Shown: positions 1-64,000 of the stretch, in pieces
Layout of the letters: the number at the start of each line of letters is the position of its first letter
Position numbering within the stretch: the first letter of the stretch is position 1
NCBI RefSeq assembly: GCF_055900595.2
Contig: NZ_CM148325.1
Length of the DNA stretch: 64,000 bases
Direction: 5' to 3' (one strand)
Translations under genes and position numbers: made by a program
The notes under the pieces: generated by a model
Told to the model about the DNA's origin: nothing
Seen by the model: only the letters and a program-made list of their open reading frames with translations
The model's database searches: none

Positions 1-185
1 GCACGCAGCGTGATAAAAAACGCCCGTTGCTGCACGTTGAAACACCGCCGCGTGAAGTTCTGGAAGCGTTGGCCAATGAACGCAATCCGCTGTATGAAGA
101 GATTGCCGACGTGACCATTCGTACTGATGATCAAAGCGCTAAAGTGGTCGCAAACCAGATTATTCACATGCTGGAAAGCAACTAA
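1..185 (+). CDS. aroK: shikimate kinase I, C-terminal fragment (5' end lies outside window)
   Basis: Open frame from window edge to TAA at about 183-185; peptide ends ...[35 protein letters not shown]; directly upstream of aroB. Confidence 0.8.
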
Positions 186-241
186 TTCTGGCTTTATATA
201 CACTCGTCTGCGGGTACAGTAATTAAGGTGGATGTCGCGTT

Positions 242-1330
242 ATGGAGAGGATTGTCGTTACTCTCGGGGAACGTAGTTACCCAATTACCATCGCATCTGG
301 TTTGTTTAATGAACCAGCTTCATTCTTACCGCTGAAATCGGGCGAGCAGGTCATGTTGGTTACCAACGAAACCCTGGCTCTTCTGTATCTCGATAAGGTC
401 CGCGGCGTACTTGAACAGGCGGGTGTTAACGTCGATAGCGTTATCCTCCCTGACGGCGAGCAGTATAAAAGCCTGGCTGTACTCGATACCGTTTTTACGG
501 CGTTGTTACAAAAGCCGCATGGTCGCGATACTACGCTGGTGGCGCTTGGCGGCGGCGTAGTGGGCGATCTGACCGGCTTTGCGGCGGCGAGTTATCAGCG
601 CGGTGTACGTTTCATTCAAGTCCCGACGACGTTACTGTCGCAGGTCGATTCCTCCGTTGGCGGCAAAACTGCGGTTAACCATCCCCTCGGTAAAAACATG
701 ATTGGCGCGTTCTACCAGCCAGCTTCAGTGGTGGTGGATCTCGACTGTCTGAAAACGCTTCCCCCGCGTGAGTTAGCGTCGGGACTGGCAGAAGTCATCA
801 AATACGGCATTATTCTTGACGGTGCGTTTTTTAACTGGCTGGAAGAGAATCTGGATGCGTTGTTGCGTCTGGACGGTCCGGCAATGGCGTACTGTATTCG
901 CCGTTGTTGTGAACTGAAGGCAGAAGTTGTCGCCGCCGACGAGCGCGAAACCGGGTTACGTGCTTTACTGAATCTGGGACACACCTTTGGTCATGCCATT
1001 GAAGCTGAAATGGGGTATGGCAATTGGTTACACGGTGAAGCGGTTGCTGCGGGTATGGTGATGGCGGCGCGGACGTCGGAACGTCTCGGGCAGTTTAGTT
1101 CTGCCGAAACGCAGCGTATTATAACCCTGCTCACGCGGGCTGGGTTACCGGTCAATGGGCCGCGCGAAATGTCCGCGCAGGCGTATTTACCGCATATGCT
1201 GCGTGACAAGAAAGTCCTTGCGGGAGAGATGCGCTTAATTCTTCCGTTGGCAATTGGTAAGAGTGAAGTTCGCAGCGGCGTTTCGCACGAGCTTGTTCTT
1301 AACGCCATTGCCGATTGTCAATCAGCGTAA
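242..1330 (+). CDS. aroB: 3-dehydroquinate synthase
   Basis: 362-aa ORF, N-term [22 protein letters not shown]; position between aroK and damX. Confidence 0.95.
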
Positions 1331-1421
1331 CAACAAGAAAGGTCAGGCCGCTTATCAAGCGGTCTATTAGCTTCAGGTTAATTGCAACGTGGTAAGCATT
1401 AACCTTTTAGTGGGGTGTTAA

Positions 1422-2708
1422 ATGGATGAATTCAAACCAGAAGACGAGCTGAAACCCGATCCCAGCGATCGTCGTACTGGTCGTTCTCGTCAATCTTCTG
1501 AACGTTCTGAGCGTACTGAACGTGGCGAACCGCAGATCAATTTTGATGATATTGAACTTGATGACACTGACGATCGCCGTCCGACTCGTGCGCAAAAAGA
1601 GCGCAATGAGGAACCGGAAATCGAAGAAGAAATTGACGAATCCGAAGATGAAACCGTGGATGAAGAGCGCGTAGAGCGTCGCCCGCGTAAGCGCAAAAAA
1701 GCAGCCAGTAAACCCGCTTCTCGTCAGTATATGATGATGGGCGTCGGCATTCTGGTTCTCCTGCTGTTGATCATCGGTATCGGTTCTGCGCTAAAAGCCC
1801 CCTCGACCTCTTCCAGCGATCAAACCGCGTCTGGCGAGAAGAGTATTGATCTTGCTGGCAATGCGACCGATCAGGCGAATGGCGTGCAGCCAGCGCCGGG
1901 AACCACGTCTGCGGAAAATACTCAGCAGGATGTTTCTCTGCCGCCGATCTCTTCTACGCCGACTCAAGGGCAAACCCCGGCGGCAACGGATGGTCAACAA
2001 CGTGTTGAAGTGCAGGGTGACCTGAACAATGCGCTGACCCAGCCACAAAATCAGCAACAGTTGAATAATGTGGCGGTCAATTCCACGTTGCCGACTGAAC
2101 CCGCGACGGTCGCGCCTGTTCGCAATGGCAATGCATCGCGTGACACGGCGAAAACGCAAACCGCTGAACGTCCGGCCACTACGCGTCCAGCTCGCCAGCA
2201 GGCGGTGATTGAACCGAAAAAACCGCAAGCAACCGTGAAAACGGAACCGAAGCCGGTAGCACAGACGCCGAAGCGTACTGAACCAGCTGCTCCTGTGGCG
2301 AGCACGAAGGCACCGGCTGCGACCTCTACGTCAGCACCAAAAGAGACCGCAACTACGGCTCCAGTACAGACGGCATCCCCGGCGCAAACCACGGCAACAC
2401 CAGCCGCTGGAGGGAAGACCGCAGGTAATGTTGGTTCGTTGAAATCGGCACCGTCCAGCCATTACACTTTGCAGCTGAGCAGTTCCTCTAACTACGACAA
2501 CCTGAACGGTTGGGCGAAGAAAGAGAATCTGAAAAACTACGTTGTCTATGAAACGACGCGTAATGGTCAGCCGTGGTATGTCCTGGTTTCTGGCGTGTAC
2601 GCTTCGAAAGAAGAGGCGAAAAAAGCGGTATCTACATTGCCAGCAGATGTCCAGGCCAAAAACCCGTGGGCGAAACCGCTGCGTCAGGTACAGGCCGATC
2701 TGAAGTAA
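1422..2708 (+). CDS. damX: cell-division protein DamX (acidic low-complexity N-terminal region, one TM segment, C-terminal SPOR-like domain)
   Basis: 428-aa ORF; acidic E/D/R-rich N-terminus, hydrophobic stretch [21 protein letters not shown]-rich linker; upstream of dam. Confidence 0.9.
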
Positions 2709-2814
2709 TCAAGGTTATCTCCCGCAATGGTTTATCATCGCGGGAGTTGCCTGAAGCGCTGGATGCTGTCGGAGCTTTCTCCACAGCCGGAGAAGGTGTA
2801 ATTAGTTAGTCAGC

Positions 2815-3651
2815 ATGAAGAAAAATCGCGCTTTTTTGAAGTGGGCAGGGGGCAAGTATCCCCTGCTTGATGATATTAAACGGCATTTGCCCAAGGGCGA
2901 ATGTCTGGTTGAGCCTTTTGTAGGTGCCGGGTCGGTGTTTCTCAACACCGACTTTTCTCGTTATATCCTTGCCGATATCAATAGCGACCTGATCAGTCTC
3001 TATAACATTGTGAAGATGCGTACTGATGAGTACGTACAGGCCGCACGCGAGCTGTTTGTTCCCGAAACAAATTGCGCCGAGGTTTACTATCAGTTCCGCG
3101 AAGAGTTCAACAAAAGCCAGGATCCGTTCCGTCGGGCGGTACTGTTTTTATATTTGAACCGCTACGGTTACAACGGCCTGTGTCGTTACAATCTGCGCGG
3201 TGAGTTTAACGTGCCGTTTGGCCGCTACAAAAAACCCTATTTCCCGGAAGCAGAGTTGTATCACTTCGCTGAAAAAGCGCAGAATGCCTTTTTCTATTGT
3301 GAGTCTTACGCCGATAGCATGGCGCGCGCAGATGATGCATCCGTCGTCTATTGCGATCCGCCTTATGCGCCGCTGTCTGCGACCGCCAACTTTACGGCGT
3401 ATCACACAAACAGTTTTACGCTTGAACAACAAGCGCATCTGGCGGAGATCGCCGAAGGTCTGGTTGAGCGCCATATTCCAGTGCTGATCTCCAATCACGA
3501 TACGATGTTAACGCGTGAGTGGTATCAGCGCGCAAAATTGCATGTCGTCAAAGTTCGACGCAGTATAAGCAGCAACGGCGGCACACGTAAAAAGGTGGAC
3601 GAACTGCTGGCTTTGTACAAACCAGGAGTCGTTTCACCCGCGAAAAAATAA
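2815..3651 (+). CDS. dam: DNA adenine methyltransferase (GATC N6-adenine MTase, orphan)
   Basis: 278-aa ORF with DPPY catalytic motif ([11 protein letters not shown]) and N-terminal SAM-binding region; operon context damX-dam-rpe-gph-trpS. Confidence 0.95.
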
Positions 3652-3668
3652 TTCTCAAGGAGAAGCGG

Positions 3669-4346
3669 ATGAAACAGTATTTGATTGCCCCCTCAATTCT
3701 GTCGGCTGATTTTGCCCGCCTGGGTGAAGATACCGCAAAAGCCCTGGCAGCTGGCGCTGATGTCGTGCATTTTGACGTCATGGATAACCACTATGTTCCC
3801 AATCTGACGATTGGGCCAATGGTGCTGAAATCTCTGCGTAATTATGGCATTACTGCCCCTATTGATGTGCATCTGATGGTGAAACCGGTCGATCGCATTG
3901 TGCCAGATTTCGCTGCCGCTGGTGCCAGCATCATAACCTTTCATCCAGAAGCCTCCGAGCATGTTGACCGCACGCTGCAACTGATTAAAGAAAATGGCTG
4001 TAAAGCGGGGCTGGTATTTAACCCGGCGACACCGCTGAGCTATCTGGATTACGTGATGGATAAGCTGGATGTGATCCTGCTGATGTCCGTCAACCCTGGT
4101 TTCGGCGGTCAGTCTTTCATTCCTCAAACACTGGATAAACTGCGCGAAGTACGTCGTCGTATCGACGAGTCTGGCTTCGACATTCGACTGGAAGTGGACG
4201 GCGGCGTGAAGGTGAACAACATTGGCGAAATCGCTGCGGCAGGTGCCGATATGTTCGTCGCTGGTTCGGCCATTTTCGATCAGCCAGACTACAAAAAGGT
4301 CATTGATGAAATGCGCAGTGAACTGGCAAAGGTAAGTCATGAATAA
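3669..4346 (+). CDS. rpe: ribulose-phosphate 3-epimerase
   Basis: 225-aa ORF, N-term [21 protein letters not shown]; 8-nt overlap with gph. Confidence 0.95.
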
Positions 4347-5097
4347 GTTTGAAGATATTCGCGGCGTCGCTTTTGATCTCGATGGTACGCTGGTGGACAG
4401 TGCTCCTGGTCTGGCTGCTGCGGTAGATATGGCGCTGTATGCGCTGGAGTTGCCCGTCGCAGGTGAAGAGCGTGTTATTACCTGGATTGGTAATGGCGCA
4501 GATGTTCTGATGGAGCGTGCATTGACCTGGGCGCGTCAGGAACGTGCGACTCTGCGTAAAACAATGGGTAAACCGCCCGTTGATGACGACATTCCGGCAG
4601 AAGAACAGGTACGTATTCTGCGGAAACTGTTCGATCGCTACTATGGCGAGGTTGCCGAAGAGGGGACGTTTTTGTTCCCGCACGTTGCCGATACGCTTGG
4701 CGCATTGCAGGCAAAAGGCCTGCCGCTAGGTCTGGTCACCAACAAACCGACGCCGTTCGTCGCGCCACTGCTCGAAGCCTTAGATATCGCAAAATACTTT
4801 AGCGTGGTCATTGGCGGCGATGATGTGCAAAACAAAAAACCGCATCCGGACCCACTGTTACTGGTGGCTGAGCGGATGGGCATTGCCCCACAACAGATGC
4901 TGTTTGTTGGCGACTCACGCAATGATATTCAGGCAGCAAAAGCAGCTGGTTGCCCTTCTGTTGGTTTAACCTATGGATATAACTACGGCGAGGCTATCGA
5001 TCTTAGCCAGCCTGATGTAATTTATCAGTCTATCAATGACCTTCTGCCCGCACTAGGGCTTCCGCATAGCGAAAATCAGGAATCGAAAAATGACTAA
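4339..5097 (+). CDS. gph: phosphoglycolate phosphatase (HAD superfamily)
   Basis: 252-aa ORF with HAD motif [11 protein letters not shown]; overlaps rpe and trpS. Confidence 0.9.
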
Positions 5098-6094
5098 GCC
5101 CATCGTTTTTAGTGGCGCACAGCCCTCAGGTGAATTGACCATTGGTAACTACATGGGTGCGCTGCGTCAGTGGGTAAACATGCAGGATGACTACCATTGC
5201 ATTTACTGTATCGTTGACCAACATGCGATCACCGTGCGCCAGGATGCACAGAAGCTGCGTAAAGCAACACTGGATACGCTGGCGTTGTATCTGGCTTGTG
5301 GTATCGATCCTGAGAAAAGCACCATTTTTGTTCAGTCCCACGTGCCGGAACATGCGCAGTTAGGCTGGGCACTGAACTGCTATACCTACTTCGGCGAACT
5401 GAGCCGTATGACCCAGTTTAAAGACAAATCTGCGCGTTATGCCGAGAATATCAATGCTGGTCTGTTTGATTATCCGGTGCTGATGGCGGCGGATATTCTA
5501 CTGTATCAAACCAACCTGGTGCCGGTGGGTGAAGACCAGAAACAGCACCTGGAACTGAGCCGCGATATCGCCCAGCGTTTCAACGCGCTGTATGGCGATA
5601 TTTTTAAAGTGCCGGAACCGTTTATTCCGAAATCCGGCGCGCGCGTAATGTCGCTGCTGGAGCCGACCAAGAAGATGTCCAAGTCTGACGATAATCGCAA
5701 TAACGTTATCGGCCTGCTGGAAGATCCGAAATCGGTCGTGAAGAAAATCAAACGCGCGGTCACTGACTCCGACGAGCCGCCGGTAGTTCGCTATGATGTG
5801 CAGAATAAAGCGGGCGTTTCCAACCTGCTGGATATCCTTTCTGCGGTAACTGGCCAGAGTATCCCGGAACTGGAAAAACAGTTCGAAGGCAAGATGTATG
5901 GTCATCTGAAAGGCGAAGTGGCTGATGCCGTTTCTGGTATGCTGACTGAATTGCAGGAACGTTATCACCGTTTCCGCAACGACGAAGCCTTCCTGCAACA
6001 GGTCATGAAAGACGGCGCAGAAAAAGCCAGTGCACACGCTTCCCGGACGCTGAAAGCGGTTTACGAAGCGATTGGTTTTGTGGCGAAGCCGTAA
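5090..6094 (+). CDS. trpS: tryptophanyl-tRNA synthetase
   Basis: 334-aa ORF with class I KMSKS motif (KKMSKSDDN) and HIGH-region equivalent TIGNYMG. Confidence 0.95.
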
Positions 6095-6109
6095 TTTAAC
6101 ATTAATGCC

Positions 6110-6135
6110 AAAAACCGGGGAAACCCGGTTTTTTT
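6110..6135 (+). terminator. rho-independent terminator after trpS
   Basis: AAAAACCGGG-GAAA-CCCGGTTTTTTT stem-loop with T-run immediately after trpS stop. Confidence 0.8.
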
Positions 6136-6203
6136 ATCCTCATTTGCAATAATCCGAAAAAATGTGAAGCGCCTCGCCGTTTCCACATCTCACAGTTGCC
6201 ACT

Positions 6204-6225
6204 TATCTTCATTTTAATGAAGATA
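6204..6225. promoter_or_regulatory. perfect 10-bp inverted repeat (TATCTTCATT-tt-AATGAAGATA), candidate operator about 30 bp upstream of yhfZ
   Basis: Palindrome read directly from sequence in the AT-rich trpS-yhfZ intergenic region. Confidence 0.4.
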
Positions 6226-6253
6226 TAAACATTCATTTTATTGAAAATATATT

Positions 6254-7159
6254 ATGCGTCGAACGTTTATCAAAAAAGAAGGCGTCGTCATCACGACACT
6301 GGCCCGTTATTTGTTGGGTGAAAAATGCGGTAATCGACTGAAAACCATAGATGAACTGGCAACTGAATGCCATTCATCCGTTGGCCTGACGCAGGCCGCG
6401 TTGAAAACGCTGGAATCAAGCGGTGCGATACGAATTGAACGCCGCGGGCGCAATGGCAGTTATCTGGTGGAAATGGATAACAAAGCACTGCTGAGTCATG
6501 TGGATATCAACAACGTTGTGTGTGCCATGCCCTTGCCCTATACCCGCTTGTACGAAGGTTTAGCGAGTGGACTGAAAGCTCAGTTTGATGGCATTCCTTT
6601 TTATTATGCGCACATGCGCGGTGCGGATATTCGCGTGGAGTGTTTGCTTAACGGTGTCTATGACATGGCGGTGGTTTCCCGACTGGCGGCAGAAAGTTAT
6701 CTCACGCAAAAAGGCTTATGCCTCGCGCTGGAGTTGGGGCCGCATACCTACGTTGGCGAGCACCAGTTGATTTGCCGTAAAGGCGAGTCCGCAAACGTGA
6801 AACGCGTGGGGCTGGATAACCGTTCGGCGGATCAGAAAATCATGACCGATGTCTTTTTTGGCAGTAGCGATGTAGAACGTGTCGATCTCTCTTATCACGA
6901 GAGTTTACAACGCATTGTTAAAGGCGATGTCGATGCGGTGATCTGGAACGTGGTAGCGGAGAGCGAACTGGCCATGCTGGGATTAGAAGCGATGCCACTG
7001 ACGAACGATCTGCGATTTTTACAGGCTACTGAAGCCGTGATACTAACGCGTGCCGATGATTACCCAATGCAACAACTGCTGCGTGCAGTGGTTGATAAAC
7101 AGGCCCTGCTTGCCCATCAACAACGAGTGGTGAGTGGGGAACAGGAACCCAGTTATTAA
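6254..7159 (+). CDS. yhfZ: putative transcriptional regulator of the yhf cluster (N-terminal HTH-like region plus ligand-binding-like domain)
   Basis: 301-aa ORF, first gene of eight co-directional ORFs; recognised as YhfZ by length and position. Confidence 0.75.
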   Translation: MRRTFIKKEGVVITTLARYLLGEKCGNRLKTIDELATECHSSVGLTQAALKTLESSGAIRIERRGRNGSYLVEMDNKALLSHVDINNVVCAMPLPYTRLYEGLASGLKAQFDGIPFYYAHMRGADIRVECLLNGVYDMAVVSRLAAESYLTQKGLCLALELGPHTYVGEHQLICRKGESANVKRVGLDNRSADQKIMTDVFFGSSDVERVDLSYHESLQRIVKGDVDAVIWNVVAESELAMLGLEAMPLTNDLRFLQATEAVILTRADDYPMQQLLRAVVDKQALLAHQQRVVSGEQEPSY

Positions 7160-7175
7160 ATGAAAGGCATCTGAA

Positions 7176-7538
7176 ATGGAAACCAGACTCAACCTGCTTT
7201 GCGAGGCAGGCGTTATTGATAAGGACATCTGCAAAGGCATGATGCAGGTCGTCAAGGTACTGGAAACCGAATGCCATTTGCCAGTGCGCAGCGAGCAAGG
7301 AATGATGGCGATGACACATATGGCGAGCGCACTGATGCGCAGTCGCCGTGGTGAAGAAATAGAGCCGCTGGATAACGAATTGCTGGCAGAGCTGGCGCAA
7401 TCCAGCCACTGGTCAGCCATTTTACAATTGCATCAGGTGTTGTTGAAGGAATTCGCACTGGAAGTTAACCCGTGTGAAGAAGGCTATTTGCTGGCCAACC
7501 TTTATGGATTATGGATGGCTGCTAACGAAGAGGTTTGA
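7176..7538 (+). CDS. yhfY: small cytoplasmic protein of unknown function (YhfY family)
   Basis: 120-aa ORF 17 nt after yhfZ. Confidence 0.65.
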   Translation: METRLNLLCEAGVIDKDICKGMMQVVKVLETECHLPVRSEQGMMAMTHMASALMRSRRGEEIEPLDNELLAELAQSSHWSAILQLHQVLLKEFALEVNPCEEGYLLANLYGLWMAANEEV

Positions 7539-7621
7539 GGCTCCCGACAAATCCACGTCGCACAACCTAAATATTCAAAAAAATGAATATTTAATTCAAG
7601 GAACAGAAACGAGGCAACAAG

Positions 7622-8785
7622 ATGTTTGTAGAAGCATTGAAACGCCAGAACCCGGCACTGATTTCCGCCGCACTAAGATTGTGGCAACAGGGCAAGATCG
7701 CCCCGGACAGTTGGGTAATCGACGTGGATCAGATACTGGAAAACGGTAAGCGGCTGATTGAGACGGCGCGGCTTTACGGCATTGAACTGTATCTGATGAC
7801 CAAGCAGTTTGGTCGTAATCCGTGGCTGGCGGAAAAACTACTGGCATTGGGCTACAGCGGCATTGTGGCGGTGGATTACAAAGAGGCGCGAGTCATGCGC
7901 CGCGCCGGTTTGCCGGTGGCGCATCAGGGGCATCTGGTACAAATCCCTTGTCATCAGGTTTCTGACGCCGTTGAACAGGGCACCGACGTCATCACCGTGT
8001 TTACACTCGACAAAGCGCGGGAAGTTTCTGCCGCAGCGGTGACGGCCGGGCGGGTCCAGCCTGTGCTGCTCAAAGTTTATAGCGACGATGATTTTCTTTA
8101 TCCGGGGCAGGAGAGCGGTTTTGCACAGCATTCGCTGCATGAGGTGGTTGCTGAAATCCAGAAACTACCGGGGTTACATTTAGCCGGATTAACCCATTTC
8201 CCTTGCCTGCTATGGGATGAGGCTGCCGGGAAAGTTTTGCCAACACCGAACCTCCAGACGCTGGTCAATGCTCGTAACCAACTTCTGAAGTCTGGAGTTG
8301 TACTTGAGCAATTAAACGCGCCTTCAGCGACCAGCTGCACTTCGCTGCCATTACTGGCGGAATACGGTGTGACTCATGCCGAACCCGGCCATGCACTGAC
8401 GGGGACGATTCCGGCAAACCAGCAGGGCGACCAACCCGAACGTATCGCCATGCTTTGGCTGAGCGAAATTTCCCATCACTTCCGTGGCGACAGCTACTGC
8501 TACGGCGGCGGTTATTACCGTCGTGGTCACGCGCAACATGCGCTGGTGTTTACGCCAGAAAATCAAAAGATTACTGAAACCAATATCAAAACTGTGGATG
8601 ACAGCAGTATCGACTACACCCTGCCGCTGGCAGGCGAGTATCCGGTGAGCAGTGCAGTGGTGCTCTGTTTTCGCACGCAGATTTTTGTCACCCGTAGCGA
8701 TGTGGTGCTGGTGTCCGGTATTCACCGTGGCGAACCGGAAATCGTTGGTCGTTATGACAGTCTTGGAAGCTCTCTGGAGGCGTAA
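7622..8785 (+). CDS. yhfX: putative PLP-dependent enzyme (alanine-racemase-like fold), function unknown
   Basis: 387-aa ORF; stop overlaps yhfW start by 1 nt. Confidence 0.75.
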
Positions 8786-10011
8786 TGGCGCGATTTGTGG
8801 TGTTAGTGATTGATAGCTTTGGCGTAGGCGCAATGAAAGATGTCACGTTGGTGCGCCCACAGGATGCCGGGGCGAATACCTGTGGTCACATCCTGAGCCA
8901 ACTGCCGCATTTGCAGCTACCAACGCTGGAGAAGCTGGGGCTAATCAACGCATTAGGTTATGCGCCAGGCGATATGCAGCCGTCAGACTCCGCAACCTGG
9001 GGTGTGGCAGAGCTGCAACATGAAGGTGGCGATACCTTTATGGGGCATCAGGAAATTTTAGGCACGCGCCCGTTACCGCCGCTGCGGATGCCCTTTCGCG
9101 ATGTGATTGACCGTGTTGAACAGGCATTAGTCACCGCTGGCTGGCGGGTTGAGCGCCGTGGCGAAGAGTTGCAATTTCTGTGGGTTAATCAGTCGGTTGC
9201 CATTGGCGATAACCTCGAGGCGGATTTAGGCCAGGTCTATAACATCACCGCCAATCTCTCTGCGATCTCTTTTGACGACGCAATCAAAATTGGTCGTATC
9301 GTGCGTGAGCAGGTACAGGCCGGTCGGGTCATTACATTTGGCGGCCTGTTAACTGACAGTCAGCGCATTCTCGATGCCGCAGAAAGCAAAGAAGGGCGCT
9401 TTATTGGCATCAATGCGCCGCGTTCTGGCGCTTATGACAATGGCTTCCAGGTCGTACATATGGGCTACGGCGTCGATGAAAAAGTGCAGGTGCCGCACCA
9501 ACTGCATCAAGTGGGCGTGCCCACGGTGCTGGTGGGTAAGGTGGCAGATATTGTCAGCAATCCTTATGGCGTGAGCTGGCAAAACCTGGTGGATAGCCAG
9601 CGGATTATGGATGTCACCCTCGACGAATTTAACACGCATCCGACGGCGTTTATTTGCACCAATATCCAGGAAACCGACCTCGCTGGTCACGCAGAAGACG
9701 TCGCACGTTATGCTGAACGTTTGCAGGTCGTTGACCGTAACCTTGTCCGGCTTGTTGAGGCGATGCAGCCAGATGATTGCCTGGTCGTGATGGCGGATCA
9801 CGGTAACGATCCGACCATTGGTCACAGCCACCATACCCGTGAAGTAGTGCCAGTGCTGGTTTATCAGCAAGGGCTGGTCCACACGCAACTCGGTGTGCGC
9901 ACCACGCTTTCTGATGTGGGGGCTACCGTGTGTGAATTTTTCCGTGCGCCACCGCCACAAAATGGTCGCTCTTTTCTTTCCTCCCTCCGGTTTGCAGGAG
10001 ACACCCTATGA
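8785..10011 (+). CDS. yhfW: phosphopentomutase-like metalloenzyme, function unknown
   Basis: 408-aa ORF; N-terminus [11 protein letters not shown] resembles the DeoB metal-binding DSxGxG motif; overlaps php by 4 nt. Confidence 0.75.
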
Positions 10012-10886
10012 GTTTTGATCCGACGGGCTTCACCCTCGCCCATGAGCATCTGCATATTGATCTCTCCGGCTTTAAAAACAACGTGGACTGCCGCCTTGAT
10101 CAGTATGCGTTCATTTGCCAGGAGATGAACGACCTGATGGCACAGGGTGTGCGTAATGTGATTGAGATGACCAACCGTTACATGGGGCGCAATGCACAAT
10201 TTATGCTCGATGTAATGCACGAGACGGGGATCAACGTGGTGGCCTGCACCGGTTATTACCAGGACGCGTTTTTCCCGCAACATGTGGCGACCCGCAGCGT
10301 GCAGGAACTGGCGCAGGAGATGGTCGATGAAATTGAACAGGGTATCGATGGCACGGAGCTGAAAGCCGGGATCATCGCGGAGATTGGCTCCAGCGAAGGA
10401 AAGATTACGCCGCTGGAAGAGAAAGTTTTTATTGCCGCCGCGCTGGCACATAACCAGACCGGACGCTCGATCTCCACGCATACGTCGTTCAGCACGATGG
10501 GGCTGGAGCAATTGGCTCTGTTGCAAGCCCACGGAGTTGATCTTTCGCGCGTCACCGTTGGTCACTGCGATCTGAAAGACAACCTCGACAACATTTTGAA
10601 GATGATCGATCTCGGCGCGTATGTGCAGTTCGACACCATCGGCAAGAACAGTTACTACCCGGACGAAAAGCGCATTGCGATGCTCCACGCGCTACGTGAC
10701 CGTGGGTTGCTGAACCGCGTCATGCTGTCGATGGATATTACGCGCCGCTCTCATTTAAAAGCCAACGGTGGTTATGGCTATGACTATTTATTAACCACCT
10801 TTATTCCGCAATTGCGCCAGTCAGGATTCAGTCAGGCCGATGTGGATGTGATGTTACGTGAAACTCCCTCTCAATTTTTCCAATAA
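10008..10886 (+). CDS. php: phosphotriesterase-homology protein (amidohydrolase superfamily, binuclear metal hydrolase)
   Basis: 292-aa ORF with N-terminal HxH metal motif ([12 protein letters not shown]). Confidence 0.85.
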
Positions 10887-10896
10887 GGACAGACTC

Positions 10897-11250
10897 ATGA
10901 AAAAGATTGGTGTTGCAGGCTTACAGCGTGAGCAGATTAAAAAAACCATTGAAGCGACGGCTCCTGGCTGTTTTGAAGTTTTCATTCATAACGACATGGA
11001 AGCGGCGATGAAGGTGAAATCCGGGCAACTGGATTACTACATCGGCGCGTGTAATACCGGGGCGGGCGCGGCATTGTCGATTGCCATCGCGGTGATTGGC
11101 TATAACAAAAGTTGCACTATTGCCAAGCCGGGCATTAAAGCGAAAGACGAGCATATCGCCAAAATGATCGCCGAAGGGAAAGTGGCGTTTGGGCTTTCCG
11201 TTGAGCATGTCGAACACGCGATTCCGATGCTGATTAACCATCTGAAATAA
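10897..11250 (+). CDS. yhfU: small protein of unknown function (YhfU family)
   Basis: 117-aa reading from ATG preceded by AAGGA; track ORF begins 39 nt further upstream inside php. Confidence 0.65.
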   Translation: MKKIGVAGLQREQIKKTIEATAPGCFEVFIHNDMEAAMKVKSGQLDYYIGACNTGAGAALSIAIAVIGYNKSCTIAKPGIKAKDEHIAKMIAEGKVAFGLSVEHVEHAIPMLINHLK

Positions 11251-11261
11251 AAGGCACGACT

Positions 11262-12566
11262 ATGGATCTGTATATTCAGATTATCGTGGTGGCGTGCCTG
11301 ACGGGTATGACATCGCTTCTGGCGCATCGCTCGGCAGCCGTTTTTCATGACGGTATCCGCCCGATCCTGCCGCAACTGATTGAAGGCTATATGAACCGTC
11401 GTGAGGCGGGGAGTATCGCTTTTGGTCTGAGCATTGGTTTTGTGGCCTCGGTGGGGATCTCTTTTACCCTGAAAACCGGGTTGCTCAACGCATGGTTACT
11501 CTTTCTTCCTACCGATATCCTCGGTGTCCTGGCGATAAACAGCCTGATGGCGTTTGGCCTTGGTGCACTCTGGGGCGTACTGATCCTCACCTGCCTGCTG
11601 CCGGTAAACCAGCTGCTGACCGCGCTACCGGTGGATGTATTAGGTAGTCTGGGGGAATTAAGCTCGCCAGTGGTTTCAGCTTTTGCACTGTTCCCGTTGG
11701 TGGCGATTTTCTACCAGTTTGGCTGGAAGCAAAGTCTGATCGCCGCCGTGGTAGTGTTGATGACCCGTGTGGTGGTAGTGCGCTATTTCCCGCATCTCAA
11801 TCCGGAATCCATCGAAATCTTTATTGGCATGGTGATGCTGCTGGGGATCGCGATAACTCACGACCTGCGTCATCGTGATGAAAATGACATCGATGCCAGC
11901 GGTATGTCGGTGTTTGAAGAACGTACGTCGAGGATTATCAAAAATTTACCCTATATCGCCATCGTAGGGGCGCTGATTGCCGCCGTTGCCAGCATGAAGA
12001 TTTTTGCTGGTAGTGAAGTGTCGATCTTCACCCTGGAGAAAGCATATTCCGCAGGTGTAACGCCGGAACAATCACAAACGCTGATCAACCAGGCGGCGCT
12101 GGCGGAATTTATGCGCGGGCTGGGTTTTGTGCCGTTGATTGCCACCACCGCGTTAGCAACAGGTGTGTATGCAGTTGCGGGCTTTACCTTTGTTTATGCG
12201 GTGGGCTATCTCTCGCCGAATCCGATGATTGCAGCGGTATTAGGCGCAGTGGTTATTTCGGCGGAAGTCCTGTTACTTCGTTCGATCGGCAAATGGCTGG
12301 GACGCTATCCATCGGTACGTAACGCGTCGGATAACATCCGTAACGCCATGAATATGCTGATGGAAGTGGCGTTGCTGGTCGGTTCGATTTTCGCAGCAAT
12401 TAAAATGGCGGGCTATACCGGATTCTCCATCGCGGTTGCCATTTACTTCCTCAACGAATCCCTGGGCCGTCCGGTACAGAAAATGGCGGCACCGGTCGTA
12501 GCAGTAATGATCACTGGCATCCTGCTGAATGTTCTTTACTGGCTTGGTCTGTTCGTTCCGGCTTAA
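11262..12566 (+). CDS. yhfT: polytopic inner-membrane protein, putative transporter (YhfT family)
   Basis: 434-aa ORF, multiple hydrophobic segments. Confidence 0.75.
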   Translation: MDLYIQIIVVACLTGMTSLLAHRSAAVFHDGIRPILPQLIEGYMNRREAGSIAFGLSIGFVASVGISFTLKTGLLNAWLLFLPTDILGVLAINSLMAFGLGALWGVLILTCLLPVNQLLTALPVDVLGSLGELSSPVVSAFALFPLVAIFYQFGWKQSLIAAVVVLMTRVVVVRYFPHLNPESIEIFIGMVMLLGIAITHDLRHRDENDIDASGMSVFEERTSRIIKNLPYIAIVGALIAAVASMKIFAGSEVSIFTLEKAYSAGVTPEQSQTLINQAALAEFMRGLGFVPLIATTALATGVYAVAGFTFVYAVGYLSPNPMIAAVLGAVVISAEVLLLRSIGKWLGRYPSVRNASDNIRNAMNMLMEVALLVGSIFAAIKMAGYTGFSIAVAIYFLNESLGRPVQKMAAPVVAVMITGILLNVLYWLGLFVPA

Positions 12567-12577
12567 AGAAGGCACCT

Positions 12578-13663
12578 ATGAAGACGTTTCCTTTGCAAAG
12601 CCTGACGCTTATTGAAGCGCAGCAAAAGCAGTTTGCGTTGGTGGATACGATTTGCCGCCATTTTCCCGGCGCGGAGTTTCTTACCCGCGGGGATTCAGGC
12701 TTAACGCCGGGCCTGAATCAACCGCGCATTACTCAGCGTGTGGAGCAGGTGCTGGCTGATGCGTTTCATGCGCCAGCGGCGGCGCTGGTGCAGGGCGCGG
12801 GTACTGGAGCAATTCGCGTCGGGCTGGCAGCTTTGCTCAAATCGGGGCAGCGTCTTCTGGTGCATGACGCGCCTGTTTACCCGACGACTCAGGTCATTAT
12901 TGAACAGATGGGGCTGACGCTTATTACTGCTGATTTTAATGACCTGTCGGCACTGAAGCAGGTCGTCGACGAGCAACAACCAGATGCCGCGCTGGTGCAG
13001 CATACGCGCCAGCAGCCGCAGGACAGCTATGTACTGGCAGATGTGCTGGCAACGCTGCGCGCAGCAGGTGTTCCAGCCTTAACCGATGACAACTATGCGG
13101 TGATGAAGGTGGCGCGCATTGGCTGTGAATGCGGGGCGAATGTCTCGACATTTTCCTGCTTCAAGCTGTTTGGGCCAGAGGGTGTTGGCGCGGTGGTAGG
13201 CGATGCTGATGTTATTAACCGGATCCGCGCCACGCTCTATTCCGGAGGCAGTCAGATCCAGGGCGCACAGGCGCTGGAAGTATTGCGTGGTCTGGTGTTT
13301 GCGCCAGTGATGCACGCGGTGCAGGCGGGGGTATCTGAACGGTTGCTGGCCTTGCTCAACGGTGGCGCGGTGGCGGAAGTTAAAAGCGCCGTTATTGCTA
13401 ATGCGCAGTCGAAGGTGTTGATTGTCGAGTTTCATCAGCCGATTGCCGCCAGAGTGCTGGAAGAGGCGCAAAAGCGCGGTGCCTTGCCTTACCCGGTGGG
13501 TGCAGAGTCGAAATATGAAATCCCGCCGCTCTTTTATCGACTTTCCGGAACGTTTCGTCAGGCGAATCCGCAATTAGAACATTGTGCAATTCGCATTAAC
13601 CCGAATCGCAGCGGTGATGAGACGGTATTGCGGATTTTGCGCGAGAGTATTGCCAGCGTTTAA
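12578..13663 (+). CDS. yhfS: putative PLP-dependent enzyme (fold type I-like), function unknown
   Basis: 361-aa ORF; candidate PLP lysine in SCFKLFG; last gene of cluster. Confidence 0.75.
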   Translation: MKTFPLQSLTLIEAQQKQFALVDTICRHFPGAEFLTRGDSGLTPGLNQPRITQRVEQVLADAFHAPAAALVQGAGTGAIRVGLAALLKSGQRLLVHDAPVYPTTQVIIEQMGLTLITADFNDLSALKQVVDEQQPDAALVQHTRQQPQDSYVLADVLATLRAAGVPALTDDNYAVMKVARIGCECGANVSTFSCFKLFGPEGVGAVVGDADVINRIRATLYSGGSQIQGAQALEVLRGLVFAPVMHAVQAGVSERLLALLNGGAVAEVKSAVIANAQSKVLIVEFHQPIAARVLEEAQKRGALPYPVGAESKYEIPPLFYRLSGTFRQANPQLEHCAIRINPNRSGDETVLRILRESIASV

Positions 13664-13767
13664 TTCTGGGAACGATGTTTTCGCAGAGTATGGAGAAAAA
13701 TACGCCCTCGGAAAATTCAGAGGGCGTTAGCTCATTAAACCGGCGTTAGCCGATTTCTGTCAGAGAC

Positions 13768-13935
13768 TTACTGTGCAGTAGGACCGCAACCGCCAATGAT
13801 TTTAGAAATAGAAATTGCCGGGTGCAGCAGGTAGTCGTAAGAGCAGTTCTTATCACGGTTTTCAATATGACCAGTACATGCAGTTAACGTAGCCAGTACT
13901 GCACCTACCAGTGCAACTTTAATAAATTTGTTCAT
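13768..13935 (-). CDS. yhfL: small lipoprotein (55 aa; signal peptide plus lipobox LTAC)
   Basis: Hand-translated minus-strand ORF MNKFIKVALVGAVLATLTACTGHIENRDKNCSYDYLLHPAISISKIIGGCGPTAQ; absent from ORF track because under 60 aa. Confidence 0.7.
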   Translation of the reverse strand: MNKFIKVALVGAVLATLTACTGHIENRDKNCSYDYLLHPAISISKIIGGCGPTAQ

Positions 13936-14129
13936 TTACATTCCCTATGTATTATATATTGATTAATATTCATTGATTATATGAATATAAGCGGACTGCT
14001 CATAAAGAACGATACAGGAATATTTAATTGGCGTCAGTGAGTGAATGACTTAATTTTGTAAGTCGCTGTAACGGTGAATATAATCCATTAGCAAATGATA
14101 TTTATTAAGAGGGTATGCTTTATTTGCTG

Positions 14130-14173
14130 AATATATAAAAAGAGTGATAAAGAGGGCCAGAATTATCTGGCCC
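14130..14173 (-). terminator. stem-loop downstream of cysG (possible terminator of nirBDC-cysG)
   Basis: GGGCCAG-ataatt-CTGGCCC hairpin 9 nt past the cysG stop, followed by a T-rich stretch on the minus strand. Confidence 0.45.
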
Positions 14174-14181
14174 GGGTAAAA

Positions 14182-15555
14182 TTAATGGTTAGAGAACCAG
14201 TTCAATTTATCGCGCAGGCCAACGACCCGACCAATAATAATTAATGAGGGACTGTTCATTTGCTGCGCCAGCTCGCCCAGTTGCGTGAGCGTACCGTCAA
14301 TCACGCGTTGCGTTACCGCCGTACCGTTTTCGACAATCGCCACCGGCATTTCGCAAGGCATTCCGTGTTCAATCAGTTTTTGCTGAATGGTCGCGGCCTG
14401 ATTAAGCCCCATATAGAACACCAGCGTCTGTTTTTCGGCTGCCAGGTTTTCCCAGTCCAGCTCGCCACCGGTTTTTAAGTGTCCGGTAATTAAGCGTACG
14501 CTCTGAGCATAATCGCGATGCGTGAGCGGAATGCCCGAATAGGCAGAGCAACCAGAAGCTGCGGTAATACCTGGAACCACCGAGAACGGAATGCCTGCAT
14601 TGCACAGTGTTTCCAGCTCTTCGCCACCACGGCCAAAAATAAACGGATCGCCGCCTTTCAGCCGCACCACGCGTTTGCCTTTTTGCGCTTCCCGCAGCAG
14701 GATCTGGTTAATCTCTTCCTGCGGTACGCAGTGATACCCCGCGCGTTTACCGACGAAGACACGATCCGCATCGCGGCGTACCAGATTCATAATATCGTCA
14801 GAAACCAGACGGTCGTAGACCACCACATCTGCCTGCTGAATTTGTTGCAGTCCTTTTAGTGTCAGCAGACCGGCATCGCCCGGACCTGCGCCAACCAGCA
14901 CCACTTCACCGCGATGATCGAGCGGTTCATTGATTAACTGTTCGGTCGTTTCGGTAATGGCTTTCTGATCGTTGTTCGCCAGCGACTGCGCCAGGCGATC
15001 ATTAACGAACAGTTTTTCCCAGAAACGGCGACGTTCACCCATCGTGGCGAACTGTTGTTTGACCCGACCGCGTAACTGCCCTGCATATTTTGCCACCTGG
15101 CCGAGATGCAGCGGCAGCAGTGATTCAAGTTTTTCGCGTAACAGTCGCGCCAGGACCGGAGAGGTACCGCCAGAGGAGACCGCGACCATGAGCGGTGAGC
15201 GGTCGATAATCGACGGCATAATAAAGCTGGCGGCTTTCGGCGCATCGACCACGTTACAGAAGATACGACGAGATTCGGCGGCTTCGCTGACGCGCTGATT
15301 AAGCGCGTCATCATCCGTCGCCGCAATTGCCAGCCAGCAGGTGTCGAGAAGGCTTTCATCAAATGGCCCTTCGACGAGGGTTAACATGCCTGCATCTGCC
15401 CATGCGGTGAACTGTGGAATAAACGCTAATGCATTCACCGTTAAGCGAGCACCTGCGTCTAACAGCAACCTTGCTTTGCGTTCCGCGACATCACCACCGC
15501 CGACAATCAAACAGTCGCGGTCGCGTAATTGGCAAAATATAGGCAAATGATCCAC
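14182..15555 (-). CDS. cysG: siroheme synthase (uroporphyrinogen-III methyltransferase / precorrin-2 dehydrogenase / ferrochelatase)
   Basis: 457-aa ORF with N-terminal NAD-binding GGGDVA motif and C-terminal methylase domain; follows nirC. Confidence 0.95.
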
Positions 15556-15573
15556 GTAAAAACCCCTTAATAA

Positions 15574-16380
15574 TTAACCGGCAGCCGTTTCAGTTTGATT
15601 AAATTTGTCCGCAACCGGACGATTAGCTTTCGGCGTAGCATACCAATAACCCAATCCCATGAATACGGCACCCGATAAAGTATTACCCAGCGTCACCCAC
15701 AGCAGGTTATGACCAATACCCGCCAGCGTGTAGGCTTCGCTGTGGTTGCCGAACCATGAGAGCGCGAACAGCGTCATGTTAGCGATGGAGTGCTCGTAAC
15801 CGGACGCAATAAACGCCAGCAGACACCACCAGATTGCGATAAATTTCGCCGCGCCTTCAGTACGCAGTGCCATCCAGATTGCCAGACAAACCAGCCAGTT
15901 ACACAATGCGCCTTTGAAGAACAGTACCATTGCCGGTGCAGTGGTCTTTGCCAGCGCGACGGAGTGAACAATACTGGTATCTACTGGCAAAAGGCTACCA
16001 CCGCCCCAGCTATAAAGCATGGCAACAAAGACGGAACCGACCAGGTTACCCAGCCAGGTTTGCGGCAGGATTGCCCACATTTGCCCGTGGCTAATGGTGC
16101 CCGCTTTCACCCCAAAGGTGAGGAACATGGTGTGTCCAGTGAACAGTTCAGAACCGGCGATAATCACCAGCGTTAAGGCGATACCAAAGGTCGCGCCCAT
16201 CACCAGAGGACGAACAGATGGATCGAGCAGGTTACCGAGCGTGAAAATCAGGATGATCCCCAGCCCCACATACGCGCCCGCCATCGCGGAGCTTACCCAG
16301 AAGCCGAGCGGGTTATTTGCCGACAGGCGTGCAATGCGCGCAGCGTTAGCCGCACACTTATTAATAGTGTCTGTAAACAT
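15574..16380 (-). CDS. nirC: nitrite transporter (formate/nitrite transporter family)
   Basis: 268-aa hydrophobic ORF; operon position after nirD. Confidence 0.9.
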   Translation of the reverse strand: MFTDTINKCAANAARIARLSANNPLGFWVSSAMAGAYVGLGIILIFTLGNLLDPSVRPLVMGATFGIALTLVIIAGSELFTGHTMFLTFGVKAGTISHGQMWAILPQTWLGNLVGSVFVAMLYSWGGGSLLPVDTSIVHSVALAKTTAPAMVLFFKGALCNWLVCLAIWMALRTEGAAKFIAIWWCLLAFIASGYEHSIANMTLFALSWFGNHSEAYTLAGIGHNLLWVTLGNTLSGAVFMGLGYWYATPKANRPVADKFNQTETAAG

Positions 16381-16506
16381 TTGATTATCCTTTAAAAAAT
16401 AAAAACAAAAAATAAAACAAAAAGTTTAAAAAATGTCCTGCAATATACTTAAGGTCATTACAGGACAATGCAAAAAGGGGAGGCATTGCGCCTCCCGTTA
16501 AAACAA

Positions 16507-16833
16507 TTAACCGCGTAGCTGTACCACGCCGTCTTTCACTCGTGCCTCGTAATGCTTGACGGAAAACTGTTCATCTTCCATGCATAAACCGTCGCTTAAG
16601 CGAAAACGCTGTTTTTTCAGCGGACTGGCGACCCACAGCTCGCCCTGGTGTTCCGCAATCAGCCCGCGTGACAGCACGCTGGATTCGAAGAACGGATCGA
16701 TGTTGCTGATCGCAAACACCTGGTCGCTGTGATACGGGCGGAAAATCGCTACCTGCTCGTCACCTAACAGCGCGCAGACGCCGGTTTCAGGCAGGATGTC
16801 ATCAATTTTGCAGATGTCTTTCCACTGGCTCAT
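16507..16833 (-). CDS. nirD: nitrite reductase (NADH) small subunit
   Basis: 108-aa ORF overlapping nirB stop by 4 nt. Confidence 0.9.
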   Translation of the reverse strand: MSQWKDICKIDDILPETGVCALLGDEQVAIFRPYHSDQVFAISNIDPFFESSVLSRGLIAEHQGELWVASPLKKQRFRLSDGLCMEDEQFSVKHYEARVKDGVVQLRG

Positions 16834-19373
16834 GCGTTGTCCTCCACCAGAGTTACCGGGATACGTTCATACGGCGTTGCCGGACGGTGCTGTTCGCGCT
16901 CTGGCACCATCTGCACGTTCGGGTCACGCTTATCGCTGTTGATGAAGTGTTTGAAGCGAGTCTGCGCAGACGGCGTATTGACCGTTTCAGTCCACTCACA
17001 CACTACCGCTTCACGCAGGCGCGCCATCTCTTCTTCCAGATGTGCGTTCAGCCCCAGCTTGTCGTCAATGATCACCGCTTTCAGGTAATCAATGCCGCCT
17101 TCGAGGTTTTCTAACCACGGTGCGGTACGCGTCAGTTTGTCGGCAGTACGGATGTAGAACATCATGAAGCGGTCAAGATATTTGATCAGCGTTTCGCGAT
17201 CGATATCCGCTGCCAGCAGATCCGCATGACGCGGTTTCATGCCGCCGTTACCGCACACATACAGGTTCCAGCCTTTTTCAGTGGCGATAATACCCACATC
17301 TTTACCCTGAGCTTCTGAACATTCACGGGTACAGCCGGAGACACCGAACTTCATTTTGTGCGGCGTACGGATGCCTTTGTAGCGGTTTTCCAGTTCCACG
17401 CCGAGGCCGACGCTGTCGCCAACGCCGTAGCGGCACCAGGTGCTACCCACGCAGGTTTTCGCCATACGCAGTGCTTTCGCATACGCATGACCGGTTTCGA
17501 AACCTGCTTCAATCAGCTGACGCCAGATCTCCGGCAGATCGTCTTTCTGTGCGCCAAACATCGCCAGACGCTGGGAGCCGGTGATTTTGGTGTAGAGATT
17601 AAATTCACGCGCGATACGACCCACTGCCATCAGCCCTTCTGGGGTGATTTCACCACCCGGAGAACGCGGGATCACCGAGTAGGTGCCGTCTTTCTGGATG
17701 TTCGCGAGGAAGTTGTCGTTAGAATCCTGCAGCGGAGTATGTTCCGGCTTCAGAATGTATTCGTTCCAGCAGGAGGCCAGCAGCGAACCGACGGTCGGTT
17801 TACAAACCTCACAACCGTAGCCTTTACCGTGTTTCGCCAGCAGTTCTTCGAAGGTTTTAATGCCTTCAACGCGGATCAAATGGAACAGTTCCTGACGCGA
17901 ATAAGCAAAGTGTTCGCACAGGTTATTGTTAACTTCGATACCCTGTTTTGCCAGTTCCGCGTTCAGTACCTGAGTGACCAGCGGGATACAGCCACCGCAG
18001 CCAGTACCCGCTTTGGTTTCGGCTTTCAGCGCCGCAACGGTGTGGCAGCCTTTGTTGATGGCAGCAATCAGATCGCCTTTGGTGACGTCGAAGCAGGAGC
18101 AGATTTGCGCGCTGTCCGGCAGTTTATCAACACCGATAGACGGCTTGCCGCTACCTGAGTGCGCCGGCAGGATCAGGGAATCCGGGTTTTCCGGCAGTTC
18201 GATTGCATTCAGCACCAGTTGCAGCAGGTTACCGTAGTCGCTGGTATCACCCACCAGTACTGCACCGAGCAGGGTTTTGTTGTCTTCGCTGACAATCAGG
18301 CGTTTGTAGATCTCTTTACTTTCGTCGAGGTAAACGTAGCTACGTGCGCCAGGCGTGCGACCGTGAGCATCACCAATACCGCCTACGTCTACGCCCAGCA
18401 GTTTCAGCTTGGCGCTAAGGTCAGCACCTTCAAAGGCGTTTTCGCTACCGAGAATATGGTCAACGGCGACCTGCGCCATTTTGTAGCCAGGTGCTACCAG
18501 ACCAAATACACGGTTGTTCCAGCTTGCGCATTCACCGATGGCGTAGATATCTGGATCGGAAGTCTGGCAGGAATCATTTATGACGATACCCCCACGCGGA
18601 GCAACGTCCAGACCACACTGGGTTGCCAGCTTATCGCGCGGACGGATACCGGTAGAGAAGACGATAAAGTCGACTTCCAGTTCGCTGCCGTCGGCAAAAC
18701 GCATGGTTTTACGCGCTTCGACACCTTCCTGCACAATCTCAAGAGTGTTTTTGCTGGTGTGAACGCGTACACCCATGCTTTCGATTTTGCGACGCAATTG
18801 CTCGCCGCCCATCTGATCAAGCTGTTCCGCCATCAGCATAGGGGCAAATTCGATAACGTGGGTTTCAATGCCTAAGTTTTTCAGCGCGCCAGCGGCTTCC
18901 AGACCTAACAGGCCGCCGCCAACAACGGCACCGCGCTTACTGCGACGGGCGCAGGATTCAATGGCGTTGAGGTCTTCAATGGTGCGATAGACAAAGCAGT
19001 CCTGAGTATCAGAACCTTTGATTGGCGGGATCCACGGATAGGAACCGGTCGCCATGATCAGCTTGTCATAAAAAACGGTACGTCCGGCGCTGGAGTGAAT
19101 CACCTTCTCCTGACGGTTGATGGTGATAGCGCGTTCGCCGACCAGAACTTTGATACCGTGTTTCTCGTAGAAGCCTTCGCGCACCAGCGACAGCTCTTCG
19201 GCGGTGTGGTGAGAGAAGTAAGACGAGAGGTGTACGCGGTCATAAGCGATGCGCGGTTCTTCACAGAAAACGGTAATATCAAAGTTGGCCGCATCAGATT
19301 TATCAAGAAGATCTTCGATAAAGCGATGGCCGACCATACCGTTACCGATAATTGCGAGTCTGACTTTGCTCAT
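16830..19373 (-). CDS. nirB: nitrite reductase (NADH) large subunit
   Basis: 847-aa ORF with N-terminal FAD/NAD-binding GxGxxG (IIGNGMVG). Confidence 0.95.
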   Translation of the reverse strand: MSKVRLAIIGNGMVGHRFIEDLLDKSDAANFDITVFCEEPRIAYDRVHLSSYFSHHTAEELSLVREGFYEKHGIKVLVGERAITINRQEKVIHSSAGRTVFYDKLIMATGSYPWIPPIKGSDTQDCFVYRTIEDLNAIESCARRSKRGAVVGGGLLGLEAAGALKNLGIETHVIEFAPMLMAEQLDQMGGEQLRRKIESMGVRVHTSKNTLEIVQEGVEARKTMRFADGSELEVDFIVFSTGIRPRDKLATQCGLDVAPRGGIVINDSCQTSDPDIYAIGECASWNNRVFGLVAPGYKMAQVAVDHILGSENAFEGADLSAKLKLLGVDVGGIGDAHGRTPGARSYVYLDESKEIYKRLIVSEDNKTLLGAVLVGDTSDYGNLLQLVLNAIELPENPDSLILPAHSGSGKPSIGVDKLPDSAQICSCFDVTKGDLIAAINKGCHTVAALKAETKAGTGCGGCIPLVTQVLNAELAKQGIEVNNNLCEHFAYSRQELFHLIRVEGIKTFEELLAKHGKGYGCEVCKPTVGSLLASCWNEYILKPEHTPLQDSNDNFLANIQKDGTYSVIPRSPGGEITPEGLMAVGRIAREFNLYTKITGSQRLAMFGAQKDDLPEIWRQLIEAGFETGHAYAKALRMAKTCVGSTWCRYGVGDSVGLGVELENRYKGIRTPHKMKFGVSGCTRECSEAQGKDVGIIATEKGWNLYVCGNGGMKPRHADLLAADIDRETLIKYLDRFMMFYIRTADKLTRTAPWLENLEGGIDYLKAVIIDDKLGLNAHLEEEMARLREAVVCEWTETVNTPSAQTRFKHFINSDKRDPNVQMVPEREQHRPATPYERIPVTLVEDNA

Positions 19374-19431
19374 TTTTGCCTCGATTTCTTTTCTATTACC
19401 GCTTACCTTAACGATTCAGCAACCCCGCTTA

Positions 19432-19445
19432 TTGATGTAAATCAA
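19432..19445 (-). promoter_or_regulatory. FNR box TTGAT-N4-ATCAA in the nirB promoter
   Basis: TTGATGTAAATCAA found about 59-72 nt upstream of the nirB start codon; matches the known FNR-activated nir promoter. Confidence 0.8.
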
Positions 19446-19458
19446 ATTCACCTTTATA

Positions 19459-19474
19459 TACTCCTTAAGGGGTA
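19459..19474 (-). promoter_or_regulatory. NarL/NarP 7-2-7 site (TACCCCT-TA-AGGAGTA) upstream of the FNR box
   Basis: Inverted heptamer pair centred 28 bp upstream of the FNR box centre. Confidence 0.7.
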
Positions 19475-19634
19475 TATTGCTGATTTGTATAAATTTTCTT
19501 AAGTCACGGAATTGTCTGACATTTCATTCGTGTGCAAAAAATAGACAAAATGAAAGGGTTTATAGAAATAGACGTACGTAGCGGGGTAAGTGAGGAAAAG
19601 GCCGGACGACGATAGCGCCGCCCGGCATGAGCAA

Positions 19635-20816
19635 TTAATGAGAGGTCAGGGTGTTATGCTGACGGTGACGGCTGACGAAACCTAACAGGAAGCACATCAC
19701 AAAGACGACAGCGTACAGACCGTTTGCCGTCAGCAGCGCCGCCTTTGGACCGCTATGTTCAACAATCGGGCCGGTAACGACAAAGGTCAGCATGGTACCG
19801 ATGGTCCCGCAGGTCAGGACAAAGTTAACCAGTTTTGGTGACGGTACTTTGGTTTGCTGTGAACCCAGGGTGATGATGGTGGTATAGATCGCGCTGGAGA
19901 AGAAGCCCAGGGCGAGAATTGACCACGCCATATGTGCCGGTGTTCCGGTGTTAAAGACGTACATCAGAATCGCAGCCAGACCGGCCAGTACGGTCAGAAT
20001 ACGTTGCAAATCAAAGAAGCGAAGAATAAAGCTGAACGCCCACATGCCGACCATATATGACATCCAGAAGTTACTCACCAGCGTACCTGCGTCGTTCAGG
20101 CTCATGCCCAGGCCTTTGGCATACTCTGGTACCCAGGAGATAAAACCTAACTGACCGAGGATGTAGCACAGCGCTGCAATTGAGAGAAACAGTACGCCGA
20201 TGCCCCATTTTTCTTTCGCTACTGGAGCATCCGTTTTTGGCGCATGTTTGCCCAGTGCCGGAAACTCACAGCCGAAGGTCAGAATAAAAATAGCGACGTA
20301 AACCAGCCCGATGCAGGCATAAACCCAGTACCACTCAATGCTGCGCGCCAGCAGAAACGCGGCGATCATTGGGAAAATCATCCCTGCCATACTGAAGAAG
20401 GAGTCGGTAAATAACAGGCGAGAACCGCGCTGACGCCCTTCATACATTTGTGTTATCAGGAATGTACCAATCGACATGGTGATGCCGCTGACCACCCCGA
20501 GAATGAACATCGCTGCCGAGAAAAGCGCCAGGCTATGGCTGAACATCAAACCGGCAACCGCCAGCACCATCAGGAGAAAGCCAAAACGTAACTGCGTTTT
20601 CAACGGGACGATTTCCATCAGCCAGGCATTGAGGAAGATAGAGATTAAAATGCCAGCATTGAGGAAGGTGAAGGTGTTACTCATACTGGAAACAGGCAGA
20701 TTGAAATAATCGGCGATATTTCCCATCACCATCCCGGTGACAATAACCAACGCACCCGTCAGTGCGTAGGAGAGAAAGCTAATCCATGTGAGCTTGATGC
20801 GATTGCTGTTAGTCAT
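19635..20816 (-). CDS. tsgA: MFS-type membrane transporter
   Basis: 393-aa hydrophobic ORF; divergent from ppiA. Confidence 0.85.
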
Positions 20817-20878
20817 GATTGGCCTGCGTTCAAAAATAAAATGGCATAGCGGGATATGCCGCGAGCGGGCGATTTTAG

Positions 20879-20952
20879 GTGATTTTGTGATCTGTTTAAA
20901 TGTTTTATTGCAATCGGTTGCTAAATTGCATTTTAAGGGTGATTTTGATCAC
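20879..20952. promoter_or_regulatory. tsgA/ppiA divergent control region with two CRP-like GTGATTTTG motifs
   Basis: GTGATTTTGTGATC at 20879-20892 and palindromic GTGATTTTGATCAC at 20939-20952; ppiA is known to be CRP/CytR controlled. Confidence 0.5.
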
Positions 20953-21076
20953 GGAATAAAAAGTGATCGTCAGGTTACATATATTTCAGATACGTAAAAT
21001 TAGGTAAAGGGATGGCCTTGTTCTTGAAGGCTATTTAGAATCTCTTCACTTGCTTTTTTTCTGCTCTGTTTGTTAA

Positions 21077-21658
<582 letters not shown>

Positions 21659-21667
21659 TGATTTCTC

Positions 21668-21689
21668 GCGCGGGCAATCTTGCCCGCGC
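21668..21689 (+). terminator. terminator hairpin after ppiA
   Basis: GCGCGGGCAA-tc-TTGCCCGCGC perfect 10-bp stem followed by T-rich sequence. Confidence 0.6.
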
Positions 21690-21762
21690 TTCTGCTCTCC
21701 CGGCGTAACCCGGATTTGCCGCTTATACTTGTGGCAAATGGACACGTTCAGGGAGGCATCAA

Positions 21763-21930
21763 GTGAAGAAACTCACCGATAAGCAAAAGTCCCGTCTCTG
21801 GGAGCTTCAGCGTAATCGTAATTTCCAGGCCAGTCGCCGTCTTGAAGGCGTCGAGATGCCTTTAGTTACTCTTACTGCCGCAGAGGCTTTAGCGCGCCTT
21901 GAAGAGCTGAGGAGGCACTATGAGCGATAA
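21763..21930 (+). CDS. yhfG: small Fic-associated protein (antitoxin-like, FicA/YhfG)
   Basis: Hand-translated 55-aa ORF from GTG ([22 protein letters not shown]...[10 protein letters not shown]), ending 11 nt inside fic; not in ORF track. Confidence 0.6.
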
Positions 21931-22522
21931 ATTCGGCGAAGGGCGCGATCCGTATCTTTATCCTGGCCTTGATATCATGCGTAACCGGCTGAACATCCGC
22001 CAGCAACAGCGGCTGGAACAGGCCGCTTACGAAATGACGGCGCTGCGTGCTGCGACCATTGAGCTTGGTCCGCTGGTGCGCGGTTTACCGCATTTGCGCA
22101 CTCTCCATCGCCAGCTGTATCAGGATATTTTCGACTGGGCGGGGCAACTGCGTGAAGTTGATATTTATCAGGGCGATACGCCGTTCTGCCACTTTGCTTA
22201 TATCGAAAAAGAGGGCAATGCCCTGATGCAGGATCTGGAGGAAGAAGGGTATCTGGTTGGCCTGGAGAAAACGAAGTTCGTCGAGCGGCTGGCACACTAC
22301 TATTGTGAAATCAACGTCCTGCATCCCTTCCGGGCGGGAAGTGGTCTGGCACAGCGGATCTTCTTCGAGCAACTGGCGATTCATGCTGGTTATCAACTGA
22401 GCTGGCAGGGTATCGAAAAAGAGGCCTGGAATCAGGCAAATCAGAGTGGGGCAATGGGTGATCTCACTGCGCTGCAGACGATATTTAGCAAAGTGGTAAG
22501 CGAAGCCGGGGAATCTGAGTAA
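21920..22522 (+). CDS. fic: Fic-family protein (FicT-like, toxin-like fold)
   Basis: 200-aa ORF; Fic-motif position reads [12 protein letters not shown], a degenerate form of HxFx(D/E)GNGRxxR. Confidence 0.85.
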
Positions 22523-22553
22523 AATAGCGCGGTTCTTTCGTACCGGAGCCGCC

Positions 22554-23117
22554 ATGATCCTGCTTATTGATAACTACGATTCTTTCACCTGGAACCTCTA
22601 CCAGTACTTTTGTGAACTGGGGGCCGACGTGTTGGTTAAGCGCAACGATGCGTTGACGCTGGCGGATATCGACGCCCTGAAACCGCAAAAAATTGTCATC
22701 TCACCCGGCCCCTGTACGCCAGATGAAGCCGGGATCTCCCTTGACGTTATTCGTCACTATGCCGGACGCTTGCCGATTCTTGGTGTCTGCCTCGGTCATC
22801 AGGCAATGGCGCAGGCATTTGGCGGCAAAGTTGTGCGCGCCGCAAAGGTGATGCACGGCAAAACCTCGCCGATCACACATAACGGTGATGGCGTATTTAA
22901 GGGGCTGGCAGATCCACTCACCGTGACACGCTACCATTCGCTGGTGGTGGAGCCTGACTCATTACCGGAGTGCTTTGAAGTGACGGCCTGGAGCGAAACC
23001 CGCGAGATTATGGGGATTCGCCATCGCCAGTGGGATCTGGAAGGTGTGCAGTTCCATCCAGAAAGTATTCTCAGCGAACAAGGACATCAACTGCTGGCTA
23101 ATTTCCTGGAACGCTGA
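22554..23117 (+). CDS. pabA: aminodeoxychorismate synthase component II (glutamine amidotransferase)
   Basis: 187-aa ORF with class I GATase triad region (GVCLGHQ). Confidence 0.9.
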
Positions 23118-23187
23118 TTTCTGATTGCCATTCAGTGATTTTTTATGCATATTTTGTGATTATAATTTCACATTGAGTTATGCGTAA

Positions 23188-24423
<1,236 letters not shown>

Positions 24424-24427
24424 ATAA

Positions 24428-24492
<65 letters not shown>

Positions 24493-24515
24493 ATTTGCTC
24501 CAGGCAATGAATATA

Positions 24516-26606
24516 TTACGCCTTCGAATCCCGTAACTTCCGACTCAACCAAATCCCATGATGCGGTCGCTGCCGCCATGCCATCGACGAAATGGTGTGC
24601 ATGGTGTTCAGATGACCAATAACCCGCTGTAAATGCTGCTCCAGCGTGCCTGCTGCACCTTCGTGCGGCTGCATCTCCGGCGCATCCATAATATTGGCAT
24701 CGCCAGAACTACCTGGTTCGTCATATTCCAGTCGCTGCTGACAACGCTGAATGGCGATTTCACAAGACTGCAAATATTCTTGCGCCAGTTCAGGTGGCAA
24801 TGCCCGGTGTTCCCGTGCCAGCGTGGTCATGGCATTGATATGCTCAACAATAAACTGACTGTGCGTTACCCACAGTTTCATATCTGCCAGATAATGGCTG
24901 TTGAATGCCGGTTCCTGCATCGCCTGATTCAATGAGTTATACAGAGTGTTATGCGCCTGATTCACCCGCATTCGCTGCCAGGCCAGTGGCGTTGGTTGCG
25001 GATCCTCGCTCAGAATCAAACGAATCGCTTCCTGATAGGCTTCTAAAGCGTCATGGGCGTTCTTACGCAATAAGCCACTCTGCCACTGCGGCCACAGCCA
25101 GACAGTTCCGCCGAAAGCAATCAAACAACCAATAATGGTGTCGATAAGACGCGGAAGGATGTACTGCTCGCCGTTCAACCACAATAGTTGCAGGGTATAC
25201 ACCGCAGTAATGGTAAAACCGACCGTCGCCCAGCCGTAGTTTTTGCGTAATATCAGGTAGCTGGCGAGGGTGGTAATCAGCATCAAGGTCAGGGTGTAAC
25301 CTTCGGGAATTTTAAAGTGCAGGGCAACGCCCGCAATGATTAACCCGACCACGGTTCCCACGGAGCGATTCACAATCCTCAGACGGGTTGCGCCATAGCC
25401 ATTTTGCGTCACCAGCAATACCGTCATCAGGATCCAGTACGACTTCGGTAGATGCAGTGCGGTGCCCATCAGGCTGGCAACGCTTAACATCACACTGAGT
25501 CGTCCGGCATTGCGTAGCGCCGGAGACTTTAGTGACAGATAACTTTTCAGCGCCGGAAGTAACGGCATTCGCCGCTGTTTATCGGCCAGTAAGTCACGGG
25601 CATAGAGCGGTTTTTGGGTGCGCAGCACGCGGGCGATGCGGCTGAAGTGCCAATAGCAGAATTGCCCAACAGGATTATCCGGATGCTGGCGGGCGATTTT
25701 TTCCAGTGCGCCAATTTGTTTTTCCATCGTAAAGCGCGTCGGCAGGCGATGGTAAAGAATGTCATCAGCCAGCACGCGCAGGCGAGTGGCGACAGTTTGC
25801 GCATTCCAGCGGATAACTTCTTCCGCATGGCTACGCTCGACCAGCTTTTGCACCTCTTCCGGTTGATGCAAGCTGACCGAAATATGTTCCTGTAAATCCA
25901 GCGCCTCCTGGAAAATACGCAGCATCCGCTTGTAATCGGTATTATTTTGCGCGGAAAGCATATGCATTTGCTGATAGCACTGGGTAATTAAATCGACCGC
26001 TTTTTGCTGGCGCACCAGCAGCGGCGGCAGCGCTTTTTCAGGGTCGGTGTGCTGGGTAAGCAGGCTGTATTTAGCTTCGCAATAATCTGCCAGTTCACGG
26101 TACAGCAGACTTAGTGACTCGCGTAGCGGTTGTTCGCGCCAGAGCCAGAACCAAAACCAGTTAAACAGTCCGTACCACAACGTGCCCAGCGCATAGATCA
26201 GCAACGGTTCCCAGACAGGCATGTATCCCGCCAGACTGAGGGTAAAAATGGCGGCGAGTAGTGATGCGGGAAGCAATTTTGCGTGCAATGGCCCCAGCTC
26301 AGCAGTGACGCCAAGTACCAGTGTTAATCCGGTCAGCAAAAAGGGCAGGGGAACATCTTTTGCCAGTAACAGCTGCGTCAGCAAGCTACAGGTGGCAAAC
26401 AGCGACGCACCAATGATTAAGCGTTTGAAAAAACGTTTATGAGGCGTATCAAGGCCCGCAATATTGCAACAAGCAGGAACGAGGGAGAAGAGCAGACCGA
26501 ATCGTAATTCGCCAAGCATTAACCCAACGGCCACGGGCAAACATAGCACCAGCGTTTGTCGAAGTGCATAGTTGATATCGGGGTGATAAATCAGTCTGCG
26601 CCACAT
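24516..26606 (-). CDS. yhfK: large inner-membrane protein of the fusaric-acid-resistance / aromatic acid exporter-like family
   Basis: Start taken at internal ATG (MWRRLIYHPD..., 696 aa); track ORF extends 4 codons upstream to a TTG. Confidence 0.8.
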   Translation of the reverse strand: MWRRLIYHPDINYALRQTLVLCLPVAVGLMLGELRFGLLFSLVPACCNIAGLDTPHKRFFKRLIIGASLFATCSLLTQLLLAKDVPLPFLLTGLTLVLGVTAELGPLHAKLLPASLLAAIFTLSLAGYMPVWEPLLIYALGTLWYGLFNWFWFWLWREQPLRESLSLLYRELADYCEAKYSLLTQHTDPEKALPPLLVRQQKAVDLITQCYQQMHMLSAQNNTDYKRMLRIFQEALDLQEHISVSLHQPEEVQKLVERSHAEEVIRWNAQTVATRLRVLADDILYHRLPTRFTMEKQIGALEKIARQHPDNPVGQFCYWHFSRIARVLRTQKPLYARDLLADKQRRMPLLPALKSYLSLKSPALRNAGRLSVMLSVASLMGTALHLPKSYWILMTVLLVTQNGYGATRLRIVNRSVGTVVGLIIAGVALHFKIPEGYTLTLMLITTLASYLILRKNYGWATVGFTITAVYTLQLLWLNGEQYILPRLIDTIIGCLIAFGGTVWLWPQWQSGLLRKNAHDALEAYQEAIRLILSEDPQPTPLAWQRMRVNQAHNTLYNSLNQAMQEPAFNSHYLADMKLWVTHSQFIVEHINAMTTLAREHRALPPELAQEYLQSCEIAIQRCQQRLEYDEPGSSGDANIMDAPEMQPHEGAAGTLEQHLQRVIGHLNTMHTISSMAWRQRPHHGIWLSRKLRDSKA

Positions 26607-26656
26607 CGGGGGAAACAAAATGGCGCGCTACTCAGTAACGCGCCACTCCGACGGGA

Positions 26657-27289
26657 TTAACGAGTGCCGTAAACGACGATGGTTTTACCGTGTGCGGAGA
26701 TCAGGTTCTGATCTTCCAGCATCTTCAGAATGCGTCCCACGGTTTCACGAGAACAGCCGACAATCTGACCAATTTCCTGACGGGTAATTTTGATTTGCAT
26801 ACCGTCCGGGTGAGTCATAGCATCCGGTTGTTTTGCCAGGTTCAGCAGAGTCTGTGCAATGCGGCCCGTCACGTCGAGGAACGCCAGGTTGCCCACTTTC
26901 TCTGAAGTGACTTGCAGACGACGCGCCATCTGTGCAGACAGACGCATCAGAATGTCCGGGTTTACCTGAATCAATTGGCGAAATTTTTTGTACGAAATTT
27001 CAGCCACTTCACAGGCGGTTTTCGCACGTACCCATGCGCTACGTTCCTGGCCCTCTTCAAACAGGCCCAGTTCGCCAATAAAATCACCCTGATTCAGATA
27101 GGAGAGGATCATTTCTTTACCCTCTTCGTCTTTGATCAGCACTGCCACAGAGCCTTTAACGATGTAGTACAGCGTTTCCGCTTTTTCACCCTGGTGAATA
27201 AGCGTGCTCTTGGATGGGTACTTATGAATGTGGCAATGAGACAAGAACCATTCGAGAGTCGGGTCTGTTTGCGGTTTGCCAAGCACCAT
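26657..27289 (-). CDS. crp: cAMP receptor protein (global transcription factor)
   Basis: 210-aa ORF with cNMP-binding domain and C-terminal HTH ([11 protein letters not shown]). Confidence 0.97.
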
Positions 27290-27590
27290 GCGCGGTTATC
27301 CTCTGTTATAAGCTTTCTCCAGAGCCAGATAACGCCGCTGTCTCTGGATTGCCGAAATATGCTTCCCGCTACCTGGGAAGGGGCTATCAACTGTACTGCA
27401 CGGTAATGTGACGTCCTTTGCATACATGCAGTACATCAATGTATTACTGTAGCATCCTGACTGTTTTAGCATAGCTTTCGCTTTGTGTCTCCTGGTGTCT
27501 CGCTTCAGCATGACCCAGGTCGCCTTCCGTTGCGCGATTTGGTTAGTACGCGTACTCTGTCAGGAAAATTGACGCAGTGGAGTAGCAAAA
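27290..27590. promoter_or_regulatory. crp/yhfA divergent promoter region (long crp 5' leader)
   Basis: 301-bp intergenic region between divergent genes; short track ORFs here have no coding signature. Confidence 0.5.
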
Positions 27591-27995
27591 ATGCAAGCGC
27601 GAGTGAAGTGGGTCGAAGGGTTAACTTTTCTGGGCGAATCCGCCTCTGGTCACCAGATTTTAATGGACGGCAACTCAGGCGATAAAGCGCCAAGTCCGAT
27701 GGAAATGGTGTTGATGGCGGCGGGGGGCTGTAGCGCCATCGATGTGGTTTCTATCCTGCAAAAGGGGCGTCAGGATGTGGTCGATTGTGAAGTAAAATTG
27801 ACCTCTGAACGCCGCGAAGAGGCACCACGCCTGTTTACGCACATTAATCTGCATTTTATCGTCACCGGTCGCGACCTGAAAGACGCAGCGGTTTCGCGTG
27901 CGGTAGATCTCTCTGCCGAGAAATATTGTTCAGTGGCGTTGATGCTGGAAAAAGCGGTGAATATTACTCACTCGTATGAAGTGGTTGCCGCGTGA
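27591..27995 (+). CDS. yhfA: OsmC/Ohr-family protein
   Basis: 134-aa ORF. Confidence 0.8.
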   Translation: MQARVKWVEGLTFLGESASGHQILMDGNSGDKAPSPMEMVLMAAGGCSAIDVVSILQKGRQDVVDCEVKLTSERREEAPRLFTHINLHFIVTGRDLKDAAVSRAVDLSAEKYCSVALMLEKAVNITHSYEVVAA

Positions 27996-28013
27996 TTTGA
28001 TGTCAGGAGTACG

Positions 28014-28039
28014 ATGCCGGATAATTGTTTATCCGGCAT
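28014..28039. terminator. bidirectional terminator-like palindrome between convergent yhfA and prkB
   Basis: ATGCCGGATAA-ttgt-TTATCCGGCAT perfect 11-bp inverted repeat. Confidence 0.55.
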
Positions 28040-28049
28040 ATTAGCAGAG

Positions 28050-28919
28050 TTACTCGATTTTCTTTCCTTCCATCAATCGTTGCACCAGTGGCAGCATAAT
28101 TAACTCCATTGCCAGACCCATTTTACCGCCCGGCACCACTAATGTATTGATGTGGGAAATGAATGAGCCCTGCAACATCGCCAGCAGCCAGGGGAAATCG
28201 ATCCCTTCCAGATTACGAAAATGGATCACCACAAAGCTTTCATCCAGCGACGGGATAGCTTTTGCCGCGAACGGGTTTGAGGTGTCAACGGTGGGGACGC
28301 GCTGGAAGTTAAGATGGGTGCGGGAAAACTGCGGTGTGATGTAGTTGATATAGTCTTCCATTGAGCGCACTACTGAGTCCATCACTGCTTCTCGTGAGTG
28401 CCCGCGCTCGCTGGTGTCGCGGATCAGTTTTTGAATCCACTCAAGGTTAACGATAGGCACCACGCCAACCAGTAAATCCACATGCTGCGCAACGTTATGA
28501 TGTGGCGTGACGACGCCACCGTGTAGCCCTTCATAAAACAGTACATCAGTGGGTTCCGGTAAAGGTTGCCATGGGGTGAATGTTCCCGGCACCTGATTCC
28601 ACGGTACGGCTTCGTCGTACGTATGCAGATATTTGCGTGATTTTCCTTTGCCGCTCTGACCGTATTCAATGAAGGTTTGTTCCAGCAGGCCGAAGTCGTT
28701 CGCTTCGGGGCCAAAGTAGCTGATATGCCGCCCGGCATCACGCGCCTTGCGGATCGCCATGTCCATTTCCGGGCGCGTGTAACGGTGAAAACTGTCGCCT
28801 TCCACCTCAGCTGCATGCAGATTTAACTGCGCGAATATTTTACGAAACGCGAGACTGGTGGTGGTGGTCCCCGCGCCGCTGGATCCTGTTACCGCAATGA
28901 CCGGATGTTTGGCAGACAT
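28050..28919 (-). CDS. prkB: phosphoribulokinase homologue
   Basis: 289-aa ORF with P-loop GSSGAGTTT. Confidence 0.85.
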   Translation of the reverse strand: MSAKHPVIAVTGSSGAGTTTTSLAFRKIFAQLNLHAAEVEGDSFHRYTRPEMDMAIRKARDAGRHISYFGPEANDFGLLEQTFIEYGQSGKGKSRKYLHTYDEAVPWNQVPGTFTPWQPLPEPTDVLFYEGLHGGVVTPHHNVAQHVDLLVGVVPIVNLEWIQKLIRDTSERGHSREAVMDSVVRSMEDYINYITPQFSRTHLNFQRVPTVDTSNPFAAKAIPSLDESFVVIHFRNLEGIDFPWLLAMLQGSFISHINTLVVPGGKMGLAMELIMLPLVQRLMEGKKIE

Positions 28920-28972
28920 AGTAACTCCATGACTTAGCTATCATTATTATCTCGTCCGCCGACGGCTGCAGG

Positions 28973-29191
28973 TTATTCGCGAAACTGACTGCGCGGCATG
29001 ATATTGACCGTTTCGTGCAGCTCCGACCATACCAGCACCGCTTCTCCGCACTGTAGCTGGCGTTTGACGTCGGCGACTTTCTGTTCAAGTGTACGCTCAT
29101 GTTCACCATAATCGGTGCCTTCGCGTAACACAAAACTTTCAATTAAATTTTCCAGCGTTTCGGGGGAGAGTTCTTGCCACGGAATCAACAT
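28973..29191 (-). CDS. yheU: small conserved protein (YheU family)
   Basis: 72-aa ORF overlapping yheT 3' end by 7 nt. Confidence 0.7.
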
Positions 29192-30207
29192 GATTTCGCC
29201 TCCAGATACGTTGTTAACCAGTCAGGAATGCGTGACTCCAGCCACATTTGCGGATGAAATAATGTACCGCCAAGAAAGCCAACATGACCACCATGTTCAG
29301 TCAGTTGATACTCCACCTGCGGGGGGAGATTTTCCGGTTTCGGGATCACCTGATGATCCATAAACGGATCGTCTTTGGCGTGAATAATCAGTGTCGGTTT
29401 GGCGATCTGGTTCAGCATCGGCATGGCGCTACACTGACGATAATAGTCGATAGCGTCAGCGTAGCCGTGAATTCTGGCGGTGATCAGATCGTCAAATTCA
29501 CGGATGCGACGTACCGATTTTAACTGTGCGAGATTAATCGGCAGCGTACCGGGATAGGCTGCCAGTTTGCGCGCAGCATTGGCTTTTAACAGGTTCAGCA
29601 AGTAACGCTGATAAACGCGGGAAAAGCCCTTTTCCATATGATAACTACAGGCTTCCAGCATAAATGGCGCGGAGACAATTACCGCTGCATCAATCGAGAG
29701 GTTATTACCTTCTTTTGCCAGCAAACAGGCGAGCATATTACCGCCGAGCGAATAGCCGACGGCAGCCGTTGGCGCATGTCCAAATTCGCGCTGCAGCCAG
29801 CGTAAAAACCAGCTGGCGTCTTCAGTTTCGCCCGAATGGTAAATGCGGTGCATACGGTTTGGTTCACCGCTGCATCCGCGAAAATGCATCACCACGCCCA
29901 GCCAGCCGCGTTTTTGCGCCGCCTCGACCAGACCGTGGGCGTAAGGGCTATTGAGGCTGCCCTCCAGCCCGTGAAACACCACTAAACGCGGTTTCTGTTT
30001 CGCCTGGGCAGGGTCTTCACTCCATGCGAGATCGACAAAATCGCCGTCGGGCAACTCCAGTCGCTGCCAGTGCGGGGTGAATTTCACCTTGCGACGAAAC
30101 AGACGCGGCAGCATGGTTTGCAGATGACAATTGCTAAAGCCGCGCATAGGGGTGAATTCAGCACTGCTGCTGAATTCATTGGCATCGGTCGTCGTTATCT
30201 GCGCCAT
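29185..30207 (-). CDS. yheT: alpha/beta-hydrolase-fold protein
   Basis: 340-aa ORF with GYSLGG nucleophile elbow. Confidence 0.8.
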
Positions 30208-32120
30208 CAGTTGCTTTGGCCTTCCAGCAGCATCTGCTCAAGCTGCTCCTGGGCTTCCAGCCACGCCATTTCGCACTCTTCCAGCCCGGATTTGGCGCTG
30301 GCTTGCTGTTGCAGGCAGGCGGTCAACTCCGCTTTACGGCTTTGATCGTACAGTTCGCTGTCGCCGAGTTTCTCTTCCGCCTGCGCCAGTTGCGCGTTCA
30401 GCTTCTCCATCTCTTTTTCCAGACGGGCGATTTCTTTACGCAGTGGCTGGGTTTGCGCACGCAGCTCCGCTTCCCGACGCTTCTGGTCTTTACGTGCCTG
30501 GGCGCTGTTCGCGTTCTCTTTTGGCGCGTCGTCGGTCTGGTTTTCCTGCTTTTGAACGTCGCTCAACCACTGTTGATAATCTTCCAGATCGCCGTCGAAC
30601 GGTTCGACTTTACGATCGTGAACCAGATAGAGATCGTCAGTGGTGGAACGCAACAAATGGCGGTCGTGCGAAACGACAACCAATGCGCCTTCAAACTCGA
30701 TCAACGCTTCAGTCAGTGCCTGGCGCATGTCGAGGTCAAGGTGGTTAGTCGGTTCGTCGAGCAGCAGTAGATTCGGACGCTGCCAGACGATTAATGCCAG
30801 CACCAGGCGGGCTTTTTCCCCACCGGAGAAACGGCGCGTTTCTTCCGTCACTTTATCGCCCTGGAAACCAAAGCCGCCGAGGTAATCACGCAGTTTTTGT
30901 TCTAGTTCCTGCGGTGCTAAACGTGCCAGATGTTGAATAGGCGATTCGTCGGCGCGTAGATATTCCAGTTGATGCTGGGCGAAGTAACCGAGTTTGATCC
31001 CTTTCGCCAGGCCAATTTCACCGCTGACAGGCGCAAGTTCTCCGGCTAACAGTTTGATCAATGTCGATTTACCCGCGCCGTTGCGGCCTAACAGACCAAT
31101 GCGCGAACCCGGCACCAGATTCAGTTTAATCGAGTCGAGAATAATGCGATCGCCATAACCTGCGCTGACCTTTTCCATTTTCAACAACGGATTAGGCAGG
31201 CTTTCCGGCGCGCGGAAGCTAAAGCGGAACGGGTTGTCGACGTGCGCGGGGGCAATCAGCTCCATACGCTCGAGCATCTTAATACGGCTCTGGGCCTGCT
31301 TCGCTTTGGTGGCTTTGGCACGGAAACGGTCGATATAACTTTGCAGATGTGCCACGCGCTCTTGCTGGCTTTCATACATCGCCTGTTGCTGCGCCAGACG
31401 GGTGGCGCGCTGTACTTCAAACGAGCTGTAGTTGCCGGTGTACTCGAACATGTTTTGCTGTTCGATATGAATAATTTTATCAACAATCGGATCGAGGAAG
31501 TCGCGGTCGTGGGAGATCAGGATCAGCGTGCCCTGATAGCTCTTCAGCCATTTTTCCAGCCAGATAACAGCATCGAGATCGAGGTGGTTAGTTGGTTCGT
31601 CGAGCAGCAGCAAGTCTGAACGGCAAATCAGCGCCTGGGCGAGGTTGAGACGCATACGCCAGCCACCGGAGAAATCACTTACCGGGCGCTCCAGTTGTTC
31701 ATTGCTGAAACCGAGGCCGTGCAGCAGGCTGGCGGCGCGGGAGCGAATACTCCATGCGTCAATAGCATCCAGCTTGCCATGAATGGTCGCAATGGCGTGC
31801 CCGTCGTTACGTTCGTTGGCGTCGTGTAGCTGCGCTTCCAGTTGACGATATTCACGGTCGCCGTCAATGACATATTCCAGCGCCGCTTGCGGTAGCGCTG
31901 GTGTTTCCTGATTCACCCACGCCAGTTGCCAGCTTCCTGGAAAGGTGTAGCTGCCGCCGTCGGCGCTGATTTCATTTTTCAGCAATGCCAGCAGGGTAGA
32001 TTTACCACAGCCGTTTTTACCCACCAGGCCAACTTTCTGCCCGGGGTTGATGGTGGCGGTGGCATTATCCAGCAGGACGCGCACGCCGCGACGAATTTGT
32101 AACGAGGAGAAAACAATCAT
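30207..32120 (-). CDS. yheS: ABC-F family ATPase (two ABC domains, no TM domain; ribosome-associated class)
   Basis: 637-aa ORF with two Walker A motifs (GKNGCGKST, GRNGAGKST) and two LSGG signatures. Confidence 0.9.
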   Translation of the reverse strand: MIVFSSLQIRRGVRVLLDNATATINPGQKVGLVGKNGCGKSTLLALLKNEISADGGSYTFPGSWQLAWVNQETPALPQAALEYVIDGDREYRQLEAQLHDANERNDGHAIATIHGKLDAIDAWSIRSRAASLLHGLGFSNEQLERPVSDFSGGWRMRLNLAQALICRSDLLLLDEPTNHLDLDAVIWLEKWLKSYQGTLILISHDRDFLDPIVDKIIHIEQQNMFEYTGNYSSFEVQRATRLAQQQAMYESQQERVAHLQSYIDRFRAKATKAKQAQSRIKMLERMELIAPAHVDNPFRFSFRAPESLPNPLLKMEKVSAGYGDRIILDSIKLNLVPGSRIGLLGRNGAGKSTLIKLLAGELAPVSGEIGLAKGIKLGYFAQHQLEYLRADESPIQHLARLAPQELEQKLRDYLGGFGFQGDKVTEETRRFSGGEKARLVLALIVWQRPNLLLLDEPTNHLDLDMRQALTEALIEFEGALVVVSHDRHLLRSTTDDLYLVHDRKVEPFDGDLEDYQQWLSDVQKQENQTDDAPKENANSAQARKDQKRREAELRAQTQPLRKEIARLEKEMEKLNAQLAQAEEKLGDSELYDQSRKAELTACLQQQASAKSGLEECEMAWLEAQEQLEQMLLEGQSN

Positions 32121-32247
32121 AAGGCGCCGTATGTTCAGACTATGTTAACTTATCATTATGATAATGTAATGTATGGGCGAGCTGCCGCACCGGGCGCAAT
32201 GGTAGCCCAAAACAGCGACTATACACAAAAACCATACCGGGAGGGGG

Positions 32248-32952
32248 ATGATGTCTCAGCCAGCGAAAGTTTTGCTGCTGTATGCCCATCCGGAATCTCA
32301 GGACTCGGTGGCAAACCGGGTACTGCTTAAACCGGCCACGCAGCTCAGCAATGTTACCGTGCACGACCTTTATGCACACTATCCCGATTTTTTTATTGAT
32401 ATCCCCCGTGAGCAGGCATTACTGCGCGAGCACGAGGTGATTGTCTTTCAGCACCCTCTTTATACCTATAGCTGCCCGGCGCTACTGAAAGAGTGGCTGG
32501 ACCGGGTATTAAGCCGTGGTTTTGCCAGCGGGCCGGGAGGAAACCAACTGGCGGGAAAGTACTGGCGTAGCGTGATTACCACCGGCGAGCCGGAAAGTGC
32601 TTACCGTTATGACGCATTGAATCGCTACCCGATGAGCGATGTTCTGCGCCCCTTTGAGCTGGCGGCGGGCATGTGCCGGATGCATTGGTTAAGTCCTATC
32701 ATTATTTACTGGGCGAGACGGCAAAGCGCACAGGAGCTGGCGAGTCACGCCAGAGCCTACGGTGACTGGCTGGCAATCCGCTGTCTCCAGGAGGCTGCTG
32801 ATGGAAGGTTCCGATTTTTTACTCGCAGGAGTGCTGTTTCTCTTCGCGGCGGTGGCTGCGGTGCCGTTGGCATCGCGGCTGGGTATTGGCGCGGTGTTGG
32901 GATATTTGCTGGCAGGGATTGCAATTGGCCCGTGGGGGCTAGGGTTTATTAG
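32248..32952 (+). CDS. kefG: glutathione-regulated K+ efflux ancillary protein KefG (NAD(P)H quinone-oxidoreductase-like); 3' end apparently frameshifted
   Basis: As read, a 234-aa ORF running 152 nt into kefB; inserting one A at the AA pair around 32775-32776 restores a 184-aa product ending at TGA overlapping the kefB ATG. Confidence 0.8.
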
Positions 32953-34606
32953 CGACGTCGATGAGATCCTCCACTTTTCGGAACTCGGCGTGGTATTCCT
33001 GATGTTTATCATCGGCCTTGAGTTGAATCCCTCCAAGCTTTGGCAACTGCGCCGTTCGATTTTTGGCGTAGGCGCGGCACAGGTGCTGTTAAGCGCGGCG
33101 TTGCTGGCGGGATTATTGATGCTGACGGATTTCGCCTGGCAGGCGGCGGTGGTCGGTGGCATTGGCCTTGCGATGTCTTCAACTGCAATGGCGTTGCAAT
33201 TGATGCGTGAGAAAGGGATGAATCGCAGCGAATCCGGCCAGTTAGGTTTCTCGGTACTGCTGTTTCAGGATCTGGCGGTGATCCCGGCACTGGCGTTAGT
33301 ACCGCTGCTGGCGGGATCGGCAGATGAACATTTTGACTGGATGAAGATCGGCATGAAGGTGCTGGCGTTTGTCGGCATGCTGATTGGGGGGCGCTATTTA
33401 CTGCGTCCGGTATTCCGTTTTATTGCTGCTTCTGGCGTGCGGGAAGTGTTCACTGCCGCGACGCTGTTGCTGGTGTTGGGTTCCGCATTGTTTATGGATG
33501 CGCTGGGGTTGTCGATGGCGCTCGGTACGTTTATTGCGGGCGTGCTGCTGGCGGAAAGTGAATATCGCCATGAACTGGAAACGGCTATCGATCCCTTCAA
33601 AGGCTTGCTGCTCGGACTGTTTTTTATCTCTGTCGGCATGTCGCTCAACCTCGGGGTGCTTTATACCCATCTGTTGTGGGTAGTGATAAGCGTGGTTGTG
33701 CTGGTGGCGGTGAAAATTCTCGTGCTGTATTTGCTGGCGCGGCTGTATGGCGTGCGTAGCTCAGAGCGGATGCAGTTTGCTGGCGTGTTGAGTCAGGGCG
33801 GTGAGTTTGCCTTTGTCCTCTTTTCTACCGCTTCTTCACAACGCTTATTCCAGGGCGACCAGATGGCGCTATTGCTGGTGACGGTGACGCTTTCCATGAT
33901 GACCACGCCGCTGCTGATGAAGCTGGTGGATAAATGGCTATCCCGCCAGTTTAACGGACCGGAAGAAGAAGACGAAAAACCGTGGGTCAACGATGATAAA
34001 CCCCAGGTCATAGTCGTGGGCTTCGGACGTTTTGGGCAGGTGATTGGTCGTTTGTTGATGGCCAATAAAATGCGCATTACCGTGCTGGAGCGGGATATCA
34101 GTGCTGTTAACCTGATGCGCAAATATGGCTACAAAGTTTATTACGGCGACGCCACGCAGGTAGATCTTTTACGTTCTGCGGGTGCAGAGGCCGCAGAGTC
34201 AATCGTCATTACCTGTAACGAACCGGAAGACACCATGAAGCTGGTGGAAATATGCCAGCAGCACTTCCCGCATTTGCATATTCTTGCGCGAGCGCGCGGA
34301 CGTGTGGAAGCGCATGAGTTATTACAGGCCGGGGTGACGCAGTTTTCCCGTGAAACATTCTCCAGTGCGTTAGAGCTGGGGCGCAAGACGTTGGTTACGC
34401 TTGGGATGCATCCGCATCAGGCACAGCGGGCGCAACTGCATTTTCGCCGCCTGGATATGCGGATGTTGCGGGAGCTCATACCGATGCATGCCGATACCGT
34501 ACAAATTTCTCGCGCCAGGGAAGCCCGACGCGAACTGGAAGAGATCTTCCAGCGTGAAATGCAACAAGAACGACGCCAGCTGGATGGCTGGGATGAATTT
34601 GAGTAG
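32801..34606 (+). CDS. kefB: glutathione-regulated potassium-efflux system protein KefB
   Basis: 601-aa reading from ATG ([15 protein letters not shown]...) preceded by GGAGG; track ORF starts 13 codons upstream. Confidence 0.9.
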
Positions 34607-34615
34607 AGGATAACG

Positions 34616-34816
34616 ATGGCAATCCGAAAACGTTTTATTGCGGGCGCAAAATGCCCGGCCTGTCAGGCGCAGGATTCAATGGCGATGTGGCGCGAAAATA
34701 ATATTGATATTGTTGAATGTGTTAAGTGCGGACATCAAATGCGAGAAGCAGACAAAGAAGCCCGCGATCACGTTCGCAAAGATGAGCAAGTGATCGGGAT
34801 TTTTCATCCGGACTAG
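34616..34816 (+). CDS. yheV: small zinc-ribbon protein
   Basis: 66-aa ORF with CPAC...CVKCGH cysteine pairs. Confidence 0.7.
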   Translation: MAIRKRFIAGAKCPACQAQDSMAMWRENNIDIVECVKCGHQMREADKEARDHVRKDEQVIGIFHPD

Positions 34817-34910
34817 CGATATGCGCCGAGATTTTTTAAGCTAGTGAGTACACGGCTGCAGAATTCCGCTACAATCTGCGCCACTATTCTTCCCATGCTC
34901 AGGAGATATC

Positions 34911-35501
34911 ATGAAAGTAGCAAAAGACCTGGTGGTCAGCCTGGCCTATCAGGTACGTACAGAAGACGGTGTGTTGGTTGATGAGTCTCCGGTGAGTGCG
35001 CCGCTGGACTACCTGCATGGTCACGGTTCCCTGATCTCTGGCCTGGAAACGGCGCTGGAAGGTCACGAAGTTGGCGACAAATTTGATGTCGCTGTTGGCG
35101 CGAACGACGCTTATGGTCAATACGACGAAAACCTGGTGCAGCGCGTTCCTAAAGATGTATTTATGGGCGTTGATGAACTGCAGGTTGGTATGCGTTTCCT
35201 GGCTGAAACCGACCAGGGTCCGGTACCGGTTGAAATCACTGCGGTTGAAGACGATCACGTCGTGGTTGATGGTAACCACATGCTGGCCGGTCAGAACCTG
35301 AAATTCAACGTTGAAGTTGTGGCGATTCGCGAAGCGACTGAAGAAGAGCTGGCTCATGGCCACGTTCACGGTGCGCACGATCATCACCACGATCACGACC
35401 ACGACGGTTGCTGCGGTGGTCATGGCCACGATCACGGTCATGAGCACGGTGGCGAAGGCTGCTGTGGCGGTAAAGGTAACGGCGGTTGCGGTTGCCACTA
35501 A
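34911..35501 (+). CDS. slyD: FKBP-type peptidyl-prolyl isomerase SlyD with His/Cys-rich metal-binding tail
   Basis: 196-aa ORF; C-terminal tail HGHVHGAHDHHHDHDHDGCCGGHGHDHGHEHGGEGCCGG. Confidence 0.95.
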   Translation: MKVAKDLVVSLAYQVRTEDGVLVDESPVSAPLDYLHGHGSLISGLETALEGHEVGDKFDVAVGANDAYGQYDENLVQRVPKDVFMGVDELQVGMRFLAETDQGPVPVEITAVEDDHVVVDGNHMLAGQNLKFNVEVVAIREATEEELAHGHVHGAHDHHHDHDHDGCCGGHGHDHGHEHGGEGCCGGKGNGGCGCH

Positions 35502-35515
35502 TACCGAAAAAGTGA

Positions 35516-35545
35516 CAAAAAAGCGGGGAATCCCCGCTTTTTTTA
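35516..35545. terminator. bidirectional rho-independent terminator between convergent slyD and slyX
   Basis: AAAAAAGCGGGG-aat-CCCCGCTTTTTTT with A-run and T-run on either side. Confidence 0.8.
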
Positions 35546-35549
35546 CGCC

Positions 35550-35768
35550 TCAATAATGTGGCGGTGGCGTTTCTTCAGCCTGCGACGCGATGTTCGACGG
35601 CTGGCTGGCTTTTAGCTTCTCGGTCAGCAGACGCAGATGATCGCGCAGTTTCGCCATCTCCATTTCATGAGCGGTCACCGTGACGTTCAGTTCTTCAATG
35701 GTGATTTCCTGAAAAGCCAGTCGGCTCTCCAGCTCTGCCAGGCGTGCTTCCAATGATAAATCCTGCAT
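35550..35768 (-). CDS. slyX: small coiled-coil protein SlyX
   Basis: 72-aa ORF. Confidence 0.75.
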
Positions 35769-35848
35769 GATTCACCTCTTTTGTCGAATGGTCGCCGCGG
35801 ATTTTACTTAACTTTGCTGCCCGAGACAGCACTCATTTCGCGGTCATC

Positions 35849-35876
35849 GAAACTAATTTAAACAAAAAGAGTCTGA
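35849..35876 (+). promoter_or_regulatory. putative sigma-E-type promoter for fkpA (-35 GAAACTA, 16-nt spacer, -10 TCTGA)
   Basis: Motif about 113 nt upstream of the fkpA start; fkpA is a known sigma-E regulon member. Confidence 0.45.
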
Positions 35877-35988
35877 AAATAGATGATAATAGGGCGTGTC
35901 TGTATGTAGATTTGTTCGACAACGCTTTATAGTACCCTTCTGATAATAGTTAACCCTGGGGTGAGATGCCCCGATCCTGGAGATATGG

Positions 35989-36801
35989 ATGAAATCACTG
36001 TTTAAAGTAACGCTGCTGGCGACCACAATGGCCGTTGCCCTGCATGCACCGATCACTTTTGCTGCTGAAGCTGCAAAACCTGCTACAACTGCTGACAGCA
36101 AAGCAGCGTTCAAAAATGACGATCAGAAATCAGCTTATGCACTGGGTGCTTCGCTGGGTCGTTACATGGAAAACTCTCTTAAAGAACAAGAAAAACTGGG
36201 CATCAAACTGGATAAAGATCAGCTGATCGCGGGTGTTCAGGATGCATTTGCTGATAAGAGCAAACTCTCCGACCAAGAGATCGAACAGACACTGCAAGCA
36301 TTCGAAGCTCGCGTGAAGTCTTCTGCTCAGGCGAAGATGGAAAAAGACGCGGCAGATAACGAAGCGAAAGGTAAAGAGTACCGCGAGAAATTTGCCAAAG
36401 AGAAAGGTGTGAAAACCTCTTCAACTGGTCTGGTTTATCAGGTAGTAGAAGCCGGTAAAGGCGAAGCACCGAAAGACAGCGATACTGTTGTCGTGAACTA
36501 CAAGGGTACGCTGATCGACGGTAAAGAGTTCGACAACTCTTACACCCGTGGTGAACCGCTCTCTTTCCGTCTGGACGGTGTTATTCCGGGTTGGACAGAA
36601 GGTCTGAAGAACATCAAGAAAGGCGGTAAGATCAAACTGGTTATTCCACCAGAACTGGCTTACGGCAAAGCGGGTGTTCCGGGGATCCCACCGAATTCTA
36701 CCCTGGTGTTTGACGTAGAGCTGCTGGATGTGAAACCAGCGCCGAAGGCTGATGCAAAGCCGGAAGCTGATGCGAAAGCCGCAGATTCTGCTAAAAAATA
36801 A
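35989..36801 (+). CDS. fkpA: periplasmic FKBP-type peptidyl-prolyl isomerase / chaperone
   Basis: 270-aa ORF with signal peptide MKSLFKVTLLATTMAVALHAPITFA. Confidence 0.95.
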   Translation: MKSLFKVTLLATTMAVALHAPITFAAEAAKPATTADSKAAFKNDDQKSAYALGASLGRYMENSLKEQEKLGIKLDKDQLIAGVQDAFADKSKLSDQEIEQTLQAFEARVKSSAQAKMEKDAADNEAKGKEYREKFAKEKGVKTSSTGLVYQVVEAGKGEAPKDSDTVVVNYKGTLIDGKEFDNSYTRGEPLSFRLDGVIPGWTEGLKNIKKGGKIKLVIPPELAYGKAGVPGIPPNSTLVFDVELLDVKPAPKADAKPEADAKAADSAKK

Positions 36802-36811
36802 GCATTAAGAA

Positions 36812-36841
36812 CCGCCGCCTGACCAGGCGGCGGTTTTTTTT
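36812..36841 (+). terminator. rho-independent terminator after fkpA
   Basis: CCGCCGCCT-gacc-AGGCGGCGG stem followed by T8. Confidence 0.85.
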
Positions 36842-36968
36842 ATTACAGGCCGGATATAATTAGTGCTGGAAAGCGGAACCTCCGCTGTATTAATTTAGTT
36901 ACCCGCATCATTAATGAGCCTGCCCTGAAAAGTTAACGACAGGCTCCTGAAAAGGAGTGTTTTTTTTC

Positions 36969-38076
<1,108 letters not shown>

Positions 38077-38077
<1 letters not shown>

Positions 38078-38436
38078 TGAAACGAATTGCGTTTGTTTTT
38101 TCTACTGCGCCTCATGGTACCGCTGCAGGCCGGGAAGGTTTAGATGCTTTACTGGCAACTTCCGCATTAACTGACGATCTGGCTGTCTTCTTTATTGCTG
38201 ATGGCGTTTTTCAGCTGTTGCCAGGACAAAAGCCCGATGCAGTGCTGGCGCGTGATTACATTGCCACTTTTAAATTGTTGGGTCTGTACGACATTGAACA
38301 GTGCTGGGTTTGTGCGGCTTCACTGCGCGAACGCGGGTTAGATCCGCAGACCCCCTTTGTTGTCGAAGCCACGCCGCTCGAAGCAGATGCCTTACGCCGC
38401 GAACTCGCCAACTACGATGTTATTTTGAGGTTTTGA
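38077..38436 (+). CDS. tusC: sulfurtransferase complex subunit TusC
   Basis: 119-aa ORF. Confidence 0.85.
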
Positions 38437-38443
38437 GGCGTTT

Positions 38444-38731
38444 ATGCTGCACACATTACATCGTTCACCCTGGCTGACGGATTTTGCTGCGCTGTTGCGT
38501 CTACTCAGTGAAGGCGACGAACTGCTATTATTGCAAGATGGTGTAACTGCCGCAGTTGACGGTAACCGCTACCTTGAAAGTCTGCGTAATGCCCCCATTA
38601 AGGTCTATGCCCTGAACGAAGACCTTATTGCCCGCGGTTTGACTGGTCAAATTTCTAACGACATCATTCCCATTGACTATACTGATTTCGTCAGACTTAC
38701 GGTTAAGCACTCCAGCCAGATGGCCTGGTGA
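38444..38731 (+). CDS. tusB: sulfurtransferase complex subunit TusB
   Basis: 95-aa ORF. Confidence 0.85.
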
Positions 38732-38753
38732 TGGCGGGATCGTTGTATATTTC

Positions 38754-39231
<478 letters not shown>

Positions 39232-39312
39232 TGGTTCTCCGTTAAGTAAGGCCAAACGTTTTAACTTAAATGTCAAACTAAACTCGTAGAGTTTTGGACA
39301 ATCCTGAATTAA

Positions 39313-39798
<486 letters not shown>

Positions 39799-39882
39799 TC
39801 CCTTCGGAGTTTTAGTCACCAGGCGGGCGCTTCCAGTAAGCAGCCCGCTTTGGGCTACTTAAATTGAACGCCTAAAAGATAA

Positions 39883-42009
<2,127 letters not shown>

Positions 42010-42022
42010 GCCTAAGGGTTAA

Positions 42023-43264
<1,242 letters not shown>

Positions 43265-43288
43265 TTACACGTTAATTAGTTTCGAATT

Positions 43289-43314
43289 AAAAAGGGCGCT
43301 TCGGCGCCCTTTTT
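43289..43314 (+). terminator. rho-independent terminator after tufA
   Basis: AAAAAGGGCGC-ttcg-GCGCCCTTTTT. Confidence 0.85.
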
Positions 43315-43391
43315 GCTGCCCGTAATTTGAGCTCGAAATATTTAGTCGTAATTTCACTCGCTGAACTATGGCGCAAATTAAACTGTGCTAT

Positions 43392-43413
43392 TGTAATCAT
43401 AACCATTCTCATT
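43392..43413 (+). promoter_or_regulatory. putative Fur-box-like element upstream of bfd
   Basis: TGTAATCATAACCATTCTCATT, AT-rich hexamer repeats resembling GATAATGATAATCATTATC, 33 nt before the bfd start. Confidence 0.35.
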
Positions 43414-43446
43414 TACACTTTGCGCAGAATTTGAACGGGAGCAATC

Positions 43447-43641
43447 ATGTACGTTTGTTTGTGTAATGGTGTAAGTGACAAAAAAATTCGCCAGGCAGTC
43501 CGTCAGTTTCATCCGCAATCTTTCCAACAATTGCGTAAGTTTATTCCTGTGGGAAATCAATGCGGTAAGTGCATTCGCGCCGCGCGCGAAGTGATGCAGG
43601 ACGAGTTGATGCAGATGCCAGAATTTAAAGAGATTGCCTGA
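43447..43641 (+). CDS. bfd: bacterioferritin-associated ferredoxin
   Basis: 64-aa ORF with [2Fe-2S] cysteines (CLCNGVSD ... NQCGKC). Confidence 0.85.
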   Translation: MYVCLCNGVSDKKIRQAVRQFHPQSFQQLRKFIPVGNQCGKCIRAAREVMQDELMQMPEFKEIA

Positions 43642-43713
43642 AGCCCACGCTTATTTTTTGACATCCCGCTAGCCCCATCTACGCTCTAATAGTGGAAGCG
43701 GAGGGACTATAAA

Positions 43714-44190
43714 ATGAAAGGTGATGTTAAAATCATAAATTATCTCAATAAACTATTGGGAAATGAGCTTGTCGCAATCAATCAGTATTTTCTCCATGCC
43801 CGGATGTTTAAAAACTGGGGCCTGATGCGTCTCAATGACGTCGAATACCATGAATCTATTGATGAGATGAAACACGCTGATAAATATATCGAGCGTATTT
43901 TGTTTTTAGAAGGAATCCCTAACTTACAGGATTTAGGCAAACTGGGGATTGGTGAAGATGTCGAGGAGATGCTGCAATCCGACCTGCGATTAGAACTGGA
44001 AGGCGCGAAGGATCTCCGTGAGGCTATCGCGTATGCCGACAGCGTTCATGACTATGTTAGCCGTGATATGATGATCGAGATCCTTGCCGATGAAGAAGGT
44101 CATATTGACTGGCTCGAAACTGAGCTGGATCTCATCGGTAAAATCGGTTTACAAAATTACCTGCAATCACAAATAAAAGTTAAAGATTAA
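43714..44190 (+). CDS. bfr: bacterioferritin
   Basis: 158-aa ORF, N-term [31 protein letters not shown]. Confidence 0.95.
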
Positions 44191-44654
44191 CGGCCTGCCA
44201 GCAAACTATCCCAGCCTACAACGAAACCCGCAGCCGCCAGAAATGGCCCAAACGGCAGCGGGTTTTTTAATGACTCTTTTCCTCTCATGAGCAGACCAAT
44301 AACTACGGCTCCGCAAGCGAATGAGGCAGCAAGGAAAACCAGTCGTGGCAAGAAGGTCCATGTATGCCAGGCACCAAGGGCGGCGAGAAACTTCACATCA
44401 CCATAGCCTAATCCTTCTTTATGACGCAGTATGCGATACCCCCAGTAAATGACAGCGAATGTGCCGTAACCAATAATCGCCCCCCATAACGCATCGGCTA
44501 AACCGTCAGGATTACAAACCTGATAGAACAAAAGACCTGACCAGAGTAACGGGCACGTAAATCTGTCAGGTAACAAGCCATGCTTTGCATCCCAGAAAAA
44601 AAGTAGGGCTGATAAACAAGCGTACAAAATCAGAAAGGGAAGGGTAGCGTCCAT
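44187..44654 (-). CDS. short-form prepilin (leader) peptidase, A24 family, HopD-like
   Basis: 155-aa polytopic ORF with [14 protein letters not shown] (GxGD catalytic aspartate motif); stop codon shares 3 nt with the bfr stop. Confidence 0.7.
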
Positions 44655-44827
44655 AAAACATCCTCTGTAATTGGAGTATCACCATCGAATAACTGCGGAT
44701 GCTCAGCAACAGAGAAATCGCTGATTTGTTAACCTGATTCCGGTGAAAAACGCTATCTTCACAACCTTACAAATTTCGTGGAATGCAGCTCGCAATCTGC
44801 GCGTTGCGATTAATTTCTACCCGATGC

Positions 44828-44855
44828 TTGCGTCAGGCTCAGATTTGCGTATAAT
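44828..44855 (+). promoter_or_regulatory. S10 operon promoter (-35 TTGCGT, 16-nt spacer, -10 TATAAT)
   Basis: Hexamers about 180 nt upstream of rpsJ, consistent with the known long S10 leader. Confidence 0.7.
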
Positions 44856-44861
44856 GCGCGG

Positions 44862-45344
<483 letters not shown>

Positions 45345-45364
45345 TCAGGTCATTGAGCGATTGA

Positions 45365-47760
<2,396 letters not shown>

Positions 47761-47773
47761 TTTTAGAGGATAA

Positions 47774-48055
<282 letters not shown>

Positions 48056-48060
48056 GGTAG

Positions 48061-49989
<1,929 letters not shown>

Positions 49990-50014
49990 TACAGTACACT
50001 CTCTCGATACGAAT

Positions 50015-50046
50015 AAACGGCTCAGAAATGAGCCGTTTATTTTTTC
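50015..50046 (+). terminator. S10 operon terminator
   Basis: AAACGGCTCA-gaaa-TGAGCCGTTT followed by T-run. Confidence 0.85.
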
Positions 50047-50066
50047 TACCCATATCCTTGAAGCGG

Positions 50067-50075
50067 TGTTATAAT
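50067..50075 (+). promoter_or_regulatory. spc operon promoter, extended -10 (TGtTATAAT)
   Basis: TG-n-TATAAT about 78 nt upstream of rplN; -35 element not clearly recognisable. Confidence 0.55.
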
Positions 50076-50141
50076 GCCGCGCCCTCGATATGGGGATTTT
50101 TAACGACCTGATTTTCGGGTCTCAGTAGTAGTTGACATTAG

Positions 50142-51404
<1,263 letters not shown>

Positions 51405-51415
51405 GGTAGGGTTAC

Positions 51416-51724
<309 letters not shown>

Positions 51725-51751
51725 TTGTCACCAATTGAATCACGGGAGTAA

Positions 51752-53059
<1,308 letters not shown>

Positions 53060-53064
53060 GGTAG

Positions 53065-54198
<1,134 letters not shown>

Positions 54199-54205
54199 GT
54201 AGCAG

Positions 54206-55685
<1,480 letters not shown>

Positions 55686-55703
55686 TTTTTTCGCATATTT
55701 TTC

Positions 55704-55732
55704 TTGCAAAGTTGGGTTGAGCTGGCTAGATT
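55704..55732 (+). promoter_or_regulatory. alpha operon promoter (-35 TTGCAA, 17-nt spacer, -10 TAGATT)
   Basis: Hexamers about 100 nt upstream of rpsM; the rpsM leader holds the S4 autoregulatory site by established knowledge. Confidence 0.6.
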
Positions 55733-55822
55733 AGCCAGCCAATCTTTTGTATGTCTGTGCGTTTCCATTTGAGTATCCTGAAAACGGGCTTTTCAGCATG
55801 GAACGTACATATTAAATAGTAG

Positions 55823-56188
<366 letters not shown>

Positions 56189-56201
56189 TCGGGGTGATTG
56201 A

Positions 56202-57248
<1,047 letters not shown>

Positions 57249-57273
57249 AGCTTAGTACCAAAGAGAGGACACA

Positions 57274-58263
57274 ATGCAGGGTTCTGTGACAGAGTTTCTA
57301 AAACCGCGCCTGGTTGATATCGAGCAAATGAGTTCGACGCACGCCAAGGTGACCCTTGAGCCTTTAGAGCGTGGCTTTGGCCATACTCTGGGTAACGCAC
57401 TGCGCCGTATTCTGCTCTCATCGATGCCGGGTTGCGCGGTGACCGAGGTTGAGATTGATGGTGTACTACATGAGTACAGCACCAAAGAAGGCGTTCAGGA
57501 AGATATCCTGGAAATCCTGCTCAACCTGAAAGGGCTGGCGGTGAGAGTTCAGGGCAAAGATGAAGTTATTCTTACCTTGAATAAATCTGGCATTGGCCCT
57601 GTGACTGCAGCCGATATCACCCACGACGGTGATGTCGAAATCGTCAAGCCGCAGCACGTGATCTGCCACCTGACCGATGAGAACGCGTCTATTAGCATGC
57701 GTATCAAAGTTCAGCGCGGTCGTGGTTATGTGCCGGCTTCTACCCGAATTCATTCGGAAGAAGATGAGCGCCCAATCGGCCGTCTGCTGGTCGACGCATG
57801 CTACAGCCCTGTGGAGCGTATTGCCTACAATGTTGAAGCAGCGCGTGTAGAACAGCGTACCGACCTGGACAAGCTGGTCATCGAAATGGAAACCAACGGC
57901 ACAATCGATCCTGAAGAGGCGATTCGTCGTGCGGCAACCATTCTGGCTGAACAACTGGAAGCTTTCGTTGACTTACGTGATGTACGTCAGCCTGAAGTGA
58001 AAGAAGAGAAACCAGAGTTCGATCCGATCCTGCTGCGCCCTGTTGACGATCTGGAATTGACTGTCCGCTCTGCTAACTGCCTTAAAGCAGAAGCTATCCA
58101 CTATATCGGTGATCTGGTACAGCGTACCGAGGTTGAGCTCCTTAAAACGCCTAACCTTGGTAAAAAATCTCTTACTGAGATTAAAGACGTGCTGGCTTCC
58201 CGTGGACTGTCTCTGGGCATGCGCCTGGAAAACTGGCCACCGGCAAGCATCGCTGACGAGTAA
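57274..58263 (+). CDS. rpoA: DNA-directed RNA polymerase alpha subunit
   Basis: 329-aa ORF. Confidence 0.98.
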
Positions 58264-58279
58264 CCGGATCACAGGTTAA

Positions 58280-58687
<408 letters not shown>

Positions 58688-58700
58688 TCTGAAGCAACGT

Positions 58701-58728
58701 AAAAAAACCCGCCCCGGCGGGTTTTTTT
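58701..58728 (+). terminator. alpha operon terminator
   Basis: AAAAAAACCCGCCCCGGCGGGTTTTTTT hairpin with flanking A- and T-runs. Confidence 0.85.
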
Positions 58729-58793
58729 ATACCCGTAGTATCCCCACTTATCTACAATAGCTGTACTCTTTTTGTTCATCCCCTGGAGTATTT

Positions 58794-59162
58794 ATGTGGT
58801 TACTTGACCAGTGGGCAGAGCGCCATATAGCAGAAGCGCAAGCGAAAGGTGAGTTTGATAACCTAGCTGGTAGCGGCGAACCATTAATCCTGGATGATGA
58901 TTCCCACGTGCCACCAGAATTACGTGCGGGGTATCGCTTGTTGAAGAATGCTGGTTGCTTACCGCCAGAACTTGAGCAACGGAGGGAAGCAATTCATCTT
59001 ATGGATATCCTCGAAGGTATCCGTCACGATGATCCGCAATATCAAGAGATTAGTCGTCGATTGTCATTACTGGAGTTAAAGCTGCGACAAGCAGGATTGA
59101 GTACCGATTTTTTACGCGGCGATTATGCTGACAAGTTGTTGAATAAAATCAACGATAACTAG
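58794..59162 (+). CDS. yhdN: DUF1992-family protein
   Basis: 122-aa ORF. Confidence 0.75.
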   Translation: MWLLDQWAERHIAEAQAKGEFDNLAGSGEPLILDDDSHVPPELRAGYRLLKNAGCLPPELEQRREAIHLMDILEGIRHDDPQYQEISRRLSLLELKLRQAGLSTDFLRGDYADKLLNKINDN

Positions 59163-59172
59163 TGGAGTATGT

Positions 59173-59598
59173 ATGTATCGCATTGGTGAGCTGGCAAAAA
59201 TGGCGGAAGTAACACCCGACACGATTCGTTATTACGAAAAGCAGCAGATGATGGAGCATGAAGTACGTACCGAAGGTGGGTTTCGCCTGTATACCGAAAG
59301 CGATCTCCAGCGATTGAAATTTATCCGCCATGCCAGACAACTTGGTTTCAGTCTGGAGTCGATCCGCGAGTTGCTGTCGATCCGTATCGATCCTGAGCAC
59401 CATACCTGTCAGGAGTCAAAAGGCATTGTGCAGGAAAGATTACAGGAAGTGGAAGCACGGATAGCCGAGTTGCAGAGTATGCAGCGTTCCCTCCAACGCC
59501 TTAACGATGCCTGTTGTGGGACCGCCCATAGCAGTGTTTATTGCTCGATTCTTGAAGCCCTTGAACAAGGGGCGAGTGGCATTAAGAGTGGTTGTTGA
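59173..59598 (+). CDS. zntR: MerR-family Zn(II)-responsive transcriptional regulator
   Basis: 141-aa ORF with N-terminal HTH (MYRIGELAKMAEVTPDTIRYYE) and C-terminal metal-binding Cys/His cluster. Confidence 0.9.
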   Translation: MYRIGELAKMAEVTPDTIRYYEKQQMMEHEVRTEGGFRLYTESDLQRLKFIRHARQLGFSLESIRELLSIRIDPEHHTCQESKGIVQERLQEVEARIAELQSMQRSLQRLNDACCGTAHSSVYCSILEALEQGASGIKSGC

Positions 59599-59653
59599 TT
59601 TTTTGCACTGGCGGGATTACACTCGCGCCGTTAAATAACCAACTGGAGTTTTT

Positions 59654-59872
59654 ATGAGCCGATATCAGCATACTAAAGGACAGATAAAAGATAATGCGAT
59701 AGAAGCATTGCTACATGATCCTTTATTCCGACAGCGTGTAGAGAAAAATAAGAAGGGGAAAGGTAGTTACATGCGGAAAGGAAAACATGGCAATCGGGGA
59801 AACTGGGAGGCCAGTGGCAAGAAAGTAAATCACTTTTTTACCACTGGCCTTCTGCTTTCAGGGGCTTTTTAA
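59654..59872 (+). CDS. arfA: alternative ribosome-rescue factor A
   Basis: 72-aa ORF; 9-bp inverted repeat GGCCAGTGG...CCACTGGCC inside its 3' region (about 59809-59849); stop shares nucleotides with the mscL stop. Confidence 0.8.
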
Positions 59873-60279
59873 GAGCGGTTATTCTGCTCTTTCAGCAAAT
59901 CACGAATTTCTGTCAGTAATACTTCTTCTTTAGTTGGCGCTGGCGCGGCTGCCGGTTCTTCTTTCTTACGATTCAGTTTGTTGATTAGCTTAATTGCCAT
60001 GAAGATGGCAAAGGCCACAATCAGAAAATCAAAGACGTTTTGAATGAAGACACCGTAATGCATCACAACAGCAGGGATATCCCCCTGCGCATCGCGTAGC
60101 GTGACAGCAAACTGTTTAAAATCGATCCCGCCAATTAATAAGCCCAGAGGAGGCATGATGATATCGGCAACCAGTGAAGAGACAATCTTCCCGAATGCCG
60201 CACCGATAATGACACCCACCGCCAAATCCACTACGTTCCCGCGCATCGCAAATTCGCGAAATTCTTTAATAATGCTCAT
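59869..60279 (-). CDS. mscL: large-conductance mechanosensitive channel
   Basis: 136-aa ORF, N-term [30 protein letters not shown]. Confidence 0.95.
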
Positions 60280-60408
60280 GTTATTCTCCCTATGAAGCCG
60301 ACAACCATAAGTCTAACAAATGTTAAGCCATTTTCCTGCCAGGAATGAATTTAATTAATCCTTGAGAATCAAAGGGAAATAATAAGGCGTCATAAGACGC
60401 CTTATTAA

Positions 60409-61785
60409 TTACAAAAAGAAAGGACTTGGCTGGAAGAGTCTTTCGACGTCGGTAATAAACTTTTTATCTGTGAGGAACATAATTACATGATCGCCTTGCT
60501 CAATACGCAGATTGTCATTGGCAATCATCACATCATTGCCGCGTACTACAGCACCAATAATCGTTCCTGGCGGTAGCTTGATTTCGTCAATGACTCTGCC
60601 GACAACGCGTGAGGTGCTTTCATCACCGTGAGCAACGGCTTCAATAGCTTCTGCTACGCCGCGGCGCAATGAGGAAACACCAACAATATCTGCTTTTCGC
60701 ACATGGCTAAGCAACGCAGAGATGGTCGCTTGTTGCGGTGAAATTGCAATATCGATCACGCTCCCCTGAACCAGATCCACATAAGCGCGACGCTGGATCA
60801 ATACCATCACCTTTTTCGCGCCCATACGTTTGGCGAGCATGGCGGACATAATATTGGCCTCGTCATCGTTGGTGACGGCAATAAACAGATCAACTTGATC
60901 GATGTGCTCTTCAGCCAGCAGTTCCTGATCCGATGCATCACCAAAAAAGACGATCGTATTCTGCAGCTTTTCCGCCAGCTCGGCAGCGCGCTGTTGATTA
61001 CGCTCGATGAGTTTGACGCTGTAATCTTTTTCCAGACGACGCGCCAGCCCTGCACCGATATTACCGCCGCCAACCAGCATGATCCGCTTATACGGTTTTT
61101 CCAGACGTTGCAATTCACTCATCACCGCGCGGATGTGTTGCGAAGCGGCAATAAAGAACACTTCATCACCAGCTTCAACAATGGTCGAACCTTGCGGACG
61201 AATAGGGCGATCGTGGCGGAAAATGGCTGCCACACGAGTATCGATATGCGGCATATGTTCGCGCATGGTCGAAAGTGCATTACCAATCAGTGGGCCGCCA
61301 TAATAGGCTTTAACCACAGCCAGGCTGACTTTACCCTCAGCGAAGTTCACTACCTGCAGCGCGCCGGGATACTCAATCAGTCGGTAAATATTATCGATAA
61401 CCAGCTGCTCTGGTGCGATCAGATGATCAATCGGTACAGCATCTGAATGAAATAGCTTATCGGCATCGCGCACGTAGTCTGGTGAGCGGATACGAGCGAT
61501 GCGATTAGGGGTGTTGAAAAGTGAGTAGGCTACCTGGCAGGCAACCATATTGGTTTCATCTGAACTGGTTACAGCAACCAGCATATCGGCGTCGTCGGCA
61601 CCTGCCTCCCGCAATACGCGTGGATGAGAGCCATGCCCCTGCACGACTCGCAGGTCAAATTTATCCTGCAAGGTCCGCAGACGCTCACCGTTGGTATCGA
61701 CAACAGTAATATCGTTGTTCTCGCCAACCAGGTTTTCCGCCAGTGTGCCGCCAACCTGGCCGGCACCCAGAATGATAATTTTCAT
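60409..61785 (-). CDS. trkA: Trk potassium-uptake system NAD-binding protein
   Basis: 458-aa ORF with two Rossmann GxGxxG motifs ([16 protein letters not shown]). Confidence 0.95.
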
Positions 61786-61806
61786 CAGTCGCGACCCGTT
61801 ATCTCA

Positions 61807-63096
61807 TCACTTTTTGATTAGCTTAGCGTAAAAGAAGCCGTCGCCCTCTTCGGCACCAGGCAGATTTTGCTTACCTGGTTGTTCTGGTGTTCCGGTTTCG
61901 CAAAGCATTGCATCTTCTGTGCGTTGCAGAAAGGCTTTAATTTGTTGGCTATTCTCTTCCGGTAACACTGAACAGGTGGCATAGACCAGGGTTCCACCGG
62001 ATTTTAAATGCGGCCAGATGGCGTCGAGAATTTCAGACTGCAACTGCGCGAGTTCAGGGATATCGCGATCGCGACGTAACCATTTAATATCCGGATGGCG
62101 ACGAATCACACCGGTTGCTGAACAAGGCGCATCTAATAAAATGCGATCAAACTGTTGCTCGCCACACCATTGGGAAGGGTAGCGGCCATCACCTTGTTTC
62201 ACGGTCGCCTTCATACCAAGGCGTTTTAAATTGTCGTAAACGCGAGAGAGGCGCTGTTCGTCAATATCAACCGCAACAACCTGCGCTTCTGGTGCCACCT
62301 CAAGGATATGCGTTGTTTTACCGCCGGGGGCAGCGCAAAGATCCAGAATGTGTTCACCGTTTTGTGGCGCAAGCCAGGCCATGCAACCTTGTGCTGATGC
62401 ATCCTGAACGGTAACCCATCCTTCTTCAAAACCTGGTAGCACATGAACAGGTGCAGGTGTTTCCAGCCGTACAGCATCAGGGTAATCCGCATGCGGGAAA
62501 CCTTTCATTCCTGCTTCATCCAGCAATGCAAGCCAGCTGTCGCGGGAATGATGCGTACGATTAACGCGCAGCCACATTGGCGGACGCTGGTTATTGGCTT
62601 CAATGATGGATTGCCATTGCTCTGGATACGCTTTTTGCAGACGCTTCAGCAACCAGGAAGGATGCAGATAACGTGCATCACTGGCATTAAACTCGGCTAA
62701 TAACTCTTCTTGCTGACGCTGGAACTGGCGTAATACGCCGTTAATCAACCCTTTAAGTTGCGGACGCTTAATTGCGACAGCACCTTCAACCGTTTCAGCC
62801 AGCGCAGCATGAGGTGGAATGCGGGTATAAAGCAGTTGATACAAACCAACCATAATCAGGTAATGCACAGTGCGCTGTTTGCCGGTCATCGGACGGGCCA
62901 TTAACTTATTAATCAGCCAGTCTAACTGTGAAAGCGTACGCAGTACGCCAAAGCACAATTCTTGAAGAAGTGCTTTGTCTTTATCGGAAACTTTTTGCTG
63001 GAGCGGTGGCAGAATGTTGCTTAATGATTGCCCTTGCTCGACGACTTGTTCAACGGCCTGTGCCGCCATGCTACGTAAATTACGTTGTTTTTTCAT
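61807..63096 (-). CDS. rsmB: 16S rRNA m5C967 methyltransferase
   Basis: 429-aa reading from ATG ([13 protein letters not shown]); track ORF starts 7 codons upstream at TTG; SAM-binding [10 protein letters not shown]. Confidence 0.9.
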
Positions 63097-63141
63097 AAGT
63101 ATAAAAATGCCCGGCAAGACCGGGCTTAGAAGAGTGGACTA

Positions 63142-64000
63142 TCAGACCAGACGGTTGCCCGGAACAAACCATTCCCGACGAGAATTCAGGAGGTCTTGCG
63201 CGCTCATCGCTTTCTTACCCGCAGGTTGTAACGAGAGCAGGTTCAGGATGCCACCACCCGTCGCAACCTGAATGCCTTGTTTATTGGCTTCAAGGATCGT
63301 TCCTGGTGCAGCGTTGGTTGCCGTATCAATGACCGACGCTTTCCAGACTTTAACCGGCTGTCCTTCAATTTCCAGCCAGCTCATTGGCCATGGATTGAAA
63401 GCGCGAATGCAGCGTTCAAGCTGCGCTGCCGAAAGCGACCAGTCAATACGCGCTTCTTCTTTACTCAACTTTTCGGCGTAAGTGACAAGAGTTTCGTCCT
63501 GAACTTCTGGTTTCGCCGTGCCGTCTGCCAGTTGTTTCAATGTGGTGATAAGCCCTTGTGGGCCAAGCTCTGCCAGCTTGTCGTACAGCGTACCACTGGT
63601 ATCTTCTGCAGTAATCGGGCAGGAGAGCTTATAGAGCATGTCACCGGTGTCTAAACCAACATCCATTTGCATAATGGTCACACCAGTTTCTGCATCACCC
63701 GCCCATAGTGAGCGTTGGATTGGTGCAGCACCGCGCCAGCGTGGCAGCAGTGAACCATGAACGTTGATACAGCCAAGACGCGGCATCTCCAGCACAGCTT
63801 TCGGCAGAATTAAACCATAGGCGACGACGACCATAACATCAGCCTGCAGGTCGGCGACCAGTTGCTGGTTTTCTTGTGGACGCAGGGAAACAGGTTGAAA
63901 AACGGGCAGACCTTTTTCCTCAGCCAGAACTTTAACCGGGCTGGGCATCAGTTTTTTACCGCGTCCTGCCGGTCGGTCTGGCTGGGTGAACACGCCAACG
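63142..64000 (-). CDS. fmt: methionyl-tRNA formyltransferase, 3' portion (5' end beyond window edge)
   Basis: Open frame continuing to window end; track shows 283 aa from an internal Met; follows rsmB. Confidence 0.85.

Follow-up and report, generated by a model that had tools for sequence, protein, structure and literature searches.

A conserved inverted repeat ahead of yhfZ, one of three candidate operators of the yhf gene cluster

The inverted repeat at positions 6204–6225, just ahead of yhfZ, is probably the first (O1) of a set of three operators at which, judging from the sequence, dimers of YhfZ would keep the promoters of yhfZ and yhfX repressed until a ligand binds. The window, that is, the whole 64-kb stretch of DNA that was analysed, comes from an Escherichia chromosome with the gene order dam-rpe-gph-trpS followed by yhfZ-yhfY-yhfX-yhfW-php-yhfU-yhfT-yhfS. 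The presumed binder, YhfZ, is encoded at 6254..7159 (+ strand; 301 residues). The small gene yhfY (7176..7538, + strand) is, to judge by its position, co-transcribed with yhfZ. The structural genes downstream of O3, yhfX-yhfW-php-yhfU-yhfT-yhfS (7622..13663, + strand), specify in that order a PLP racemase-like protein, a phosphopentomutase-like protein, a phosphotriesterase-related protein, a DUF2620 protein, the membrane protein YhfT and a PLP enzyme. An operon table lists yhfX-yhfS as a separate unit (PMC4448311).

O1, TATCTTCATT-tt-AATGAAGATA, has two 10-nt arms that are 100% complementary across a 2-nt spacer. Its end is 28 bp from the yhfZ ATG (6254), and the stretch that contains it, from the trpS terminator to yhfZ, is 68% A+T. 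The first-pass annotation had described a perfect 10-bp palindrome about 30 bp before the yhfZ start in AT-rich DNA, and the description is accurate, the sequence at 6204–6225 being an exact match. How readily would such a repeat arise by chance? When the 118-nt stretch between the terminator and the ATG was simulated 20,000 times with a first-order Markov model, the probability of a perfect inverted repeat (arms of at least 10, spacer of at most 10) was 0.0042. By the same definition, the 64-kb window contains 12 perfect repeats against an expected 0.67 ± 0.8. The arms are at most 60% A+T in ten of these 12, several of which resemble terminator stems; arms of 80–90% A+T occur in only two, those at 6204–6225 and 7568–7593. 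Two perfect 10-bp repeats elsewhere in the window are also unlike simple terminators: GAATTCAGCA-ctgc-TGCTGAATTC at 30154–30177, and TGCCGGATAA-ttgt-TTATCCGGCA at 28015–28038, which has a REP-like look.

The innermost arm bases of the 10-2-10 palindrome vary. In K-12-like E. coli the corresponding sequence is TATCTTCA-aattcc-TGAAGATA, and, since it differs in just these innermost bases, the perfect 10-bp palindrome is restricted to some lineages. On this comparison, the 10-2-10 form is perfect only by an accident of the spacer in particular lineages. What, then, is the unit that is conserved? It is a 7-6-7 inverted repeat of 20 bp, ATnTTCA-N6-TGAAnAT, with a variable A/T-rich centre. At O1 itself the conserved arm extends to 8 bp, one more than the 7 bp of the motif, again with a 6-bp spacer. 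When five E. coli variants are aligned, the outer arms of O1, TATCTTCA and TGAAGATA, do not vary, and the six bases between them read TTTTAA in the window, AATTCC in K-12-like strains and TTTTTA in another E. coli lineage. At O2 the arms are likewise fixed among the E. coli variants and the six central bases differ. All three sites are found in K-12-like strains.

The three copies in the window are as follows. The core of O1, ATCTTCA-ttttaa-TGAAGAT, occupies 6205–6224, with 0 mismatches to ATNTTCANNNNNNTGAANAT and a weight-matrix score of 33.1 bits; the extended 26-bp motif spans 6202–6227. O2, ACATTCA-ttttat-TGAAAAT, lies at 6229–6248 (1 mismatch to ATNTTCANNNNNNTGAANAT, 31.5 bits), its centre 24 bp downstream of that of O1, and stops 5 bp short of the yhfZ ATG. 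The two form part of a direct repeat in which 6232–6251 is 90% identical to 6208–6227. O3, ATATTCA-aaaaaa-TGAATAT, is the best of the three (0 mismatches to ATNTTCANNNNNNTGAANAT, 35.7 bits). It is found at 7571–7590, in the spacer between yhfY and yhfX, 31 bp ahead of the yhfX ATG, and is enclosed by the perfect palindrome TAAATATTCA-aaaaaa-TGAATATTTA at 7568–7593. In simulation, a spacer like this one contains a perfect 10-bp inverted repeat with a probability of 0.00025.

The association of the motif with the yhf cluster is exclusive. Within the 64-kb window, ATNTTCANNNNNNTGAANAT recurs at no more than 1 mismatch only at 6205, 6229 and 7571, every other position having at least 2 mismatches, and O1, O2 and O3 are the only weight-matrix matches of at least 8 bits. 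The scan of the window's own genome covered these 64 kb, so the regulon may be larger. In each of the three sites 10 bp separate the centre of the TTCA core from that of TGAA. This is one helical turn, the geometry for a helix-turn-helix (HTH) dimer in successive major grooves, and it agrees with the geometry of a dimeric regulator that the first-pass annotation had expected. That annotation had also offered a lone perfect 10-2-10 repeat as the operator candidate and had named YhfZ as a possible binder. Conservation, described below, supports the operator reading; on the other hand, the unit is 7-6-7 rather than 10-2-10, and it is one of three sites rather than alone.

Several further features of this region in E. 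coli were noted. At 6249–6256 there is no recognisable Shine–Dalgarno sequence for yhfZ in the window, O2 ending 5 nt from the ATG (…TGAAAATATATTATG). The start codon is probably right, since the N-terminus of YhfZ is conserved from residue 1, and translation initiation would therefore be weak or non-canonical. Positions 5800–6700 are matched at 99% identity or more in only 8 of 5,426 complete E. coli genomes, most showing 90–95%. About 350 E. coli genomes, O157:H7 included, match only the trpS part, from which it follows that these genomes lack the yhfZ end of the cluster or have something else in its place. In the nearest genome (strain Z0117EC0005) the annotation gives yhfW as a pseudogene interrupted by an internal stop (L001:11986–13212); the window carries an intact ORF of 408 aa at 8785–10011.

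If the repeat is an operator of the yhf cluster, is it kept where the cluster is found in other species? A search of contigs by YhfZ alignment, with one genome taken per species, yielded 80 loci (981 kb) from genera that include Escherichia, Citrobacter, Klebsiella, Trabulsiella, Cedecea, Buttiauxella, Serratia, Photorhabdus, Xenorhabdus, Providencia, Vibrio and Photobacterium. Across these loci the identity of YhfZ ranges from 98% down to 45%. The motif is present at fixed offsets upstream of yhfZ in 78 of the 80. In its strict form, TTCA-N6-TGAA, it lies at −46, −45 or −44 from the yhfZ ATG, at −22, or at both positions, and again at about +1320, just ahead of yhfX. The O1 position (−46/−45/−44) is kept in 61 of the 80 loci and the O2 position (−22) in 49; the site upstream of yhfX, O3, is present in all 75 loci of the Enterobacterales. 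The Vibrionaceae have one site only, at −25 to −29 from the yhfZ ATG. Outside the sites, the intergenic DNA is mostly unalignable between genera, apart from a few short conserved blocks. Conservation of the palindrome in orthologous intergenic regions was the check that the first-pass annotation had proposed for its candidate operator. The half-sites pass it, holding their offsets through the Enterobacterales and Vibrionaceae in DNA that has otherwise diverged, and the recurrence of the motif as O2 and O3 lends the candidate further support.

A symmetrised weight matrix of 26 nt, TwwATnTTCAwwwwwwTGAAnATwwA, was run over the 981 kb with a cut-off of at least 10 bits. It returned 133 matches upstream of yhfZ, 75 upstream of yhfX and 15 elsewhere. 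For its core positions the matrix is circular, the sites having been selected on them; no such circularity affects the flanking AT dinucleotides (frequency about 0.9) or the constancy of position. Weak matches in the php coding sequence of Vibrionaceae (CTCA core, 16–22 bits) look like conserved coding sequence and were not taken for operators.

Does the motif belong to the cluster or to its neighbours? Only in the Enterobacteriaceae is the yhfZ cluster preceded by trpS, and the motif stays with the cluster where trpS is not the upstream neighbour, as in Serratia, Xenorhabdus, Photorhabdus and Vibrio. In Pluralibacter (L043), where yhfY stands ahead of yhfZ, the site is before yhfY, the first gene; at a distant locus with a differing gene order (L087), the motif likewise tracks the first gene. 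Some arrangements are peculiar to single genera. Twenty-two loci, most of those of Xenorhabdus (L053–L078), are without O2 and have an extra copy 104 bp upstream of O1, at about −149 from the yhfZ ATG. The 104-bp spacing is about 10 helical turns and would suit DNA looping. In Photorhabdus an O3-like copy (AAAATATTCAAAAAAATGAT[A/G]AT…, 17–25 bits; L037:1438–1463, L041:1432–1457, L045:999–1024) lies 4.5–5 kb upstream of yhfZ, between convergent ORFs of which one is membrane-transporter-like. It could be a relic or mark an extra member of the regulon.

Which protein might bind these sites? YhfZ is the most likely candidate, since it is the sole DNA-binding protein encoded in the cluster: a domain search finds an HTH domain in YhfZ only. 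The protein consists of a winged HTH (PF14502, HTH_41; residues 24–71, 68 bits) followed by PF14503, YhfZ_C (residues 75–301), of which the crystal structure PDB 2OZZ covers the C-domain. The domain search finds no DNA-binding domain in YhfY, which is PRD-like, although both its PRD match (E = 0.004) and its match to TIGR03582 fall below cut-off. The model NF041241, ‘GntR family transcriptional regulator YhfZ’, matches YhfZ at 372.8 bits, while PF00392 (GntR) gives no match to the YhfZ of the window and is weak or faint in distant homologues. A passage of PMC12147183, citing its reference 39, names the protein ‘putative transcription factor YhfZ’. The main texts and supplements searched give no account of YhfZ DNA binding, an operator, a regulon, an inducer or a transcription start site (TSS). 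YhfZ is unmentioned in the text of the ChIP-exo papers on y-transcription factors (PMC8464067, PMC6237786) and in the supplements of PMC8464067, and the Cappable-seq and ROSE TSS supplements, searched as text, have no entry for yhfZ, yhfX or yhfY.

In the AlphaFold2 (AF2) model (pLDDT 89), YhfZ is predicted to join a winged HTH through a short linker to a type-2 solute-binding-protein (SBP) fold. The best non-self PDB matches of this model are full-length regulators of the LysR type (OxyR, CbnR, BenM, CcmR) and solute-binding proteins. To which family, then, should YhfZ be compared? Like the autoregulated local repressors of the GntR superfamily in E. coli (FadR, GntR, UxuR/ExuR, PdhR), it has an N-terminal winged HTH and a C-terminal effector domain, is encoded at the head of its operon, and is associated with short A+T-rich inverted repeats, here over the candidate promoters. 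In the GntR family, however, the effector domain is of the FCD, UTRA or aminotransferase type, whereas in YhfZ it has the type-2 solute-binding-protein fold (PF14503, 2OZZ). Moreover, GntR operators are usually quoted with GT…AC, which the enterobacterial ATnTTCA-N6-TGAAnAT lacks; the GT/AC pair appears only in the distant TACA-type sites described below (e.g. TGTACA in L091). With LysR-type regulators (OxyR, CbnR, BenM), YhfZ appears from its model to share the winged HTH and type-2 periplasmic-binding-protein architecture, along with a gene that adjoins its likely targets and, probably, autoregulation. On the other hand, the HTH_1 and LysR_substrate models do not match YhfZ, and its short linker contrasts with the long linker helix of the LysR type. 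LysR-type genes are divergent and use ATC-N9-GAT or T-N11-A boxes in RBS/ABS pairs; yhfZ is co-directional with its targets, and its palindromes are compact 7-6-7 repeats. Resemblance of fold alone does not make YhfZ a member of the LysR family, and we reject that assignment.

Where do the sites lie with respect to transcription? The intrinsic terminator of trpS, AAAAACCGGG-gaaa-CCCGGTTTTT followed by a T-run (6110–6139, stem 6110–6133, + strand), is invariant in the E. coli alignment and, as read from the sequence, isolates the control region of yhfZ from transcription of trpS. In many E. coli strains an insertion of 110–130 bp lies between the trpS stop codon and this terminator (L002:1296–1430, L003:1296–1405); the window has none at the corresponding point, 6095/6096. 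In a K-12-like strain the insertion is REP/BIME-like in look, and the operators downstream are unaffected; a BIME is listed before yhfZ (PMC2965389).

Anchoring 15 genus-level sequences on O1 revealed three conserved blocks upstream of it: TGTGA-N6-TC.C (6163–6178), TTT (6180–6182) and TTGC (6196–6199; TTGACC in Serratia). The first is a CRP-like site, TGTGA-agcgcc-TCGCC, centred at 6170.5 within the 22-mer aaaTGTGAagcgccTCGCCgtt (6160–6181). Compared with the consensus TGTGA-N6-TCACA its left half is perfect and its right half, TCGCC, agrees at 3 of 5 positions; conservation of the TGTGA-N6-TC.C columns extends from Escherichia as far as Xenorhabdus and Providencia. This likeness to the consensus suggests that CRP binds at 6163–6178 and that cAMP–CRP controls the yhf cluster.

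Sigma-70-like scans gave several similar-scoring, mutually exclusive promoter candidates in this A+T-rich DNA, which conservation across species narrowed to two. Candidate Pa (6196–6224, + strand; score 7.72) has −35 TTGCCA at 6196–6201, a 17-bp spacer and −10 GAAGAT at 6219–6224; its −10 is the right half of O1, and its predicted TSS falls at about 6231–6232. From that start the CRP-like site would be centred at −60.5/−61.5, a position valid only if Pa is real; CRP sites are expected at −41.5 or −61.5, give or take whole helical turns. Candidate Pb (6180–6209, + strand; score 8.25) has −35 TTTCCA at 6180–6185, an 18-bp spacer and −10 TATCTT at 6204–6209, which is the left half of O1; the Providencia orthologue has TTGACA-17-TATCTT at the same place. 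O1 thus overlaps the −10 of both candidates. Upstream of O3 the orthologue alignment contains no conserved −35 and promoter scores are low; a Shine–Dalgarno sequence, GAGG, lies between O3 and the yhfX ATG.

How might such a set of sites work? We infer YhfZ binding, repression, the promoter positions, ligand release and CRP input from the sequence, as follows. A YhfZ dimer would occupy O1, O2 and O3 through its GntR-like winged HTH. O1 would lie over the −10 hexamer, O2 over the start site or leader, and O3 just upstream of the yhfX ribosome-binding site, and, from these positions, occupancy should block RNA polymerase. YhfZ would in this way repress its own yhfZY transcript as well as the structural genes yhfX-yhfS, until a small molecule bound to its C-terminal SBP-fold domain released it. 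The CRP-like site upstream would probably add catabolite control. At O3 the effect may be occlusion of a weak yhfX promoter or, alternatively, O3 may serve as a roadblock or a looping partner.

The arrangement resembles those of lac (O1/O2/O3) and gal (OE/OI) in having a promoter operator, auxiliary copies and a CRP-type site upstream. The auxiliary copies lie both close by and far off, O1 and O2 being 24 bp apart and O3 about 1.35 kb downstream. Unlike the auxiliary operators of lac and gal, O3 precedes a further set of genes, where it may act on a promoter of its own rather than form a loop. Since the 24 bp between the centres of O1 and O2 is a non-integral number of helical turns, simple cooperativity on the same face of the DNA is not obvious.

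Do more distant relatives of YhfZ have sites of the same kind? A profile search gave a family of 799 clusters at 50% identity, and seven representatives, 31–36% identical to YhfZ, were examined. Six of the seven are found in yhf-type clusters on low-GC contigs; palindromes of the same geometry precede the leading gene of each operon, and some operons have them in an internal spacer too. Two of the loci (L085, L086) have TTCA-N6-TGAA before the operon, while four (L087, L089, L090, L091) have TACA-N6-TGTA, in two intergenic copies each. At the start of the recognition helix (residues 42–44), the four proteins of the TTCA type read S-V-G and the four of the TACA type (S/A/T)-R-G. This is suggestive of residue 43 (Val versus Arg) as a candidate determinant of specificity, in a comparison of four proteins with four that is confounded by phylogeny. 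At the seventh locus (L092, 31% identity), the regulator of the YhfZ family stands beside a RuBisCO-like/sugar-kinase cluster instead of yhf genes, with a hybrid site, ATATTCA-gcatac-TGTAAAT, ahead of the RuBisCO-like gene (L092:1970–1995). The YhfZ family may regulate other pathways with the same operator geometry.

If the operators are real, must YhfZ be a repressor at all of them? It might instead be a ligand-dependent activator, at least at yhfX, in the LysR manner, its own gene being repressed and the adjacent operon activated. With ambiguous promoters and no conserved −35 before O3, repression and activation at yhfX are both possible. Missing a conserved −35 and scoring low is what an activator-dependent promoter should do, and the nearest full-length structures to the AF2 model, the LysR-type regulators, share the predicted architecture of YhfZ. 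The position of O3, on the other hand, is that of a repressor site. It is 31 bp from the yhfX ATG with GAGG between, so a transcript whose start includes the Shine–Dalgarno sequence would place O3 over the −10 or spacer, and activator sites lie at or upstream of −41.5. Neither the Pfam nor the NCBIfam models for LysR give a match to YhfZ. On balance, we consider activation unlikely.

Might some other regulator, encoded elsewhere, bind the motif: a nucleoid-associated protein, a global factor or an unrelated local one? Fis, IHF and H-NS are often bound in promoter regions, and the sites are both A+T-rich and placed in such regions; the conserved CRP-like element, too, implies that other factors probably act here. 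But the motif does not occur in the remaining approximately 62 kb of the window, it is nearly absent from the 981 kb outside the yhf parts, and it travels with yhfZ clusters into unrelated neighbourhoods and low-GC organisms. The half-site, furthermore, changes together with the recognition helix of YhfZ. The sites of CRP/FNR (TGTGA-N6-TCACA) and TyrR (TGTAAA-N6-TTTACA) have the same inverted half-sites with a 6-bp spacer and cores about one helical turn apart; the yhf half-site, TTCA/TGAA, differs from theirs, and its distribution is confined to one gene cluster. To our knowledge, the motif is unlike the boxes of ArgR (TGAAT-N4-ATTCA), Cra, CRP, FNR, Fur, NsrR, MetR, TyrR and NarL (7-2-7) in orientation or spacing. 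We regard a foreign regulator as distinctly improbable.

We give almost no credence to a nucleic-acid hairpin (an RNA attenuator or terminator, or a DNA cruciform) or to a chance repeat in A+T-rich DNA: the RNA does form a stem of 9 bp (−8.3 kcal/mol, z = −6.3), as that of any palindrome must, but among 100 unique sites the arm position −1/+14 is Watson–Crick paired in 25 against 27.1 expected by independence and the central pair 6/7 is complementary in 17 against 50.6, there is no G+C-rich stem, T-run or terminator call at the site, O1 lies at or upstream of any plausible TSS, and chance, at P = 0.004 for O1 alone, is excluded by conservation over 80 species. A scan of 5900–7800 against Rfam found no family match at the palindrome, and a sub-threshold match to a Brucella sRNA, on the opposite strand, covers the terminator only. 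With no covariation, no Rfam family and a fold that is trivial for a palindrome, the RNA reading was dropped. The arms show no compensatory changes, which argues for a protein site, not a hairpin.

What does a YhfZ-bound operator set mean for the yhf cluster? As a gene switch it would be of the ordinary type, a local repressor with palindromic operators as in any textbook, though one without description in the literature searched. The eight-gene yhf cluster and YhfZ belong to the share of the E. coli K-12 genome that has yet to be characterised. Three mapped sites turn a ‘putative regulator’ into testable predictions: autoregulation, control of yhfX-yhfS, probable dependence on cAMP–CRP, and specificity set by a single residue. 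The operator motif also offers a route to the inducer and the substrate of the yhf pathway. More tentatively, and with the odds in our estimation somewhat against it, YhfZ-type proteins may constitute a distinct and widespread family of regulators with a code of its own, T[T/A]CA-N6-TG[A/T]A, in which residue 43 would set the second base of the half-site, and a CRP-linked switch of three operators, with a PRD-like neighbour, would control a putative yhfX-yhfS catabolic pathway in hosts that range from E. coli K-12 through Vibrio to low-GC bacteria. Were that so, the operators would provide a handle on the substrate of one of the larger orphan operons that remain in E. coli.

Follow-up and report, generated by a model that had tools for sequence, protein, structure and literature searches.

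The Salmonella dgaABCDEF operon reportedly encodes a D-glucosaminate pathway that combines PTS uptake with the PLP-dependent ammonia-lyase DgaE and the aldolase DgaF. The features that the yhf gene cluster described here may share with it are amino-sugar-acid catabolism, uptake tied to the PTS, deamination of a phosphorylated intermediate by a fold-type I PLP enzyme, and delivery of the products to central metabolism. The two differ, however, in that dga relies on an EIIABCD of the canonical mannose family and on a sigma-54 activator, whereas no EII components can be recognised in the yhf cluster; moreover, the latter lacks an aldolase and has three additional enzymes, namely a hydrolase of the lactonase type, a phosphomutase and a fold-type III PLP enzyme. 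A second comparable cluster, EF_0829-EF_0839/AHA_3910-3917 (TIGR03576-TIGR03582; Pfam Gly_rich_SFCGS), presumably combines, going by TIGRFAMs, a protein consisting of a PRD only with a small cysteine protein, membrane proteins of a novel kind and a PLP enzyme. YhfY matches its PRD protein (TIGR03582, E 4.6e-6), YhfS weakly matches its PLP enzyme (TIGR03576, E 0.003), and one YhfU homologue matches its small Cys-Gly-rich protein (PF14272, E 8e-4), with all of these matches lying under the family cut-offs. The two architectures appear to be parallel. Note that this second cluster is itself uncharacterised, and hence gives yhf no functional explanation yet.

The original prediction for the 64-kb stretch of DNA that was analysed (the window) was of a single cluster of eight co-directional genes. 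The ORF list contains these eight plus-strand ORFs at 6254-13663 (Table 1) in the order yhfZ-yhfY-yhfX-yhfW-php-yhfU-yhfT-yhfS, flanked by trpS and yhfL/cysG, with successive spacings of 16, 83, -1, -4, 10, 11 and 11 nt. The overlaps of 1 nt at 8785 and 4 nt at 10008-10011 are both real, and the predicted DSFGVGA and HEHLH motifs occupy residues 10-16 of YhfW and 12-16 of Php, respectively. RefSeq annotation of the closest genome has the identical eight genes in the identical order. (Note that yhfL, annotated at 13768-13935 on the minus strand, is convergent with yhfS, and that the mechanical ORF of yhfU begins at GTG 10858.) All eight genes are under purifying selection (dN/dS 0.00-0.11 against other Escherichia alleles), each matches some protein family in profile searches, and at least 80% of the region is held in one piece by 5058 of 5426 complete E. 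coli genomes (93%). Thus, the cluster is a real, intact operon and not a chance set of ORFs. What stands of the single cluster is the co-directional gene set; there are probably two transcription units, yhfZY and yhfXW-php-yhfUTS, sharing one operator type.

Table 1. Positions of the cluster genes, candidate operators and boundary elements in the window.
Feature	Position	Strand	Description
trpS intrinsic terminator hairpin	6110..6133	+	AAAAACCGGG-4-CCCGGTTTTT then T run (inverted-repeat search); upstream cluster boundary
Candidate operator O1	6208..6221		TTCATTTTAATGAA; extended palindrome 6204-6225; 33-46 nt 5' of yhfZ ATG
Candidate operator O2	6232..6245		TTCATTTTATTGAA; 24 bp from O1; ends 9 nt before yhfZ ATG
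yhfZ	6254..7159	+	301 aa; N-terminal winged helix-turn-helix (HTH_41) and C-terminal YhfZ_C sensor-like domain
yhfY	7176..7538	+	120 aa; stand-alone PRD domain protein
Candidate operator O3	7574..7587		TTCAAAAAAATGAA; extended palindrome 7568-7593; in 83-nt yhfY-yhfX gap
yhfX	7622..8785	+	387 aa; fold-type III PLP enzyme, Ala_racemase_N and family-specific C-terminal domain (Pfam); PDB 4KBX
yhfW	8785..10011	+	408 aa; phosphopentomutase-like Mn/phosphoryl-transfer enzyme, alkaline-phosphatase superfamily; overlaps yhfX by 1 nt
php	10008..10886	+	292 aa; binuclear-metal amidohydrolase, PTE/PLL/PTER family, Glu-bridged metal centre; PDB 1BF6, 4LEF
yhfU	10897..11250	+	DUF2620, 117 aa from ATG 10897; truncated RpiB-like fold
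yhfT	11262..12566	+	434 aa; polytopic membrane protein, about 12 hydrophobic segments (hydropathy)
yhfS	12578..13663	+	361 aa; fold-type I PLP enzyme (Pfam); PDB 4J8L
Inverted repeat, convergent yhfS/yhfL gap	13702..13727		ACGCCCTCGGAA-2-TTCAGAGGGCGT; T run on yhfL side; downstream cluster boundary

Four of the cluster's products are enzymes; the others form a regulator pair and an unusual transporter pair. The identities originally proposed were right for YhfZ (a regulator), YhfX and YhfS (PLP enzymes with conserved lysines), YhfW (a phosphopentomutase-like metalloenzyme), Php (a binuclear amidohydrolase) and YhfT (a polytopic membrane protein), while the two small proteins that had been called unknowns can be assigned, YhfY to the PRD domain and YhfU to an RpiB-like fold. 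The genes themselves are already known. In line with the original supposition that no substrate has been assigned, a full-text literature search found no pathway for the cluster, and the PDB entries for the four proteins with solved structures still go by the names 'uncharacterized protein YhfX/YhfS', 'hypothetical protein yhfZ' and 'phosphotriesterase homology protein'.

We surveyed 80 loci from Enterobacterales, Vibrionaceae, Fusobacteria, Clostridia and Bacilli. YhfT was found in 79, Php and YhfU in 77 each, YhfX in 75, YhfZ in 72, YhfW in 71, YhfY in 67 and YhfS in 38, and these eight are the only gene families broadly common to the loci. Comparison of genome neighbourhoods, a check suggested with the original prediction, indicated that the whole block recurs across phyla: seven or eight genes travel together through at least four bacterial phyla, the same set is also present on megaplasmids, and it recurs where YhfT identity falls to 27-33%. 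Gene order is shuffled among the loci; the U-T and X-W pairs are adjacent in every case, with yhfU always directly upstream of yhfT. YhfW is gone from several Yersinia species and YhfS, an optional member, from about half of the loci, which argues that neither is essential to the core chemistry.

YhfZ scores 372.8 bits against NCBIfam YhfZ_full (cut-off 260), contains Pfam HTH_41 and YhfZ_C, and has a solved structure (PDB 2OZZ); its family profile matches the wHTH domains of CodY and FadR (E 3e-5). The palindrome TTCA-W6-TGAA occurs twice before yhfZ and once before yhfX, and these three sites, which are all that the window contains, fall in the two non-coding gaps of the cluster (a one-mismatch copy lies near O3, at 7595-7608). 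In Enterobacteriaceae loci the relative position of O1 is kept, and O3 is kept as TTCAAAAAAATGA(A/T) in nearly all of them; Vibrionaceae and Yersinia have one copy at the position equivalent to O2, and Sebaldella has two in the yhfZ-yhfY gap. Across loci, motif density is 5.1 sites/kb in the 150 nt upstream of yhfZ compared with 0.17/kb in other non-coding DNA, a difference of about 30-fold. The form TACA-W6-TGTA, or a near-match, is found at the equivalent position in 9 of 10 Firmicutes loci, which argues that the site changes together with the regulator lineage. On the strength of this co-occurrence, the palindrome is the probable operator of YhfZ. As RNA, the 83-nt yhfY-yhfX gap has no significant structure (z -1.19) and no Rfam match.

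YhfY is a stand-alone PRD domain that retains the first phosphorylatable histidine. H48, A52, R55 and E101 never vary; at the position of the second PRD histidine, Proteobacteria have Asn and Clostridia His. The family profile matches the PRDs of LicT (1.1e-8) and of one BglG-family protein (2.2e-7), with H48 aligning with the LicT histidine; the match of YhfY to Pfam PRD is at E 0.005. BglG/LicT antiterminators and PRD activators (MtlR, LevR) share with YhfY the PRD fold and a tie to a sugar-type catabolic operon; YhfY differs in being a single PRD with neither an RNA-binding nor a DNA-binding domain. Sequence and RNA-structure inspection found no RAT/terminator element at the yhf cluster, and DNA binding is presumably left to the separate protein YhfZ. 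A link to the PTS is suggested by the YhfY histidine together with a PtsI gene directly downstream of the cluster in one Clostridiales genome, a 245-aa Lentibacillus 'transcriptional antiterminator' (AFDB), about half of which aligns with YhfU and which resembles a fusion of PRD and DUF2620, and L. rhamnosus cluster proteins whose RefSeq accession numbers are consecutive with those of a sigma-54 factor and a LevR-type PRD regulator (PMC7513527).

YhfT, the founding member of the rare Pfam family PF10797 (306 clusters at 50% identity among 1.84 billion representatives), is presumed to be the permease. Pfam and hhalign found no similarity to any PTS EIIC family, including Lac/Cel EIIC (hhalign probability 0.2%). 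Its partner YhfU has an invariant Cys52 in the motif G-x-C-(N/E)-(T/S)-G-x-G, and Cys52 and Thr54 align with RpiB Cys66 and Thr68. Profile searches, however, did not reach the RpiB family thresholds, sequence similarity to RpiB/LacAB or EIIB is not significant, and YhfU differs from RpiB/LacAB isomerases in length (117 compared with about 149 aa) and from RpiB in lacking the C-terminal phosphate-binding helix and the N-terminal Asp-His. It differs from EIIB cysteine phosphocarriers of the PTS as well, in which the cysteine follows strand 1 rather than strand 3.

The possibility that the enzymes lack their catalytic residues was not borne out, as alignments of homologues show conservation of 97% or more at the metal, nucleophile and PLP positions. 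In YhfX the probable PLP lysine, K61, is conserved in at least 97% of 76 homologues, and in YhfS both K196 and D170 are conserved. YhfW (conserved residues D10, T84, D298, H302, D338, H339 and H350) scores 728.9 bits against NF009049 (cut-off 254), falls under the cut-offs of DeoB models, and matches PDB phosphopentomutases at 6e-31. Php, with conserved H12, H14, E125, H158, H186 and D243, belongs to the same TIM-barrel binuclear hydrolase family as the phospho-sugar lactonases Lmo2620, Bh0225 and MS53_0025 (NF045706), but its similarity to a phospho-furanose lactonase is weak, its score against NF045706 is 94 bits where the cut-off is 630, and the literature reports no Php activity on phospho-sugar lactones. 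It also has a conserved basic patch (K213, R246, R/K247, H/Y249, K/R190), of which K213, R246, R/K247 and H/Y249 could hold a distal phosphate, as in the Lmo2620 structure.

Accessory neighbours in other taxa include NagB, above its cut-off and directly downstream of the cluster in two Bacilli, an amidase gene within the cluster in two Fusobacteria, and a Cof-type phosphatase; like PtsI, each is found in one to three lineages. An RbsC-like (ribose-type ABC) permease adjoins one YhfT homologue, and 13 nt separate the most distant YhfT homologue from an MTA/SAH nucleosidase, a pairing seen only where all other cluster genes are absent. Cross-phylum co-occurrence and the NagB, phosphatase, amidase and PtsI neighbours lend weight to the original reading, in which the cluster takes up and breaks down a small molecule that is phosphorylated or amino-modified. 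Moreover, accessory neighbours and enzyme families together point to a substrate of the phosphorylated amino-sugar, sugar-acid or lactone type under PTS supervision.

Building on the observed gene set, cross-phylum linkage, folds, conserved catalytic residues, purifying selection and conserved palindromes, we favour, at a probability of about one half, a self-contained catabolic operon, inducible by its substrate, for a small nutrient resembling a carbohydrate. This nutrient would bear a phosphate as well as an amino (or N-acyl) group; the likeliest candidates are a phosphorylated amino-pentose or amino-hexose and the corresponding aldonic acid or lactone. Phosphate and sugar chemistry is suggested by phosphopentomutase-like YhfW, the RpiB fold of YhfU, the basic patch and weak lactonase similarity of Php, and the phosphatase, RbsC-like permease and nucleosidase neighbours; amino-group chemistry is suggested by the two PLP enzymes, NagB and the inserted amidase. 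YhfT and the RpiB-fold cysteine protein YhfU would act as one unit to import the compound, which YhfU may then isomerise or supply with a phosphoryl group. Php would open a lactone, ester or amide bond beside an anionic group, YhfW would shift phosphate between hydroxyls via Thr84 and its Mn site, YhfX (with YhfS where present) would remove or rearrange the amino group in PLP-dependent steps, and the products would enter central metabolism. Through its winged-helix and ligand-binding domains YhfZ would bind the palindromes, which overlap the putative yhfZ and yhfX promoter regions, and YhfY, via His48, may link YhfZ to the phosphorylation state of the PTS. Counting against this explanation are the dissimilarity of YhfT to EIIC families, the RpiB features that YhfU lacks, the loci without YhfW or YhfS, the non-sugar substrates of the Php homologue PTER (see below), and the few lineages in which neighbours occur; in addition, family annotation of the eight genes reveals neither a kinase nor an EIIA, which leaves the source of the phosphate unexplained.

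The compound broken down or detoxified might instead be a non-sugar amino compound, such as an amino-acid lactone or thiolactone (homoserine lactone, for example) or an N-acylated amine or amino acid, which we consider unlikely though worth weighing. Php would then work as lactonase or deacylase and free an amino acid, which YhfX would racemise or deaminate; YhfS would carry out gamma- or beta-elimination, and YhfW would act on an O-phospho-amino acid. Consistent with these roles, among solved structures, those closest to Php in sequence include lactonase-type 'aryldialkylphosphatases' (about 1e-37), YhfS is most similar to gamma-lyases and synthases of Cys/Met metabolism, YhfW weakly resembles a proposed homoserine kinase family, and the Fusobacteria clusters contain the amidase. 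Furthermore, eukaryotic PTER hydrolyses N-acetyltaurine and N-acetyl-beta-alanine (PMC11374699, PMC13311154, PMC12873775); because this animal homologue deacetylates non-sugar compounds (PMC11374699), Php need not act on a sugar. PTER is 31% identical to Php over 269 residues (the PTER sequence used was checked against nine residue numbers in the PTER paper) and shares with it a Glu-bridged binuclear centre (E169, corresponding to E125 of Php), where PTE and the lactonases have a carboxylated lysine. However, the residues named as substrate-contacting or adjacent, R204, R233, H300 and T258 of PTER, are F161, L189, T245 and K213 in Php, and PTER has a helical insertion commonly absent from bacterial PTEs. 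Neither RpiB-fold YhfU, the PRD protein nor the NagB, Cof-type phosphatase and PtsI neighbours are accounted for, and gamma-lyase-like YhfS is the most dispensable member.

Salvage of a ribosyl or nucleoside-derived compound with an amino-acid moiety (such as a ribose substituted at position 5, or an S-ribosyl or aminoacyl-ribose derivative) would resemble the logic of the deo operon, with a pentose-1-P/5-P mutase followed by an RpiB-like isomerase. YhfW is a DeoB paralogue, characterised relatives of Php reportedly hydrolyse pentono-1,4-lactone 5-phosphates (Xiang et al., Biochemistry 2012), and the nucleosidase, the ribose-type permease and the YhfU fold all fit; but none of the 80 core loci contains a nucleosidase or phosphorylase, the nucleosidase pairing is confined to sites without the other cluster genes, and several Yersinia clusters do without YhfW. 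This idea, a narrower version of our preferred explanation rather than a true alternative, strikes us as rather improbable. There is a slim chance that the E. coli cluster is a cryptic, silent remnant without present function: reports of a phenotype or inducer are absent from the literature, the closest complete genome has an internal stop within yhfW, an intact copy is missing from about 7% of complete E. coli genomes, and identity to the common E. coli allele is 90.6% for the cluster compared with about 94% for its flanks. Nevertheless, the dN/dS values, the intact catalytic residues, the eight intact ORFs of the window, the 93% retention and the conserved operators all argue otherwise. It is likewise very improbable that the cluster is biosynthetic, its product being a modified amino sugar or signalling compound for export. 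The reactions of PLP enzymes, mutases and isomerases can go both ways and YhfT may transport in either direction, but annotation of the cluster and its neighbours includes no nucleotidyltransferases, ligases or glycosyltransferases as activating enzymes, and the ligand-sensing domain of the regulator, the PRD tie to carbon-source status, the patchy horizontal distribution and the catabolic neighbours (NagB, phosphatase) argue for degradation. With a substrate-inducible catabolic operon as the preferred explanation, this analysis makes both the control and the chemistry of the yhf operon testable.

The eight co-directional ORFs that the original prediction had read between positions 6254 and 13663 were all recovered on the + strand in the ORF list (see the table), and the RefSeq annotation of the closest genome contains the same eight genes. 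The intergenic spacings along the cluster, from yhfZ to yhfS, are 16, 83, -1, -4, 10, 11 and 11 nt, so that the two overlaps proposed earlier, between yhfX and yhfW and between yhfW and php, are real. The two sequence motifs recognized earlier are likewise present, DSFGVGA as residues 10-16 of YhfW and HEHLH as residues 12-16 of Php. The cluster is flanked upstream by rpe-gph-trpS, with the trpS terminator at 6110-6133, and downstream, on the opposite strand, by yhfL (13768-13935) and then by cysG and nirC. At least 80% of the region is found in one piece in 5058 of 5426 complete E. coli genomes (~93%). (Note that yhfL, which encodes 55 aa on the - strand, is missing from the ORF list because it falls below the 60-aa threshold of that list; it is convergent with yhfS, with which it shares a terminator, the inverted repeat at 13702-13727.) Between yhfL and cysG lies an AT-rich stretch (13940-14180, GC 0.43-0.45) with several short palindromes, such as ATATTCAT-7-ATGAATAT at 13966-13988, and with a strong promoter-like site on the + strand at 14056-14084.

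Genes of the yhf cluster, with positions in the window
Gene	Position	Strand	Product length	Remark
yhfZ	6254-7159	+	301 aa	
yhfY	7176-7538	+	120 aa	
yhfX	7622-8785	+	387 aa	
yhfW	8785-10011	+	408 aa	
php	10008-10886	+	292 aa	
yhfU	10897-11250	+	117 aa	length from ATG; mechanical ORF start is GTG 10858
yhfT	11262-12566	+	434 aa	
yhfS	12578-13663	+	361 aa	

All eight genes of the cluster are functional. When compared to other Escherichia alleles, each has a dN/dS of 0.00-0.11, and on this ground, together with the intactness of every ORF, a decaying pseudogene cluster is rejected; the neighbours trpS, cysG and nirC gave values of 0.00-0.01 in the same comparison. The catalytic residues whose absence would have told against the original prediction are present, and across 39-80 homologues they are at least 97% conserved: H12, H14, E125, H158, H186 and D243 in Php; D10, T84, D298, H302, D338, H339 and H350 in YhfW; K61 in YhfX, and K196 and D170 in YhfS, for the PLP enzymes; and C52 in YhfU and H48 in YhfY for the two small proteins.

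The window derives from a divergent Escherichia lineage, and the yhf cluster evolves faster than its own flanks. Measured against the common E. coli allele over positions 1400-22530, identity is ~94% in the housekeeping flanks (trpS, cysG, nirC) and 90.6% inside the cluster, and only 8 of the 5426 complete E. coli genomes match this neighbourhood at 99% or more. The annotation of the closest complete genome, NZ_CP098223, makes yhfW a pseudogene, interrupted by an internal stop (5786-7012 of locus L001 from that genome); the gene is intact in the window.

YhfT belongs to a rare family: of 1.84 billion representative proteins, just 306 clusters at 50% identity match it. With an 11-sequence YhfT alignment (a 41-sequence version being too diverse), one genome of each species was scanned. 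At least 289 species have a relative, and this number is a minimum, since the scan rests on a single peptide pattern. For the comparison across taxa, 80 loci were fetched. By tblastn and ORF clustering, the only families widely common to the 80 loci are the eight cluster genes themselves, with YhfT in 79, Php and YhfU in 77 each, YhfX in 75, YhfZ in 72, YhfW in 71, YhfY in 67 and YhfS in 38; these loci show no consistent linkage to a kinase, an aldolase, a dehydrogenase or a canonical transporter. Gene order is Z-Y-X-W-php-U-T-S in Enterobacteriaceae, Z-Y-php-U-T-X-W in Vibrionaceae and Z-Y-U-T-php-(S)-X-W in Firmicutes, and in every order yhfU stays directly beside yhfT and yhfX beside yhfW. 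Yersinia, Vibrionaceae and some Clostridia do without YhfS, and several Yersinia species lack YhfW. The same partner genes recur even where YhfT identity drops to 27-33%, and they are also found on one Cetobacterium and one B. thuringiensis megaplasmid. The cluster is thus a mobile module whose genes are transferred together, and its delimitation across phyla as seven to eight genes with fixed U-T and X-W pairs is new here. Carriage on mobile plasmids was considered and rejected: only three true plasmid records contain a YhfT homologue, and all three are non-mobilisable megaplasmids of 244-705 kb. (Note that one variant of the module includes an oxidoreductase: on a metagenomic contig, locus L092, a 341-aa shikimate-dehydrogenase-like protein is encoded at 1559-2584, between a YhfT homologue and genes for a PRD protein and a YhfW-like protein.)

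YhfZ matches the NCBIfam model "GntR family transcriptional regulator YhfZ" with 372.8 bits (cut-off 260). Its N-terminus is a winged HTH (Pfam HTH_41), and the family profile matches the wHTH domains of the FadR family and of CodY at ~3e-5. The C-terminus is the family-specific YhfZ_C, solved as 2OZZ, rather than the effector domain of a known GntR subfamily (FadR, HutC/UTRA, MocR or YtrA); a search of the PDB by sequence returned 2OZZ alone, and no remote relative that would hint at a ligand. Within the 64-kb window there are four copies of the palindrome TTCA-N6-TGAA. Three of them have a spacer made up of A and T alone, and these are found just 5' of yhfZ (O1, 6208-6221, and O2, 6232-6245) and in the yhfY-yhfX gap (O3, 7574-7587). 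Across loci, the density of the motif is 5.1/kb in the 150 nt upstream of yhfZ, compared to 0.17/kb in other non-coding and 0.004/kb in coding DNA. In Enterobacteriaceae yhfZ is preceded by two palindromes at a distance of 24 bp from each other, and yhfX by a single one; in Vibrionaceae and Yersinia there is one upstream of yhfZ, and Sebaldella has two in the yhfZ-yhfY gap. Firmicutes have TACA-W6-TGTA, or a near-match to it, at the equivalent position in 9 of 10 loci, so that the layout is the same and one base per half-site differs. Because no DNA-binding protein other than YhfZ accompanies the cluster, we infer that the palindromes are candidate YhfZ operators; this conserved putative operator, which co-varies with the regulator lineage, is new here.

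The cluster probably comprises two transcription units, yhfZY and yhfXW-php-yhfUTS, a reading with which the operon listing quoted in PMC4448311 agrees. There is no obvious Shine-Dalgarno sequence before yhfZ. The end of O2 is 9 nt from the yhfZ start codon, and the best promoter-like -10 hexamer reaches right up to the ATG (window 6226-6256). The yhfZ transcript is thus either nearly leaderless or made from a promoter further upstream, under O1. The missing Shine-Dalgarno sequence and the nearness of O2 to the ATG are compatible with autoregulation.

The original prediction listed two small unknowns, and both can be assigned: YhfY is a PRD protein, and YhfU has an RpiB-type fold. When 24 YhfY homologues were combined in a profile, it matched the LicT PRD at E 1.1e-8 and a BglG-family PRD at 2.2e-7. 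The invariant His48 aligns to the His that is phosphorylatable first in the LicT PRDs, and at the position of the second PRD histidine Proteobacteria have Asn and Clostridia His. That YhfY is a PRD protein, as established by profile comparison, is new here. A BglG-type antiterminator was considered as the identity of YhfY. In the BglG/LicT antiterminators two PRDs follow a CAT RNA-binding domain at the N-terminus, whereas YhfY is a single PRD of 120 aa with neither an RNA-binding nor a DNA-binding domain. Moreover, no terminator-like site or RAT was found in the 83-nt yhfY-yhfX gap, the RNA fold of which is not significant (z -1.19), and an Rfam E-value search for riboswitches or sRNAs returned nothing relevant in the cluster and no match in the gap. 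We therefore reject a BglG-type antiterminator, since both an RNA-binding domain and a terminator or significant RNA structure are missing.

Among the enzymes, YhfW has the metal ligands and the Thr nucleophile of the phosphopentomutase DeoB; its conserved residues are equivalent to those of the B. cereus phosphopentomutase. It scores below the DeoB equivalog cut-offs (TIGR01696, 142.6 against 341.2 bits; NF003766, 179.4 against 256) and passes only its own model, NF009049, for the name of which we know of no supporting assay. YhfW is a DeoB paralogue with the phosphoryl-transfer site intact. YhfX has an N-terminal PLP barrel as in alanine racemase (Ala_racemase_N, 7e-22, with the conserved K61 as the probable PLP lysine), and its C-terminus is YhfX-like_C (PF21279) rather than the Ala_racemase_C that holds the second catalytic residue; among racemase models the highest score, 27.6 bits, is that of Orr, for which the cut-off is 480.

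Php has a full set of binuclear metal ligands (HxH, bridging residue, H, H, D; structures 1BF6 and 4LEF). Its bridge is Glu125, where the Geobacillus enzyme has Lys, and so it does not have the carboxylated-Lys bridge of PTE and the lactonases. Bacterial relatives of Php include pentonolactone-5-phosphate lactonases; Php itself falls below the phospho-furanose lactonase equivalog (94.4 bits, cut-off 630), and a basic patch beside its metal centre is strongly conserved (K213, R246, R/K247, H/Y249, K/R190). The eukaryotic homologue PTER, 31% identical to Php, is a hydrolase of N-acetyltaurine and N-acetyl-beta-alanine (PMC11374699, PMC13311154), which raises the same activity as a candidate for Php. 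Both have a Glu-bridged metal centre (Php Glu125 corresponds to PTER E169). However, PTER R204, R233, H300 and T258, named in the PTER paper as interacting with or lying beside the substrate, correspond to F161, L189, T245 and K213 in Php. The metal centre is common to the two and the substrate residues are not, and specificity therefore differs, which rejects Php as an N-acetyltaurine hydrolase; Php may nevertheless be a deacylase.

For YhfU (DUF2620), a single-sequence AF2 model was discarded (pLDDT 43), and a 30-sequence alignment gave a high-confidence predicted fold (pLDDT 95.3) that is of the RpiB type. In an alignment to E. coli RpiB, C52 and T54 fall on its catalytic residues, Cys66 and Thr68 (an offset consistent with a separate PDB sequence search); Cys52 is invariant, and Thr54 becomes Ser in Firmicutes. 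The chain stops at residue 117 and does not include the C-terminal phosphate-binding helix of RpiB or its phosphate-binding residues Arg133, His134 and Arg137, and the RpiB Asp9/His10 motif is missing, the N-terminal motif being IGVAGLQ. YhfU falls under the RpiB family thresholds (Pfam LacAB_rpiB, E 0.16; hhalign probability 1.4%), and a sequence-only search of the PDB gave RpiB and fumarase matches, none of them significant. The assignment of YhfU as a protein of predicted RpiB fold is new here. One YhfU homologue matches Pfam Gly_rich_SFCGS. A 245-aa AFDB entry, a Lentibacillus "transcriptional antiterminator", can be aligned to YhfU along roughly half of its own length and resembles a fusion of a PRD with DUF2620.

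A disguised PTS EIIC was considered as the identity of YhfT. YhfT and 40 homologues match only their own Pfam family, PF10797, and no NCBIfam model, and hhalign gave a probability of 0.2% against the Lac/Cel EIIC family (other EIIC families were covered through the Pfam scan only), which argues against this identity. There is also no EIIA-like family common to the 80 loci. Because YhfT is not detectably related to EIIC and no EIIA is linked, the cluster does not belong to the canonical PTS, although its operation may be linked to the PTS. One such arrangement, which we consider rather doubtful, is that YhfT and YhfU are a hitherto unrecognised sugar-type uptake system, part of a split non-canonical PTS-linked module with YhfY and YhfZ that is common to the yhf and SFCGS/EF_0829 clusters. 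Under that arrangement, the RpiB-fold YhfU, with its invariant cysteine, would stand in for the PTS EIIB as a phosphocarrier or transport-coupled isomerase, and the free-standing YhfY would read the state of YhfU and so control YhfZ as a separate DNA-binding sensor. The EF_0829/SFCGS cluster is the closest architectural parallel of the yhf cluster; it is likewise uncharacterised, and the two are connected by weak matches.

Two further features of the surroundings of YhfT homologues were observed. In eight Vibrionaceae loci (L047, at 4258-7153, L049, L051, L055, L057, L059, L067 and L068) a Lac/Cel-family PTS EIIC gene lies near a yhf-like cluster, accompanied in most of them by EIIA and EIIB genes and by a gene for a 296-aa protein with no family match. 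The most distant YhfT homologue (27% identity; L087, 8001-9978, and L088) has no other cluster gene present, and it sits 13 nt upstream of a 5'-methylthioadenosine/S-adenosylhomocysteine nucleosidase gene, a neighbour that hints that some members of the YhfT family carry ribosyl compounds.

Several clues bear on the substrate. Phosphate and sugar are suggested by the DeoB paralogue YhfW, by the predicted RpiB fold of YhfU and by the basic patch of Php, as well as by a Cof-type HAD phosphatase (TIGR00099, 175.7 bits, cut-off 137) encoded after the cluster in one lineage, a ribose-type ABC permease beside one distant YhfT homologue and the MTA/SAH nucleosidase beside another. An amino group is suggested by the two PLP enzymes, with NagB, above cut-off, after the cluster in Thalassobacillus and Melghirimyces, while Sebaldella and Cetobacterium have an amidase gene inserted between yhfT and php. 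Clues to the PTS are the PRD protein YhfY and, in one Clostridiales genome, PtsI directly after yhfW; in L. rhamnosus the RefSeq accession numbers of the cluster proteins run on with those of a sigma-54 factor and a LevR-type PRD regulator (PMC7513527). Together these clues speak for a nutrient of the phosphorylated amino-sugar, aldonate or lactone type, and the clues from accessory genes to the substrate class are new here. The best-supported reading, to which we give a probability of roughly one half, is that the cluster is an inducible catabolic operon for such a nutrient, with uptake by YhfT-YhfU, conversion by Php, YhfW and YhfX/YhfS, and control by YhfZ and YhfY.

The original prediction held that no substrate had been assigned to the cluster. 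Consistent with this, searches of the accessible full-text literature found no pathway, inducer or phenotype for it; in the papers found, the yhf genes appear only as list entries, in a lacritin-peptide resistance screen, in butanol and stress transcriptomes and in an iron-evolution study, and PDB depositors still label the proteins uncharacterised or hypothetical. The finding was thus real and correctly read: the genes are known, and their biology is not. The best-studied bacterium contains eight adjacent genes without a known role, though four of the proteins have solved structures, and the hosts of the module (at least 289 species in the pattern-limited scan) include gut, marine and insect-associated bacteria. 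The candidate operator, the His48 and Cys52 sites and the accessory genes make an unknown function experimentally specific. Naming the nutrient would close a gap in E. coli metabolism and could reveal a new compound for which bacteria compete, and the YhfT-YhfU pair with its free-standing PRD protein may represent an undescribed mode of PTS-linked uptake and control.

Follow-up and report, generated by a model that had tools for sequence, protein, structure and literature searches.

The operon frlABCDR of E. coli K-12 serves the utilisation of fructoselysine and psicoselysine (Wiame et al. 2002; Wiame & Van Schaftingen 2004, as cited in PMC5996543 and PMC3505186). An earlier note on the DNA analysed here, a stretch of 64 kb that we refer to as the window, placed this operon between yhfS and yhfL in K-12 and pointed out that the two genes adjoin each other in the window, which it read as an empty site of ancestral origin or, alternatively, as the result of a clean deletion. 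The locus raises the question whether the operon was removed from the lineage of the window or added to that of K-12.

In the window yhfS (plus strand, 12578-13663; a 361-aa ORF with its TAA stop at 13661-13663) and yhfL (minus strand, 13768-13935; stop at 13768-13770) converge on a spacer of 104 bp at 13664-13767, the length and position of which were confirmed from the sequence and the ORF list. This spacer represents the unoccupied site of the 5.2-kb frlRDCBA cluster found in frl-positive E. coli. The name yhfS is the one given in the 99.9% identical genome Z0117EC0005, a RefSeq genome that is 99.7-99.9% identical over the stretch and carries the same gene names in its annotation. yhfS is the terminal gene of the yhfZYXW-php-yhfUTS cluster and encodes a PLP-dependent aminotransferase-fold enzyme, the NCBIfam matches of its protein to PLP enzymes being weak only. 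The 55-aa product of yhfL belongs to the YhfL family of small proteins (RefSeq WP_001031834.1). Beyond yhfL the minus strand carries cysG, which encodes the siroheme synthase (14182-15555; NCBIfam NF007922, E = 1e-189) and served as synteny anchor, followed by nirC, nirD and nirB. No transposase, repeat or credible ORF was detected in the spacer, in agreement with the earlier description, the only reading frames overlapping it being chance ORFs of 24-48 aa, and a search against Rfam gave no match at E <= 1. As a separate observation, yhfW (8785-10011) forms an intact ORF of 408 codons in the window and is annotated as a pseudogene with an internal stop in Z0117EC0005.

The gene order of the K-12 derivative MC4100, in which frlR, frlD, frlC, frlB and frlA sit between yhfS and yhfL, showed that the position given for K-12 is correct. 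K-12 and the window have the chromosomal site, yhfS, yhfL and the terminator hairpin of yhfL in common, whereas an additional 5.2 kb consisting of the five genes, the frlA promoter region and repeats on the frlR side occurs in K-12 and is entirely missing from the window. Two repeats were distinguished on the frlR side, of which the G+C-rich one is taken to be boxC-like and the other, a perfect inverted repeat of 13 bp, is presumably a REP element. When the K-12 frl region and the Frl proteins were searched for in the 64-kb window using blastn and tblastn, the only match was a segment of 78 nt (13690-13767), which corresponds to the DNA beside yhfL shared by K-12 and the window, terminator included.

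Alignment of the junction indicated that the K-12 insert of approximately 5.2 kb replaces about 15-20 bp of the spacer. On the yhfS side the homology to K-12 stops about 6 nt beyond the yhfS stop codon, at approximately 13669, and on the yhfL side it resumes at 13690 according to blastn, about 15-20 nt ahead of the hairpin; the alignment suggests that a weaker homology extends a few bases further. The approximate insertion point of frl, to which no strand is assigned, is therefore given as 13670-13689, a segment that aligns with the spacers of the outgroups described below and not with K-12 or O157. Comparison of the junction with both frl-positive and frl-negative genomes thus revealed that the window has kept some 15-20 bp which frl-positive strains lack.

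We also searched for traces of a mobile element at this insertion point. The segment 13670-13689 has no significant counterpart further inside the K-12 flank (p = 0.12-0.8 in shuffle tests). Local alignment of the presumed ancestral spacer with both K-12 flanks yielded a 6-nt ATTTAA and an 8-nt ATATTTTT on the frlA side, neither of them significant when compared with shuffled sequences (p = 0.12-0.8). Direct repeats at the frl boundaries, which the earlier note had proposed to look for, or a target-site duplication could not be recognised in K-12 either, the repeat search giving short chance families only. Neither an insertion sequence nor an integrase was found in the K-12 frl region, and none of its five annotated genes is a mobility gene. 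Its G+C content of 52-58% is similar to that of the flanks, and no composition signature of a foreign origin was apparent. The interpretation of frl as a mobile element or genomic island was thus not supported, in view of the lack of significant flanking repeats, of a mobility gene and of an atypical G+C content. The ordinary G+C content and the absence of repeats, insertion sequence and integrase were also counted against an insertion model as such.

A hairpin with an 8-bp stem had been noticed in the spacer, and it does exist there, with its arms ACGCCCTC at 13702-13709 and GAGGGCGT at 13720-13727 enclosing a loop of 10 nt in which two further inner pairs are possible. Read on the minus strand it takes the form ACGCCCUC-loop-GAGGGCGU followed by AUUUUUCU (13701-13694), starting 40 nt past the yhfL stop. 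Based on fold prediction, the segment 13694-13727 is a probable intrinsic terminator of yhfL on the minus strand. It resembles Rho-independent terminators located between convergent genes in its G+C-rich stem of 8-11 bp, its short loop and a U-run 40-73 nt past the yhfL stop. It differs from them in that only one strand, that of yhfL, offers a good U-run; on the yhfS strand the hairpin precedes UAGCUCAU, a poor U-run, so that it is probably not an efficient terminator in both directions. The automatic terminator scan missed this hairpin, since its loop exceeds the 8-nt limit of the scan, and reported two unrelated sites.

The hairpin is found beside yhfL, between yhfL and frlA, in K-12 and O157 as well and is hence no peculiarity of the empty site. 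In eight Escherichia sequences its eight outer pairs are essentially invariant (with one G-U wobble) and its inner pairs covary, one of them appearing as G-C, A-U and U-A. In this small sample 95% of the cells of the stem are paired, both partners have changed in two of 11 pairs, and no shuffle reached the covariation score. Citrobacter and Enterobacter carry a different hairpin with T-runs in the same place. A second conserved hairpin on the minus strand (AAAUCGGC/GCCGGUUU, 13737-13756) lies 11 nt past the yhfL stop; the eight Escherichia sequences likewise have 95% of its cells paired, with compensatory changes at two of the pairs.

The proximity of the first hairpin to the frl boundary (about 20 bp), together with the lack of any other mobility signature in the frl cassette, could alternatively point to a scar or recombination site of cassette mobility, such as an attachment-type inverted repeat, instead of a terminator. 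We regard this as hardly credible. Frl-positive strains have a single copy on the yhfL side and none at the opposite frl boundary, and the hairpin also occurs in species where frl is never seen at this locus. Moreover, the stem covaries, the U-run is placed as in a standard terminator, on the strand of yhfL, and the replacement of the hairpin by another one with T-runs in Citrobacter and Enterobacter is what would be expected of terminator turnover. Judging from its structure and conservation, it is most likely the intrinsic terminator of yhfL, conserved in the genus.

The lineage of the window was determined by comparison with 5,426 complete E. coli genomes. Over most genes of the 64 kb compared, K-12 and a B2 strain each show approximately 96-97% identity to the window. 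Using a neutral 6-kb segment, 18 of the 5,426 genomes were at least 98.2% identical to it and the rest at most 97.0%. Strains EC42405 and 2013C-4282, which are among these 18 nearest genomes, have been described as members of cryptic clade I (Okuno et al. 2023, PMC10100065), which that paper places beside E. coli sensu stricto as its sister at the level of a subspecies. Because the window clusters with these two strains, it is assigned to Escherichia cryptic clade I, and over the 64 kb it groups with known clade I strains and is about equidistant from K-12 and B2. It is not a B2 sequence, its junction differing from that of B2 by approximately 8-9%. The yhfS-yhfL junction is contiguous in all 18 genomes of the lineage.

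The presence of frl elsewhere in the genome would have spoken against the reading of the earlier note. We used a composite query made up of the window's 5-kb locus and 250 nt of K-12 frlB. In each of the eight nearest complete genomes, which are 99.9% identical to the window at the locus, this query hit one place per chromosome and matched with its locus part only, and the 250-nt frlB probe found no match on these chromosomes at megablast sensitivity. Accordingly, frl was detected neither in the eight relatives nor in the 64-kb window, the absence outside the window being deduced from the nearest relatives and the frlB probe. Across the collection the composite query matched a separate second place in only about 20 of 5,425 genomes, so that frl is practically always situated at this locus; it is present at a median of one place per genome and never on a plasmid.

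As the 64 kb are all of the genome that could be inspected, the missing operon might conceivably be an artefact of assembly or sampling, with frl collapsed out of the assembly or located outside the window. This is extremely improbable given that eight independently sequenced complete genomes share the 104-bp spacer with 99.9% identity across the junction, that their chromosomes gave no match to frlB, and that frl occurs on no plasmid of the collection and away from the locus in at most about 20 of 5,425 genomes.

The direction of the change was inferred from related species. A scan with the YhfS protein of one genome per GTDB species provided 80 loci, which were screened with the Frl, YhfL, CysG and NirC proteins, and frl was found in just one of them, that of an E. 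coli strain. In E. albertii, E. whittamii, Escherichia sp. MOD1-EC7003 and SCPM-O-B-8794, yhfS is followed by yhfL after a gap of approximately 100-110 bp and without frl; in E. whittamii and SCPM-O-B-8794, the two loci that reach far enough, cysG comes after yhfL. In about 23 loci of Citrobacter, Enterobacter, Klebsiella, Buttiauxella, Cedecea and Pluralibacter, yhfS is the immediate neighbour of yhfL and/or cysG, and frl was not encountered within 10 kb. The spacer of the window is homologous over its full length to the spacers of the four non-coli Escherichia, including the 15-20 bp or so that are absent from K-12 and O157. A deletion of frl could not have recreated these outgroup-like bases, and a simple deletion can therefore not be the source of the junction; only replacement by the empty allele of another strain could have restored them.

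Taking furthermore into account that the empty site is found in clade I, in the other Escherichia and in B2-type strains, the simplest explanation is a gain of frl inside E. coli proper. We consider it highly probable (roughly 0.88) that the junction of the window is the ancestral empty site and that frl was later inserted in the lineage of K-12. From the two possibilities initially proposed, the ancestral site is thus favoured by the empty outgroup loci and the shared spacer bases, and the same evidence speaks against the clean deletion. Likewise, to call frl absent is true with respect to K-12, but the evidence indicates an addition in the K-12 lineage and not a removal here.

A secondary loss would require frlABCDR to have been present between yhfS and yhfL in the ancestor of the window's lineage and to have disappeared by a precise deletion or, more plausibly, by homologous recombination with an empty allele, which would leave no scar. 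Recombination is frequent in E. coli, the existence of at least three states of the locus implies repeated rearrangement, and frl is located beside trpS in a distant genome of the Enterobacterales. An exchange might also be hinted at by yhfL of the window, which is 100% identical to that of K-12 while the flanking genes are 5-7% divergent. However, yhfL is near-invariant in all E. coli lineages compared (0-4 differences), and its identity to the K-12 gene is hence weak evidence of exchange. The yhfS and cysG alleles are lineage-specific, being at most 94.5% identical to those of 5,409 other genomes, and show no sign of a recent import. Since moreover the four non-coli Escherichia are empty without exception, as are the loci from Citrobacter to Pluralibacter and the 18 genomes of the window's own lineage, and since the outgroup-like bases make a simple deletion impossible, a secondary loss seems improbable.

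Under the favoured reading of an ancestral empty site, the yhf operon and yhfL would converge in the window on a short spacer with two conserved hairpins from which nothing has been deleted. The 5.2-kb frl cassette would have been inserted just past the yhfS stop, approximately 20 bp before the yhfL terminator, thereby replacing some 15-20 bp. The insertion presumably took place on a branch inside E. coli proper, and the cassette would have been inherited at that spot since. Gene order, the homology of the outgroup spacers, the conservation of the hairpins, the genome counts and the lack of an frlB match in the nearest genomes were observed directly; terminator activity, a single gain of frl, the branch on which it occurred and the growth phenotype discussed below are what we infer.

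In the set of 5,426 complete E. coli genomes, a contiguous yhfS-yhfL junction without frl was found in approximately 2,105 (about 39%; 2,108 when the 5-kb query was used) and the frl operon in 3,300. Three states of the locus coexist, namely the yhf cluster only, the yhf cluster together with frl as in K-12 (a derived count of approximately 2,940 genomes) and frl only without the yhf cluster as in O157 (a derived count of approximately 350-375 of the 5,426). The junction is therefore indeed the variable spot that the earlier note had suspected. The distribution of these states over the phylogroups is based on the literature and a few named strains.

In E. coli O157:H7 H2495 and in strain KV7, frlR comes immediately after trpS, all eight genes of the yhfZ-yhfS cluster being absent (locus positions 2370-2501). 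The resulting arrangement trpS-frlRDCBA-yhfL resembles the window in its yhfL side and terminator hairpin and reverses it in its content, frl being there and the entire yhfZ-yhfS cluster gone. In the O157:H7 strain frlD was observed to contain an internal stop.

The origin of the frl cassette was approached via its homologues. Outside E. coli the closest FrlB proteins were those of Serratia sp. (84%) and Sodalis sp. C49 (83%), followed by proteins of at most 79%, mostly from Firmicutes. FrlB of Citrobacter, Salmonella or Klebsiella did not appear among the named matches, which are a minority of all matches. This patchy distribution fits an acquisition. A search for a recent donor was unsuccessful: with 83-84% for the best FrlB outside E. 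coli and approximately 72% identity for the DNA of the operon, no donor could be named. The Frl proteins of E. coli are 60-84% identical to those of Serratia and Sodalis, a range close to that of the flanking core proteins (56-85%).

The frl operon of Serratia is located at an unrelated locus. Sodalis sp. C49 possesses a complete frlABCDR (locus positions 6603-12604) convergent with trpS-gph-rpe-dam-damX-aroB, an adjacency as in O157-type E. coli, so that frl may, with a small probability, have a longer history in this part of the chromosome. Together with the three segregating contents of the locus and the deep yhf alleles, this adjacency might be taken to mean that the trpS-cysG interval is an old spot of cassette exchange in Enterobacterales, where long-term balancing selection or repeated introgression maintains alternative catabolic cassettes and frl does not go back to one neutral gain. 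We consider this unlikely.

The polymorphism in presence and absence of frl is already known and the feature as such is an ordinary one. The fructoselysine transporter and the frl operon were reported to be absent from B2 strains, for which no growth on fructoselysine or psicoselysine was predicted (Fang et al. 2018, PMC5996543), and the absence of frl has been called a hallmark of B2 (bioRxiv 10.1101/2025.09.14.675865). The window shares with this B2 genotype the lack of the whole frl operon including the transporter, and the B2 strain UPEC_U013 exhibits the same arrangement of yhfS, spacer and yhfL with a homologous spacer and hairpin. It differs from the B2 genotype in belonging to cryptic clade I and in that synteny marks the absence as the original state. 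The paper on the regulation of frl (bioRxiv 10.1101/2020.01.13.904318) contains no word on yhfL or on the distribution of frl.

The additions made here are modest and consist of the exact insertion site, the direction of the change and the state of clade I. With K-12 as the derived form and the “absent operon” as the original condition, they guard against a misreading centred on K-12. A gain instead of a loss is also a small correction to the discussion of the absence of frl in B2, on which one of the papers concerned speculates about “dispensing” with enzymes (PMC5996543; bioRxiv 10.1101/2025.09.14.675865). As the frl genes appear to be missing altogether from strains with the empty site, neither fructoselysine nor psicoselysine is expected to support their growth; based on gene content and published metabolic models, the clade I strain, like B2, is thus expected to be unable to use either compound. 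These substrates are dietary Amadori products which were found to be under selection during mouse-gut evolution of frl-positive E. coli (bioRxiv 10.64898/2026.05.27.728231).

Several observations concern the neighbourhood of the junction and other parts of the window. The yhf cluster from yhfZ to yhfS (approximately 6100-13663) is unusually divergent within E. coli. The identity of yhfS amounts to 92.6% between the window and K-12 and to 91.3% between K-12 and B2 (8.7% divergence), and that of yhfX to approximately 92%, compared with approximately 97.4-97.9% for cysG, nirC and nirB between K-12 and B2 (2.3-2.6% divergence for cysG and nirB). This divergence suggests old alleles or introgression.

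The adjacent yhfL displays 0-4 nt differences in most E. coli lineages and 100% identity between the window, as a member of clade I, and K-12, the value for the GTDB representative E69 being 95.2%, and its flanks differ at 4-10 positions per 100 nt. Such conservation could be due to constraint or to a recombination sweep.

A second block of K-12 genes missing from the window was noticed at 43266-45033, where tuf is immediately followed by bfd, bfr, a prepilin-peptidase remnant of 468 nt and rpsJ. In K-12 and/or the B2 strain, chiA and the gsp type II secretion genes are located between tuf and rpsJ; they are absent from the window and from Z0117EC0005. Finally, Superficieibacter electus (locus positions 11236-18701) and Citrobacter koseri (locus positions 11331-17703) carry approximately 6-7 kb between yhfL and cysG, suggesting a further site of insertion on the far side of yhfL.

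Follow-up and report, generated by a model that had tools for sequence, protein, structure and literature searches.

The window, a 64,000-nucleotide stretch of contig NZ_CM148325.1 (NCBI RefSeq assembly GCF_055900595.2), carries a short minus-strand gene between yhfS and cysG. The features that define it are as follows.

12578-13663, plus strand: yhfS, converging on yhfL.
13768-13935, minus strand: yhfL coding sequence, 55 codons followed by TAA, for the predicted precursor of the small lipoprotein YhfL (DUF4223).
13942-13946, minus strand: Shine-Dalgarno-like AGGGA, 6 nt upstream of the yhfL ATG.
14182-15555, minus strand: cysG, upstream of yhfL.

By ORF listing and translation, the frame at 13768-13935 starts with ATG, stops with TAA and specifies 55 residues (MNKFIKVALVGAVLATLTACTGHIENRDKNCSYDYLLHPAISISKIIGGCGPTAQ), beginning with MNKFIKVALVGAVLATLTAC. 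An earlier note on this DNA, made from the sequence alone, had pointed to the same unlisted 55-residue frame on the minus strand; coordinates, length and translation all agree with ours. It had also ascribed the absence of the gene from the ORF track purely to its length, and rightly: the list defaults to 60 aa, and yhfL appears once the minimum drops below that value (here min_aa=20).

A longer N-terminus is excluded by the in-frame TAA at 13936-13938, directly before the ATG. In the orthologous DNA of Salmonella, Citrobacter and Serratia, a purine-rich AAGGA or AGGGAAG precedes the start at comparable spacing. The stop codon in front of yhfL is part of an ATG-TAA start-stop pair at 13936-13941, in frame with the yhfL start (GGGA-ATG-TAA-ATG), which is the same in K-12 and absent from the other genera examined. 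We considered this pair as a start-stop mini-ORF and dismissed the idea, since its first ATG abuts the Shine-Dalgarno sequence and the motif is missing in those other genera. It is probably a mere spacer.

The gene is yhfL, as the earlier note had named it: RefSeq labels it so in the nearest E. coli genomes ("YhfL family protein"), and 168 of 168 nucleotides are identical to b3369 of K-12 MG1655 (NP_417828.1, at 3,499,448-3,499,615), whose label reads "DUF4223 domain-containing lipoprotein YhfL". The translated product scores 129.2 bits (E=5e-38) with Pfam DUF4223 (PF13978), whose gathering cut-off is 27, and its residues 1-54 cover model positions 1-54 of 54. All family-invariant residues are present in the window protein, namely T16-L17-T18-A19-C20 at the lipobox and G22, N26, C31, Y33-D34-Y35, H38-P39, S42, S44-K45 and I47-G48-G49-C50-G51 in the mature part. 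The position also agrees with the Escherichia arrangement, as yhfL lies immediately downstream of cysG and on the same strand.

Of 5426 complete E. coli genomes, 5411 carry the gene; identity is 99% or higher in 3900 of these and 95-99% in another 1510. The K-12 locus encodes the same protein from the same 168-nt coding sequence, and shares with the window the place right after cysG, the Shine-Dalgarno sequence and the terminator stem. The sole difference lies downstream, where K-12 has frlABCDR and the window has the 3' end of yhfS. We are highly confident that the feature is an intact and already annotated yhfL, a stand-alone and probably monocistronic gene for the 55-residue precursor of the small YhfL/DUF4223 lipoprotein. 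It is a known gene, annotated elsewhere and identical in sequence to that of the reference strain, which only a length threshold had concealed.

Four further elements on the minus strand delimit its transcription unit.

13976-14006, minus strand: candidate sigma-70 promoter, with a -10 element TATAAT at 13981-13976, a weak -35-like TTTATG at 14006-14001 and a 19-nt spacer.
13693-13727, minus strand: yhfL intrinsic terminator, a hairpin at 13727-13702 with an 8-bp G+C-rich stem (ACGCCCUC/GAGGGCGU) and 2 extra pairs, then AUUUUUCUC.
13737-13756, minus strand: a further 8-bp hairpin in the yhfL 3' UTR (AAAUCGGC/GCCGGUUU), from the RNA fold.
14144-14173, minus strand: cysG terminator-like hairpin at 14173-14154 (GGGCCAGATAATTCTGGCCC), then TCTTTATCAC; directly after cysG and conserved in K-12.

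The spacer between cysG and yhfL is 246 nt long and AT-rich, with 27-34% G+C. Within it, the TATAAT at 13981-13976 aligns with the K-12 element TTAACG-19-TATAAT, which the genomic SELEX of Shimada et al. gives as the constitutive RpoD promoter of K-12 yhfL, with H-NS flagged in the same spacer (PMC3946193). RpoS holoenzyme is reported to bind the cysG-yhfL spacer as well (PMC5493296). A consensus promoter scan returned no site on the minus strand; for this reason, and given the weak -35-like hexamer, we can only infer the promoter of yhfL.

At the other end of the gene, the RNA fold of 13690-13770 (81 nt, two hairpins) has an energy of -29.2 kcal/mol, with z=-3.6, and K-12 shares the terminator stem. 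The terminator is missing from the output of the pattern scan; its loop as written spans 10 nt, and the scan allows at most 8 nt. The hairpin behind cysG separates yhfL from the nirBDC-cysG operon. The gene thus sits, as previously described, between yhfS and the cysG terminator: yhfS ends at 13663, cysG at 14182, and the hairpin occupies 14173-14154. With a terminator on either side, yhfL is most simply monocistronic. A search of 13400-14400 against Rfam with E up to 1 gave no match, so the gene is free of overlap with any known sRNA or leader.

The protein itself divides into two parts.

13879-13935, minus strand: predicted signal peptide, residues 1-19 (MNKFIKVALVGAVLATLTA), with K3 and K6 in the n-region, a hydrophobic core and the first three residues of the lipobox L17-T18-A19-C20.
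13768-13878, minus strand: predicted mature peptide and stop codon, 36 residues (CTGHIENRDKNCSYDYLLHPAISISKIIGGCGPTAQ), of which Cys20 would be lipidated.

The hydrophobic core, VALVGAVLAT, has a mean Kyte-Doolittle hydropathy of 2.45. Together with the basic n-region and the lipobox LTAC ending at Cys20, it conforms to the lipoprotein signal rule. A signal peptide with lipobox LTAC, followed by a Cys-containing mature peptide, is what the first reading of the sequence had described; besides Cys20 in the lipobox, we find two further cysteines.

We gauged the weight of this motif by scanning every ORF of the window that starts with ATG and has 30 aa or more with the pattern [LVI][ASTVI][GAS]C, its Cys within residues 15-35, which we take to be the rule of PROSITE PS51257. 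Five window ORFs pass, against 0-8 (mean ~2.9) in each of 20 shuffled windows. As a stand-alone proof of yhfL the rule was therefore rejected, shuffled windows passing it as often as the real one. The pattern by itself does not go beyond chance; the case for yhfL is built on homology and purifying selection instead.

Cleavage is predicted before Cys20, leaving a mature part of 36 residues with a net charge of 0. Its Cys31 and Cys50, 19 residues apart, are invariant in an alignment of 20 sequences and probably form a disulfide. In lipoproteins, Asp at position +2 is an inner-membrane retention signal, and otherwise the Lol system transports the protein to the outer membrane. YhfL has Thr at +2 and Gly at +3; the homologues shown have Thr or Ser at +2 and none has Asp, so the retention signal is absent. 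These sequence features make a triacylated lipopeptide of the outer membrane, 36 residues long and with a single disulfide, the most likely product of yhfL. A search of the literature for S-diacylglyceryl or N-acyl modification of YhfL, or for its globomycin-sensitive cleavage, found no report.

Two other fates of the exported protein have to be weighed against this one. YhfL could be a lipoprotein that is retained in the inner membrane and not sorted to the outer one. Exceptions to the +2 rule are known, but the residues after the cysteine are Thr (Ser in a few homologues) and Gly, and no member shown carries Asp at +2, which makes such retention quite improbable. We consider it very unlikely that signal peptidase I cuts the exported YhfL and so sets free a soluble peptide, periplasmic or secreted. 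An older K-12 product name, "conserved secreted peptide" (PMC5493296), speaks for release, as does a small mature part with two Cys, found in many secreted peptides. Against it, the 20 homologues all keep L, T and C in the lipobox and at least 90% of them the A, with T/S-G next; distant members still keep L-x-[AG]-C, and the current annotation in both K-12 and Salmonella is that of a lipoprotein. A Cys conserved where cleavage takes place is what characterises substrates of Lgt and LspA.

YhfL has relatives well beyond Escherichia. A search of 5.8 billion protein clusters found 269 homologue clusters at E up to 1e-3, and all 120 of those listed carry PF13978. Named sources among the clusters listed are Salmonella, Citrobacter, Cronobacter, Leclercia, Trabulsiella, Buttiauxella, Serratia, Erwinia, Mixta, Xenorhabdus, Hafnia and Edwardsiella. 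Both the frame and the length of yhfL are kept across at least five families of Enterobacterales. The alignment of 20 genera-level homologues has 22 invariant columns, including T16, L17, T18, C20, C31, Y33-D34-Y35, H38-P39 and I47-G48-G49-C50-G51; A19 is nearly invariant (at least 90% of the 20), and Cys20 is followed by T/S-G. The Salmonella enterica protein (STM14_RS18465 / SL3447), of 56 aa, is ~78% identical to that of the window, with which it shares lipobox and Cys pair.

Selection on the frame was estimated by the Nei-Gojobori method with orthologous DNA from Salmonella, Citrobacter, Serratia, Xenorhabdus and Edwardsiella. Pairwise pS is 0.45-0.88, near saturation, while pN is only 0.06-0.20; wherever dS could be computed, dN/dS is 0.04-0.17. 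For the mature part, pN is 0.02-0.18 against a pS of 0.32-0.88. Low dN/dS combined with nearly saturated synonymous sites indicates that the yhfL frame is under strong purifying selection. The earlier note had named a frame not kept in relatives, beside the lack of a ribosome-profiling signal, as grounds for abandoning the gene; the frame is conserved across Enterobacterales and selected at the codon level.

That yhfL is a chance, untranslated open frame with an accidental lipobox is extremely unlikely: although five ORFs of the window, and 0-8 in shuffled sequence, pass the lipobox rule, and the supplements examined contain no proteomic or Ribo-seq record of it, the full-length Pfam match at E=5e-38, the frame and length kept in at least five Enterobacterales families, the Shine-Dalgarno sequence and terminator, and above all a dN/dS of 0.04-0.17 with synonymous sites near saturation effectively refute it.

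When 1.84 billion representatives at 50% identity were searched exhaustively with a profile, YhfL had only 74 matches, nearly all shorter than ~110 aa. The two longer ones, of 129 aa (E=5e-6) and 645 aa (E=4.5e-4), are weak and cover only 14-24 profile positions; domain context gave no functional clue. The pattern L-x-[AG]-C-[TS]-G persists in intact members at greater distance, most of which have both downstream Cys as well. On these searches, YhfL/DUF4223 is a tiny family of very short proteins, restricted to Enterobacterales.

The neighbours of yhfL vary between genera, in agreement with an autonomous gene. In Salmonella it lies between bigA and trpS, not beside cysG and yhfS, and in Citrobacter between bigA and yhfS; in Serratia, Xenorhabdus and Edwardsiella its neighbours are unrelated. 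The gene upstream of yhfL in both Salmonella and Citrobacter is the giant adhesin-like bigA, not cysG, and the cysG-yhfL adjacency of Escherichia is absent in 5 of the 5 other genera examined. Across these five genera the neighbourhood is thus unconserved and offers no guilt-by-association clue.

On the downstream side in K-12, the yhfL terminator and yhfS are 5,235 bp apart, a gap filled by the fructoselysine operon frlABCDR. This operon is missing from the window, where its flanks, the yhfL terminator and the yhfS 3' end, join at ~13670-13697. Of 5422 matching complete E. coli genomes, 2107 have yhfL and yhfS contiguous in this way. Loss of frl has been published for phylogroup B2 (PMC5996543).

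Compared with K-12, the window diverges unevenly. The 216 nt at 13745-13960, comprising yhfL, its Shine-Dalgarno sequence and the first 3' hairpin, have zero mismatches. The 500-nt bins around them are 92-96% identical (4-8% different); at ~6% divergence, ~13 differences would be expected over this length. The identical patch is probably a recombination mosaic rather than the result of nucleotide-level constraint, since synonymous sites of yhfL are saturated between genera. Over a larger segment, ~6100-16500 (yhfZ to nirC), identity to K-12 is 86-96% per 500 nt, and 94.0% over 6112-13669. The rest of the aligned window is ~97-99% identical, and the overall value is 96.7%.

Identity to window positions 13500-14300 is 99% or higher in just 12 of 5424 matching records. 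Given the divergent segment and these few close matches, the window therefore belongs to an uncommon E. coli lineage or contains a divergent imported segment at ~6100-16500. Within this segment, the yhfW ORF of the window (8785-10011) is intact, with 408 aa; in the annotation of the nearest RefSeq genome, NZ_CP098223.1, yhfW is a pseudogene that contains an internal stop.

The literature treats yhfL throughout as a known, uncharacterised gene. In Salmonella the product is called a "putative outer membrane lipoprotein" (PMC3760250, PMC12070745). A Salmonella CRISPRi screen for escape from IgA agglutination found two yhfL spacers enriched; a yhfL deletion mutant had no effect, and the CRISPRi result was not reproduced (PMC12070745). 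Upon Nac overproduction, yhfL is listed as the most strongly repressed gene (PMC5217608). Its expression was noted to correlate with laboratory-evolved antibiotic resistance (PMC4351646), and it occurs in a multi-stress gene list (PMC9501238). The literature searched yielded no mention of DUF4223 and no validated yhfL phenotype. The gene does not appear in the supplements of membrane-proteome and acid-stress Ribo-seq papers (PMC7055658, PMC10746267), files that are perhaps incomplete and for a protein from which few tryptic peptides are expected.

An AlphaFold2 model built on the 20-sequence alignment has a mean pLDDT of 61.8 and a pTM of 0.31. In it, the signal peptide is a helix, residues 22-35 make a short hairpin and the tail has a pLDDT below 50; a model of such quality lends no fold support to the disulfide or to a binding surface. 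A sequence-profile search of the PDB with E up to 1 found no match, hence no relative with a solved structure.

These elements suggest a course of events from gene to membrane. Transcription would start in the AT-rich cysG-yhfL spacer and end at the hairpin and U-tract at 13727-13693, as the sequence and the published SELEX data imply. Translation would start at the ATG at 13935, 6 nt past AGGGA. From the lipobox, we expect the precursor to be exported by Sec, to receive a diacylglycerol on Cys20 from Lgt, to be cut before Cys20 by LspA and to be N-acylated by Lnt. With Thr and not Asp at +2, the 36-residue lipopeptide would then be delivered by Lol to the inner leaflet of the outer membrane. 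There, Cys31 and Cys50 would probably be joined by a DsbA-made disulfide, closing a loop of 20 residues. This loop would carry the nearly invariant motif CSYDYLLHPAISISKIIGGC, and the predicted disulfide would enclose the nearly invariant segment YDYLLHPAISISKIIGG.

As YhfL is very short, too much so for an enzyme, almost invariant and without conserved neighbours, partner binding fits it best; we speculate that it binds a conserved partner in the envelope rather than acting in catalysis. A more specific proposal is that YhfL may serve a conserved outer-membrane machine or porin of Enterobacterales as a dedicated lipopeptide subunit or regulator, locked by a disulfide; we regard this as a long shot. 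Analogues for such a role are the small lipoprotein partners of Lpt and Bam that have lately been recognised. One of them, LptM (YifL) of the LptDE translocon, is a very small Enterobacterial outer-membrane lipoprotein and an accessory subunit; it is comparable to YhfL in size and has the same type of signal peptide and lipobox, an analogy of working mode only. The two have no homology in the mature part. Membership of YhfL in the LptM family (NCBIfam NF047847) was examined and rejected: the score, 12.6 bits, stays below the cut-off of 27.7, and the match is confined to the signal peptide, residues 1-20. Since the YhfL of the window is identical to that of K-12, the window adds nothing to the question of a subunit or regulator.

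Nothing new is discovered here, and the merit of YhfL as a functional target is already evident from existing annotation; the locus illustrates that a 60-aa ORF cut-off conceals genuine, annotated small genes. If YhfL were indeed such a subunit or regulator, this would explain why a 36-residue peptide stays nearly invariant from Escherichia to Xenorhabdus despite having no fixed gene neighbours. As a putative small envelope lipoprotein found only in Enterobacterales and held under strong purifying selection, YhfL is a reasonable target for functional work on small proteins.

Follow-up and report, generated by a model that had tools for sequence, protein, structure and literature searches.

Tandem CRP sites around a putative CytR operator upstream of ppiA (rot), and their possible bearing on the divergent gene tsgA

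Introduction

Two related words lie close together between the divergent genes tsgA and ppiA, and they raise the question of which protein they bind, in which register and at what spacing, and which of the two genes this binding would serve. In an initial annotation of this DNA—a stretch of 64,000 nucleotides, referred to below as the window—the words had been read as two CRP-like motifs about 60 bp apart, and CRP/CytR control of ppiA had been named as their context. The literature bears this context out (PMC3454398, PMC3105977, PMC4287617). The protein-folding gene ppiA belongs to the known targets of the sugar-sensing regulator CRP, among which genomic SELEX recovered it (PMC3105977). It is an experimentally proven member of the regulon of the repressor CytR (Sernova and Gelfand 2012, PMC3454398), and its CytR-dependent, cytidine-relieved repression is credited to Norregaard-Madsen et al. 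(1994) where PMC3454398 cites that study. The region is an already known regulatory region, the feature is real and its attribution is correct; the corrections to the earlier reading concern the register of the first word and the functional spacing of the sites. With a probability of roughly 0.9, the motifs indicate where the two tandem cAMP-CRP sites lie in the regulatory region of E. coli ppiA (rot), with CytR repression exerted between them. The sequences, scores and conservation behind this reading come from the present analysis, in vivo CRP occupancy has been published, and activation and repression are taken from the literature.

The locus and the repeated word

The two genes are arranged as follows.

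19635-20816, minus strand: tsgA, ATG at 20816
21086-21658, plus strand: ppiA, ATG at 21086

The window is part of an E. coli chromosome, and the gap between the two genes spans 269 bp (20817-21085). A 501-base stretch around it was found in 5425 of 5426 complete E. coli genomes, with tsgA and ppiA as the annotated neighbours, and is 100% identical to annotated E. coli chromosomes; a search of Rfam returned no known RNA family in the gap. Both words are located inside this gap, as originally described: motif A (GTGATTTTGTGATC, 20879-20892) and motif B (GTGATTTTGATCAC, 20939-20952), whose starts are exactly 60 bp apart. Motif B had been called palindromic, and its arms, GTGAT and ATCAC, confirm the description. 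Motif A carries a direct repeat of GTGAT, 8 bp apart, and no palindrome.

Common to both motifs is the 9-mer GTGATTTTG, which occurs three times in the 64 kb against an expectation of 0.71, a count that was reached in 4 of 100 shuffles. This excess, together with the presence of two of the three copies in one 269-bp gap, could be taken to mean that the 9-mer is itself the functional unit, either as the word of a non-CRP factor or as a recent local duplication at 60-bp spacing. We consider this very improbable. The 9-mer is not itself conserved: its first copy is confined to Escherichia and altered in a metagenomic E. coli-type contig, where motif A reads GCGATTTTG, and its second copy gives way to GTGATTCTG at motif B in another E. 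coli allele. Moreover, the similarity between the two motif copies stops at the 9-mer, and the feature that has been conserved is a CRP half-site pattern at 52-53 bp.

A strong proximal CRP site

A plain consensus search proved uninformative, since TGTGA-N6-TCACA with two mismatches matched the window 30 times against 27.8 expected, which is no excess over chance, and a weighted matrix was therefore needed. A symmetrised CRP matrix of 16 positions was built from 106 ChIP-seq sites of ETEC H10407 (PMC4287617, Table 1), with the ppiA site itself excluded from the training set. The matrix selects the following site, which includes motif B.

20938-20953, no strand assigned: proximal CRP site GGTGATTTTGATCACG, centre 20945.5

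With 14.32 bits, this 16-mer ranks first among the 63,985 positions of the window and exceeds the median score of the training sites (13.1 bits); the chance rate per position is about 5e-6 at 14.3 bits and about 3e-4 at 8.1 bits. The site that MEME reports under the ETEC CRP ChIP-seq peak for ppiA/tsgA is exactly the proximal 16-mer (PMC4287617). CRP occupancy is thus available from the literature, with site-level evidence for motif B only. Across 23 species, the TGA-N6-TCAC core of motif B is invariant or at least 90% conserved.

Three further high-ranking or word-like matches deserve mention in their own right. The sequence ATTGATGTAAATCAAA (19431-19446) reaches 11.4 bits on the CRP matrix and is of the FNR type (TTGAT-N4-ATCAA); we take it to be the FNR site of the nirB promoter. 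A published start site, FWD 3492009 (PMC4681348), agrees with a placement 41.5 nt downstream of the centre of this site, to one or two bases when the coordinate offset is considered. The sequence CGTGATTTCGGTTACG (21509-21524), which lies within the ppiA coding sequence and scores 10.2 bits, is probably a chance match. A third GTGATC word at 20963-68 was tried as a CRP site and rejected, with a best score of at most 0.5 bits and no conservation.

A weak distal site in a shifted register

Motif A requires a re-reading, because only its second GTGA constitutes a CRP half-site. Its two halves fall into separate features.

20886-20901, no strand assigned: weak distal CRP site TGTGATCTGTTTAAAT, centre 20893.5, using only the second GTGA of motif A
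20879-20882, plus strand: first GTGA of motif A, an Escherichia-specific copy outside the CRP site

In the register first proposed (GGTGATTTTGTGATCT, 20878-20893, centre 20885.5), motif A scores -1.21 bits, and all other registers over motif A are negative except TGTGATCTGTTTAAAT, which reaches 8.12 bits, rank 25 in the window and about the 10th percentile of the ChIP-validated sites. A consensus match within the validated range is accordingly found for motif B and for the distal register, and not for the register of motif A. Of the two CRP-like motifs originally proposed, motif B thus stands at 14.3 bits and motif A, as first aligned, falls at -1.2 bits. Matrix scoring, the check that had been suggested together with the proposal, places motif B above threshold and the shifted distal register at 8.1 bits; below-threshold scores, which had been named as counter-evidence, were not obtained.

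The distal site possesses one good half only, and MEME did not call it under the ETEC ChIP-seq peak (PMC4287617). Its GTGA (20887-20890) is invariant across the 23 species. Its right half, TTAAAT, coincides with the putative -35 element of tsgA, so that the conservation of the distal site may be owed in part to the tsgA promoter and not to CRP. The first GTGA is present only in Escherichia (E. coli and E. albertii) in the 23-species alignment, and is changed to GCGA in the E. coli-type metagenomic contig.

Spacing of the sites and conservation

The starts of the two words are 60 bp apart, as the initial annotation had it, but the CRP centres are separated by 52 bp in the window and by 53 bp in K-12 MG1655. 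The K-12 gap differs from that of the window by one extra A only (TTTTAAGAGGTGA). This base, which is absent from the window at 20937/20938, between TTTTAAG and GGTGATTTT, falls between the CytR-type repeats and the proximal site, and its absence accounts for a spacing of 52 rather than 53 bp. The exact 61-mer of the window occurs in 15 of 5394 complete E. coli genomes and the K-12 form in 4611 of 5399; the spacing of 52 bp is also found in E. albertii, Salmonella, and two Pantoea genomes. A textbook CRP/CytR cassette can evidently be recovered by a reader who has only the sequence, and a repeated word can mislead that reader on register and spacing (60 bp versus 52-53 bp).

For comparison across species, ppiA loci were collected from 80 species, in 28 of which tsgA is the divergent neighbour, and 23 gaps were aligned. 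The CRP half-sites are conserved in these 23 genomes, and Salmonella keeps both sites in the same two-site layout. Of 24 orthologous regions, 16 have their best upstream CRP-like match at a distance of exactly 52-53 bp from the proximal site. Conservation across Enterobacteriaceae and Erwiniaceae extends to the second GTGA, to the TGA/TCAC core of motif B and to the spacing of 52-53 bp.

The closest known system is the E. coli ppiA (rot) region of Norregaard-Madsen et al. (1994, Mol Microbiol 14:989), which is the same locus in K-12 sequence apart from one base and likewise has a CRP site on either side of CytR-type repeats upstream of ppiA; in contrast to K-12, the strain of the window lacks one A and spaces the sites at 52 rather than 53 bp. 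In the 1994 study, ppiA is reported to have four promoters; cAMP-CRP, bound to a pair of sites with a spacing of 53 bp, activates the three upstream ones, and CytR represses them from a position between the pair. The K-12 spacing agrees with this description, and the sites in the window are matched to those of 1994 only through the reported 53 bp. In its two CRP sites about 52-53 bp apart, the region corresponds to a CytR/CRP cassette.

A putative CytR operator in the spacer

Between the two CRP sites lies a group of repeats.

20907-20932, no strand assigned: putative CytR operator, composed of ATTGCAAT (20907-14), GTTGCTAA (20917-24) and ATTGCATT (20925-32)

The putative operator contains an inverted TGCAA-N4-TTGCT, and with three TTGCA/TGCAA pentamers the 36-bp spacer falls within the top 0.05% of all stretches of that length in the 64 kb. 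Half-sites of the TTGCA/GTTGCATT type, following the CytR consensus forms quoted in PMC3454398, are thus found between the CRP sites, one of them (ATTGCATT) ending 5 bp short of the proximal 16-mer. A search for the CytR octamer GTTGCATT with one mismatch revealed no enrichment in the window, and a single match is not significant, which fits the known weakness of CytR operators (PMC3454398). In the alignment of 23 gaps, Escherichia alone shows the repeats in recognisable form, with Citrobacter keeping part of them. This narrow distribution is consistent with the observation of Sernova and Gelfand (2012) that the CRP-CytR-CRP cassette can be made out in the nearest relatives of E. coli (PMC3454398).

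The arrangement resembles the cassettes of deoP2, udp, nupG and cdd, in which tandem CRP sites about five helical turns apart likewise enclose weak TTGCA-type half-sites, one of these being positioned within a few bp of a CRP site. Despite this likeness, two differences exist. In CytR cassettes, CRP is usually stronger at the distal operator, with the exception of cdd (PMC3454398), whereas at ppiA the proximal site scores higher; and ppiA, unlike the genes typical of such cassettes, has no role in nucleoside use.

Further support for protein binding comes from Dam sites. GATC is present at 20889-92, 20947-50 and 20965-68, inside three GTGATC words within 80 bp, and both CRP sites contain one (20889-92 in the distal and 20947-50 in the proximal site). 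A stably unmethylated GATC near ppiA is ascribed to Hale et al. (1994) in PMC11741368, and the latter paper describes dam-dependent protein occupancy at the upstream Dam sites of ppiA. Given the GATC in both CRP sites, we count these two observations in favour of the CRP/CytR explanation.

Signals of other regulators also converge on this region, with about 20907-20925 of the CytR operator drawing PurR, GalR and FNR signals. The main binder might accordingly be another regulator of the CRP/FNR or LacI family: an FNR ChIP-seq peak centred near 20907 has been assigned to ppiA, PurR ChIP-chip reports a weak region without a motif covering ppiA/tsgA, and an in-silico GalR site at K-12 position 3492468 corresponds to about 20916 here. 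Such a binder nevertheless appears improbable. The half-sites are GTGA/TCAC, the CRP type, and not the TTGA/TCAA of FNR, and the FNR paper treats ppiA as co-activated by CRP and assigns FNR a site of its own, apart from that of CRP. The signals for PurR and GalR, which are either weak or purely computational, fall on the CytR operator, an element that resembles the sites of other LacI-family proteins.

ppiA promoters and the CpxR box

How the tandem CRP sites and CytR would act on ppiA depends on the position of its promoters, of which the one nearest to the gene is the best anchored.

21036-21048, plus strand: downstream ppiA promoter, -10 TAGAAT at 21036-41, start at 21048 +/-1

Published start coordinates refer to U00096.2 and were converted with an offset of 1976-1977 nt. 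The start site RVS 3490358 (U00096.2), which is flagged in Table S2 of PMC4681348 as overlapping RegulonDB, falls 38 +/-1 nt ahead of the ppiA start codon (ATG), at 21048 +/-1, seven nt past TAGAAT. The hexamer is held in TTTAGAATC (21034-42), which is invariant in the 23 species. We take this promoter to be the CRP-independent P4.

Three -10-like hexamers upstream of it are candidates for CRP-dependent promoters.

20922-27, plus strand: TAAATT, predicted -10, start near 20934, distal CRP site at about -41
20975-85, plus strand: TTACAT/TATATT, predicted -10, start near 20987-92, proximal CRP site at -41.5 to -46.5
20995-21000, plus strand: TAAAAT, predicted -10, start near 21007, proximal CRP site at -61.5

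We infer these three promoters from the geometry of the hexamers, and the resulting set is consistent with the arrangement reported in 1994; two of them share a geometry similar to that of class II CRP promoters (centre at -41.5). In published start-site data, only the downstream start was found and none of the three CRP-dependent ones, and the supplements of PMC3415461, PMC4782308 and PMC10301672 hold no start site for this locus among the rows listed.

A mechanism can be proposed on this basis, in which the assignment of CRP sites to promoters, like any effect on tsgA, is conjectural. At high cAMP, CRP at both sites would activate the three overlapping upstream promoters, the distal site presumably acting in class II fashion on the start near 20934, and the proximal site in class II fashion on the start near 20987-92 and in class I fashion on that near 21007. 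CytR bound to the TTGCA-type repeats of the spacer would contact both CRP dimers and cancel the activation, and cytidine would free CytR from its operator. The fourth, downstream promoter (TAGAAT, start 21048) would remain independent of CRP and would lie below a conserved CpxR box.

20994-21008, plus strand: CpxR box GTAAAATTAGGTAAA, GTAAA-N5-GTAAA

This box is independent of the CRP/CytR module and lies outside the interval covered by the initial annotation. Its pentamers are invariant apart from one base in the 23 species, and across Enterobacterales it holds a position of about -90 relative to the ppiA ATG, also where tsgA and the CRP pair are missing. It thereby resembles other CpxR-activated envelope-stress promoters and the box of Yersinia ppiA, with an invariant GTAAA-N5-GTAAA about 85-90 nt 5' of the ppiA ATG. 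The orthologous Yersinia box has been footprinted with DNase and tested by site-directed mutagenesis (PMC3158067). The gene ppiA is among the first three Cpx-regulated genes, and what is found here is a CpxR box upstream of a Cpx-regulated promoter.

A separate block, GGTTACATATATTTC (20973-20987, consensus GTTACATnTGTTTCA), shows conservation among Enterobacteriaceae and remains beside ppiA in the absence of tsgA; a CRP-dependent promoter may have its -10 region here, or another factor may bind.

The tsgA promoter and possible control by CRP

The proposal that the two-site layout could drive both genes depends on the tsgA promoter, for which a candidate is interlocked with the distal CRP site.

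20872-20900, minus strand: putative tsgA core promoter, -35 TTTAAA (20900..20895), 17-bp spacer, -10 TAAAAT (20877..20872)

TTTAAA-17-TAAAAT was the sole promoter-like match in a consensus scan of 20700-21200. Four positions of the -10 are invariant in the 23 species, and conservation of the AAA in TTTAAA reaches at least 90%. A gap of 8 nt separates the distal CRP 16-mer from the putative -10, and one half of the 16-mer lies inside the promoter spacer; its centre is at about -28.5 from the putative tsgA start, over the -35 and the spacer, and is therefore not in an activating position for tsgA. The proximal site lies at about -80.5 from the same start in the window and at about -81.5 in K-12.

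That the CRP module is mainly, or also, a control element of tsgA, coupling the divergent genes, is a possibility to which we assign odds well short of even. CRP at the strong site (-80.5/-81.5) would then activate tsgA in class I fashion, and the weak distal site (about -28.5), when occupied, would hinder RNA polymerase over the -35 and the spacer. Among the CRP targets predicted by Shimada et al. is the gene divergent from ppiA (PMC3105977), so that CRP control of tsgA has already been proposed as a prediction. Conservation covers the -10 of tsgA and the 8 nt between it and the distal site. Four Enterobacteriaceae genomes that lack tsgA beside ppiA have also lost the CRP pair while the CpxR box and the -10 remain, and in Edwardsiella the distance of the best CRP-like site is maintained relative to tsgA and not relative to ppiA. 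The joint loss of the CRP pair and tsgA could, however, just mark the endpoint of a deletion.

Where tsgA resides away from ppiA, a CRP site is found 20-21 nt 5' of a conserved TAGGAT/TAGCAT, with its centre at -40.5/-41.5 (four loci); it scores 14.5-15.6 bits in Photobacterium damselae, P. leiognathi and P. toruni and 8.9 bits in Hafnia paralvei. In Hafnia, the gene upstream of tsgA is co-directional, and the CRP site can therefore only serve tsgA. These Photobacterium and Hafnia orthologues share the class II geometry, in contrast to tsgA in the window, where the distal site is only 8 nt from the putative -10 and centred at about -28.5. CRP sites were absent upstream of two TsgA relatives at about 40% identity and of a Shewanella locus; fragment-based TsgA look-ups contributed ppiA-adjacent loci and one contig with only 47 nt upstream.

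Several points weigh against a role of the module in tsgA control. Neither a tsgA start site, in published start-site data, nor CRP-dependent expression of tsgA was found in the literature searched. The position -28.5 is no known activating position, and -80.5/-81.5 is one or two bases off the usual -82.5. CRP-like pairs also occur upstream of ppiA in Hafnia and Yersinia, where they adjoin sugar operons. On balance, a two-site layout that drives both genes is plausible, and CRP control of tsgA, judged from sequence comparison, appears plausible and probably ancestral, and unproven in E. coli. Somewhat more doubtful is a fuller version, in which tsgA, encoding an uncharacterised MFS transporter, would be an ancestral CRP-regulon gene whose core promoter became interlocked with the ppiA distal site in Enterobacteriaceae, such that CRP, and thereby CytR, would couple both genes, the distal site acting from about -28.5. 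Knowing whether CRP regulates tsgA would offer a first lead on the physiology of this conserved transporter, whose substrate is unknown.

Two minor observations concern the surroundings of these genes. The tsgA leader contains a terminator-like hairpin, GGCAUAUCCCGCUAUGCC (20843-20860, minus strand), which is followed in E. coli by a U-rich run; four of the five pairs of its stem show two-sided changes across species, with 78% of cells paired, and RNAalifold found no consensus structure in the leader, whose folding energy does not stand out (z = -0.27). In Hafnia, the divergent neighbour of ppiA belongs to a cellobiose-type PTS operon, and in Yersinia aldovae it encodes a GH4 glycosidase; a perfect palindrome, TGAGAGCGCTCTCA, with CRP-like sites 51-52 bp apart, is present in the upstream regions of three loci (L027, 2175-2500; L041, 2149-2500; and L037 from Y. 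artesiana, 2101-2500).

Follow-up and report, generated by a model that had tools for sequence, protein, structure and literature searches.

The yhfG–fic pair in the DNA that we analyzed (64,000 nucleotides of contig NZ_CM148325.1, assembly GCF_055900595.2; hereafter, the window) is almost certainly the chromosomal yhfG–fic (ecficA–ecficT) locus of Escherichia coli, the founding member of the Fic family. Its FIC signature loop is replaced at three positions, a degeneracy that is fixed throughout the lineage, and purifying selection on both genes is strong. The explanation that we judge best, and on the whole moderately probable, is that yhfG–fic is a domesticated derivative of a class I FicTA module, that is, that YhfG holds an altered but still inhibitable Fic. 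The locus, its degenerate motif, the structure and the evolutionary history are all in print; the feature is, therefore, already known.

Identity and layout of the pair

The yhfG and fic ORFs are co-oriented and share 11 nucleotides (21920–21930; ATGAGCGATAA), exactly as the sequence-only reading had described from the ORF list and the letters for a 55-residue ORF with a GTG start and a 200-residue Fic ORF. The features of the region are collected in Table 1. YhfG matches Pfam family PF10832 (1.6e-24) and Fic matches PF02661 (Fic/DOC; E = 1.4e-13, residues 58–152); the latter score (51.9 bits) exceeds the gathering cut-off of 24 and places Fic in the FIC domain superfamily. Both proteins also pass their own NCBIfam equivalogs over their full lengths (PRK10204 for YhfG, 128.4 bits with a cut-off of 77; PRK10347 for Fic, 425.5 bits with a cut-off of 181); Fic fails the equivalogs for VbhT (NF045983; 137.8 bits, cut-off 800) and NmFic (NF046029; 64.3 bits, cut-off 230). 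On the basis of these matches and of the same annotation in an E. coli chromosome that is 100% identical, yhfG and fic are real genes and not chance ORFs.

Table 1. Features of the yhfG–fic region, in window positions.
Feature	Position	Strand	Description
Stem-loop	21668..21689	+	9-bp GC-rich stem, 4-nt loop; directly past the ppiA stop codon
fic promoter block	21714..21737	+	TTGCCGCTTATACTTGTGGCAA; −10 hexamer TATACT at 21724–21729, without a −35 consensus
yhfG Shine-Dalgarno	21750..21756	+	AGGGAGG, 6 nt upstream of the GTG start
yhfG (ecficA)	21763..21930	+	55 aa, GTG start; FicA-type inhibitory partner of Fic
YhfG inhibitory-helix motif	21832..21849	+	S24-R-R-L-E28-G29; matches [S/T]xxxE[G/N]
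Translational-coupling junction	21910..21930	+	fic Shine-Dalgarno, fic ATG and yhfG stop
fic (ecficT)	21920..22522	+	200 aa, ATG start; class I FIC-domain protein, EcFicT-like subgroup
Gly55 codon	22082..22084	+	GGT, wild-type; site of the classical fic-1 (G55R) mutation
FIC signature loop	22322..22357	+	residues 135–146; degenerate at three positions
Ala139 codon	22334..22336	+	GCG, rare allele; K-12 has GTG (Val)
pabA	22554..23117	+	aminodeoxychorismate synthase component 2 (ORF and annotation); begins 31 nt past the fic stop

The closest structures are those of the same proteins from E. coli K-12 (PDB 5JFF and 5JFZ; Stanger et al., 2016; PMC5033356), in which EcFicT and EcFicA form a 1:1 complex. 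Fic is ~97% identical to chain A of 5JFZ/5JFF (6e-132), from which it differs by H27R, I62L, A123T, V139A and M187T (K-12 residue first); YhfG is ~98% identical to chain B of 5JFF (3.9e-30), with S51R as its sole difference. The K-12 locus is the same one, with the same two proteins, the same position between ppiA and pabA and the same 11-nt overlap; the two share SRRLEG in YhfG, Ser at the Asn site and Leu at the first Arg site of the signature, and G55, Y12, T40, Y67 and F71 in Fic. The arrangement is that of class I FicTA modules, that is, a small upstream gene in the same orientation that encodes the inhibitory helix motif and overlaps fic by 11 nt; the FicA/FicT-like layout proposed at the outset thus holds, since the upstream gene carries S24RRLE28G29 and its product is nearly identical to the crystallized YhfG.

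The FIC signature loop

In the canonical signature HxFx(D/E)GNGRxxR, D/E serves Mg2+, and the Asn and first Arg serve the ATP phosphates. The loop of Fic retains H135, F137, G140, G142 and R146 and has A139, S141 and L143 in place of D/E, Asn and the first Arg, respectively, the same three replacements that had been noticed from the sequence alone; that is, three of the eight specified residues are replaced, and Fic does not carry the canonical signature of the FIC AMP-transferases. The degenerate loop is the true signature position. In a HMMER alignment it lies opposite HPFREGNGRAQR of Pseudomonas Fic-1 (8WT0), and MAFFT places it in the HPFR(E/D)GNGRxxR columns when Fic is aligned with six canonical representatives and four enterobacterial orthologues; neither a regular expression (H.F..G.G...R) nor the alignments to canonical relatives located a second, intact Fic motif in the protein.

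Canonical HPFR[DE]GNGRxxR is found in 113 of 149 representatives of related proteins (the top 150, clustered at 50%, with the query's own cluster excluded), and the other members of this set are mostly fragments or EcFicT-like sequences; the nearest relatives outside the enterobacterial lineage are canonical. A second set comprises 113 full-length cluster representatives that are 79–98% identical. Among these, H135, P136, F137, G140, G142, Q145 and R146 are invariant; position 139 is Leu, Ile, Val or Phe, position 141 is Ser or Asn, and position 143 is Leu, Met or Ile and never Arg. By this residue pattern, the degeneracy is fixed across the lineage rather than a lesion of one genome. Gly55 is likewise invariant (113/113); the phenotype of its replacement by Arg in fic-1 has been described (PMC5033356). 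Two apparent relatives from the search for representatives were set aside as artefacts, one (P0127) a 1,218-residue tandem 51-residue repeat and the other (P0130) with the appearance of an assembly of C-to-T-converted reads.

The features that characterize the EcFicT-like subgroup 3 of Stanger et al. (2016) are all present in Fic, namely L143, A139, S141, A36, T40, Y67, F71 and synteny with ppiA and pabA; compared with the Leu, Ile or Val that is usual in the subgroup, Ala139 is still hydrophobic, albeit smaller.

Ala139 is the sole local peculiarity of the window. Position 139 is Leu, Ile or Phe in other Enterobacteriaceae, Ala occurs at this position in none of the 113 cluster representatives, and the exact 61-mer around the codon is found in 12 of 5,426 complete E. 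coli genomes. The change from the Val of K-12 falls within the signature loop, at a residue that forms part of the lining of the proposed hydrophobic substrate groove; it is conservative, although not necessarily silent.

The inhibitory motif of YhfG and its complex with Fic

Of 120 YhfG cluster representatives, 114 have the inhibitory motif [S/T]xxxE[G/N] and 119 have its Glu. The crystal structure shows a salt bridge between YhfG Glu28 and Fic Arg146, which is the final Arg of the signature (R2), and this bridge adds 10 °C to the stability of the complex (PMC5033356); both residues, E28 and R146, are encoded in the window.

The same study terms the EcFicT signature ‘somewhat degenerated’ and calls the protein ‘toxin-like’, its activity being undetected: neither auto- nor target-adenylylation was observed, even when the inhibition motif was mutated (including E28G), and the structure argues against the binding of ATP (PMC5033356). 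The suggestion, made from the letters alone, that the AMPylation chemistry of Fic is impaired or altered coincides with these results, as does the description of E. coli Fic as toxin-like and yet not a canonical active toxin. On the latter point a 2024 review lists EcFicT among the FicT proteins that inhibit growth when ectopically expressed in E. coli, that is, the secondary literature disagrees on the toxicity of free EcFicT. Stanger et al. (2016) also described a subgroup-specific hydrophobic groove (A36, T40, Y67, F71 and V139) and 43 subgroup-specific conserved positions concentrated near the active site and flap, a distribution that points to ligand and target binding, and they proposed a yet-undiscovered substrate (PMC5033356). 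As of 2026, the mechanism of EcFicT is described in the literature as still elusive.

Expression signals

The stem-loop past ppiA folds with −21.4 kcal/mol (z = −3.1), and its arms (GCGCGGG/CCCGCG) are kept in five genera, with a variable loop; this hairpin probably terminates ppiA transcription and marks the upstream boundary of the yhfG–fic unit. The hairpin is not seen by a consensus terminator scan because its T-tail is weak, and a sigma-70 consensus scan misses the fic promoter because the promoter has no −35 element; both were recovered by a combination of cross-genus alignment, literature mapping and folding.

The promoter block reads TTGC(C/T)GCTTATACTTGTGGCAA (21714–21737) and is invariant in the five genera except for the one C/T position. 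Its TATACT is the published −10 element of fic, and the promoter is active with what lies downstream of −17 (PMC5650638). The fic promoter fragment for which sigma-38 dependence has been published extends from −157 to +99 (256 bp; PMC3089606); the primers and the BanI site of this fragment map to 21578–21833, exactly 256 bp, which places the fic +1 at ~21735. As this position is just upstream of yhfG, the sigma-S-dependent fic transcript has yhfG as its first cistron.

Both genes have strong Shine-Dalgarno sequences. The ribosome-binding region of yhfG (CAGGGAGG) is invariant in the five genera. The Shine-Dalgarno sequence of fic (AGGAGG, 21910–21915) is located inside yhfG, followed by the fic ATG at 21920 and the yhfG TAA at 21928–21930, and this junction (GGAG(G/T)CACTATGAGCGATAAAT) is also invariant in the five genera; the 11-nt overlap couples the translation of yhfG and fic. 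The consensus scan found no terminator-like site on the + strand between 22522 and 22554, and pabA is probably cotranscribed with fic. An Rfam scan of the whole window returned nothing in or near yhfG–fic.

Occurrence and genome context

An 861-nt region that contains the pair is present in 5,425 of 5,426 complete E. coli genomes and absent from one; both ORFs are intact in 5,423 (matches that cover at least 80% of the query). In strain Z0117EC0005 the region is 100% identical, and the order of the genes that RefSeq annotates there (tsgA, ppiA, yhfG, fic, pabA, argD and yhfK) is the order in the window. Salmonella, Klebsiella, Citrobacter and Leclercia have the equivalent order, that is, a gene for an MFS transporter (−), ppiA, YhfG, Fic, pabA, argD and a gene for a FUSC-family transporter (−); the lengths of 55 and 200 residues and the 11-nt overlap are identical (contig coordinates 2844–3011 and 3001–3603), and the gap between fic and pabA is 31–32 nt in these genera, too. 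The position of yhfG–fic is thus fixed across five genera, and the co-occurrence of the two genes, by which the first reading of the pair could be judged, is conserved in all of them.

When 72,556 plasmid records were searched with tblastn, four matches of at least 95% and three at 60–80% were obtained, the others being distant (at most 46% identical). One of the near-identical ‘plasmid’ matches (98%) was examined and is a mislabelled fragment of an E. coli chromosome, deposited as a linear 11-kb K. oxytoca record. The idea that the EcFicT-like lineage is plasmid-borne was rejected, given that the search recovered mainly distant canonical relatives. The mobility of typical toxin–antitoxin pairs (a patchy distribution and an association with mobile elements) was not found for yhfG–fic, which departs from them in being vertically inherited and not mobile; vertical inheritance of the locus between ppiA and pabA in the Enterobacteriaceae was described by Stanger et al. 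(2016) (PMC5033356).

Disruptions are occasional: fic is interrupted by an IS21-family element in one E. coli genome, a fusion-deletion variant occurs in a single contig, and yhfG of E. albertii has a stop codon (PMC5033356). Because Δfic strains are viable (PMC5033356), one genome has the IS21-split fic and one is without the locus, fic is dispensable; the pair is functional, though dispensable.

Selection on yhfG and fic

Pairwise dN/dS (Nei-Gojobori) was calculated across the five genera; the values are approximate because synonymous sites are saturated between genera (dS above 1). They are 0.04–0.10 for fic and 0.05–0.20 for yhfG, and 0.02–0.04, 0.04–0.08 and 0.04–0.08 for the neighboring ppiA, pabA and argD, respectively. 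For fic the raw contrast is unambiguous (pN ~0.08–0.13 vs pS ~0.59–0.74), and 92 of its 200 positions are invariant among the 113 representatives (79–98% identity). yhfG and fic both show strong purifying selection, like their housekeeping neighbors. A decaying pseudogene had been considered as a candidate and was rejected by dN/dS.

Comparison with known FicTA pairs

Beyond the K-12 proteins, the pair can be compared with three canonical systems. VbhT/VbhA from Bartonella schoenbuchensis (3SHG, 3ZC7 and 3ZCB) shares the class I architecture, in which a small inhibitor is encoded separately upstream, as well as the fold, the N-terminal extension and the inhibitory salt bridge from Glu to the last Arg; however, unlike Fic, VbhT has an intact HxFx(D/E)GNGRxxR, AMPylates GyrB and ParE and is toxic; it is also encoded on a plasmid and has a BID domain at its C terminus. 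The closest characterized canonical relative is Fic-1/AntF from Pseudomonas bijieensis 2P24 (8WT0; PMC13327609; E = 1.6e-48 over residues 1–196), with proteins of ~200 and 55 residues and an antitoxin that has S24 and E28 at the matching positions. Fic-1 differs from Fic in its HPFREGNGRAQR motif, in the AMPylation of GyrB Y111 and, with AntF, in its deAMPylase activity (PMC13327609); the residues E29, E36 and E139 of its acidic patch are Gln, Ala and Ala in Fic.

The third pair is encoded by the Acinetobacter johnsonii plasmid pFAHZZU3567hy-2 (NZ_CP140709.1), in which a 55-residue protein of the YhfG family (SLKLEG) is followed by a 198-residue Fic that is 46% identical. Unlike yhfG–fic, this pair is located on a mobilizable plasmid, has a 12-nt gap instead of an overlap and retains a canonical motif (HPFREGNGRTQR); it presumably illustrates the mobile, canonical ancestral state of the chromosomal lineage.

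Proposed mechanism and alternatives

In the explanation that we favor, yhfG–fic would have descended from a mobile, canonical class I FicTA toxin–antitoxin module that was then domesticated on the chromosome. In its FIC loop the acidic residue that binds metal, the Asn and the first Arg, which binds ATP, are gone, and in this explanation ATP can no longer be used for AMPylation. YhfG, which binds Fic 1:1 in the published structure, would block Arg146 by Glu28, and Fic, made mainly in stationary phase, would act with a non-ATP substrate on an undiscovered target under the restraint of YhfG. We infer an inhibitable activity from the conservation of His135, the glycine anion nest, Arg146, the groove residues and the inhibitory motif of YhfG; that Fic retains an altered but real catalysis is, taken on its own, an evenly balanced proposition. 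The conserved His and Arg could serve binding or the fold alone, an activity, a substrate and a target of EcFicT are absent from the literature, and fic is dispensable, all of which speak against this explanation. Should ectopic EcFicT indeed inhibit growth, a toxin more conventional than the one assumed here would fit. In our view, Fic is neither an inert remnant nor a gyrase-AMPylating toxin of the canonical kind.

The main rival, which we place on the unlikely side, is a pseudoenzyme: catalysis would have been lost, and Fic and YhfG would only bind, as a scaffold or regulator that is possibly tied to pabA and the stationary phase, with the active-site residues kept for the stability of the fold and for the YhfG interface. 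The three replaced motif residues and the dispensability of fic are in its favor, as are the published assays without activity, which include the E28G mutant that relieves inhibition (PMC5033356); moreover, the conservation of E28 and R146 could be structural, given the 10 °C that their bridge adds to the stability of the complex. However, His135, a general base without an obvious structural role, is invariant (113/113), the groove residues T40, Y67 and F71 are equally so (113/113), and the location of the 43 subgroup-specific positions near the active site and flap suggests that a ligand and a target are bound (PMC5033356). By analogy with Fic-1–AntF (8WT0), the closest characterized relative after EcFicT itself (1.6e-48), Fic–YhfG might instead be a deAMPylase or a similar hydrolase in which only the forward transferase reaction has been lost. 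The Fic-1–AntF activity needs antitoxin Glu28 and Fic Arg146, which are both conserved here, but three of the four acidic patch residues are missing in Fic (Q29, A36 and A139 in place of E29, E36 and E139), the reaction of Fic-1 requires a divalent metal and the metal-binding acidic residue of the motif is missing, and E. coli is without a known partner AMPylase that acts on gyrase; we consider such a de-modifying enzyme very unlikely.

The prospects of a canonical type II toxin–antitoxin pair, in which free Fic would arrest growth and AMPylate gyrase and topoisomerase IV as VbhT does and YhfG would be the labile antitoxin, are slimmer still. The residues for binding ATP and Mg (first Arg, Asn and acidic residue) are absent, the published adenylylation assays were negative (PMC5033356), the score with the VbhT equivalog is 138 bits with a cut-off of 800, and the locus has a fixed chromosomal position, is not mobile and is absent from genuine plasmids (the one 98% match that was examined being a mislabelled piece of chromosome); these outweigh, in our judgment, a gene layout and an inhibitory motif that are those of FicTA modules, a match to the PADLOC candidate model PDC-S04 (5e-75) and the inclusion of EcFicT among the growth-inhibiting FicT proteins in the 2024 review. 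We give almost no credence to a functionless toxin–antitoxin remnant that is drifting toward pseudogenization: the degenerate motif and the occasional disruptions (the IS insertion, the fusion-deletion variant and the E. albertii stop codon) would be compatible with decay, but the dN/dS of both genes is that of the neighboring housekeeping genes, all but three of the 5,426 E. coli genomes, as well as the other genera, have both ORFs intact, and almost half of the Fic positions (92/200) are invariant among the 113 representatives.

A link of fic to PABA/folate, drawn in older genetic work and given in one review table as ‘Fic (PABA or folate)’, is speculative. A more specific form of altered catalysis, which we regard as distinctly unlikely, is that Fic is a repurposed FIC enzyme that would transfer a group from a non-ATP diphosphate metabolite, the hydrophobic moiety of which would occupy the groove of the lineage; this activity would be tied to pabA and to the control of folate or cell division in stationary phase, and Ala139 would slightly enlarge the pocket.

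Implications

Fic is the protein that named its family, and the question of its activity and target is more than 30 years old and is recognized in the literature; our reading of the sequence adds supporting detail only and carries little weight as a discovery. For the biology of the pair, the selection that resembles that on housekeeping genes, the invariant His135, Arg146 and YhfG Glu and the conserved sigma-S promoter argue that yhfG–fic is functional and against its being a relic.

Variation in the Fic signature loop

Residue 139 in the signature loop of Fic, which lines the proposed substrate groove, is Ala in the window; K-12 E. coli has Val there, and other Enterobacteriaceae have Leu, Ile or Phe. 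Ala is absent from this position in all 113 cluster representatives of the full-length Fic set; the 61-mer that carries the Ala139 allele of the window has an exact match in 12 complete E. coli genomes out of 5,426. In a motif table of the 120 closest Fic cluster representatives, residues 141 (the canonical Asn site) and 143 (the canonical first-Arg site) co-vary: sequences with S141 mostly have L143, and those with N141 mostly have Met or Ile at position 143.

Coordinates of the features discussed in this section
Feature	Record	Position	Strand
Ala139 codon of fic	window	22334-22336	+
Fic match to PADLOC model PDC-S04	window	21920-22519	+
Alpha_RBS (RF00140)	window	55753-55864	+
YhfG-Fic fusion ORF	L006 (Logan ERR4228981 contig)	1011-1613	
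fic split by ISEc10, E. coli MS 21-1	L010 (NZ_CP146670.1)	3221-6239	

Possible variants and artefacts among database sequences

A 2.7-kb enterobacterial contig from Logan ERR4228981 (metagenomic or assembly) has a deletion of ~157 nt that joins YhfG residues 1-24 in-frame to Fic from approximately residue 22; the product, P0122, is a single 200-aa YhfG-Fic fusion protein encoded between ppiA and pabA. Its signature motif is HPFFVGSGRAQR, in which the first Arg is kept; both the inhibitory Glu of YhfG and the N-terminal DPY segment of Fic are missing. The fusion is known from one contig only; it could be a true variant of its lineage, or artefactual. P0279, a YhfG cluster representative (NCBI and Logan) that is labelled E. 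coli, reads SRRLGG in the inhibitory motif: this E28G change is identical to that in the engineered antitoxin mutant in crystal 5JFZ, and P0279 may be a laboratory construct within public data or a natural variant.

The PLSDB record NZ_CP069919.1 (‘Klebsiella oxytoca plasmid unnamed8’, linear, 11,338 bp) has the gene order nirD-nirB-tsgA-ppiA-yhfG-fic-pabA-argD-yhfK-crp, and its protein accessions are those of E. coli; it is almost certainly a fragment of an E. coli chromosome, mislabelled, or a contaminant. Two sequences from the representative search were set aside as artefacts. In P0127 (1,218 aa), a 51-aa unit matching Fic residues 102-149 is repeated ~24 times in tandem. P0130 resembles an EcFicT orthologue in which R-to-C, P-to-L, A-to-V and H-to-Y substitutions are pervasive, a pattern that C-to-T-converted or damaged DNA would produce.

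Defence-system annotation and dispensability of fic

Fic matches the PADLOC phage-defence-candidate model PDC-S04 (5e-75), so automated defence-system finders may flag this housekeeping-like chromosomal locus; no PADLOC model matches YhfG. The Rfam scan of the full 64-kb window gave a single match at the gathering score, Alpha_RBS, the leader of the alpha ribosomal-protein operon (102.7 bits), which is unrelated to yhfG-fic.

In E. coli MS 21-1, the IS21-like element ISEc10 (istA, istB) splits fic after approximately codon 80; yhfG is intact. This natural knock-out is consistent with the dispensability of fic.

Follow-up and report, generated by a model that had tools for sequence, protein, structure and literature searches.

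The 3′ end of kefG in the E. coli sequence considered here raises a simple question: does a gene that leaves its frame eight codons before its usual end carry a genuine mutation, or has a base been lost in determining the sequence? The window, by which is meant the whole stretch of 64,000 nucleotides that was analysed (contig NZ_CM148325.1 of RefSeq assembly GCF_055900595.2), contains the E. coli yheS / kefG-kefB / yheV / slyD region. KefG (YheR) is the ancillary subunit of the glutathione-gated K+/H+ antiporter KefB, and the gene in the window occupies the same place as the known one, between yheS and kefB. Ancillary Kef subunits are required for full activation of their transporters, KefG being needed for full activation of KefB, and an overlap of a few bases between the genes of subunit and transporter is typical (PMC10224563). 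During methylglyoxal stress, KefGB is the main system to be activated (PMC3412212).

As read in the window, kefG is a frameshifted open reading frame of 234 aa on the plus strand (32248..32952 in the list of open reading frames, as the initial annotation had stated), the first 176 residues of which are those of normal KefG. The initial annotation further held that an A is missing at the AA pair at 32775–32776. Alignment with three complete E. coli genomes bears this out: a single base is absent from the window, which has AA at 32775..32776 (plus strand) where every comparator has AAA, in codon 177 (AAT, Asn, in the wild type), and the window has one base fewer than all of the 26 comparator loci and genomes that were aligned. 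The repaired form that had been proposed, 184 aa long with its TGA overlapping the kefB ATG, agrees with the annotation of relatives, in which the last base of kefG is the first base of kefB, as TGATG. It should be noted that this annotation starts kefG at the second ATG, 32251, and so gives 183 aa; from the first ATG the product has 184 aa.

The wild-type protein ends in NPLSPGGC in the closest lineage and in ...GGR in most E. coli. By comparison with the known KefG, the window exchanges the conserved eight-residue tail NPLSPGGC for 58 out-of-frame residues, and its gene ends 152 nt inside kefB. On translation, this tail (32776..32952, plus strand) comprises 58 codons at 32776–32949, ending in GARVY, and a stop at 32950–32952. 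The ancestral stop of relatives' annotation, TGA at 32799..32801 on the plus strand, the A of which is shared with the kefB ATG, is now out of frame and is read through. It had been claimed that the last 58 codons all lie inside kefB; this is correct for 50 of them and the stop (152 nt, 32801–32952), but the first eight lie upstream of the kefB ATG at 32801.

What the frameshift costs the protein can be judged in several ways. Residues 1–176 are identical to WP_000081823.1, the KefG of the nearest relatives. The NCBIfam equivalog model for KefG, NF003430, scores the frameshifted protein at 344.7 bits, far in excess of its curated cut-off of 240, and the repaired protein at 354.1; the match of the frameshifted protein covers profile positions 1–176 of 184 and thus stops short of the full length, which includes the conserved C-terminal tail. 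The model for KefF is covered by the frameshifted protein at 168 of its 170 positions, and homologues in the PDB, among them the KefF portion of 3EYW (a KefC-KefF fusion), align across residues 7–173. An AlphaFold2 model built with 43 orthologues has a confident core with a last helix at 161–175, and pLDDT falls below 50 for residues 190–234. The whole flavodoxin-like domain (residues 1–176) is retained and the damage is limited; the 58-residue extension is predicted to be unstructured.

The paralogous pair KefF-KefC (yabF-kefC; PDB 3EYW, 3L9W, 3L9X) offers a useful comparison. KefF has the flavodoxin-like quinone-oxidoreductase fold in common with the KefG of the window, and its gene, like kefG beside kefB, lies upstream of and overlaps that of its transporter (PMC10224563). 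The protein of the window scores 186.9 bits against the KefF family, below the cut-off of 210, and is therefore KefG and not KefF. KefF is without the KefG-type PLxxGG tail, which is the part lost in the window. In KefG orthologues the tail conforms to WLxxP[LIV]xxGG, with W174 and L175 invariant and P178 conserved in at least 90%, and most of the orthologues end in GG followed by one residue; P178 and the GG motif are both lost in the window. The Gly-Gly of the tail is encoded by GGAGG, which doubles as the Shine-Dalgarno sequence of kefB (32789–32794). Because of this sharing, part of the conservation of the KefG tail may belong to kefB, the sequence being under a dual constraint. Nevertheless, so conserved a tail (with P178 present in at least 90% of orthologues, and with the GG motif) is a point against a real deletion, since purifying selection should oppose such a loss. 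By the same token it argues that selection favours the wild-type form, and hence speaks for the rival explanation, an isolated consensus error, according to which the strain has AAA and a normal 184-aa KefG coupled to kefB, and the A was lost in base-calling, assembly or polishing.

The rarity of the allele also bears on this rival. A 50-nt query across the deletion site, placed so as to avoid variable positions on either side, found matches in 5,412 complete RefSeq E. coli genomes; the best matches were 98.0% identical, differing from the query only by the gap, and an exact copy of the window's 50-mer was found in none of the 5,412. The extra A was present in all of 22 further loci, drawn from isolates and metagenomes. 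The 34-mer across the deletion, GGTGACTGGCTGGCAATCCGCTGTCTCCAGGAGG, gave no match among species-representative genomes; it gave none among metagenome contigs either, a result of little weight since the wild-type control found just nine there. Neither the exact 234-aa product nor the exact 233-aa product occurs in a collection of about 15 billion proteins. A protein search with the tail only returned four fragments and was not exhaustive, as it missed three entries with the same alternative-frame tail (P0007, P0118 and P0126). KefG is 183 or 184 aa long in 83 of the best 120 KefG clusters, which span many enterobacterial genera. The expectation that the coupled 184-aa form is the norm is thus upheld, by the genomes at the site itself and by the lengths of the orthologues, and the converse, that the 234-aa form might be the common allele among orthologues, proved not to be so. 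An exact look-up of the KefB of the window found a very common allele (50,552 blocks), with a normal KefG at all ten of the places shown; being so common, this allele does not pick out close relatives. The deletion is therefore unique among all the public data searched, and a singleton allele is equally what a consensus error would look like.

The search for orthologues also brought up several long ‘KefG’ proteins. One such ‘KefG’ of 233 aa (P0126) stands under four GenBank accessions (GHK17845.1, GHK36978.1, GHL22439.1 and GHL26291.1) and derives from five assemblies of one project (BNEZ, BNFC, BNFR, BNFS and BNGC). The five loci, which we call L028–L032 (GCA_016586855.1, GCA_016586835.1, GCA_016587055.1, GCA_016586535.1 and GCA_016586475.1, with the kefG 3′ end at about 1745–1755), have, like the window, lost one nucleotide close to the 3′ end of kefG, and so pass into the same alternative kefB frame and on to the same stop. 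Unlike the window, which is clean, they have lost the A of a Dcm site, CCAGG, 12 nt downstream of the window's deletion site, a change that also damages the Shine-Dalgarno sequence of kefB, and they carry many other indels. Per 3 kb they show 3–5 gap openings, three of the five assemblies have a yheS call that is of the wrong size, split or fused, and the KefB call is 581 aa, apparently 20 residues shorter. Dcm sites are a recognised context of systematic error in nanopore base-calling. The 233-aa entries are probably systematic long-read artefacts, and P0126 was rejected as a precedent for a real natural allele on account of the gap openings, the aberrant yheS calls and the Dcm-site deletion. 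It follows that the recurrence of a frameshift across assemblies is no proof of its reality; false kefG frameshifts do reach the databases, and their recurrence in GenBank in five assemblies of one project lends some support to the view that the window holds another error.

The quality of the window itself points the other way. Its nearest complete genome, that of strain Z0117EC0005, is collinear with it over all 64 kb at 99.69% identity, and only two indels separate the two sequences: the single nucleotide in kefG and five nucleotides in an intergenic region near 63100, where the ATAAA that Z0117EC0005 has between rsmB and fmt is absent from the window. Among about 85 annotated genes, kefG alone is disrupted. 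The frameshift is thus not a chance feature of the list of open reading frames: it is the sole 1-nt indel in 64 kb and it affects the sole broken gene. None of the 239 homopolymer runs of at least five bases in the window differs in length; runs of length three number about 2,150, the affected one among them. No Dam, Dcm or EcoKI motif includes the site; no GATC lies close by, and the nearest Dcm site, which starts at 32787, is intact. A systematic artefact would be expected in a long homopolymer or at a Dam or Dcm site, in the company of many indels, whereas what is found is an A3 run outside any methylation motif with the only 1-nt indel of the window. The initial annotation had offered either a homopolymer sequencing error or a real variant that alters the C-terminus of KefG and may upset the coupling to kefB. 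Both alternatives stay, but ‘homopolymer’ is a weak label for a run of three, given that all 239 runs of five or more bases are clean. A random error would also have had to strike the final 24 nt of some gene among about 85, for which the coordinates give an estimate of about 3%. Taking these points together with those in its favour, we hold an isolated consensus error to be a substantial possibility that falls short of probable.

The position of the strain among its relatives is relevant to whether a real indel is to be expected. Four of the closest genomes form a tight clade with 1–3 differences over 25 kb, and 26 positions separate the window from every one of them; the window represents a sister lineage, about 0.1% distant from the four-genome clade. 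RMDEC465 was used as an outgroup, and differences on the window's own branch were counted outside three SNP patches. At about 11 isolated positions the window departs from Z0117EC0005 and RMDEC465 alike, and these positions are for that reason assigned to its own branch: seven changes are synonymous, three nonsynonymous and one intergenic. Such a pattern marks real divergence under purifying selection, not sequencing noise. With about 11 real changes on the branch, one real single-base indel is to be expected.

Other variation in the window deserves mention in its own right. At 57328, codon 19 of rpoA reads ATG in place of GTG (RpoA V19M), both comparison genomes having G; a 28-nt word across 57328 is shared by no complete E. 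coli genome, and this looks like a private substitution in an essential protein that is very conserved. The segment 58780–63900 (yhdN, zntR, arfA, mscL, trkA, rsmB and fmt) is strongly divergent from relatives that are otherwise 99.9% identical, with yhdN at 91% and trkA at 96% identity. For 58780–63200, none of 5,425 complete E. coli genomes exceeds 98.1% identity. The tract looks like a recombinant one from a lineage unsampled among complete genomes. Two smaller clusters separate the window from the nearest clade, one in yhfK (24726–25178; ten SNPs, all synonymous) and the other in the region of a prepilin peptidase gene (44274–44835; seven SNPs, two amino-acid changes); as their flanks are identical, small recombination patches are suggested. 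The yhfW gene (8785–10011) is intact in the window and is annotated in Z0117EC0005 as a pseudogene with an internal stop. Within kefG, at 32694–32697 (codons 149–150), no complete genome shares the window's synonymous haplotype AGT-CCT; theirs are AGT-CCC, AGC-CCC or, in RMDEC465, AGC-CCT. T32697 was considered as a private change and rejected, since RMDEC465 has it together with C32694; only the haplotype is unique.

It remains to consider kefB, which follows kefG directly on the same strand. The gene (32801..34606, plus strand) is intact and encodes 601 aa; its DNA is 100% identical to that of the nearest relative, with no gaps, and the NCBIfam KefB model NF002973 matches its product with 1190 bits over positions 1–602 of 602. 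As kefB thus bears no sign of relaxed constraint, the deletion, if real, would be recent. The Shine-Dalgarno sequence AGGAGG (32789..32794, plus strand), which in wild-type KefG also encodes the Gly-Gly, is likewise intact. Since it sits 6 nt upstream of the ATG, kefB can initiate alone. The TGATG is still there in the DNA but out of frame, and the two open reading frames overlap by 152 nt as against one. In a small hairpin, GUCUC is paired with GAGGC from the kefB Shine-Dalgarno sequence, and the local fold is no stabler than that of shuffled sequence (z = -0.1).

The same features bear on a further rival, in which the frameshift is functional, either because a ribosomal shift restores the tail or because the 58-aa overlapping product is itself selected. 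All that can be said for it is that the alternative frame of kefB happens to be open for 58 codons. The -1 shift that recoding would require falls at GCA-ATC-C, where there is no slippery heptamer, and the mRNA fold just described is no stabler than shuffled controls; none of the 5,412 genomes has the arrangement, nor do the orthologues in other genera; and the only other carriers of the tail, the predicted disorder of which also counts against a selected product, are in error-laden or single-contig assemblies. A programmed ribosomal frameshift was accordingly rejected, there being neither slippery site nor stimulatory structure nor conservation in relatives. Recoding or a functional overlapping product is so improbable that we consider it effectively excluded.

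We therefore favour, with modest confidence, a genuine 1-bp deletion that is private to this strain (AAA to AA in kefG codon 177), the strain belonging to an E. coli lineage with few sequenced relatives. The reasons are the clean assembly, the atypical context for an error, a position at which selection is tolerant and the real length of the branch. As regards tolerance, the lesion falls in the last 4% of non-essential kefG, and the extreme 3′ end of a non-essential gene is where an indel is most likely to be tolerated, whereas errors would fall anywhere.

If the deletion is real, its consequences can be sketched as follows. KefG with a swapped tail would keep no more than part of its function and might be unstable; as KefB needs KefG for its full activity, this matters. 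With the TGATG overlap lost, kefB would no longer gain from termination-reinitiation, although its own strong Shine-Dalgarno sequence would still drive translation. Ribosomes translating kefG would cross the kefB start, translate its first 152 nt in another frame and then stop. The net effect would be that glutathione-gated K+ efflux is modestly reduced, not lost. That the deletion has a measurable phenotype, the extended KefG and the uncoupled translation of kefG and kefB leading to lowered or deregulated protection by KefGB against electrophiles such as methylglyoxal, we regard as unlikely; if true, the strain would be a natural experiment on what the conserved tail of KefG and the overlap of stop and start codons contribute.

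The operon is the well-known KefGB, bearing a trivial single-base lesion; there is nothing new in kind, and little importance attaches to it beyond annotation. If the missing base is an error, kefG should be annotated as a normal 184-aa protein. If, as we favour, the deletion is real, the strain has a slightly damaged KefGB system for protection against electrophiles.

Follow-up and report, generated by a model that had tools for sequence, protein, structure and literature searches.

Work characterising SlyD and its metal-binding tail goes back to the 1990s, and open reading frames (ORFs) that lie antisense to annotated genes, in codon register with them, are a familiar annotation trap. According to the passages of PMC7055735 that deal with the E. 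coli protein, SlyD consists of a PPIase (peptidyl-prolyl isomerase) domain, a chaperone domain inserted in the flap, and a C-terminal tail that is unstructured and has many His, Cys, Asp and Glu residues. The same passages report that up to seven Ni(II) ions are bound by the protein with sub-micromolar affinity, that bound metal inhibits the isomerase reversibly, and that the tail stimulates release of Ni from HypB and is required for maturation of [NiFe]-hydrogenase. A protein cut at residue 155 is described there as still binding one Ni, via His149, 151 and 153, and as failing to activate [NiFe]-hydrogenase in vivo; the tail is also said to vary among SlyDs. A portion of PMC11198818 agrees in brief on the function of the tail, and portions of the published work on the identical protein describe binding of other divalent metals too, with the tail acting as a nickel reservoir and donor.

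Comparable low-complexity segments rich in His, or in His and Cys, are found in the tail of H. pylori SlyD, in His-rich stretches of some HypB proteins, in the tail of K. aerogenes UreE and in Hpn; passages of PMC7055735 describe these segments as binding several Ni ions and as proposed Ni stores or donors. The other nickel proteins in this group are unrelated to SlyD in sequence and have different carrier domains; those passages report that the UreE tail can be dispensed with, in contrast to the SlyD tail, which hydrogenase maturation requires.

The locus described here lies in a 64-kb stretch of DNA, the whole of which is referred to as the window. The gene, its parts and its immediate neighbours are as follows.

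34911..35501, plus strand: slyD coding sequence, 196 codons and a TAA stop (ORF list, PDB match, Pfam, RefSeq annotation); the product is an FKBP-type peptidyl-prolyl isomerase, chaperone and Ni metallochaperone
34901..34905, plus strand: slyD Shine-Dalgarno sequence AGGAG, 5 nt 5' of the ATG (read directly from the sequence)
34911..35348, plus strand: folded part of SlyD, residues 1-146, an FKBP domain with an inserted IF chaperone domain
35349..35498, plus strand: C-terminal tail of SlyD rich in His, Cys, Gly and Asp, residues 147-196, the metal-binding region
34616..34816, plus strand: yheV, upstream gene for a zinc-ribbon protein (Pfam DUF2387, E = 2.6e-19; annotation)
35550..35768, minus strand: slyX, convergent neighbour (Pfam SlyX, E = 5e-23; annotation)

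We found that the window protein is identical to E. coli SlyD in the PDB (2KFW, chain 2kfw_A) at 196 of 196 residues (100%). Chains of truncated SlyD (2k8i, residues 1-166, and 8g01, residues 1-154) align to the folded part, structures of Thermus SlyD also match, and the Pfam FKBP_C family (PF00254) is recognised with 35.6 bits against a cut-off of 21.1 (E = 1.2e-8). The same locus is annotated as slyD in RefSeq genomes. Of the 5,426 complete E. coli genomes, 5,425 are matched by a 711-base query covering the slyD region, and the annotation at all the matches listed is slyD with the adjoining slyX; the one remaining genome has no slyD match, and one of the matches sits on a record labelled as a plasmid. 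The gene order kefB-yheV-slyD-slyX-fkpA, in which slyX is on the minus strand, is common to the window and E. coli genomes, and is kept in Salmonella, Klebsiella, Yersinia, Photorhabdus and Serratia.

The K-12 protein (2KFW, 2K8I; WP_000861334.1) is the same as that of the window across all 196 residues, has the same neighbours, and carries a RefSeq protein accession, WP_000861334.1, that is shared with the genome nearest to the window. The two alleles differ at 14 DNA positions, every one of them a third codon position and synonymous for SlyD. Strain Z0117EC0005 is 99.7% identical to the window over 64 kb, and the window belongs to an E. coli lineage other than K-12. The locus is therefore E. 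coli slyD itself, with every defining feature that can be tested by sequence present, and the gene had been named correctly in the preliminary description. We regard the full account given below as close to certain: slyD with a metal-binding tail, length alleles of that tail at short repeats, most simply due to slippage, and an antisense ORF that is not a gene. SlyD, the metal-binding tail and the antisense artefact are already known, and nothing here is new in kind; the modestly new material is limited to an explicit series of tail-length alleles and the repeats at their end points.

The 196-residue product terminates in LAHGHVHGAHDHHHDHDHDGCCGGHGHDHGHEHGGEGCCGGKGNGGCGCH, its last 50 residues, which comprise 15 His, 6 Cys, 16 Gly, 5 Asp and 2 Glu. 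Among the remaining 75 window proteins the averages are 2.4% His and 1.1% Cys. Against this background the binomial probability of at least 21 His and Cys in 50 residues is approximately 5e-18, and the next-richest stretch of 50 residues among window proteins contains 7. The tail is encoded by CAC, CAT, GAC, GAT, GGN and TGC codons arranged in short imperfect repeats. A His/Cys-rich tail of about 50 codons had been noticed from the sequence and placed where we find it, its proposed start (35350) lying one base off the boundary of codon 147 (35349), which is immaterial; its description as the known Ni/Zn-binding region is the accepted label and comes from the literature, of which the relevant passages are in PMC7055735. 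The metal binding and hydrogenase role that we ascribe to the tail are likewise carried over from the literature on the identical protein rather than computed from the sequence.

Beyond E. coli, the SlyDs that we examined in Enterobacterales range from 173 to 209 residues overall, with a nearly constant body, and their tails span approximately 27 to 63 residues. The shortest tail belongs to a 173-residue form in Klebsiella (about 27 residues; 164 member sequences) and the longest to the 209-residue protein of Pragia (about 63 residues). In five orthologue loci from Enterobacterales the body is 88-99% identical, and the tails differ in length and composition. The orthologues in Salmonella, Klebsiella, Serratia, Yersinia, Photorhabdus, Pragia and Erwinia share the FKBP and IF body and the synteny of the window gene, but differ from it in the repeat pattern of the tail. 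Nearly all the Enterobacterales proteins that we examined keep the start of the tail (HGHVHG) and its end (GCGCH).

These comparisons bear on the suggestion that the tail is low-complexity sequence which is simply tolerated and has no role of its own. The tail is unstructured and variable in length, its length variants are tolerated, and it is absent from some SlyD homologues, for example that of Thermus, all of which such a suggestion would lead one to expect. It would not lead one to expect that the terminal motifs of the tail (EELAHGHVHG... and ...GGCGCH) and its richness in His and Cys are retained in almost all the Enterobacterales proteins examined, nor that all six substitutions in the tail between the window and K-12 alleles are synonymous. 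Passages of PMC7055735 furthermore report binding of multiple Ni ions and loss of hydrogenase activation on truncation at residue 155. We consider a functionless tail highly improbable, and treat the segment in what follows as a metal-binding tail.

Opposite slyD lies a long antisense ORF. It is given here with other long antisense ORFs of the window and with a hairpin next to its start.

34899..35498, minus strand: 199-aa antisense ORF with a GTG start, in codon register with slyD, spurious (ORF list)
39859-41445, minus strand: antisense ORF opposite fusA, 528 aa
41849-43174, minus strand: antisense ORF opposite tuf, 441 aa
46867-47922, minus strand: antisense ORF opposite rplB, 351 aa
listed positions including 9864-10688 (minus strand) and 17358-18875 (plus strand): antisense ORFs opposite php (274 aa) and nirB (266 and 238 aa)
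35517..35543, no strand assigned: hairpin GCGGGG-AAT-CCCCGC, bordered by an A-run at one end and a T-run at the other (terminator scan)

Read on the opposite strand, the antisense GTG (35498-35496) is CAC, the final His codon of slyD, and the antisense TGA is TCA (34899-34901), a triplet overlapping the Shine-Dalgarno region of slyD. The preliminary description was right that a 199-aa antisense ORF exists at 34899-35498; it had placed this ORF opposite the tail, whereas the ORF faces the entire slyD gene, with only 50 of its 199 codons opposite the tail.

No stop interrupts the antisense frame, as slyD avoids the codons TTA, CTA and TCA, the reverse complements of stop codons, none of which occurs in the gene. 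Across the tail the frame is open because of amino-acid composition, as the tail contains one Leu and no Ser, whereas across the body its openness depends on codon choice, with none of the 13 Leu and 5 Ser codons being TTA, CTA or TCA. The probability that all 19 Leu and Ser codons are safe is 0.55 given the codon usage of the ribosomal-protein and elongation-factor genes of the window, and 0.05 given that of its non-ribosomal genes. In codon usage slyD ranks 16th among 76 window genes and second among the 46 non-ribosomal ones, and resembles the ribosomal class; the genes were placed by matching their ends to the annotation of NZ_CP098223.1, which is from a different strain and differs by two indels, and trkA, arfA, zntR, kefG and yhfS were left out of the codon statistics, with yheS, which lies across the junction of annotation loci, also unlisted. 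Across the body, the open antisense frame reflects the ordinary high-expression codon bias of slyD.

The same effect is seen throughout the window. Seventeen of the 76 genes have no in-register antisense stop at all, and annotated window genes without His/Gly repeats are faced by approximately 25 in-register antisense ORFs of 150 aa or more, rpsC being a further example beside those listed above. By length, the slyD antisense ORF ranks about fourteenth in this series. All of these ORFs are the same codon-bias artefact as that of slyD, and in-register antisense ORFs of codon-biased bacterial genes in general are of the same kind, with no difference; what slyD has in addition is a tail portion forced open by amino-acid composition. 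It had been proposed that repetitive CAC/GGC codons produce the antisense ORF. This holds for about a quarter of its length and fails for the other 149 codons, and we reject the repeats as the main cause, as only 50 of the 199 codons are opposite the tail and the same effect is found at non-repetitive genes of the window.

Could the ORF nonetheless be a genuine gene, coding for protein and overlapping slyD? At 199 aa it is long, it begins with GTG, and it is open in E. coli, Salmonella and Klebsiella, a distribution which, taken alone, would fit a young gene, and under the non-ribosomal codon usage of the window its openness is, as given above, fairly unlikely to have come about by chance. The pattern of substitutions speaks against even a young gene. 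Among the 14 differences from K-12, 12 alter an antisense residue and none alters SlyD. Over the first 146 codons, which are free of indels, the sense and antisense products are respectively 98.6% and 76.7% identical to those of the window in Salmonella, 97.3% and 70.5% in Klebsiella, and 88.4% and 53.4% in Photorhabdus. Identity is lost far more quickly for the antisense product than for SlyD, and stops interrupt the antisense frame in Yersinia (one), Serratia (one) and Photorhabdus (four). This pattern shows that the antisense frame is not under purifying selection.

Nor did we find the signals or relatives that a gene might be expected to have. There is no Shine-Dalgarno sequence within 32 nt 5' of the GTG, and a consensus scan returned two promoter-like sites, neither of them placed to drive the ORF. 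On the minus strand the start lies directly downstream of the hairpin at 35517-35543, the putative terminator of slyX. A Pfam scan assigned the product to no family, its exact sequence is absent from approximately 15 billion predicted proteins, and a literature search returned no paper that ties slyD to an antisense overlapping gene. The product is rich in Val, Thr, Phe and Ala, as the complement of SlyD codons would be, and some 25 equally long or longer in-register antisense ORFs face other genes of the window. On the substitutions, the non-conservation, the missing signals and the missing homologues we dismiss the ORF as a gene, the chance that it is one being negligibly small, and the earlier judgement that it is an artefact holds on each of these grounds.

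In the interest of clean annotation, a 199-aa ORF that faces a short gene with codon bias, such as slyD, should not be called a gene; the window alone contains about 25 such traps, any of which a naive ORF reader could flag. Two further spurious ORFs of 81-82 aa overlie the tail in other frames, at 35311-35556 (plus strand) and 35305-35553 (minus strand).

A comparison of tail length with that of other slyD alleles had been suggested, together with the remark that this low-complexity region is prone to indels. The repeats at which we found the tail to vary within E. coli are as follows.

35376..35405, plus strand: imperfect tandem array of His/Asp codons with a period of 6 or 12 nt (Tandem Repeats Finder; allele alignments)
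35387..35397, plus strand: 11-bp direct repeat CCACGATCACG, copy 1, an end point of the 39-bp deletion
35426..35436, plus strand: 11-bp direct repeat CCACGATCACG, copy 2, 39 bp downstream of copy 1
35482..35493, plus strand: tandem GCGGTT GCGGTT, Gly-Cys codons (alignment)

The alleles that differ in length from the window gene are these.

183 aa: deletion of 39 bp (13 codons), with DHDGCCGGHGHDH lost between the copies of CCACGATCACG
192 aa, two kinds: different 12-bp deletions in the His/Asp array, seen in complete genomes
194 aa, first kind: loss of one of the two GCGGTT units at 35482-35493
194 aa, second kind: 6 bp deleted from the His/Asp array, seen in a complete genome
201 aa: tandem duplication of 15 bp within the His/Asp array

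The comparison thus yielded a set of rare in-frame alleles (183, 192, 194 and 201 aa, with two kinds each at 192 and 194), in all of which the indel is a multiple of 3 and lies at a direct or tandem repeat; these repeat-bounded alleles, along with the differing tail lengths between genera, bear out the remark about indels. The His/Asp array, which Tandem Repeats Finder resolves as 2.4 copies of a 12-nt unit and 3.3 copies of a 6-nt unit, is a hot spot for in-frame indels, with changes of -6, -12 (two kinds) and +15 bp. In the protein collection the 183-aa allele is found on 174 contigs, and it is present in at least one complete genome; the 201-aa allele is found on 103 contigs and in at least one complete genome. 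The 194-aa allele that has lost a GCGGTT unit is found on 34 contigs. It has no full-length match among the complete genomes listed, and one more complete-genome record, at least 99% identical to this query, ranks below the matches listed.

The dominant length of SlyD in E. coli is 196 aa. We sampled 60 evenly spaced records from the ranking of the 5,425 genomes, and in 59 of these the match spans 451 or 452 bases of a 451-base query, which excludes a tail indel of one codon or larger; the 60th carries an insertion sequence, IS421, downstream of an intact 196-aa slyD and before slyX. Approximately 31 of 4,296 records (about 0.7%) align abnormally in the His/Asp array, and the 13 of these that are listed include the +15, -12 and -6 bp alleles. 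These figures should be read as those of a sample, obtained through junction-specific queries and spread sampling, in which megablast leaves the 39-bp gap unbridged. We also noted frameshifted SlyD variants of 214 aa (for example P0026), which run into the ORF at 35311-35556 and terminate 18 codons beyond the normal stop; each of the listed variants is on a single contig, such that sequencing error and rare mutants are indistinguishable.

Replication slippage at short repeats, namely the 6- and 12-bp tandems and the 11-bp pair, would give rise to occasional in-frame deletions and duplications, and these in turn could produce both the rare length alleles of E. coli and the very different tail lengths between genera. 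From the end points of the indels at repeats, we infer that slippage is the simplest mechanism.

Whether such variation is adaptive is a separate matter. Tail length might be a tunable trait: as at a contingency locus, nickel capacity or interaction with HypB would be fitted to the niche. In E. coli there are at least seven length classes, all of them in-frame and several on tens to hundreds of contigs; length differs more than two-fold between genera; and passages of PMC7055735 describe the tail as required for hydrogenase maturation and as variable among SlyDs. The repeats, however, are very short (2.4 x 12 nt and 3.3 x 6 nt), and the variants are rare, as seen from the 0.7% of records abnormal in the array and the 59 of 60 sampled records without a tail indel. 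Alleles that are exclusively in-frame would also be expected under neutrality, from purifying selection against frameshifts, and no association with host or source is evident in the records listed. An adaptive tail length is on this evidence improbable, and we give equally little credence to the more specific proposal that recurrent alleles track nickel supply or hydrogenase demand, with slippage supplying the selectable variation. A phase-variable contingency locus was rejected, as the repeat tract is far too short, the alleles are far too rare, and they are consistently in-frame.

Length alleles of the kind catalogued here may be of use in studies of the Ni stoichiometry of SlyD. SlyD is a contaminant in His-tag (metal-affinity) purification, and a shorter tail may bind the resin differently; the catalogue could also be of use where SlyD contaminates such purifications.

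The hairpin between slyD and slyX (35517-35543) has a predicted folding energy of -19.7 kcal/mol (z = -4.67). It is probably a bidirectional intrinsic terminator common to the two convergent genes, a function suggested by its fold and its flanking A- and T-runs. Strain STEC276 has IS421 between slyD and slyX; its match to the window ends inside the hairpin, at approximately 35537.

A scan of the 64-kb window with Rfam gave a single hit, Alpha_RBS at 55753-55864 (plus strand; 102.7 bits), upstream of rpsM. At the gathering threshold there was nothing in or near slyD, and no other ribosomal-protein leader reached its family threshold, though the S10, spc and str operons are present. The interval from tuf to rpsJ (43264-45033) contains only bfd, bfr and a 155-aa prepilin-peptidase ORF on the minus strand. 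We take the corresponding interval of K-12 to hold chiA and the gsp secretion operons, and the lineage of the window appears to be without chiA and the gsp operons at this position. The mechanical ORF for kefB (32762-34606, plus strand) begins at a GTG located 13 codons 5' of the annotated start of the 601-aa protein (32801), and this GTG is probably merely an upstream in-frame start codon. The window also has an intact 408-aa ORF for yhfW (8785-10011, plus strand), which in NZ_CP098223.1, the closest complete genome, is annotated as a pseudogene with an internal stop.
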